From Candidatus Heimdallarchaeota archaeon (GTDB taxonomy: Archaea; Asgardarchaeota; Heimdallarchaeia; Heimdallarchaeales; Heimdallarchaeaceae), in assembly GCA_016840095.1 (NCBI GenBank), contig JAEOSZ010000096.1, positions 1-17,066 on the forward strand: a stretch of DNA of 17,066 nucleotides, in the 5' to 3' direction. The position numbers were made by a program, and so were the translations under genes. The notes below the pieces were generated by a model. The model ran no database searches. It saw nothing but the letters and a program-made list of their open reading frames with translations, and was not told where the DNA came from. Of the stretch, positions 1 to 17,066 are shown piece after piece (the stretch's first letter is position 1; every line of letters starts with the position of its first letter).

Positions 1-2
1 AA

Positions 3-254
3 ATAATCGGAGATCATATCAAAGAGATGATACTTACAGAGGATGTTAGAATTATTCAAATGGGTGTAGGAACTAATCCAATGGCAAAGGATCCATTTTG
101 TTCGACCGTAGCTGACAAATTTATAGGTATGGTCCATATAGCACTCCATCCTGATACAAGAGTGGATCATTATTACTTTCCAATGTCAAAAATCAGGATA
201 AATGAGAAAGAATATTCAAGAAATGAGCTTTTTGAGTCAAAAAATCATTTGTAG
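3..254 (+). CDS. C-terminal fragment of an M29 (AmpS/AmpT leucyl aminopeptidase)-like protein, metal ligands partly degenerate; 5' end outside window
   Basis: Frame is open from base 3 (IIGDHIKEMILTED...). IQMGVGTNP and ADKFIGMVHIAL resemble the M29 C-terminal motifs ELGIGTNP and DEKxxGTxHIALG. TAG at 252-254 overlaps the convergent gene end by 10 nt. Confidence 0.55.
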   Translation: MIGDHIKEMILTEDVRIIQMGVGTNPMAKDPFCSTVADKFIGMVHIALHPDTRVDHYYFPMSKIRINEKEYSRNELFESKNHL

Positions 255-1210
255 TAGATTTCAGGATTTACAATATTCTTAGGCTTTTTACCAGTTAATG
301 CTTCTACTAAATTTTCAGCTGCAATGATAGCCATATTTGTTCTTGTTTCTAAGCTTGCTGAACCTATATGAGGAACAATGACAACATTATCTAGTTTTAC
401 TAGCTCAGGATTGATTTCTGGTTCATCAAAGAATACATCCAGACCAGCACCAGCAATGATTCTTTTAGCTAAAGCTGTAATTAATTCCTCTTCATTAATT
501 ACTTTACCTCGAGAAGTGTTAATCAAATAAGCAGAAGGTTTCATCTGTTTGAGTTCTTTTATTCCAATAAGTTGATGTGTTTCAGAAGTGTGAGGAATGT
601 GCAGTGTTAGATAATCTGAATTTTGGAGACATTCAGAAAATGTTACTTTCTTTGCATCTACTTCTTTTTCGATATCAGATTGTTGTTCATGATCTACATA
701 GATTATATTCATTCCAAAACCTTTAGCTCTTCTAGCAACAGCTTTTCCAATTCTTCCCATACCGATAATCCCTATTGTTCTATTAACAAAATCTCCCCCT
801 AATAATAACATTGGATCCCATCCCTTCCATTTTCCTGCTCTGAGATATTTGTCAGATTCAACTATTCTTCTAGAGATTGCTAAAATTAGAGCAAAAGTTA
901 AATCAGCTGTTGCATCAGTTAAAACTCCAGGAGTATTTGTTAAAGGAATTTTCCTTTCAGTAGCTGCTTGAACATCAACATTATCATACCCTACAGCATA
1001 ATTGGCAATAGCTTTAATCCCAGTTATATCCATAATCTCAGAATCTATTTTATCTGTCAATAAAGGAAGTATTCCATCACATCCTTTAGCTCGAACTAAC
1101 AGTTCTTTTCTTGAGATCGGACTATCTCCTTCATAAACATCAACATCGAAATGTTTTTTCAGAATTTCTAATCCAGGTTCAGGGATTTTTCTACTCACAA
1201 AGACTCTCAT
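245..1210 (-). CDS. gyaR: Glyoxylate reductase / D-glycerate dehydrogenase (D-isomer-specific 2-hydroxyacid dehydrogenase)
   Basis: AVGYDNVD, NTPGVLTDATAD, Rossmann GIIGMGRIG, INTSRG (catalytic Arg), GLDVFFDEP (Glu), PHIGSAS (His). Start moved to ATG 1210 (MRVFVSRKIP), which matches the family N-terminus and has a TATA-like CTTATTTT about 30 nt upstream. Confidence 0.9.
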   Translation of the reverse strand: MRVFVSRKIPEPGLEILKKHFDVDVYEGDSPISRKELLVRAKGCDGILPLLTDKIDSEIMDITGIKAIANYAVGYDNVDVQAATERKIPLTNTPGVLTDATADLTFALILAISRRIVESDKYLRAGKWKGWDPMLLLGGDFVNRTIGIIGMGRIGKAVARRAKGFGMNIIYVDHEQQSDIEKEVDAKKVTFSECLQNSDYLTLHIPHTSETHQLIGIKELKQMKPSAYLINTSRGKVINEEELITALAKRIIAGAGLDVFFDEPEINPELVKLDNVVIVPHIGSASLETRTNMAIIAAENLVEALTGKKPKNIVNPEIYYK

Positions 1211-1285
1211 TAAGTCTATTCTTAACTTTGGAAAAATAAGTCTTTGTTTTGAATAAAAAATCAAAAGGAGAAGAAAAAATTGATT

Positions 1286-2062
1286 TTAGACAAATCCTTC
1301 TCTCATTCTTCTTGGTGGTGGTGATGAAGGTCCTTGAATTGCTTGTTGTTTTTCTGCTATCATAGCTAATTGTTGTTTGATCTTAACAGCTTCTTCGAGT
1401 AAAGGCTGTGTATCGATTGTTATCTCGAAGTAATCATTCATAACATTTACAAGATTTGCAGCAGCTTGAGGATCTGGAAGTTCAGTAGTTGCTGGAGTCA
1501 TCAATACTATTCCAATAATATCTCTAATTAGTGCTTCACTTGTTATTGCACCAGATAAACCCAAAACCACTCCATGTTCATACATTTCAGCTCCAAATTG
1601 TTTTAATTCATCAGCAACTTCCTTTTCAGCAGCTGTAATTACTACTGGTTTTTCAGGACTAAGTTTGACTGGAATACCATCTAAACAAACAATTTTATCA
1701 GCTTTTACATGTTTTTCAATCCAATTAAGCAATCCTTCTGCTAAAACTAAGTATGCTTCTTGTGGGACAGGATAATCTATATTGACTAGTAGAATTGTTC
1801 CCTCTTTATTTGCATATAATAGATATGGGTGTTTGAGAACATTGTCCATGAATATGGTTACTGGGCTGAGCATATTTGATTTGAAGAATCCTATTTCCTC
1901 TAGTTCAAGATTCTCTATCATTTGTCTAGCGATTATTGGTCCTATTATTCCTGGTGTAGGAAATGTAACATAAACAACCGGTTTATTGAATTCTAATTCT
2001 TTAGTCTGCACAATTAGGAAATCTCCTTGATGAATGCAGATATCTTCTTGAAACTCTTTCAT
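1286..2062 (-). CDS. Proteasome assembly chaperone, PAC2 family (PbaA/PbaB-like)
   Basis: FPTPGIIGPII (family GFPGxGxVG), LELEEIGFF, IVCLDGIP, GLSGAITSE, PDPQAAANLV, IDTQPLLEEAVKIK helix. Probable start ATG 2062 (MKEFQED). Confidence 0.88.
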   Translation of the reverse strand: MKEFQEDICIHQGDFLIVQTKELEFNKPVVYVTFPTPGIIGPIIARQMIENLELEEIGFFKSNMLSPVTIFMDNVLKHPYLLYANKEGTILLVNIDYPVPQEAYLVLAEGLLNWIEKHVKADKIVCLDGIPVKLSPEKPVVITAAEKEVADELKQFGAEMYEHGVVLGLSGAITSEALIRDIIGIVLMTPATTELPDPQAAANLVNVMNDYFEITIDTQPLLEEAVKIKQQLAMIAEKQQAIQGPSSPPPRRMREGFV

Positions 2063-2118
2063 ATTATTCACACATAATATTGTGCATACCAAGAAAAAAA
2101 GCTTTCCCTCTACCAAAA

Positions 2119-3051
2119 TTATTCTTCTATCTTTTCTTCTTCCGTTTTCCTCGTTTCAACGATGATTATACTAACTATAATCAATATTGCTCCAATTCCA
2201 AAAATATAGGTAACAGAACCACCCAGAAATGAAACAGACCAAACTACTGATAGCAGAGGAACAAGAGCCTGTATCATCCCAGTTTGAGTAGTTGAGAGAT
2301 ACCCAAGAATATCTAACCAGAACGAGTATGCTAACGATGTCGAAAGAACCGCAATTACAATGACAAGAACAACTCCTAGAAGATTCAGATTCATTTCTAC
2401 AGGAGGGATTAAAAATGCAAAAAATACTAGATAAACACTCCCCATTAAGAGACTCAAGAAAGTAACTATGATTGGATTGTCATTAGAGAAATATTTCTTG
2501 AGTAAAACTGTATACAAAGCCCAACAAAAACCTGAACCAAATGCTAGCAGATTACCTGATATACTTCCAAATGTAAGGTTGCCTAGATCAAACAAACTTT
2601 CATCAAATATAACTAAGAACAGACCAGCTAATGAAATTGAAAGAGCTAGTGCATATGATCTCCTAATCCTCTCTTTAATCAAGAAGAATGCAACAATTGG
2701 GATAAGTATGATATTTGCATTAAGTAAAAAAGAAGCTGTTGATCCATCAGTGACTGGATTCTTAACTGCTACAAATAACAATACTGGCATACCAGCTGCT
2801 GCAACTGAAACTAAGATGTATTCTTTCCATTTTGCTTTGAAAGATGTAACAATCTGCTTGTTTTTGAAATCCTTTTGAAATTGTAAGATGATAAACAAAG
2901 CAACAGCAGCAAGAAAATATCTGAAAAAGGATAACTGAAAAGGAGATAGTTGAGCTTCTGTATCAATTAGATAGTCTCCAACAACAGGTGTGAGACTCCA
3001 CCCTACTACTACTACTGAAGCCTTAATCCAGTGAACTATTTTCTTATTCAA
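2119..3051 (-). CDS. EamA/DMT family transporter (about 10 TM, two repeats)
   Basis: Hydrophobic throughout; SPFQLSFFRY, ASFLL, FFLIKERI, GNLLAFGSGFCWALYTVLLKK, STSLAYSFW. TTG start. Confidence 0.9.
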   Translation of the reverse strand: MNKKIVHWIKASVVVVGWSLTPVVGDYLIDTEAQLSPFQLSFFRYFLAAVALFIILQFQKDFKNKQIVTSFKAKWKEYILVSVAAAGMPVLLFVAVKNPVTDGSTASFLLNANIILIPIVAFFLIKERIRRSYALALSISLAGLFLVIFDESLFDLGNLTFGSISGNLLAFGSGFCWALYTVLLKKYFSNDNPIIVTFLSLLMGSVYLVFFAFLIPPVEMNLNLLGVVLVIVIAVLSTSLAYSFWLDILGYLSTTQTGMIQALVPLLSVVWSVSFLGGSVTYIFGIGAILIIVSIIIVETRKTEEEKIEE

Positions 3052-3078
3052 AATCTTTACCTATAATTATTGTTTACT

Positions 3079-3096
3079 ATTATATCTAGATATAAT
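3079..3096. promoter_or_regulatory. Perfect 18-bp palindrome in the divergent eamA/degV intergenic region (candidate transcription-factor operator)
   Basis: ATTATATCTAGATATAAT equals its own reverse complement. It lies 28 nt from the EamA start and just upstream of the degV TATA-like TTTTTATT (3106-3113). The palindrome is certain; the function is inferred. Confidence 0.5.
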
Positions 3097-3134
3097 GCCA
3101 TTACATTTTTATTTAGCCCATTCAAAAAACCTTC

Positions 3135-4007
3135 GTGAAAATCAAGATTATTACAGATTCTACATCAAATCTAACCAAAGAAATAGCTGATAAGTACGAT
3201 ATTGATATGATTCCAGCTTATGCAATAATTGATGAAAAGGAATACTTAGATGATGGATCAACTTCACCTGAGAAGTTTTATGAGTTAATTTCAAAATCTA
3301 AATCAGCAAAGACAAGTATGCCATCACCTCAAAATGTTATGAAAGTTCTTGAAAATAACACAGAGTATGATCACTTGATTATGGTTCATGTATCTGAGCA
3401 TTTATCAGGAACAATAAATGTAGTTCAAAGTGTTATAAAACAGTATAAGAGACAACATAAGACTGCTCCAGAAATAACAATTTTTGATTCAAAAGGGTCA
3501 TCATATTTCTTAGGAGTTATTGCTCTGAAAGCTTCTCAATTAGTTAGACAAGGATTAGAAGTTGAGGAAATTATTAAACAGTTGAAGGAGTTCAGAGATA
3601 ATGATGTTCTTGTTCTGTTAACTGTTACTGATTTAACCAATCTTTATCAAGGAGGTAGAATAAGTCGAATGCAGTTTCTATTGGCAGATACTCTTCATGC
3701 TTATCCCATTATTACTTTAGTTGATGGAGCTCTGACACCTGTTGGAAAAGATATAGGAAGTGTGAGAACCTGTAAGAAATTGATTAAGATGTTTAAAGAT
3801 TGTTATAACAAAGATGATGAAGTTATAATGTGGTATGCTGAGACAATACCGAGACAAACTAATGATAGATTCATACAAATGCTGAAAAGGATAAGACGCC
3901 CTAAGATTAAACAAATACTACCTTTCAAAGTAGGAAATGCTATTGTTTGCCACACAGGGATAACAGTGATGGGTATTGTTACTGCAAGAAATTTTGACTT
4001 TGATTAA
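3135..4007 (+). CDS. DegV family fatty-acid-binding protein
   Basis: KIKIITDSTSNL, KTSMPSP, HVSEHLSGT, IFDSKGSS, NLYQGGRIS, CHTG motifs; 290 aa; GTG start. Confidence 0.92.
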   Translation: MKIKIITDSTSNLTKEIADKYDIDMIPAYAIIDEKEYLDDGSTSPEKFYELISKSKSAKTSMPSPQNVMKVLENNTEYDHLIMVHVSEHLSGTINVVQSVIKQYKRQHKTAPEITIFDSKGSSYFLGVIALKASQLVRQGLEVEEIIKQLKEFRDNDVLVLLTVTDLTNLYQGGRISRMQFLLADTLHAYPIITLVDGALTPVGKDIGSVRTCKKLIKMFKDCYNKDDEVIMWYAETIPRQTNDRFIQMLKRIRRPKIKQILPFKVGNAIVCHTGITVMGIVTARNFDFD

Positions 4008-4011
4008 ACTA

Positions 4012-4998
4012 TTATTTCTCTTCTTCTTCATCTAAGTTTTTATCCTTTTTCAATAATCTTGAATCTAAGATATCTGGTGGAATATATACATATCTTCCAC
4101 CTTCATGTCTTATATCTACTTGAGATACTAAATGCAGCTTTCTTTGAACTTCTTCTTGTGTTTGTCTCGGTCCATAATAATCTGTTCTAGGACGTTTTCT
4201 TCTTTTATTTTTCATTCTTAATGAAATAAGAGCAATGATAGATACAATCAGAACTATCCCCATAACTGCATCTCTTAGTTTAAGACTCAAACGAGAGTTG
4301 AATTCAAGAGAAATTACAACATCATGAATGTTATTATCAAGAGGCTCAAAAGCAAACCAATCATATCCATGTTCAAGAATAAAGAATCGAATACTAGAAT
4401 CAGTCCAAGAAAATGAATAAGCTGTTTCTTTCCAATTTATGTTCTTTGTAGGATCTTTCTTTGACGAATAGAACTTCACAAATCCATTATTTTCAAGAAT
4501 TGAGAGACTCAATGTATAGTTTCCTCTATCAAGGGTTTTGACAGAAATAACTGTAAGAGAAGTGTTCAATACCTTTTGTTGCTTGCTCCAGTTTTTTTGA
4601 GATAAAAAGTAATAACCCCCTTCATCTCTTTCTTGAAGTAATTCACTGTTTAAATCAACATTAATGTTTAACTCTAAGCCATTAGGATTAAAAATAATTA
4701 CTTCGTAAAACCCTTCCCAGATGAAATCAAAACTAATATCTCCAATTACATTAAATCTAGAAATGAGAATGAAAAAACTTGCATTATGAACGATGACACT
4801 ATACTCAAGAGAAGGATTTAGAACATTAGTCTTAATAGTAATCAAACTTAGCTCATCTTCAGTGATTTCAAAAGACCATGAATCATAAGCAGGTATATCT
4901 ACTAAAATTGAGTGATCGTATTCATTTTGGTTTTCTATAGCTTGGGTTGGAACTAGACACAAACTAAAAACAAAGAAAAGAAACCAGATTTTTTTCAT
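4012..4998 (-). CDS. Uncharacterised type I single-pass membrane protein (signal peptide, beta-rich ectodomain, TM, basic cytoplasmic tail)
   Basis: MKKIWFLFFVFSLCLVPTQA signal peptide; sequons NAS, NWS, NTS, NYT; TM AVMGIVLIVSIIALISL followed by RMKNKRRKRPR. Confidence 0.8.
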   Translation of the reverse strand: MKKIWFLFFVFSLCLVPTQAIENQNEYDHSILVDIPAYDSWSFEITEDELSLITIKTNVLNPSLEYSVIVHNASFFILISRFNVIGDISFDFIWEGFYEVIIFNPNGLELNINVDLNSELLQERDEGGYYFLSQKNWSKQQKVLNTSLTVISVKTLDRGNYTLSLSILENNGFVKFYSSKKDPTKNINWKETAYSFSWTDSSIRFFILEHGYDWFAFEPLDNNIHDVVISLEFNSRLSLKLRDAVMGIVLIVSIIALISLRMKNKRRKRPRTDYYGPRQTQEEVQRKLHLVSQVDIRHEGGRYVYIPPDILDSRLLKKDKNLDEEEEK

Positions 4999-5024
4999 TT
5001 TTCAAAATAAAGTTCTGTAGAATT

Positions 5025-5032
5025 TATTTAAA
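5025..5032 (-). promoter_or_regulatory. Archaeal TATA box for the 4998 gene
   Basis: TTTAAATA on the minus strand ending 27 nt upstream of ATG 4998. Confidence 0.5.
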
Positions 5033-5053
5033 CTCAAGGAAAGAACAAAAATT

Positions 5054-6841
5054 TCAATCATTGAAGAAACAGTCGATATTATCCTTCAAGATTTTAACAG
5101 AACTGTGCCTTTCGAAACTGAATTCTTGGGAGAGTTTAGTTCCTCTAGGGTCCAACAATATGTGAACTGCTCTATCTCCTTTATTTCGAATAGCTCTACC
5201 TAAGCTTTGTGCGAGTCTTTGAACCATTGGGATGAATATAGTGAAATCATTGGCTATTTTGGAACCAAACTGAACTGTAAGGTCTTCATGGATAATCTGA
5301 TTTTCTTGAGAAGGTGGTGGATAAGGCAAAGCTGTTACAATTATGCCTTTAATCAAACTTCGACCATCAACAGAAAATTCTACTCCTTCACTAATTTTAC
5401 CTCCAGTAACGCACAGAATCAGCTTCTTCTCTGTAGAACTAGCTATAATTGCTTGTAAAGTAGTTATATCTAGTTCATTTGTTTCCACAATGTCTGCATT
5501 TAGTACTCCTGCATCTACTAAATCTTCCATGTATTTGTAGCTAGGAGCAAAAACCAATGTGTGTCCTTTAATTGACTCAAAGATTTTCTGTATTGTGCTA
5601 GAAATTAACACAAAATATTCGTGTGTTCTGTTATCATGTTTTCCATTCAATTTCTGATTAACAAGTATGTAGTTCTTACTCTCAATATCCTCTTTAGGAG
5701 AAAAGACTCTAAGTGTTTTTGAGTTAGATAGCTGGAAGATTTGCTTATAGGACCTTAATGGTTCAAAACTTCCTGACATTAAGATTAATCTTTTAGTTTC
5801 AATAAATTTCCTCAAAATATCGGAAGGTTGGATGTTTACTATTGATAATTTATTACCATCAGAAAGGAGTATTTTATCTTGAGAAGAAAGAAGAAAATGA
5901 TAAACTAAATAAGCATAAAAAGCTGGAGGACTATTACGAACTAATTGTCTTTGAAGTAAAGAAAATAACTCTTCTTCTAGTGATTTTAACTTATATTCAT
6001 CATAGTTTTTAGTAATTACCTCATGTCTATCAATAGTGTCTAAAAGTTCATCGTAAATAGGATGAGATAATTCTTTAGCTGCATTCTCAATGAGTGATTT
6101 GGAAATCGATTGATTGATTGGTTTATACAAATTATGTGCTTCATCTACAGCTACAAGTGTTTTTTCTAATCTAGAACCAATACTATAGAAGAATCGAGTA
6201 AACAAAGCAGTATTTTCTAGAAAGGGATAAGATGTAATTATGACATCAGCCTTTTGCATTAGAAAATATGAGAAAAAGTATGGACAGTAATTATCAGAAT
6301 TCAAACTAGTAAGAATGTCATCTTTTGAAATAATGCTTGTAAAAGATTCATACAAACGTTTTACAGATTCTAAGATATCCTCTGTTGTAGCTCTCTGAGT
6401 TTTAGCCTTAAGAGGGCATCTAGTTAGATTGCAGATATGAGTATAGATTTCACTAGGATAATCCTTTTTTGCTTTCAGACATAACTCATTCTTCCCGAGA
6501 AAAGGAACAAATATAGGAAAATTCTCAAAATGATCTTCTAGTAAATCCCAGTGTTTAACAATTTGATTGAAGATGTTAGAAAGTTCTCGTAAAAAGACAT
6601 TAATCTGAGCTTTGGTTCTTACGTAGACAACTATTTTTTCATCCTTCTTCTTTAGAGCTAACAGAGATGTAAGTAAAGCAGCAGTTTTCCCAACTCCTAT
6701 CTGGGAGGAAATGAGTAAAGGTTGAGATGAAGAGAGAATTGAACGAATTATTCTTCTTTGAGGAGCTTTCATTGTTGTGTAGGGAAATAGTATTTTAGCA
6801 ATTTCCCAACTTTCTTCAGCTTCTTCATTAATTTGGTACAA
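5054..6841 (-). CDS. XPD/Rad3/DinG family SF2 FeS-cluster DNA helicase
   Basis: Q-motif FPY...PQ, Walker A QIGVGKT, Ia VRTKAQI, four FeS Cys (GKNELC, HIC, TRCP, YCPYF), VDEAHNL, MSGSF, FAPSY, GGKISEGVEF, LPYPPP, QSLGRAIRNKGD, LLDPR. The annotated start is a TTG overlapping the upstream gene by 14 nt; the true start is uncertain. Confidence 0.92.
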   Translation of the reverse strand: MYQINEEAEESWEIAKILFPYTTMKAPQRRIIRSILSSSQPLLISSQIGVGKTAALLTSLLALKKKDEKIVVYVRTKAQINVFLRELSNIFNQIVKHWDLLEDHFENFPIFVPFLGKNELCLKAKKDYPSEIYTHICNLTRCPLKAKTQRATTEDILESVKRLYESFTSIISKDDILTSLNSDNYCPYFFSYFLMQKADVIITSYPFLENTALFTRFFYSIGSRLEKTLVAVDEAHNLYKPINQSISKSLIENAAKELSHPIYDELLDTIDRHEVITKNYDEYKLKSLEEELFSLLQRQLVRNSPPAFYAYLVYHFLLSSQDKILLSDGNKLSIVNIQPSDILRKFIETKRLILMSGSFEPLRSYKQIFQLSNSKTLRVFSPKEDIESKNYILVNQKLNGKHDNRTHEYFVLISSTIQKIFESIKGHTLVFAPSYKYMEDLVDAGVLNADIVETNELDITTLQAIIASSTEKKLILCVTGGKISEGVEFSVDGRSLIKGIIVTALPYPPPSQENQIIHEDLTVQFGSKIANDFTIFIPMVQRLAQSLGRAIRNKGDRAVHILLDPRGTKLSQEFSFERHSSVKILKDNIDCFFND

Positions 6842-8597
6842 GATTCTTCCTTCCTTCTAAATTATTGAAAATAGTTTTAGCTCTCTCTTTTGGAAAAATT
6901 TCAACTAGCTCTTTGAATGAAAGCTGATTAATGTGTTTCATTTTTTTCTCATCTAATAGAGCAGAAATACTTACTGCTTCTTGATAGGTGCAATTAGCTA
7001 AAAACTGAATGTAATTTGCTTTTTTCTCATCTGTTTCTGTTGGAGAAGTTTTTACATTGATTTGACTTCTTCTATTGTCAGATAGTGATTTTGCTAGATT
7101 AACAAAAGCTTTAGTTCTAGAATTCATTTTTTCTTCTATGTTTTTATTGAAGATAACTTGTTGATTCTGAACTAGTTTCTGTTGTACTTTTTCATCCTTA
7201 ATTACTTTCAGAACAGATTTTTCTCTATTCCGATATTTATGGAAAACTCTTTCTTCTTGAGACCTATGAGTTATCAGGAAGTAGATTTTTGATTGATTAC
7301 TTCTAGCTTCTAAGAATGTTTCATACTTAGTTGGAGTATTGAAGAATATTATTGCATCAGCTTCAGTCTTTACAAAATGAGAAGCTAAAATGACATCTAC
7401 ATCTCCTGAGTCAAAAATCTGTTTGAGTTTTGCTCTTTCTTTTGATTGACTTCTTGGAAGAATCTTACTCCTTAATCCAATTTCTTTGAGATATTTTGGA
7501 AGCTGAGAAAGGATATTTTTGTGATTAGCAACTATGTAGAAATTCTTGTAATTCAGTTTGTTTTTCATTTGATTAATTAGTTGCTTGATCCTCTCAAACT
7601 TTGGATGAATAGTGGATTCAGATAGAGTAATCAAATTATCATAAATCTCCTCAAAAACAGGTGTTCGAGCAAAACTACTGATTTTCTTGATATTCTTCTC
7701 AGTATTTTCTTTATCTCTTTTTCTCAATTTCTTCATATAATCCAAAGCTACTTTTGGACCTGAAGCTTCAACTAATTCTTTGATCGAAATGAAGTTGATG
7801 AGTTCAATAGCTTTCCTAATCAAAACTTGCTGTTCATCAAAGTCGAATTTTGTTTTCAATCCTTGAACAAAACCTCGAAAATCTTTTCTTACAGCAAGTG
7901 GTCTTTCAACTCCTTTAGCTTTCAGAAAATTCTGATATTCTCTGATGAAACGATTGACTTCAAAACAGAAATTGTACATTTCTTTGTTAATTGGAACAGT
8001 AATTACATCCTCACGAGATGTAAAAGAATGATCAAAAGGTTGAGAGCTAGGTTCGATATATTCGATTTTTGTTATGAGTAAATTCTCACATACCTCTATT
8101 AAGGAATTAGTATTCTGGAAAATATATCTAGTCAAACCAATATTTCTTATGAGAATTTTATTGTTCAGAAAAACTTCCATTAGTTGAACAGATGAATGCT
8201 TTCCCTTAGATAAATGGGCATCGAAAAATAGGAGAACATGAAAATCAGAGGGAGAGGTGATTTGCCTCAAAATATCGTTTCTAAGCAGTTGAGGGGTTAT
8301 TGCAACTATTTGAGATTCTTCATAGTTTTTTGTTCGTTTTTCAACAGGATATGTAGAAATTATATGACTTAGCTTGTAACCTTCTAGCTTGTCCTTTAGA
8401 TCTCTGAATTGATTCCAGGTTTCAGATTTATTCAGAATAATTGCTACTTTCTTTGAGTCATCCTTCTTTAGAAAATATTTGATTAAAACCTCCAAAATTG
8501 AATTGATGGAGAAGTTAACAGGATATATTAACAGAGTGTTATCTTTAACAGCTGTACCTAGAATCACTTGTGTGTAAGTATCAATATTTTCTTTCAT
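6828..8597 (-). CDS. Hef/FANCM/XPF-family helicase-like protein, predicted catalytically inactive, no ERCC4 nuclease domain, putative C-terminal HhH
   Basis: Colinear with archaeal Hef: NTLLIYP, VEKRTKNYEESQIVAITPQLLRNDIL, LLFFDAH, IGLT, EVCENLLITKIE, helical insertion, HPKFERIKQLI, FDSGDVDVILAS, IIFFN, IYFLITHRSQEE. Walker A, DEAH and motifs III, V and VI are degenerate. The last ~65 aa resemble the XPF (HhH)2 region. Confidence 0.78.
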   Translation of the reverse strand: MKENIDTYTQVILGTAVKDNTLLIYPVNFSINSILEVLIKYFLKKDDSKKVAIILNKSETWNQFRDLKDKLEGYKLSHIISTYPVEKRTKNYEESQIVAITPQLLRNDILRQITSPSDFHVLLFFDAHLSKGKHSSVQLMEVFLNNKILIRNIGLTRYIFQNTNSLIEVCENLLITKIEYIEPSSQPFDHSFTSREDVITVPINKEMYNFCFEVNRFIREYQNFLKAKGVERPLAVRKDFRGFVQGLKTKFDFDEQQVLIRKAIELINFISIKELVEASGPKVALDYMKKLRKRDKENTEKNIKKISSFARTPVFEEIYDNLITLSESTIHPKFERIKQLINQMKNKLNYKNFYIVANHKNILSQLPKYLKEIGLRSKILPRSQSKERAKLKQIFDSGDVDVILASHFVKTEADAIIFFNTPTKYETFLEARSNQSKIYFLITHRSQEERVFHKYRNREKSVLKVIKDEKVQQKLVQNQQVIFNKNIEEKMNSRTKAFVNLAKSLSDNRRSQINVKTSPTETDEKKANYIQFLANCTYQEAVSISALLDEKKMKHINQLSFKELVEIFPKERAKTIFNNLEGRKNLVPN

Positions 8598-8700
8598 TTA
8601 GAATCCTTCTAATGAATACTTTCAGAGATGTATTTACACTATTATGACCAAAATGGCTTATAAAGTGATGAAAATTTCCAAGATTGTGTAATCATTTTCT

Positions 8701-8715
8701 AGAAATCTTTTTATC
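8701..8715 (+). promoter_or_regulatory. BRE/TATA-like promoter element for the Cys-rich membrane protein gene
   Basis: AGAAA followed by TTTTTATC (8708-8715), starting 30 nt before ATG 8738; supports 8738 over 8684 as the start. Confidence 0.45.
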
Positions 8716-8737
8716 TGCTTGTATATGTGTTGTCTTT

Positions 8738-9256
8738 ATGGAAGAAGAAAAGCCTTCTAAATCAGATCCATCTGAAGAACCAGTTCAACCCCCATATCAA
8801 CCCCCATATCAACCTCCAGAACCCATTCAGCCAGAATATCAAGGTCCAGAATTTCAAGGCCCCCCTTATGCTCCTCCGCCTTTAACTGAAGAAGAAAGAC
8901 GTAGAAAGAGAAGACGTAGAATAATCATTATTATATCAATTGTTTTTGGTGGATTAGTAGTTTTAGGGTTAATTGGAATAGGAATAATATATGCAATTGG
9001 ACAATCAATATCAGCGGTTTGTCAATCTATGTGTGCAAGTTGCACTTGTGATTGTGGCTGCGATGAAGCATGTAATAATGCCTGTACTAATAGTTGTAAC
9101 AGTTGTGGTGATAACTGTAGTAGTGATTGTTGTAGTTCAGGTAGTGGAGGATCAGGTGCTGGTGGGGCAGGTGGAATTGAATCTATTGATATAAAAACAT
9201 ACTTCAAATATCTTTGGCAGTACATAGAAAATTGGTTCAGGAATTTCTTCCCTTAG
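8738..9256 (+). CDS. Uncharacterised Pro-rich / TM / 13-Cys membrane protein with C-terminal aromatic amphipathic helix
   Basis: 172 aa from ATG 8738: acidic/Pro-rich N-terminus (QPPY repeats), RRRKRRRR, long hydrophobic TM, 13 Cys in 38 residues (9020-9133), Gly/Ser linker, tail YFKYLWQYIENWFRNFFP. Confidence 0.8.
   Translation: MEEEKPSKSDPSEEPVQPPYQPPYQPPEPIQPEYQGPEFQGPPYAPPPLTEEERRRKRRRRIIIIISIVFGGLVVLGLIGIGIIYAIGQSISAVCQSMCASCTCDCGCDEACNNACTNSCNSCGDNCSSDCCSSGSGGSGAGGAGGIESIDIKTYFKYLWQYIENWFRNFFP
8785..8814 (+). repeat. 12-bp in-frame tandem repeat (TCAACCCCCATA x2.5) encoding QPPY
   Basis: tcaacccccata tcaacccccata tcaacc read directly from the sequence. Confidence 0.85.
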
Positions 9257-9908
9257 ATGCTTTTCTTTTTACTCCTCTCTCCCTAATTTTTCTTTCTTCT
9301 TCAAGATTTTTAACCAGTAATTCATTTATTTTTCTTATTCGTATTTGGGTGTTTTTCCTAGGATCACAAGCATTCTCAGCTGTATGCAATGGACAATTAT
9401 TACAGTCTTCAAGATTATGTCCTACTCCTCTCATTATTCCGTAAAGAAGATATCCTCCGGCTAGCATTAGAGATAAAATGAGTTGTAACCACCAAGTCCT
9501 TAGAAATATTATTAGACCAACAAATGATCCTATTCCAAATCCTGCAAATATCCTAAGCAGAGTTTTGAGCCATTTGTCTTCTGGTTTGATCAAGAAATGA
9601 AAGATTGCTGTTGCTGTACCAAAGATAAATGTAGCTGCAAGAATTATTGGAAACTTTCTAAAAAAAGAATAACTAAAGCTATAGATGAAGAAGAAGATAA
9701 TAATAGAAGAATAAAGACTTGTACACCCAACACACAACTTGAGAGCTCCAAAAGAGAAGTAATGGTTTTTGTACTGGCTACAAGTTGGATGATGAGCAAA
9801 TCTTCTCCAAGCAGTGATTTTCATTATCTCTTTGAAAACATGAAAAGGTGTATTCTTTGAAAGAGTTACATCTTCTGATAAATATGGAGTAATTATTTCT
9901 TCTTCCAT
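9237..9908 (-). CDS. Multi-pass membrane protein with His/Cys motifs (DUF2085-like, putative metal-binding)
   Basis: AHHPTC...NH...LCVGCTSLY resembles the DUF2085 H...CxxCxGxY segment; 4 hydrophobic segments; C-terminal CNNCPLH...AC. SD-like AAAGGTG before ATG 9908. 20-nt convergent overlap with the Cys-rich gene. Confidence 0.65.
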   Translation of the reverse strand: MEEEIITPYLSEDVTLSKNTPFHVFKEIMKITAWRRFAHHPTCSQYKNHYFSFGALKLCVGCTSLYSSIIIFFFIYSFSYSFFRKFPIILAATFIFGTATAIFHFLIKPEDKWLKTLLRIFAGFGIGSFVGLIIFLRTWWLQLILSLMLAGGYLLYGIMRGVGHNLEDCNNCPLHTAENACDPRKNTQIRIRKINELLVKNLEEERKIRERGVKRKASKGRNS

Positions 9909-10031
9909 TGAAACACCTTTTGTTCTCAACTGTTTAATTATTCGATTTACTATTCCTAGGGAGATATTTATTGTTTTCTAACTCTATTTGCAAAAACTCT
10001 AAAAGAAGTAGAGGAAATTAATCATAGTCCG

Positions 10032-11663
10032 ATGTATGATATTGTAATAAAAAATGGAAAAATTATTGATGGAACTGGAGAAGAGTCTTATTTTGCAGAT
10101 ATAGCTATTAAAGAAGGCAAAATTGTCCAAATAAGTGAGAAAATTGATGCAGAAAGTAATAGGATAATTGATGCAGAAAATCTTATTGTATCTCCTGGAT
10201 TTATTGATATGCATAGTCATAGTGATTTTAGTCTTGTTTTTGATAACAAAGCTCAATCAGTTATCACTCAAGGAATCACAACTTCAGTTATTGGAATGTG
10301 TGGGGCATCTTTAGCACCTGTTACTGATGAGAAATTTGAGGAGTTCAAAAGAGATTGTGATATCGGTGCCCCTCCAGGTGCAGAATATGAACTACCCTGG
10401 AGAACTTTTGCTGAATATCTAGATGCAATGGAGAAGCTGAAAATGGCTACTAACATTGTTCCTGTTGTTGGTTTTTCAGGAGTTAGAATTGCAGGAGGAC
10501 CTGGTTCTGAGAATAGAGAACCCACATCTGAAGAGATACAGAAGATGCAGGAGTTTGTTGAAGAAGCTATGCAAGCTGGGGCATTTGGATTTAGCACTGG
10601 TTTAATCTATGCACCTCAAGTATATGCAAAAACAGAGGAAGTAATAGAAGTAGCAAAAGCAGCTGCAAAATACAATGGTTTATATTTTTCTCACATCCGA
10701 GATGAAGGTCCAAGACTTGTTGAATCAGTTAAAGAATTCATTGAAATAGTAGAAAAATCTGGATCTAGAGGAGGTCAGATGGCACATCATAAAGCTTCAG
10801 GAAGACCAAATTGGGGGAAGACAATTACAACACTAGATTTATTCGAAGAAGCTAATAAGAAAGGATTAGATATCACAGGAGATCAGTATCCCTATAATAG
10901 AAGTGCAACTTCTTTGATTACTATGTTACCTCCGTGGGTACATGAGGGAGGTCTGGAAAAGATTCTAGAAAGATTAGAGTCTACTGAAATGCGATCCAAG
11001 ATCAAGAAAGATCTTATTGAAGAAACAGAAGAAGCAGAAAATTGGATGGCAACTATAGGACCAGAAAACATCTTTATATCTTCAGTAAAAACACAATATT
11101 GGTTAGATATTGAAGGAAAAAATCTGGAAGAAATAACCAAGATAAAAGCAAAAAAAGATGTCTTTGAAACTCTATTTGATTTAATTCTTGAGGAAAAAGG
11201 AGCGGTTTGGATAACAATTAGGTCCATGGGAGAAGAAGATATTCATAGAGTGATGAAGAGTAAATATACCATGATTGGTTGTGATGGATCAGGGTATGCT
11301 CCAACAGGAATTCTTAGTTATGGTAAACCTCATCCTAGAAATTACGGAACCTTCCCAAGAATAATCAGGAAGTTTGTTAAGGAAGAAGGATTGTTTTCAT
11401 TAGAAGAAGCAATTAGAAAAATGTCAGGAGCATCTGCTGCTAAATTAAAACTGGAGAAGAGAGGTCTCCTAAAAGAAGGTTATTGGGCTGATATCACTAT
11501 TTTTAATGAGGAAGAAATTTACGATGTAGCTACATTTGAAGATCCCCATCAATTTTCAAAAGGAATTGAGTATGTTATAGTAAATGGAAAAATAGTTTTA
11601 GAAGAGGGTAAACAATTAGAGGAAGTTCCAGGAAAGATAATTCGCTGGAAATCTTCTATTTAG
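10032..11663 (+). CDS. N-acyl-D-amino-acid deacylase (D-aminoacylase, amidohydrolase superfamily)
   Basis: PGFIDMHSHSD, QGITT, GMCGASLAP (metal Cys), GFSTGLIYAP, SHIRDE, HHKASG, DQYPY, IGCDG, PHPRNYGTFPR, GIEYVIVNG. Confidence 0.93.
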   Translation: MYDIVIKNGKIIDGTGEESYFADIAIKEGKIVQISEKIDAESNRIIDAENLIVSPGFIDMHSHSDFSLVFDNKAQSVITQGITTSVIGMCGASLAPVTDEKFEEFKRDCDIGAPPGAEYELPWRTFAEYLDAMEKLKMATNIVPVVGFSGVRIAGGPGSENREPTSEEIQKMQEFVEEAMQAGAFGFSTGLIYAPQVYAKTEEVIEVAKAAAKYNGLYFSHIRDEGPRLVESVKEFIEIVEKSGSRGGQMAHHKASGRPNWGKTITTLDLFEEANKKGLDITGDQYPYNRSATSLITMLPPWVHEGGLEKILERLESTEMRSKIKKDLIEETEEAENWMATIGPENIFISSVKTQYWLDIEGKNLEEITKIKAKKDVFETLFDLILEEKGAVWITIRSMGEEDIHRVMKSKYTMIGCDGSGYAPTGILSYGKPHPRNYGTFPRIIRKFVKEEGLFSLEEAIRKMSGASAAKLKLEKRGLLKEGYWADITIFNEEEIYDVATFEDPHQFSKGIEYVIVNGKIVLEEGKQLEEVPGKIIRWKSSI

Positions 11664-13038
11664 TTTCCATTATTTTTTCTATATCCTCTAATCCTTGGTC
11701 TAGTTTTTGTTTCATTACTTTGTGTCCTTGCAAAATCTTCCGTTTGTTCTTATCCAATTCTAAAGTATCTCCTACTTTAATAACTTCATCTAGATTTTCT
11801 TTGAAGTCTTTCATAATAATTGGATGAACTTTCATCATATTTCCAAGAAGCTGGTTAAGTATAACTAGACTTTTCCATTGTTCAAATATGTTGCCTTGTT
11901 TTTTGTGCATCTCTAGAATCGATTTTTGAATAGTAACTGCGAAATATCCAGGATCTATTTCTGCTCTTTCTTTTTCTTGTTGAAAAATCTCATCTTTTAT
12001 TCTAGCAAATTTCTCTGGATTATGAACCATTTGATCCATATTGATTGATTGATGTGACCTTTCAGATTTCAGAATCAAGTCAATTCTATTTTCGGCATAG
12101 TATTGTACATGTTTCAAGAGTCTGTTAGCTGATTTTTCATAGAGCTTTGCTGCTTTAGTAAATTCACCCACTTTTTCTGCAACAACAGCTTGAACATAAA
12201 TATTCTTTACATACATTGTAGTAACTTCAAGATATTCTGGAAAATTGCTAGTGAAAATATTAAGTTGACTCATATAAACTTCCATACTTCTATTAAAATC
12301 CGAATTTAGGTGATCTGGAGTAAGTGAAAGAAGATTAATTGTAAACGTAAGTAAGCGCGGAAGTAGTTGATCATACTTTTCTTTTTGATTCTCTATATCA
12401 GCCCATGAAAAGGATTTCACACATTTAGAAGCAAAATTTTTAGCTTCTTCAAATTTTTCCATCTTTAGCATTAAGAAGGCATGTTTCATCAGAGTGATTG
12501 GTAATTGACTCACTTTGTGAAAATCATTTTTCTTTACTTTTCTAAGAACTTGTTCTGCTTTTTCATAGTAATTTGATGCTTGTTCAAAATTACCACTTTC
12601 TTCATAAAACTCTGCAAGAGCTTTGAGAACCAAACCTTGTTTGAAGAAGTATTTTTTTGTTTTTTCAAAAACTAAATTCATATCATGTTCTGCTTTAAGC
12701 AGAAGTTCTTCTATCTCTGAATTGATATTCATGTTTCCTCTGAAAATGGCATGACCATATCGTATATCTGCTCTAAGTTTTAATTCCTTTGCATCATCAA
12801 GTGTTAAAGTATCTAGTTTTTCATCATATTTTGATAATAGTTCTAAAGCTGAACTATGATGATCATGCATAAAATGGAAGGGAGGTAGTTTTCTATTAAG
12901 TGCATTAAAAACCTGAATAAAATCCTCAATTCTGTTGCCTTGGTAAAATGGGTTTTCTGGTTCTGAAATCTCTTTAAGTAAGTCATAAAAAACCATTGCT
13001 TTAATATCCCACTCAAATGGGTTGTACCTAAGAATCAT
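11656..13038 (-). CDS. All-alpha TPR-like protein of unknown function
   Basis: TPR-like helices LAEFYEESGNFEQASNYYEKA, LKMEKFEEAKNFASKC and AEKVGEFTKAAKLYEKSA. Start uncertain (GTG 13059, ATG 13038 or ATG 12996); 13038 is favoured by CAAAG-TTTTAGAG about 31 nt upstream. Confidence 0.72.
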   Translation of the reverse strand: MILRYNPFEWDIKAMVFYDLLKEISEPENPFYQGNRIEDFIQVFNALNRKLPPFHFMHDHHSSALELLSKYDEKLDTLTLDDAKELKLRADIRYGHAIFRGNMNINSEIEELLLKAEHDMNLVFEKTKKYFFKQGLVLKALAEFYEESGNFEQASNYYEKAEQVLRKVKKNDFHKVSQLPITLMKHAFLMLKMEKFEEAKNFASKCVKSFSWADIENQKEKYDQLLPRLLTFTINLLSLTPDHLNSDFNRSMEVYMSQLNIFTSNFPEYLEVTTMYVKNIYVQAVVAEKVGEFTKAAKLYEKSANRLLKHVQYYAENRIDLILKSERSHQSINMDQMVHNPEKFARIKDEIFQQEKERAEIDPGYFAVTIQKSILEMHKKQGNIFEQWKSLVILNQLLGNMMKVHPIIMKDFKENLDEVIKVGDTLELDKNKRKILQGHKVMKQKLDQGLEDIEKIMETK

Positions 13039-13135
13039 AGAATGGATGATTCTATTCACAACTCTAAAACTTTGTTGTCTAATTTATCACTTGTTAGTGT
13101 CTGATTTGCTTTGGTATCCTCTTGAATGAATAATG

Positions 13136-13143
13136 TTTATATA
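13136..13143 (+). promoter_or_regulatory. Archaeal TATA box for the surface glycoprotein gene
   Basis: TTTATATA starting 32 nt before ATG 13168. Confidence 0.55.
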
Positions 13144-13167
13144 ATTTATTCGTTGTTAATTAATGGA

Positions 13168-14463
13168 ATGAAAATCAAATTAGGCTCTTACATAGCTCTT
13201 GTTTTAATTACATTTACACTATTTTCTGTTTCTCTCACTGAATCAGTTACAGAAAAGTCTAATCCAGAAATTCCTTTGATTCAAGACAGTTTCACTGTTG
13301 ATGGAACCAATTGGACTGTTGGATGTTTTTCCTGTCATGATCAGACCCTCCACTTAATTGGTATGGATGGATTTAGTTATGATTTAACAAATGATAGTCT
13401 TCACTTTCAAGAAGATGGTGGAATATGGCCAAATCCATATGGAACAACAACATATACAAGTGTAGGTGCTTATACTACTTTTCCTACAAATGATGGAAAT
13501 TTAGTGATCGTATTTAATGGTAGAGCTAGAGCTAAACATGTTGATGCTGTATTATTGGGGATAAGAATTTATGATCCAAGCAATATGACTTGGTTGATGA
13601 GTTCAGCAAGTCATCCAGAGAATATCTCATATATTATAGGAGCTGAATTAGATAGTGCATGGCACCAAATGATTATTAACATAACAATCCCAGGATACGA
13701 TGAATTAGCAGTTTTTTGGAGTTTCAATGATTTCTTTGATACTGATTGGAGCCAAGAAATTTGGGTAGAAAATATATTGGTTAATCCTGATGTTTCAGAA
13801 ATTCCCGAACCAGATTTTGATCCTATAGTTGTAGGATATGGAAATATTTACTTCCCTAGTTATCCAAATTGGAGAGTGTATGATGACAATCCAGCAAATT
13901 ATTCAATATTTGTGAATGGAACAGAAAGAGTAAACAAACCGTATTCAACAGGTGATCATGTATTCTACAATATCTACAACGACATAGAAGTGGAACCAGG
14001 AGAGTATAATATCACAATTATGGTTAAGGATATGCAAAATAATTCTGTGACTGATTCTGTTATTCTTTATGTATCTGAAAACTATTTTGAGGAAGATCCT
14101 CCTGATATATGGGCTTTAGAATTTAATCTAGTAGAAGAAAACTATACCGCATTTCTCTATTGGTGGGCAACTGATGCAAATCCTGATTATTATGAAATTT
14201 ATGTAAATGATGAAATAAATCAAACAGGTTTATGGACCATTGATACAGCAATTCCATTTAAAATAGAAAATGTATCTGGGACGTATAACGTTACAATAGT
14301 AGTGTATGACATAAATGGAGCTTATGATGTAGATACATTTATCTTCTCTCTTGATATCAGAACACCTAGAACTGATTTAACTGATTTTCCCTTACCTATC
14401 TTAGCTCTACCAATAATCAGTTTGATTTATGTTCTAATAAGAAGACAAAAGAAGAAACAATAG
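13168..14463 (+). CDS. Membrane-anchored surface glycoprotein: signal peptide, N-terminal domain with one CxxCH, two Ig-like repeats, C-terminal TM plus basic tail
   Basis: MKIKLGSYIALVLITFTLFSVS signal; about 13 N-x-S/T sequons; two repeats of WxxxDxNPxxYxIxVN...GxYNxTIxVxDxxxxxxxD; anchor FPLPILALPIISLIYVLIRRQKKKQ. Confidence 0.85.
   Translation: MKIKLGSYIALVLITFTLFSVSLTESVTEKSNPEIPLIQDSFTVDGTNWTVGCFSCHDQTLHLIGMDGFSYDLTNDSLHFQEDGGIWPNPYGTTTYTSVGAYTTFPTNDGNLVIVFNGRARAKHVDAVLLGIRIYDPSNMTWLMSSASHPENISYIIGAELDSAWHQMIINITIPGYDELAVFWSFNDFFDTDWSQEIWVENILVNPDVSEIPEPDFDPIVVGYGNIYFPSYPNWRVYDDNPANYSIFVNGTERVNKPYSTGDHVFYNIYNDIEVEPGEYNITIMVKDMQNNSVTDSVILYVSENYFEEDPPDIWALEFNLVEENYTAFLYWWATDANPDYYEIYVNDEINQTGLWTIDTAIPFKIENVSGTYNVTIVVYDINGAYDVDTFIFSLDIRTPRTDLTDFPLPILALPIISLIYVLIRRQKKKQ
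13870..14352 (+). repeat. Two diverged Ig-like protein repeats (about 13870-14073 and 14161-14352)
   Basis: WRVYDDNPANYSIFVNG...GEYNITIMVKDMQNNSVTDSV aligns with WWATDANPDYYEIYVND...GTYNVTIVVYDINGAYDVDTF. Confidence 0.75.
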
Positions 14464-14484
14464 TTTCTTTTCTATTTTTTTCTT
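14464..14484 (+). terminator. Oligo-T archaeal-type terminator
   Basis: TTTCTTTTCTATTTTTTTCTT immediately after the TAG at 14463. Confidence 0.5.
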
Positions 14485-14500
14485 GAGTCTGAAGTAAACT

Positions 14501-14518
14501 CCAAAACTATTTTAAATA
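14501..14518 (+). promoter_or_regulatory. BRE/TATA promoter for the TM-TPR gene
   Basis: CCAAAACT followed by TTTAAATA (14511-14518), starting 27 nt before ATG 14538. Confidence 0.55.
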
Positions 14519-14537
14519 ATTTTCAAATGTTCTCTTA

Positions 14538-16268
14538 ATGGATTATTGCTATAAAAAATCTAAGACTAAAAAAATCTTAGTTGTTCTTTCTTGCTTAGTT
14601 TTAGTTTCTCTATCGCAATCCATACAAGTAAACAGTTTTACTGATTTTTCTAGCACATTACATCTTCCTGGTGATTCATCATTTGCACTACCCGCTCTTA
14701 ATATGTATAATAACAACAGCATCTACTTAGAAATTATAATTGCCAATGGATCAGAATTAAGATATTATATCCTTACCTCAGTACAATATTCCCACTATAC
14801 TAGTGGGATTCCCTCTAATTATGTTTATGAAGAAAGAATTTATGATCTATCTATTGATGTTCACAAGGTAACTAGTAATCAAGTCTATTACGTTGTTTTC
14901 TACAATCCTACGCTTCAAACAGTAGATTTCCATTATATAATAAAATCACAAAAAGTGGAAGGATTTGGGATGCTAGTTTGGCTTCAAATCTTTTTGATAT
15001 TTATACTAGTTTCTCTTTTTGTTGGAGTTCTTGTTTTCATCGCTCGTGGAAGTATATCTAGAATAAGAGACAGAAAATTTATTTCTGAAATTAAAGAAGA
15101 AAGAAAGGACATAGAAAAACCAGATAGGTCTCTTCAAACCAGGGAGGAACAGAGAGTAATCGCTAACAGGTTGATTCAACGGCAAAAACATCTCTTGCGC
15201 GAAGAGAAGTTAATGATAGAGAACAAGCAGAAAGCCCTTGTTCTTTACAATGAAGGAATGAAGCTAAAATTGCAAAAAGATTTAGAACTTGCAGAAGAGA
15301 AATTCAAAGAAGCAATCAAATTCGATGAGAATAATTATGAAATATGGTTTGGTTTAGCTGAAGCACACCTTCAATTATCAAAGAACGTTGAAGCATCAGA
15401 AGCTTTTCAGAAAGTTATATCACTCAAACCAGATCACATTGAATCATTAATATCTGCTGCAATACTGCAGTTACTTCCTATTGAGTCTATTACTGAGGAT
15501 AAACTTGCTTCTGCAGAGAAACTTCTACGAAAAGCTACATATGTTGACAGAAACGATGAGAGAGTATGGAATGAACTTGGTAAAGTTTTAGAAAAAGCAG
15601 GGAAATCTTCAGAAGCACAAGAAGCATTCAAACAAGCAGATCTAATTAAGCTTATAGAAGATCCAAGATATGACCCTAAATTGTCTCTAAGTGAGAATAC
15701 TGTGGGTCAATTCTTAATGGATGCCTATGAAGCAACAAGACTCAAAAACAATGAAAAAGCAATTTCTATCTATCTGGAAGTGTTAAATAGGGAACCAGAA
15801 AACCAAGTAGCTCTAGCAAATTTAGGTACTATCTATGTTGAAAATAAAAGCTGGAACGAAGCTGAAACTACATTGAGAAAAGCACTACAATTTGACACTG
15901 TGAATATTGATATTTTAGAAAAATTAAGAACAACAGTGAAAGCTCAAGGTAATGTAATGGAACTTGAAATGATTACTAGGAAACTTGTAGTGCTCAAAGC
16001 AAATGATTTGGAATCATGGCACGATTTAATTCTAAGTTTAATAGCACAAGAAAAACTAGCCGAAGCAGAATCTAATTGTATCTATATAATGAATGATTAT
16101 ACTAGCTATAGCAAGTTTTGGGTTCTTTATACAATAATACTAACAAAACTAGAGAGAGTTGAGGAAACAATTGAAGTTTTTCAACGTGCAGAGCAACTAG
16201 ATTCTTCAAGTAAAAAGCACTTAAAAATTGTTGAAAAATATCTAAAAGAAATATCAAAAAAGAAGTGA
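14538..16268 (+). CDS. Single-pass receptor-like protein: signal peptide, small beta-sandwich ectodomain, TM, charged linker, cytoplasmic TPR array
   Basis: KKILVVLSCLVLVSLS signal; ~100-aa ectodomain ending YYVVFYNP; TM MLVWLQIFLIFILVSLFVGVLVFIA then RGSISRIRDRK; TPRs such as IWFGLAEAHLQLSKNVEASEAFQKVISLKP, VWNELGKVLEKAGKSSEAQEAF and ALANLGTIYVENKSWNEAETTLRKALQFD. Confidence 0.85.
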   Translation: MDYCYKKSKTKKILVVLSCLVLVSLSQSIQVNSFTDFSSTLHLPGDSSFALPALNMYNNNSIYLEIIIANGSELRYYILTSVQYSHYTSGIPSNYVYEERIYDLSIDVHKVTSNQVYYVVFYNPTLQTVDFHYIIKSQKVEGFGMLVWLQIFLIFILVSLFVGVLVFIARGSISRIRDRKFISEIKEERKDIEKPDRSLQTREEQRVIANRLIQRQKHLLREEKLMIENKQKALVLYNEGMKLKLQKDLELAEEKFKEAIKFDENNYEIWFGLAEAHLQLSKNVEASEAFQKVISLKPDHIESLISAAILQLLPIESITEDKLASAEKLLRKATYVDRNDERVWNELGKVLEKAGKSSEAQEAFKQADLIKLIEDPRYDPKLSLSENTVGQFLMDAYEATRLKNNEKAISIYLEVLNREPENQVALANLGTIYVENKSWNEAETTLRKALQFDTVNIDILEKLRTTVKAQGNVMELEMITRKLVVLKANDLESWHDLILSLIAQEKLAEAESNCIYIMNDYTSYSKFWVLYTIILTKLERVEETIEVFQRAEQLDSSSKKHLKIVEKYLKEISKKK

Positions 16269-16283
16269 AGAAAAAATTCTTCA
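16266..16283. terminator. Short hairpin between convergent genes (possible bidirectional terminator)
   Basis: TGAAGAA-AAAA-TTCTTCA, a 7-bp stem beginning at the stop of the TPR gene and ending 2 nt before the stop of the convergent gene. Confidence 0.3.
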
Positions 16284-16285
16284 TC

Positions 16286-17065
16286 TTATTGTTTAGATTT
16301 GAGAATATTGTTGACCCCATCATAATTGGAAGCTTTAGCTCCGTAAAGGAAATCGGCTTGAAAACCTTCGTGAGGGGCTGAAACTTGCATTGTGAAAGTT
16401 TGATCATTAACAAACAGTTTGTGAATAGATGGGTCGTTCAATAATCTTCTAGCCTTCTGAGGATTGTCAGAAAGATAAGATAACGAGAGGGAATCAGCAA
16501 CCAATTCATCAGCATAGTAGTCGTCAGGTTTGCAGATAGTACCAAACGCAAACGGATATTCATCTGTCCTCATTTGGTGCTCTTCTCCTAATTCTAACAA
16601 TGTAGGCATGAAGTAAGCTAATTCTCCATCAATGTGTAAAAATCCTTCCTTATCTCTGAATCCTGAAGTAATATCTTTTACACCTGAATCCATTCTGCTT
16701 TGAATGAACTTGTGTAAACCTCTAGCTGCATCAACTTGCATAGCTGAAATCTGAGCGTTGGGATCCATAGGATCTAAAGGTTGTAAAGATGCTAGTTTTT
16801 CAGCTAATTTGTCTCTAAATTCTTCATATTTATCTGGAGAATTATAGACAATACCTGAAGCATTAATGCATCCTCTTCCTGTATCGAAATTGATGCTTTG
16901 ATAAGCTAGTTCAACAGAAAGATCAAGTAGTGAAGGTGTCATATTTTCAATTTCAACTAAAACCTTACTTCTTCCAGGACCATAAGTTTTGATTCTGTCA
17001 TTGTTTTCATAAGCTTTGAGAATCCATTCGTTGCCAAAGATTATCCCTAAATCAGATTTTCTGAC
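16286..17065 (-). CDS. C-terminal part of an aldehyde dehydrogenase-superfamily reductase (GriD/LuxC-like); 5' end outside window
   Basis: Frame stays open to the window edge, adding VRKSDLGIIFGNEWILKAYENNDRIKTYGPGRSKVLVEIEN before the listed ATG 16942. YGPGRSK, GRGCINAS (catalytic Cys), EYPFAF and PHEGFQADFLY match this ALDH subfamily as I recall it. Confidence 0.78.
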   Translation of the reverse strand, partial: VRKSDLGIIFGNEWILKAYENNDRIKTYGPGRSKVLVEIENMTPSLLDLSVELAYQSINFDTGRGCINASGIVYNSPDKYEEFRDKLAEKLASLQPLDPMDPNAQISAMQVDAARGLHKFIQSRMDSGVKDITSGFRDKEGFLHIDGELAYFMPTLLELGEEHQMRTDEYPFAFGTICKPDDYYADELVADSLSLSYLSDNPQKARRLLNDPSIHKLFVNDQTFTMQVSAPHEGFQADFLYGAKASNYDGVNNILKSKQ

Positions 17066-17066
17066 C

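Follow-up and report, generated by a model that had tools for sequence, protein, structure and literature searches.

In the Asgard archaeal family Heimdallarchaeaceae, a paralogue of the repair enzyme Hef that has lost its catalytic motifs (the dead Hef, P0001) is encoded, in two genera, in overlap with a divergent XPD-family Fe-S helicase (P0002), and both genes are real, vertically inherited and under purifying selection. The two proteins probably work together and are candidate partners; we place at about 0.45 the probability that the dead Hef serves the XPD paralogue as a partner without catalysis of its own, either binding DNA or acting as an adaptor. The pair lies in the window analysed here, a 17,066-nt stretch of a Candidatus Heimdallarchaeota genome (contig JAEOSZ010000096.1), and no description of such a pair was found in the literature searched, in keeping with the first-pass annotation, which had suggested a possibly undescribed archaeal complex.

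Results

An upstream Hef paralogue without catalytic motifs

Both open reading frames, their common orientation and their overlap, all read earlier from the sequence alone, were confirmed (Table 1). The upstream product matched the NCBIfam Hef model NF010337 at E 9e-28 and 96.8 bits, below the cut-off of 610, while the canonical Hef of the same genome reached 868 bits. In an alignment of these two proteins, motif I reads PVNFSIN where the canonical Hef has PTGLGKT, FDAH replaces DEAH in motif II, LTRY stands in place of TASP, and the paralogue has deletions where motifs V and VI would be. The ERCC4 nuclease domain (Pfam, 102 bits in the canonical Hef) is likewise deleted in this alignment and gave no Pfam match in P0001. 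Across the family, no aligned member has a Walker A motif, and the catalytic motifs are gone in all 15 members aligned, from five genera, so that inactivation is older than the split of these genera. The first-pass annotation had stated that the protein keeps none of its ATPase motifs; this holds for the catalytic ones, but the Q-motif glutamine (Gln10) and motif Ic (TPQLLRND) are still present.

The best Foldseek matches of the AF2 model of P0001 (pLDDT 79.5) were the Hef helicase 1wp9 (E 1e-22) and FANCM 9el5 (TMq 0.64), and with the catalytic motifs and nuclease gone and the Hef fold matched, the earlier assignment as a Hef-fold pseudo-helicase stands. Structure comparison also showed this fold to be common to RIG-I and MDA5. 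The helices modelled in the insertion domain (residues 205–328) lie inside the matches to both 1wp9 and FANCM, and this domain shows good conservation within the genus; the most conserved part of the family is the helical stalk. Comparison of the C-terminal tail with 48,161 chains by VIA-align, in which every Z-score was below 8, returned the NusA AR (Z 7.3), FAAP24 (4bxo_B, Z 6.7), the HhH domain of Pyrococcus furiosus Hef (1x2i_B, Z 6.6, rmsd 2.8, 63 aligned), FANCM (9hjo, Z 6.2), and XPF (2kn7) and ERCC1 (both Z 6.0). The hairpin (GhG) motifs of the tail are degenerate, and neither a Pfam HHH match nor a sequence-profile match to canonical Hef tails was found for it.

Table 1 Features of the dead-Hef/XPD-like locus, in positions of the window
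Feature	Coordinates	Strand	Basis
T-rich tract after XPD-like stop, possible archaeal terminator	5038..5053	-	read from sequence
Divergent XPD-family Fe-S helicase gene, 595 aa, TTG start (P0002)	5054..6841	-	Pfam matches
Motif VI QSLGRAIR, residues 545–552 (QSxGRAIR in orthologues)	5186..5209	-	alignment
Motif II DEAH, residues 233–236	6134..6145	-	invariant in 15 orthologues
Fe-S domain, Cys121/Cys137/Cys142/Cys186	6284..6481	-	alignment
Walker A, GVGKT, residues 49–53	6683..6697	-	alignment of 15 orthologues
14-nt gene overlap; TTG start (6839–6841) within last dead-Hef codons, stop at 6828–6830	6828..6841	-	
Dead-Hef paralogue gene, 589 aa, ATG start (P0001)	6828..8597	-	ORF, NF010337 match, motif loss
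(HhH)2-like tail, residues 521–585, degenerate hairpins	6843..7037	-	tail model, pLDDT 85.8
GAAGGAAGGAAG, coding the invariant EGRK of the dead Hef, Shine-Dalgarno-like	6846..6857	-	sequence comparison
C-terminal helical stalk, residues 446–511, THRSQEER and NQQ motifs	7065..7262	-	
RecA2-like lobe, residues 331–445, motifs V/VI deleted	7263..7607	-	alignment and model
Hef/FANCM/RIG-I-type helical insertion domain, residues 196–330	7608..8012	-	all-helical segment separating the lobes
RecA1-like lobe, residues 7–185	8043..8579	-	alignments and secondary structure of model
AGAAGGA, purine-rich, Shine-Dalgarno-like, 6 nt before dead-Hef ATG	8604..8610	-	read from sequence
TATA-box-like TTTATAA, about 60–67 nt 5′ of dead-Hef ATG, putative operon promoter	8658..8664	-	read from sequence

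A downstream helicase of a separate XPD lineage

P0002 exceeds the cut-offs of Pfam DEAD_2 (55.5 bits; cut-off 21) and Helicase_C_2 (78.3 bits; cut-off 25.3) and falls below those of TIGR00604 “rad3” (132 bits; cut-off 247) and, in its putative Arch region, of Pfam HBB (23 bits; cut-off 30), this region aligning to the Sulfolobus acidocaldarius XPD structure 3crv. The Walker A, DEAH, motif VI and four Fe-S cysteines ascribed to it in the first-pass annotation proved invariant in 15 orthologues (G49, V50, G51 and K52 throughout and T53 nearly so; Q545, G548, R549 and R552 in motif VI), and the four predicted cysteines align with the Fe-S cysteines of 3crv. With all helicase motifs and cysteines intact, the protein looks active. 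Archaeal XPDs (3crv, 4a15) are its best PDB matches (E about 1e-26, ~90–95 bits); a closer affinity to FANCJ/BRIP1 than to XPD was considered and rejected (42.5 bits with FANCJ 9ej9 versus 95 bits with archaeal XPD). P0002 belongs to a separate lineage of ~600-aa XPD paralogues seen across the class, and since almost every family of the class has this paralogue and the majority of those families lack a dead Hef, it is evidently able to work alone.

A search of the genome for separate canonical Hef and XPD found both, along with a third XPD-family helicase, all encoded elsewhere. The canonical XPD (contig C45) scores 333 bits with TIGR00604, above the cut-off, and 203 bits against the archaeal XPD structures. 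Second Hef copies in Heimdallarchaeia comprise a full-length one (f7), one whose nuclease is unrecognisable (f2), a degenerate copy (f6) and the helicase-dead one (f1); the XPD paralogue of the P0002 lineage is encoded close to the second Hef in both f2 and f7.

A conserved junction between the two genes

The element GAAGGAAGGAAG lies 4 nt before the XPD-like start, with its G-run 7–8 nt before that start, and we infer that it is a putative ribosome-binding site for the XPD-like gene. Its core GAAGGAAGG, which also codes for EGRK, is conserved in 10 of the 11 junctions compared from the sister genera g1 and g10; the TTG start shortly 3′ of it is conserved too. Orthologues, even those encoded away from a dead Hef, keep the 23 N-terminal residues encoded after the TTG, so that the start region is coding. 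The dead-Hef proteins of g1 and g10 are only 33% identical, yet the junction element and TTG are common to both. Upstream, a promoter-like element similar to that of Table 1 (C/T-TTTWTAAG-YCATTTT) stands at equal distance in five genomes (G013, G008, G001, G016 and G042) and was not found in the upstream regions compared from the G007/G005/G017/G002 subclade. At the other end, the T-rich tract would possibly end the operon ahead of an unrelated surface-protein gene.

We propose that the pair would be co-transcribed and translationally coupled as a two-gene operon of Heimdallarchaeaceae. The dead Hef would bind branched or damaged DNA through motif Ic, the insertion domain and the HhH2-like tail, and may target, load or modulate the 5′–3′ XPD-like motor in fork repair or recombination.

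Distribution and linkage of the pair

Among 1.84 billion representatives, the dead-Hef family forms 11 clusters and is found only in Heimdallarchaeaceae, in all five genera sampled; both genes occur in each of these genera, including in two closed genomes. The overlap is seen in g1 and g10 only: the genes are adjacent in g1 wherever both sit on one contig, and also in g10, including a case at a contig edge (G043). The dead-Hef and XPD-like genes are not neighbours in g12, g13, the genus of GCA_054001415 or two metagenomic contigs, where the XPD-like gene lies 24–30 kb off, on another contig or nowhere within the contig. Both genes are kept in these other genera although unlinked, so co-transcription is dispensable. 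The first-pass annotation had named adjacency in one lineage only as evidence against a working pair; this was found in part, the genes being adjacent in two genera of a single family and both retained, unlinked, elsewhere. No fused dead-Hef/XPD-like protein was found, which is weak evidence against a partnership. The pairing would have arisen once, in the ancestor of the two sister genera, as a lineage-specific innovation.

The dead Hef may instead act without stably binding the XPD-like protein, in a shared pathway or otherwise, as a fork or branch binder or as a non-catalytic HhH2 partner or antagonist of the canonical Hef, the overlap then serving co-expression only; XPF–ERCC1, FANCM–FAAP24 and Mus81–Eme1 are models of such HhH2-type partnership. 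Consistent with this, selection maintains the dead Hef in genomes where the XPD-like gene is not linked to it; HhH2 domains that heterodimerise (those of FAAP24, FANCM, XPF and ERCC1) are among the best structural matches of its tail, besides the HhH of Hef; and every Heimdallarchaeaceae genome examined for a canonical Hef with an HhH2 tail has one. Its neighbours also differ between genera: a Rad51-like gene follows the dead-Hef gene in g13, and an AAA/KaiC-like ATPase gene overlaps it in g12. We nevertheless hold this reading to be somewhat unlikely, since the tail is absent from the dead Hef of g11, g12 and G021, so that HhH2 pairing is not a universal function, and since an overlap and ribosome-binding-like element kept at 33% identity suggest that co-production matters.

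Neighbourhood of the pair

Adjacency could also be functionally meaningless, the product of a rearrangement in the ancestor of the two genera followed by inertia in conserved synteny. The entire 15-kb neighbourhood (DegV, EamA, PAC2 and 2-hydroxyacid dehydrogenase, all housekeeping) is syntenic within the genus, the XPD-like gene sits beside the same aldehyde-dehydrogenase gene in other genera where the dead Hef is absent from that place, and the dead-Hef, XPD-like and Rad51-like genes lie within about 50 kb of one another in several genera, which could be collinearity. Against inertia, the overlap, together with the start and purine-rich element conserved at it, is a trait that was newly gained and then maintained, and an operon of two DNA-repair helicase-family proteins is unlikely to be neutral; we therefore judge this explanation improbable.

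A defence role had been raised in the first-pass annotation as an alternative; an anti-virus module made of a DinG/XPD-like effector and a sensor of the RIG-I/Dicer fold gained no positive support. P0002 does match the PADLOC model “typeIV_DinG” (PDLC01439, 184 bits), RIG-I and MDA5 have the Hef fold in common with P0001, and type IV CRISPR-Cas has been reported in a branch of Heimdallarchaeaceae (PMC13700489), which we counted in favour of a defence role. The same model scores the canonical XPD at 324 bits and the DinG-like helicase of the genome at 434 bits; these housekeeping paralogues outscore P0002, so the match is generic. Moreover, P0002 does not reach the type IV CasDinG (Csf4) model TIGR03117 (13.5 bits; cut-off 400), P0001 matches no PADLOC model, the neighbourhood showed neither cas genes nor a CRISPR array, an integrase or other mobile or defence genes, and the locus is syntenic, vertically inherited and not island-like in composition. 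Defence is thus very improbable.

Selection on the pair

The dead Hef gave dN/dS estimates of 0.07–0.17 (0.115, 0.118 and 0.168 in unsaturated pairs), close to those of the neighbouring DegV gene (0.12–0.15) and slightly above those of canonical Hef (0.07–0.085); the XPD-like gene gave 0.04–0.085. Decay of the upstream gene as a pseudogene, to which the loss of every catalytic motif and of the nuclease domain and an evolution faster than that of the XPD-like partner might point, is rejected as having next to no probability, given this constraint, a confident AF2 model and a frame intact in more than 20 genomes at identities down to 25%.

Discussion

Archaeal Hef (P. furiosus 1wp9 helicase, 1j23 nuclease and 1x2i HhH2; NF010337) is the best match of P0001 in both sequence and structure, and the two have in common two RecA-like lobes, a Hef-type insertion domain and, by a tentative structural match, an (HhH)2 fold at the C terminus. 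P0001 differs in the absence of Walker A, DEAH, motifs III, V and VI and ERCC4, in its length (589 aa versus about 830) and in its status as an extra copy beside a canonical Hef. In being Hef-derived, with a decayed catalytic module and apparent retention as a scaffold, it is like the non-catalytic modules of the eukaryotic XPF family, namely the inactive helicase-like domain of XPF, the dead nuclease of FANCM with FAAP24, ERCC1 and EME1, and its HhH2-like tail resembles those of FAAP24, FANCM, XPF and ERCC1. Unlike them, it has no specific sequence affinity to FANCM and is limited to one archaeal family; furthermore, we know of no eukaryotic XPF-family protein that combines a dead helicase with a wholly deleted nuclease.

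P0002 shares with the archaeal XPDs of S. acidocaldarius (3crv) and Thermoplasma acidophilum (4a15/2vsf) an SF2 DEAH helicase, a four-cysteine Fe-S domain in HD1 and a similar length, but matches them at only ~90–95 bits, lies under the TIGR00604 cut-off and overlaps a pseudo-helicase gene. Characterised archaeal XPDs have been studied as monomers. Fe-S 5′–3′ helicases that depend on a non-enzymatic subunit are known in XPD–p44/MAT1 of TFIIH and in Escherichia coli YoaA–chi (HolC), and in Brr2 an inactive C-terminal cassette forms a pseudo-helicase module regulating an active helicase. These resemble the candidate pair in concept only: the partners in TFIIH and YoaA–chi have folds unrelated to Hef, and Brr2 is one polypeptide of one Ski2-like family, whereas here two polypeptides of two SF2 families are involved.

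The suggestion of the first-pass annotation that the pair is a prototype of eukaryotic scaffolded repair found no backing. A dead Hef restricted to one family, an overlap restricted to two sister genera and the lack of FANCM or FANCJ affinity (compared with canonical Hef, the f2 paralogue shows no greater similarity to FANCM, and P0002 is most similar to archaeal XPDs and distant from FANCJ) fit parallel evolution better than ancestry, and the present data favour the former. The pairing would then parallel the eukaryotic use of dead XPF-family modules and not be their ancestor. A more far-reaching proposal, which we consider a long shot, is a heteromeric helicase that would join an Fe-S 5′–3′ motor to a Hef-derived pseudo-enzyme recognising branched DNA for it, as one endpoint of a series of Hef duplication and differential decay; this series, if a single paralogue lineage, would be an archaeal precedent for, or even kin of, the subfunctionalisation of XPF, MUS81 and FANCM with their inactive partners.

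Hef is a fork-repair enzyme, and Hef-derived pseudo-enzymes are a hallmark of eukaryotic repair for which, to our knowledge, archaea have provided no described example. The archaeal class that contains Heimdallarchaeaceae is the presumed source of eukaryotes, and it is in a family of this class that purifying selection preserves a Hef copy whose motor is dead and whose nuclease is gone. If the two proteins truly bind, no earlier archaeal helicase of the XPD family would have had a non-catalytic subunit dedicated to it, and the pair would offer a system of two proteins, simple enough to study, in which an inert helicase fold guides an active one. Should they prove not to bind, the succession of Hef paralogues in Heimdallarchaeia would still bear on the diversification of XPF, MUS81 and FANCM.

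Structure and conservation of the gene pair

The first-pass annotation had described an overlapping minus-strand pair, a dead Hef followed by an XPD-like helicase, and this description was borne out by two open reading frames sharing 14 nt (table) in a window of ~32% G+C. The only significant family match of the upstream protein, P0001, was the NCBIfam Hef model (E 9e-28, 97 bits versus a cut-off of 610), and Pfam returned nothing but a sub-threshold Helicase_C. A family profile search retrieved the Pyrococcus furiosus Hef helicase domain (1wp9) first (E 3e-29) and then FANCM, and the AF2 model (pLDDT 79.5) matched 1wp9 (E 1e-22), the FANCM translocase (TMq 0.64), RIG-I and MDA5. When P0001 was aligned with the canonical Hef of the same genome (contig C63; 832 aa, 868 bits), motif I was found changed from PTGLGKT to PVNFSIN, DEAH to FDAH and TASP to LTRY, motifs V and VI fell within deletions, and the ERCC4 domain was entirely missing. 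The family keeps the Q-motif Gln, motif Ic (TPQLLRND), the helical insertion domain and a THRSQEER/NQQ stalk, and its distant members are all equally dead; P0001 is a catalytically dead Hef.

Because its reading frame remains intact in over 20 genomes, at identities as low as 25%, and its dN/dS values are 0.115, 0.118 and 0.168 (Nei-Gojobori, unsaturated pairs), the dead-Hef gene is, on sequence evidence, judged functional. Comparison values were 0.04–0.085 for the XPD-like gene, 0.07–0.085 for canonical Hef and 0.12–0.15 for the neighbouring DegV. The last ~70 residues of P0001 form a confidently modelled fold (pLDDT 85.8), for which a consistent (HhH)2 picture came only from an exhaustive VIA-align search, the best matches being NusA AR (Z 7.3), FAAP24 (6.7) and P. 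furiosus Hef 1x2i (6.6), followed by FANCM (6.2) and XPF and ERCC1 (6.0). Foldseek gave E ~1, and hhalign of this tail with canonical Hef tails gave no match (probability 0.2%); with middling Z values throughout and no sequence-profile support, we term the tail (HhH)2-like. One genome (G021) and genera g11 and g12 lack it.

The downstream protein, P0002, scored above the Pfam cut-offs for DEAD_2 and Helicase_C_2 and below that of TIGR00604 (132 versus 247 bits). GVGKT, DEAH, QSxGRAIR and Cys121/137/142/186 are invariant in 15 orthologues, and in alignment the four cysteines fall on the positions of the Fe-S ligands in Sulfolobus acidocaldarius XPD. In the PDB, archaeal XPDs match P0002 best, at no more than ~95 bits (Rad3 60, CHL1 58, FANCJ 42); by sequence we class it as a divergent, motif-complete XPD paralogue. 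A canonical XPD is also encoded in the genome (above the TIGR00604 cut-off; Thermoplasma acidophilum XPD 203 bits, human XPD 127), as is a third XPD/DinG-family helicase, truncated where its contig ends and very similar to the 'DNA 5'-3' helicase' 9kqh (440 bits). Separately, a 542-aa SF2 helicase matches the helicase region of Hef weakly (72 bits). In one genus-mate (G004), whose dead Hef is intact, a lone frameshift near codon 90 breaks the adjacent XPD-like gene in two, which could be an assembly error or a recent inactivation.

Locations of the features discussed (L, loci fetched for comparison; G, genomes, G000 being the source genome; C, contigs)
Feature	Location	Strand	Remarks
P0001 gene (dead Hef)	window 6828-8597	-	ORF, 589 aa
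P0002 gene (XPD-like)	window 5054-6841	-	ORF, 595 aa
EGRK codons of dead Hef	window 6846-6857	-	C-terminal
Surface-protein gene	window 4012-4998	-	328 aa; signal peptide, N-glycosylation sequons, C-terminal TM anchor, basic tail
Membrane-protein ORF	window 8684-9256	+	Pro/Gln-rich, Cys-rich
Tandem repeats in that ORF	window 8785-9127	+	12-15 nt, 2-3 copies
Third XPD/DinG-family helicase	L011:28-1854 (G000:C77)
SF2 helicase	L003:1459-3087 (G000:C143)		542 aa
Split XPD-like gene	L036:7250-7800 (G004:C98)
Second Hef, f7	L081:12956-15364	-
Second Hef, f7	L083:12757-15213	-
Second Hef, f7	L085:2319-4694	+
Second Hef P0062, f2 (G025)	L077:3575-5947	+	790 aa; GMGKT, DEAH, QRMGRTGR intact
XPD-like gene, f2	L077:6444-8207	-
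Rad51-family gene, g13	L052:7579-8670	+
AAA/KaiC-like ATPase gene, g12	L047:6703-7734	+	343 aa

Junction and neighbourhood

Among the junctions compared in the genus of the window (g1) and in g10, GAAGGAAGG stands just upstream of a conserved TTG in 10 of 11, and the stop of the P0001 family lies 14 nt downstream, counted from the first base of the TTG; in the tail-less G021 a short gap separates the two genes instead, and the purine-rich element is a different one. The purine run looks like a ribosome-binding site, and from this arrangement we infer that the two genes are translationally coupled. The same run codes for EGRK, which is invariant in the dead Hef; since its codons, GAAGGAAGGAAG, double as a ribosome-binding-like element of the next gene, the constraint on these residues may act at the DNA level. 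Some 60 nt before the ATG of the dead Hef lies a TATA-like element, shared by several orthologues, and the stop codon of the XPD-like gene is followed by a T-rich tract.

A third module gene, downstream of the XPD-like gene, was considered and rejected: it encodes a fast-evolving (26–36% identity), TM-anchored surface protein without a Pfam, NCBIfam or PADLOC match, which occurs there in some genus-mates only and is absent from the closest ones. The 491-aa and 317–323-aa proteins beside distant XPD-like orthologues in Heimdallarchaeum proved unrelated to the dead Hef. On the other side of the pair stands a divergently transcribed membrane-protein ORF, whose synteny with the pair extends to several genus-mates; it contains several short tandem repeats that keep the reading frame. 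The next gene after the dead Hef in Ca. Heimdallarchaeum (g13) belongs to the Rad51 family (Pfam Rad51, 2e-51), and one such genome (G046) has a transposase fragment before the dead Hef; in g12 an ATPase gene overlaps the dead Hef by 8 nt. Elsewhere the Rad51-like orthologue lies 13–48 kb from the pair, and its nearness may be plain collinearity.

A defence role, which the first-pass annotation had offered as an alternative, found no positive evidence: P0001 had no match in a PADLOC search, the match of P0002 to 'typeIV_DinG' (184 bits) was exceeded by those of the housekeeping XPD (324) and the DinG-like helicase (434), and the neighbourhood consists of syntenic housekeeping genes, with no cas genes, CRISPR arrays or mobile genes.

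Distribution and linkage

By family-profile search, the dead Hef was found in all five genera of Heimdallarchaeaceae and not in other families of the order. Across 400 genomes sampled from the phylum, no family member scored below 588 bits and nothing else above 179, and 1.84 billion representative proteins yielded only 11 dead-Hef clusters, after which scores fell from 344 bits to 194, where ordinary Hefs begin. Within the genus, 14 of the 24 other genomes carry the dead Hef and ~17 the XPD-like gene, and the two adjoin wherever one contig carries both. Seven genus-mates (76–90% complete) lack both genes; they are scattered among carriers on the canonical-Hef tree, requiring at least five changes. 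DegV searches in five genomes without the pair found only distant relatives in four and none in one, so the syntenic DegV copy seems to be missing too, and given this and the incompleteness of these genomes, assembly gaps are likelier than loss. Co-loss was set aside as evidence of linked function, as adjacent genes vanish together anyway.

The overlap itself is found in g1 and g10, sisters on the dead-Hef tree. In g12 and g13, which include two closed genomes, both genes persist 24–30 kb apart, and in g11, GCA_054001415 and two metagenomic contigs the genes are not adjacent or lie on different contigs. Furthermore, almost every family of the class has a ~600-aa XPD paralogue that is nearer to P0002 than canonical XPD is; this paralogue is thus older than the dead Hef and independent of it.

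Second Hef copies were found in three other families (f7, f2 and f6). That of f7 is full length (helicase, ERCC4 and HhH2; Pfam ERCC4 ~100 bits, nuclease motif GD..VEYK) and in six genomes lies 9–10 kb from a convergent ~610-aa XPD paralogue; a gene for a 1704-aa Ig-like surface protein fills most of the gap, and an RFC/Rad17-like AAA+ gene stands directly upstream of the paralogue. In f2, P0062 keeps the HhH tail without a detectable ERCC4, its catalytic GD/ERK residues being replaced, an architecture like that of FANCM. No special affinity to FANCM was seen (FANCM-to-Hef score ratio 0.60, equal to that of canonical Hef). The XPD-like gene of f2, convergent and ~0.5 kb away, stands first in an operon-like series whose other members include several small unknown genes. 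The f6 copy is degenerate. In a quick maximum-likelihood tree a branch with SH-aLRT 81 separated the canonical Hefs from the second copies and the dead clade; this would fit a single old 'Hef2' lineage without showing it, long branches being a concern.

Proposed role of the dead Hef

The best-supported mechanism, to which we assign a probability of about 0.45, is that an inert Hef scaffold would serve the XPD-family motor as a non-catalytic partner, in fork repair or recombination. A complex prediction covering full-length P0002 and residues 196–589 only of P0001 (the two full chains total 1184 aa) spoke neither for nor against binding (score 0.24, mark 0.32), and no fused dead-Hef/XPD protein was found among proteins longer than 1031 aa, itself weak evidence. 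The main rival, which we hold to be less likely, is that the dead Hef acts alone or together with canonical Hef, its link to the XPD-like gene in the two genera with overlapping genes being no more than co-expression; the separated loci of g12 and g13 and the wide occurrence of the XPD paralogue count against the partner reading, the coupled-looking junction and the unbroken adjacency within g1 in its favour. In the literature searched, no published description of the pair was found. The proposal that a partnership of the two proteins was a prototype of eukaryotic repair is not supported, the dead Hef being confined to one family; the arrangement in Heimdallarchaeaceae looks like parallel evolution confined to that family.

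Follow-up and report, generated by a model that had tools for sequence, protein, structure and literature searches.

Whether a long open reading frame in which the catalytic motifs of a Hef-like helicase appear to be lost still encodes a maintained protein, and what such a protein might do, is the question raised by a locus of a Candidatus Heimdallarchaeota archaeon (GenBank assembly GCA_016840095.1, contig JAEOSZ010000096.1; the window analyzed comprised 17,066 nucleotides). The Hef/XPF/FANCM family is the textbook case of proteins with dead modules, in that XPF carries a dead helicase and FANCM a dead nuclease, each accompanied by an inactive partner. To our knowledge, this habit has so far been known as a eukaryotic one, with archaeal Hef being a fully active homodimer. 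The gene at 6828..8597 (minus strand, as are all features described below) was originally predicted to encode a maintained pseudo-enzyme rather than to be a pseudogene. Its frame of 589 uninterrupted codons was borne out, in a region of 31% G+C, and the sequence upstream was found to include AAGGA at 6 nt from the ATG and TTTATAA, a possible archaeal TATA box, at about 64 nt (8658..8664). Based on profile, fold, and dN/dS evidence, the product (P0001, 589 aa) is presented here as a stand-alone and, as predicted from its motifs, catalytically dead paralog of the archaeal fork-repair enzyme Hef.

P0001 was found to be homologous to Hef, far beyond chance. The NCBIfam Hef model NF010337 matched residues 7 to 527 (E-value 9e-28), with the score of 96.8 bits below the curated cut-off of 610 bits and the match ending at model position 562 of 781. 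The P0001 family profile matched the P. furiosus Hef helicase domain (1wp9, E-value 2.7e-29) and FANCM (E-value 7e-20), and none of the XPF chains was matched in the PDB sequence search (E ≤ 1). Similar to the sequence results, the AF2 model of P0001 (pLDDT 79.5) was closest in fold to FANCM (9el5, VIA Z 26.1 over 464 residues) and Hef (1wp9, VIA Z 23.8; Foldseek E-value 1e-22), followed by LGP2, MDA5, RIG-I, DRH-1, and Dicer (Z 19.6-22), while human XPF (9qec) was matched at VIA Z 19.5 over 438 residues. Overall, sequence and fold agree in placing the helicase domain of P. furiosus Hef and the translocase FANCM as the best matches, in keeping with the identity first proposed, and both reveal the Hef/FANCM/RIG-I-like SF2 fold, in which a helical insertion separates the two RecA-like lobes.

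The domain layout was examined by alignment, secondary structure, model, and conservation. The RecA1-like lobe (aa 7-185; 8043..8579), delineated by alignments and secondary structure, was found to retain TPQLLRND (aa 101-108), of which T101, P102, N107, and D108 are invariant, and to include a Gly-Lys-His (aa 132-134) that is invariant and specific to the dead family. Alignment, model, and conservation further delineated: (i) a helical insertion domain equivalent to Hef domain 2 or Hel2i (aa 196-330; 7608..8012), with 64% mean pairwise identity and 29% invariant columns; (ii) a RecA2-like lobe that begins with an invariant HPK (aa 331-445; 7263..7607) and is the least conserved folded part, at 10% invariant columns; and (iii) post-RecA2 helices (aa 446-506; 7080..7262) flanked by the family motifs THRSQEER (aa 443-450), NQQ, and RTKA, likewise at 64% mean pairwise identity. 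The insertion domain and the helices after RecA2 are the best-conserved parts, with 64% identity as against 51% in the RecA lobes. The landmarks listed in the original prediction (TPQLLRND, CENLLITKIE, the helical insertion, and HPK) were all found in P0001. The ERCC4 nuclease domain with its GDxnERKxxxD signature was absent from P0001, which has no ERK motif, and no longer form fused to a nuclease was found among the dead-family hits; the AF2 model places only 15 disordered residues between the helical linker and the C-terminal tail. With the tail the protein ends, and the resulting order of dead helicase core, helical linker, and predicted glycine-less (HhH)2 tail corresponds to Hef minus the nuclease.

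The catalytic motifs were read from a HMMER alignment to 1wp9 and from an alignment with the canonical Hef of the same genome, and the readings made earlier proved correct residue for residue. Where Hef has the Walker A sequence PTGLGKT, P0001 has the relic PVNFSIN (aa 26-32; 8502..8522), without the Gly-Lys-Thr; motif II is FDAH instead of DEAH (aa 125-128; 8214..8225); and motif III, by the HMMER alignment, is TRYI instead of TASP (aa 156-159; 8121..8132). The motif V relic, SHFVKTEAD (aa 406-414; 7356..7382), is about 5 residues shorter than in canonical Hef, and the motif VI relic, ETFLEARS in place of QRxGRTGR (aa 426-433; 7299..7322), has a 5-residue deletion and no arginine finger. Of the SF2 ATPase motifs (I, II, III, V, and VI), none is thus intact in P0001, which is predicted to be devoid of ATPase activity. 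To determine how far the loss extends, 1.84 billion representatives were scanned. All 12 library clusters of the dead family (at least 159 bits) were without GK[TS] and QRxGRxGR, and each of the 31 weaker hits that were checked (at most 140 bits, mostly the best-scoring) had Walker A or motif VI, with most having Walker A, motif VI, and DExH together. GK[TS] was absent from every dead-family member examined, and members down to about 26% identity were also without Walker A and motif VI. The motif II position varied across the family (SDAI, ANAG, DNAH, DEAH, EEAH, and LHAD), with DEAH kept in a few orthologs (P0017 and P0018) and Walker A or motif VI in none. Intact orthologs, an outcome that would have contradicted the original prediction, were thus not recovered, and the motif loss is family-wide and, as read from these sequences, old.

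The gene was found to be under purifying selection, evolving 2 to 3 times faster than canonical Hef. For P0001 and an 88%-identical ortholog, dN/dS was 0.056 (dS 1.14), and two other pairs gave 0.065 and 0.056. When compared with genome G115, omega was 0.083 for the dead paralog and 0.052 for canonical Hef, and over five genome pairs the dN of the dead paralog was 2.1-3.0 times that of canonical Hef. The dead family was detected with full-length open frames in 15 of the 21 genomes of family f1 (Heimdallarchaeaceae), spanning four genera, and in none of the 180 other Asgard genomes searched (E ≤ 1e-40). These data refute the reading of the gene as a decaying pseudogene or annotation artifact, to which we leave a negligible probability: the loss of all catalytic motifs and the faster dN would fit decay, but 589 open codons at low G+C, open orthologs throughout four genera, dN/dS values of 0.05-0.08, and 100 columns invariant in an alignment of 20 dead-family sequences do not, and no neutral decay was seen. 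At the sequence level, the view of a maintained pseudo-enzyme holds, with purifying selection acting on a protein whose catalytic residues are lost. It is highly improbable that P0001 is still an NTPase or translocase working on non-canonical residues, such as the invariant Gly-Lys-His that follows motif II. Although this tripeptide lies close to the former active site and DEAH is kept in a few orthologs, no member has a P-loop, the arginine finger of motif VI is deleted, motifs III and V are replaced, with deletions, and the motif II position varies freely (FDAH, SDAI, ANAG, and LHAD), unlike a residue set with a catalytic role.

The C-terminal tail (aa 522-585; 6843..7034) was assigned an (HhH)2 fold from the AF2 model and a fold search. 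Modeled alone (pLDDT 87.5), the tail had among its top neighbors the (HhH)2 domains of FAAP24 (VIA Z 7.0), Hef (1x2i, 6.7, with 66 of 68 residues aligned), FANCM (6.5), XPF (6.2), and ERCC1 (6.1), values that are middling (below 8) and similar to those of NusA and SAM domains. Comparison of the tail profile with canonical Hef C-termini by hhalign gave a weak match (P 0.065) covering the second HhH only, and Pfam returned nothing meaningful, with no HhH hit, for the tail and for aa 440-589. A feature search with aa 440-589 had an archaeal ERCC4/HhH cluster as its top match (0.77), which serves as a lead only. The Gly-h-Gly motifs of both hairpins were found to be replaced, by NCT and IFP, which argues against classical HhH-DNA contacts.

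The downstream gene (5054..6841) encodes P0002 (595 aa), a paralog of the XPD/Rad3 family of Fe-S helicases identified by profile and alignment. Walker A, DEAH, motif VI, and four cysteines (C121, C137, C142, and C186) are invariant in the P0002 family; the protein scored 132 bits, under the rad3 cut-off of 247 bits, and the canonical XPD of the genome scored 332. Judged by these residues, P0002, although divergent, is an intact Fe-S helicase of the XPD family. The XPD-like gene begins with TTG inside the dead Hef gene and overlaps it up to the stop by 14 nt (6828..6841, read from the sequence); GGAAGGAAG precedes this overlap. The same overlap and TTG start were present in 10 further loci of genera g1 and g2 with enough downstream DNA, nine in g1 (L014, L015, L019-L021, L023, L024, L027, and L028) and one in g2 (L030, equal to L034). 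Both genes were present in all four genera; in g3 and g4 they lie 24-30 kb apart, with a RadA-like gene after the dead Hef gene in g3 and a P-loop ATPase gene overlapping it in g4, and so the operon is not universal. Furthermore, the wider g1 neighborhood (amidohydrolase, DegV, EamA, and PAC2) is also syntenic, which makes adjacency alone weak evidence of partnership. A 328-aa ORF downstream of the XPD-like gene (4012-4998) was considered as a third gene of the module and rejected: its product has a signal peptide together with a membrane anchor at the C-terminus and gave no match related to DNA, and the ORF is missing from the P0020 locus. The dead Hef and XPD-like genes form, in g1 and g2, an overlapping and probably translationally coupled two-gene unit.

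We favor, with confidence slightly on the positive side of even, a role for P0001 as a non-catalytic adaptor or scaffold that binds DNA structures or dimerizes, probably on behalf of the XPD-like helicase, a partnership suggested by the gene arrangement. Under this proposal, P0001 would no longer move on DNA and would act as an ATP-independent module. Recognition of branched or partly single-stranded DNA may rely on the TPQxxxND strand-binding motif, which is retained, and on the insertion domain, which is highly conserved; such DNA binding is predicted from these sequence features. The protein may dimerize via its (HhH)2 tail, and it would position or regulate the co-expressed 5′-3′ XPD-like helicase at such DNA structures. 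The pair would then be a simple two-protein system for learning how an Fe-S helicase is served by a Hef scaffold that has no motor.

The partner of P0001 could instead be the canonical Hef, with the (HhH)2 tail mediating a heterodimer comparable to ERCC1-XPF or FAAP24-FANCM and the symmetric Hef homodimer becoming an asymmetric complex in which one subunit is active. Dimerization by ERCC4 and (HhH)2 domains is established for XPF-family proteins, and in eukaryotes a catalytic subunit is paired with a non-catalytic one. The fold neighbors of the tail (Z 6.1-7.0) are consistent with this habit, as is the presence of canonical Hef alongside the dead paralog in all genomes checked, namely the genome studied here (868 bits, with all motifs, ERK, and HhH2) and all 5 relatives. 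A second dead Hef-like family, from another Heimdallarchaeial family (f5), points the same way, as it keeps an ERCC4-fold domain, the other dimerization domain of XPF-family proteins, with the ERK absent. We nonetheless consider a Hef partner unlikely, given that the canonical Hef gene is unlinked and on a different contig, that the tight gene overlap is with the XPD-like gene and not with hef, that NusA and SAM domains score like the tail neighbors (Z below 8), and that sequence similarity of the tail to Hef tails is not significant. Very unlikely is a scaffold for RNA binding or defense sensing, unrelated to DNA repair and comparable to the helicase domains of RIG-I-like proteins and Dicer. 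The proximity of LGP2, MDA5, RIG-I, DRH-1, and Dicer in fold would suit such a function, and P0002 matched the PADLOC 'type IV DinG' model at 184 bits; however, this model gave the other XPD paralogs of the genome 324 and 434 bits, which marks the match as generic, and P0001 had no PADLOC hit. Moreover, the scanned ORFs have housekeeping or transport functions and sit in a chromosomal context that is conserved, no CRISPR-like repeat array was found within the window, and the closest relatives of P0001 in sequence are the DNA enzymes Hef and FANCM. Based on the generic DinG match and the missing array, the defense-system reading was rejected.

In phylogenetic trees, a long stem leads to the dead family, which falls outside the f1 canonical Hef clade and adjoins the f5 dead family (SH-aLRT 94 and 83). 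An AU test (LG+G4) rejected a single clade of the dead family and the f1 canonical Hefs (p 0.013), a result to be read with the group named post hoc and the branches long. No link to eukaryotic FANCM or to other eukaryotic proteins was seen in the trees, which were without labeled XPF sequences. A dead Hef paralog under selection in the Heimdallarchaeaceae implies that the archaeal lineage nearest eukaryotes has likewise given rise to non-catalytic Hef derivatives, and no description of this dead family was found in the literature searched. As a speculation that we hold to be distinctly doubtful, and somewhat more so than a Hef partner for P0001, the two non-catalytic Hef families of Heimdallarchaeia, one combining a dead helicase with a predicted (HhH)2 tail and no nuclease and the other (f5) a dead helicase with an ERCC4-fold domain devoid of ERK, may both serve as inactive partners, heterodimerizing with canonical Hef and/or recruiting an XPD-family helicase. 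If true, catalytic/non-catalytic pairing as in XPF-ERCC1, FANCM-FAAP24, and Zip2-Spo16 would have a prokaryotic precedent among the closest relatives of eukaryotes, and these families and the dead helicase-like domains found in eukaryotic members of the XPF family might have a common origin.

When compared with known systems, P0001 shares with Hef (1wp9, 1x2i, NF010337) the order of RecA1, helical insertion, RecA2, and C-terminal (HhH)2, the last of these predicted, together with TPQxxxND, NLxIxxIE, and HPK. Unlike Hef, it has lost Walker A and motifs III, V, and VI, has a degenerate DEAH, and is devoid of the entire ERCC4 nuclease domain and of the HhH hairpin glycines; it also coexists with a true Hef. 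FANCM (9el5) is the best structural match, and the tail resembles FAAP24 (4bxo, 9hjo) and the FANCM (HhH)2. The FANCM-FAAP24 pair likewise has XPF-family dead modules (dead ERCC4 and (HhH)2), but FANCM combines an active motor with a dead nuclease, whereas P0001 has a predicted dead motor and no nuclease. The parallel with XPF/Rad1 (6sxa, 9qec) that was drawn originally stands in part: both retain a Hef-type SF2 module without ATPase motifs, which in XPF is a structural or regulatory platform. It does not extend to the remainder: in XPF, which pairs with ERCC1, the chain also carries an active ERCC4 nuclease, P0001 has no ERCC4 domain, and by fold FANCM and Hef (Z 26 and 24) are nearer to P0001 than is the XPF helicase-like domain (19.5). 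The XPF parallel is thus best read as an analogy rather than as kinship. Degenerate helicase-like domains of Dicer and XPF serve as platforms, which the role proposed for P0001 resembles. A prokaryotic SF2 homolog is available as a working model in PriA of D. radiodurans, a pseudohelicase that has no ATPase activity but continues to bind fork DNA and to contact an active helicase, DnaB (PMC4504706). Deinococcus PriA belongs to an unrelated SF2 family, is the sole PriA of its genome and not an extra paralog, and has been tested biochemically, while the corresponding properties of P0001 are predictions.

The G+C content of the window was 30-36%, and the ORF at 6828-8597 on its minus strand encodes a protein of 589 aa (P0001), for which Pfam gave nothing above threshold. 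The NCBIfam Hef equivalog aligned aa 7-527 of P0001 to model positions 19-562 of 781 (E-value 9e-28; 97 bits vs a cut-off of 610); as the match was confined to these positions, it covers the helicase part of Hef only. The best PDB sequence matches were (i) the P. furiosus Hef helicase domain (1wp9; E-value 3.5e-15, or 2.7e-29 with the family profile); and (ii) the FANCM translocase (9el5; E-value 7e-20), with Dicer-type helicases next. An AF2 model based on an alignment of 20 homologues (pLDDT 79.5) displayed the domain order RecA1, helical insertion, RecA2, long helices, about 15 disordered residues, and a four-helix tail. The top Foldseek matches of this model were 1wp9 (E-value 1e-22) and 9el5, while VIA-align returned Z-scores of 26.1 for FANCM (464 residues), 23.8 for Hef, 20-22 for RIG-I-like receptors, and 19.5 for human XPF. 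The Hef-like fold of the original prediction was matched by structure. Alignments to 1wp9 and to the canonical Hef of the same genome also bore out every substitution previously read in the catalytic motifs, and showed that motif V and the segment after motif VI have each been shortened by about 5 residues.

The loss of the SF2 ATPase motifs was found to be a family trait of this dead Hef and not decay. A word-indexed search identified 20 proteins of about 590 aa with 41-88% identity to P0001, whose names referred only to Heimdallarchaeota or Asgard MAGs. When 1.84 billion representatives were searched exhaustively by profile, 12 clusters were detected at 159 bits or more, followed by a gap; the canonical Hefs scored no more than 140 bits. 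Neither GK[TS] nor QRxGRxGR was present in any of the 12 clusters; Walker A or motif VI was present in all 31 lower-scoring proteins checked, most of which had both as well as DExH. Among the 201 Asgard genomes searched, the dead Hef was present in 15 of the 21 from the window's own family, Heimdallarchaeaceae, spanning four genera (g1 to g4), and in none of the 180 outside it at an E-value ≤ 1e-40. The remotest members (g3 and g4; about 26% identity) were likewise motif-dead. One of the g3 genomes is named Candidatus Heimdallarchaeum aukensis according to one source.

Comparison of P0001 with an 88%-identical orthologue gave a dN/dS of 0.056 (dS 1.14); the remaining two pairs, which involved a 77%-identical orthologue, gave 0.065 and 0.056 at a dS close to saturation. 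In each of five genome pairs from within a genus, the dead paralogue had a higher dN than the canonical Hef (2.1-3.0-fold) and than an adjacent XPD-like gene (1.6-2.4-fold). For the pair with G115, a relative of the window's genome and the sole pair with usable dS, omega was 0.083 for the dead paralogue vs 0.052 for the canonical Hef. Identity across genera was 27-34% for the dead paralogue and 58-67% for the canonical Hef. From these dN/dS values, rate ratios, and cross-genus identities, selection on the gene is therefore relaxed yet clearly purifying, not neutral. With the low dN/dS, the presence in 15 Heimdallarchaeaceae genomes, and a family that is motif-dead as a whole, the earlier proposal of a maintained gene instead of a pseudogene was upheld at the sequence level. 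The helical insertion domain and the helices after RecA2 were the most conserved parts, with a mean pairwise identity of 64% and 28-29% of columns invariant; in RecA2, 10% of columns were invariant. The conserved motifs of the family, TPQxxxND, PINK, NRYIREYQ, HPK, THRSQEER, NQQ, RTKA, and a family-specific GKH, had core residues that were invariant or nearly so.

In architecture, P0001 is a Hef minus the nuclease. The canonical Hef of the same genome (832 aa; 868 bits) has PTGLGKT, DEAH, QRKGRTGR, the ERK nuclease motif, and HhH2, and a canonical Hef was also found in five of five relatives tested. The matches to canonical Hef in three genomes, G115 (locus L060), G166 (L063), and G157 (L064), each included one in-frame stop (TAA or TAG), probably as the match extends upstream of the true start codon. 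A third Hef-like helicase of 542 aa was detected in the window's genome (L004:1459-3087, plus strand; contig G000:C143) and at locus L046 of genome G003; it has GTGKT, DEAT, and QRRERARG, is without nuclease, and sits on a very long tree branch (3.08). The last 74 residues of P0001, modeled alone on 23 tails (pLDDT 87.5), had (HhH)2 domains as their best structural neighbors, including the NusA AR (Z 7.1), FAAP24 (Z 7.0), and Hef 1x2i (Z 6.7; 66 of 68 residues); further neighbors were FANCM (Z 6.5), XPF (Z 6.2), and ERCC1 (Z 6.1), with all Z-scores middling and sequence support weak. The Gly-h-Gly was gone from both hairpins. Based on the middling Z-scores, weak sequence support, and loss of Gly-h-Gly, the tail is termed a (HhH)2-fold relic, which is more likely to be a dimerization module than a DNA clamp.

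The dead Hef gene overlaps by 14 nt the gene of an XPD/Rad3-family Fe-S helicase (P0002; 5054-6841, minus strand; 595 aa), in which Walker A, DEAH, motif VI, and four cysteines were invariant across 25 orthologues. P0002 is a divergent XPD paralogue (132 bits vs the rad3 cut-off of 247); the genome also encodes a canonical XPD (rad3 score 332 bits) and one further XPD paralogue. The operon is made up of two additional paralogues, in a genome that has a canonical Hef and a canonical XPD as well. The 14-nt overlap and a TTG start were also observed at 10 further g1/g2 loci with enough downstream DNA, at dead Hef identities down to 34%, and the called gene tables were consistent with this overlap. 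In g3 and g4, both genes were present but 24-30 kb apart. In g3, the dead Hef gene was followed after 359 nt by a RadA-like gene (L031:7579-8670, plus strand; genome G026), whose score of 230 bits fell slightly short of the RadA cut-off, and a gene for a 343-aa P-loop ATPase, weakly RadB/RFC-like, overlapped it by 8 nt in g4 (L033:6703-7734, plus strand; genome G086).

The XPD-like gene was split into two ORFs of 94 and 497 aa in one NCBI MAG (L012:9757-11557) and was a single 605-aa ORF on a Logan contig (L011:9730-11547) with an identical dead Hef protein; the split is likely a frameshift or assembly error. The next ORF after P0002 (4012-4998, minus strand; 328 aa) was ruled out as a module member, as its product is secreted or anchored in the membrane: the N-terminus resembles a signal peptide, and the C-terminus has a membrane anchor and then a basic stretch. 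A family search with this protein was without match; an ORF comparable in size (289-333 aa) followed XPD at three of three other g1 loci checked and was missing at the P0020 locus. A divergently transcribed 190-aa ORF (8684-9256, plus strand) weakly matched the Cys-Xaa-Xaa-Xaa repeat radical-SAM target family (TIGR04117; E-value 1.7e-7, below cut-off).

A second dead Hef-like protein of 643 aa (L044:1318-3249, plus strand; the same as G062:C24:5307-7235), with relatives at loci L050-L058, was found in all 10 genomes of f5, another Heimdallarchaeial family, and in none of 191 others, the window's own included. Walker A, DEAH, and motif VI were gone, while TPxTxKND, HPK, and KQTNEEARFF were kept. 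Four of nine members carried an extra C-terminal domain of about 150 aa, of which an ESM Atlas model matched the ERCC4 domains of archaeal Hef and XPF in six of six rows (TM 0.58-0.60 over about 130 residues). Its ERK position was IPK, VPD, or otherwise degenerate. The members with this domain are predicted from the model to be a Hef derivative with both helicase and nuclease dead; a feature search also gave SPO16/SCRE at 0.79, a lead only. Short nuclease-only XPF-like matches of about 234-240 aa with internal stop codons (Hef model positions 555-754) occurred in other Heimdallarchaeial families at L040 (G062:C90) and L041 (G015:C23); none was listed for three Heimdallarchaeaceae relatives searched at the same threshold. 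A literature search found no description of either dead family. In the tree, the dead Hef family formed a single clade (SH-aLRT 99) at the end of a long stem, outside the clade of Heimdallarchaeaceae canonical Hefs and adjoining the f5 family; no connection with eukaryotic proteins emerged. An AU test (LG+G4) disfavored recent duplication of a Heimdallarchaeaceae Hef (P = 0.013), a result made unsafe by long branches.

Overall, the dead Hef has lost its motor and nuclease, is under selection, and is coupled to an intact helicase in two genera. Hef needs its insertion domain to recognize forks; in XPF and Dicer, the helicase-like domains act as protein platforms. We suggest that the dead Hef is probably an ATP-independent recognizer or scaffold for branched DNA, which would dimerize via its tail and may position or modulate the XPD-like helicase. 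The main rival explanation is that P0001 pairs with the canonical Hef through its (HhH)2 tail in the manner of ERCC1 or FAAP24; the likeness of the tail to both is consistent with such pairing, and the gene overlap points to the XPD-like helicase as partner. For the role of recognizer or scaffold, a precedent is provided by PriA of D. radiodurans, a pseudohelicase that has retained the binding of DNA and DnaB (PMC4504706).
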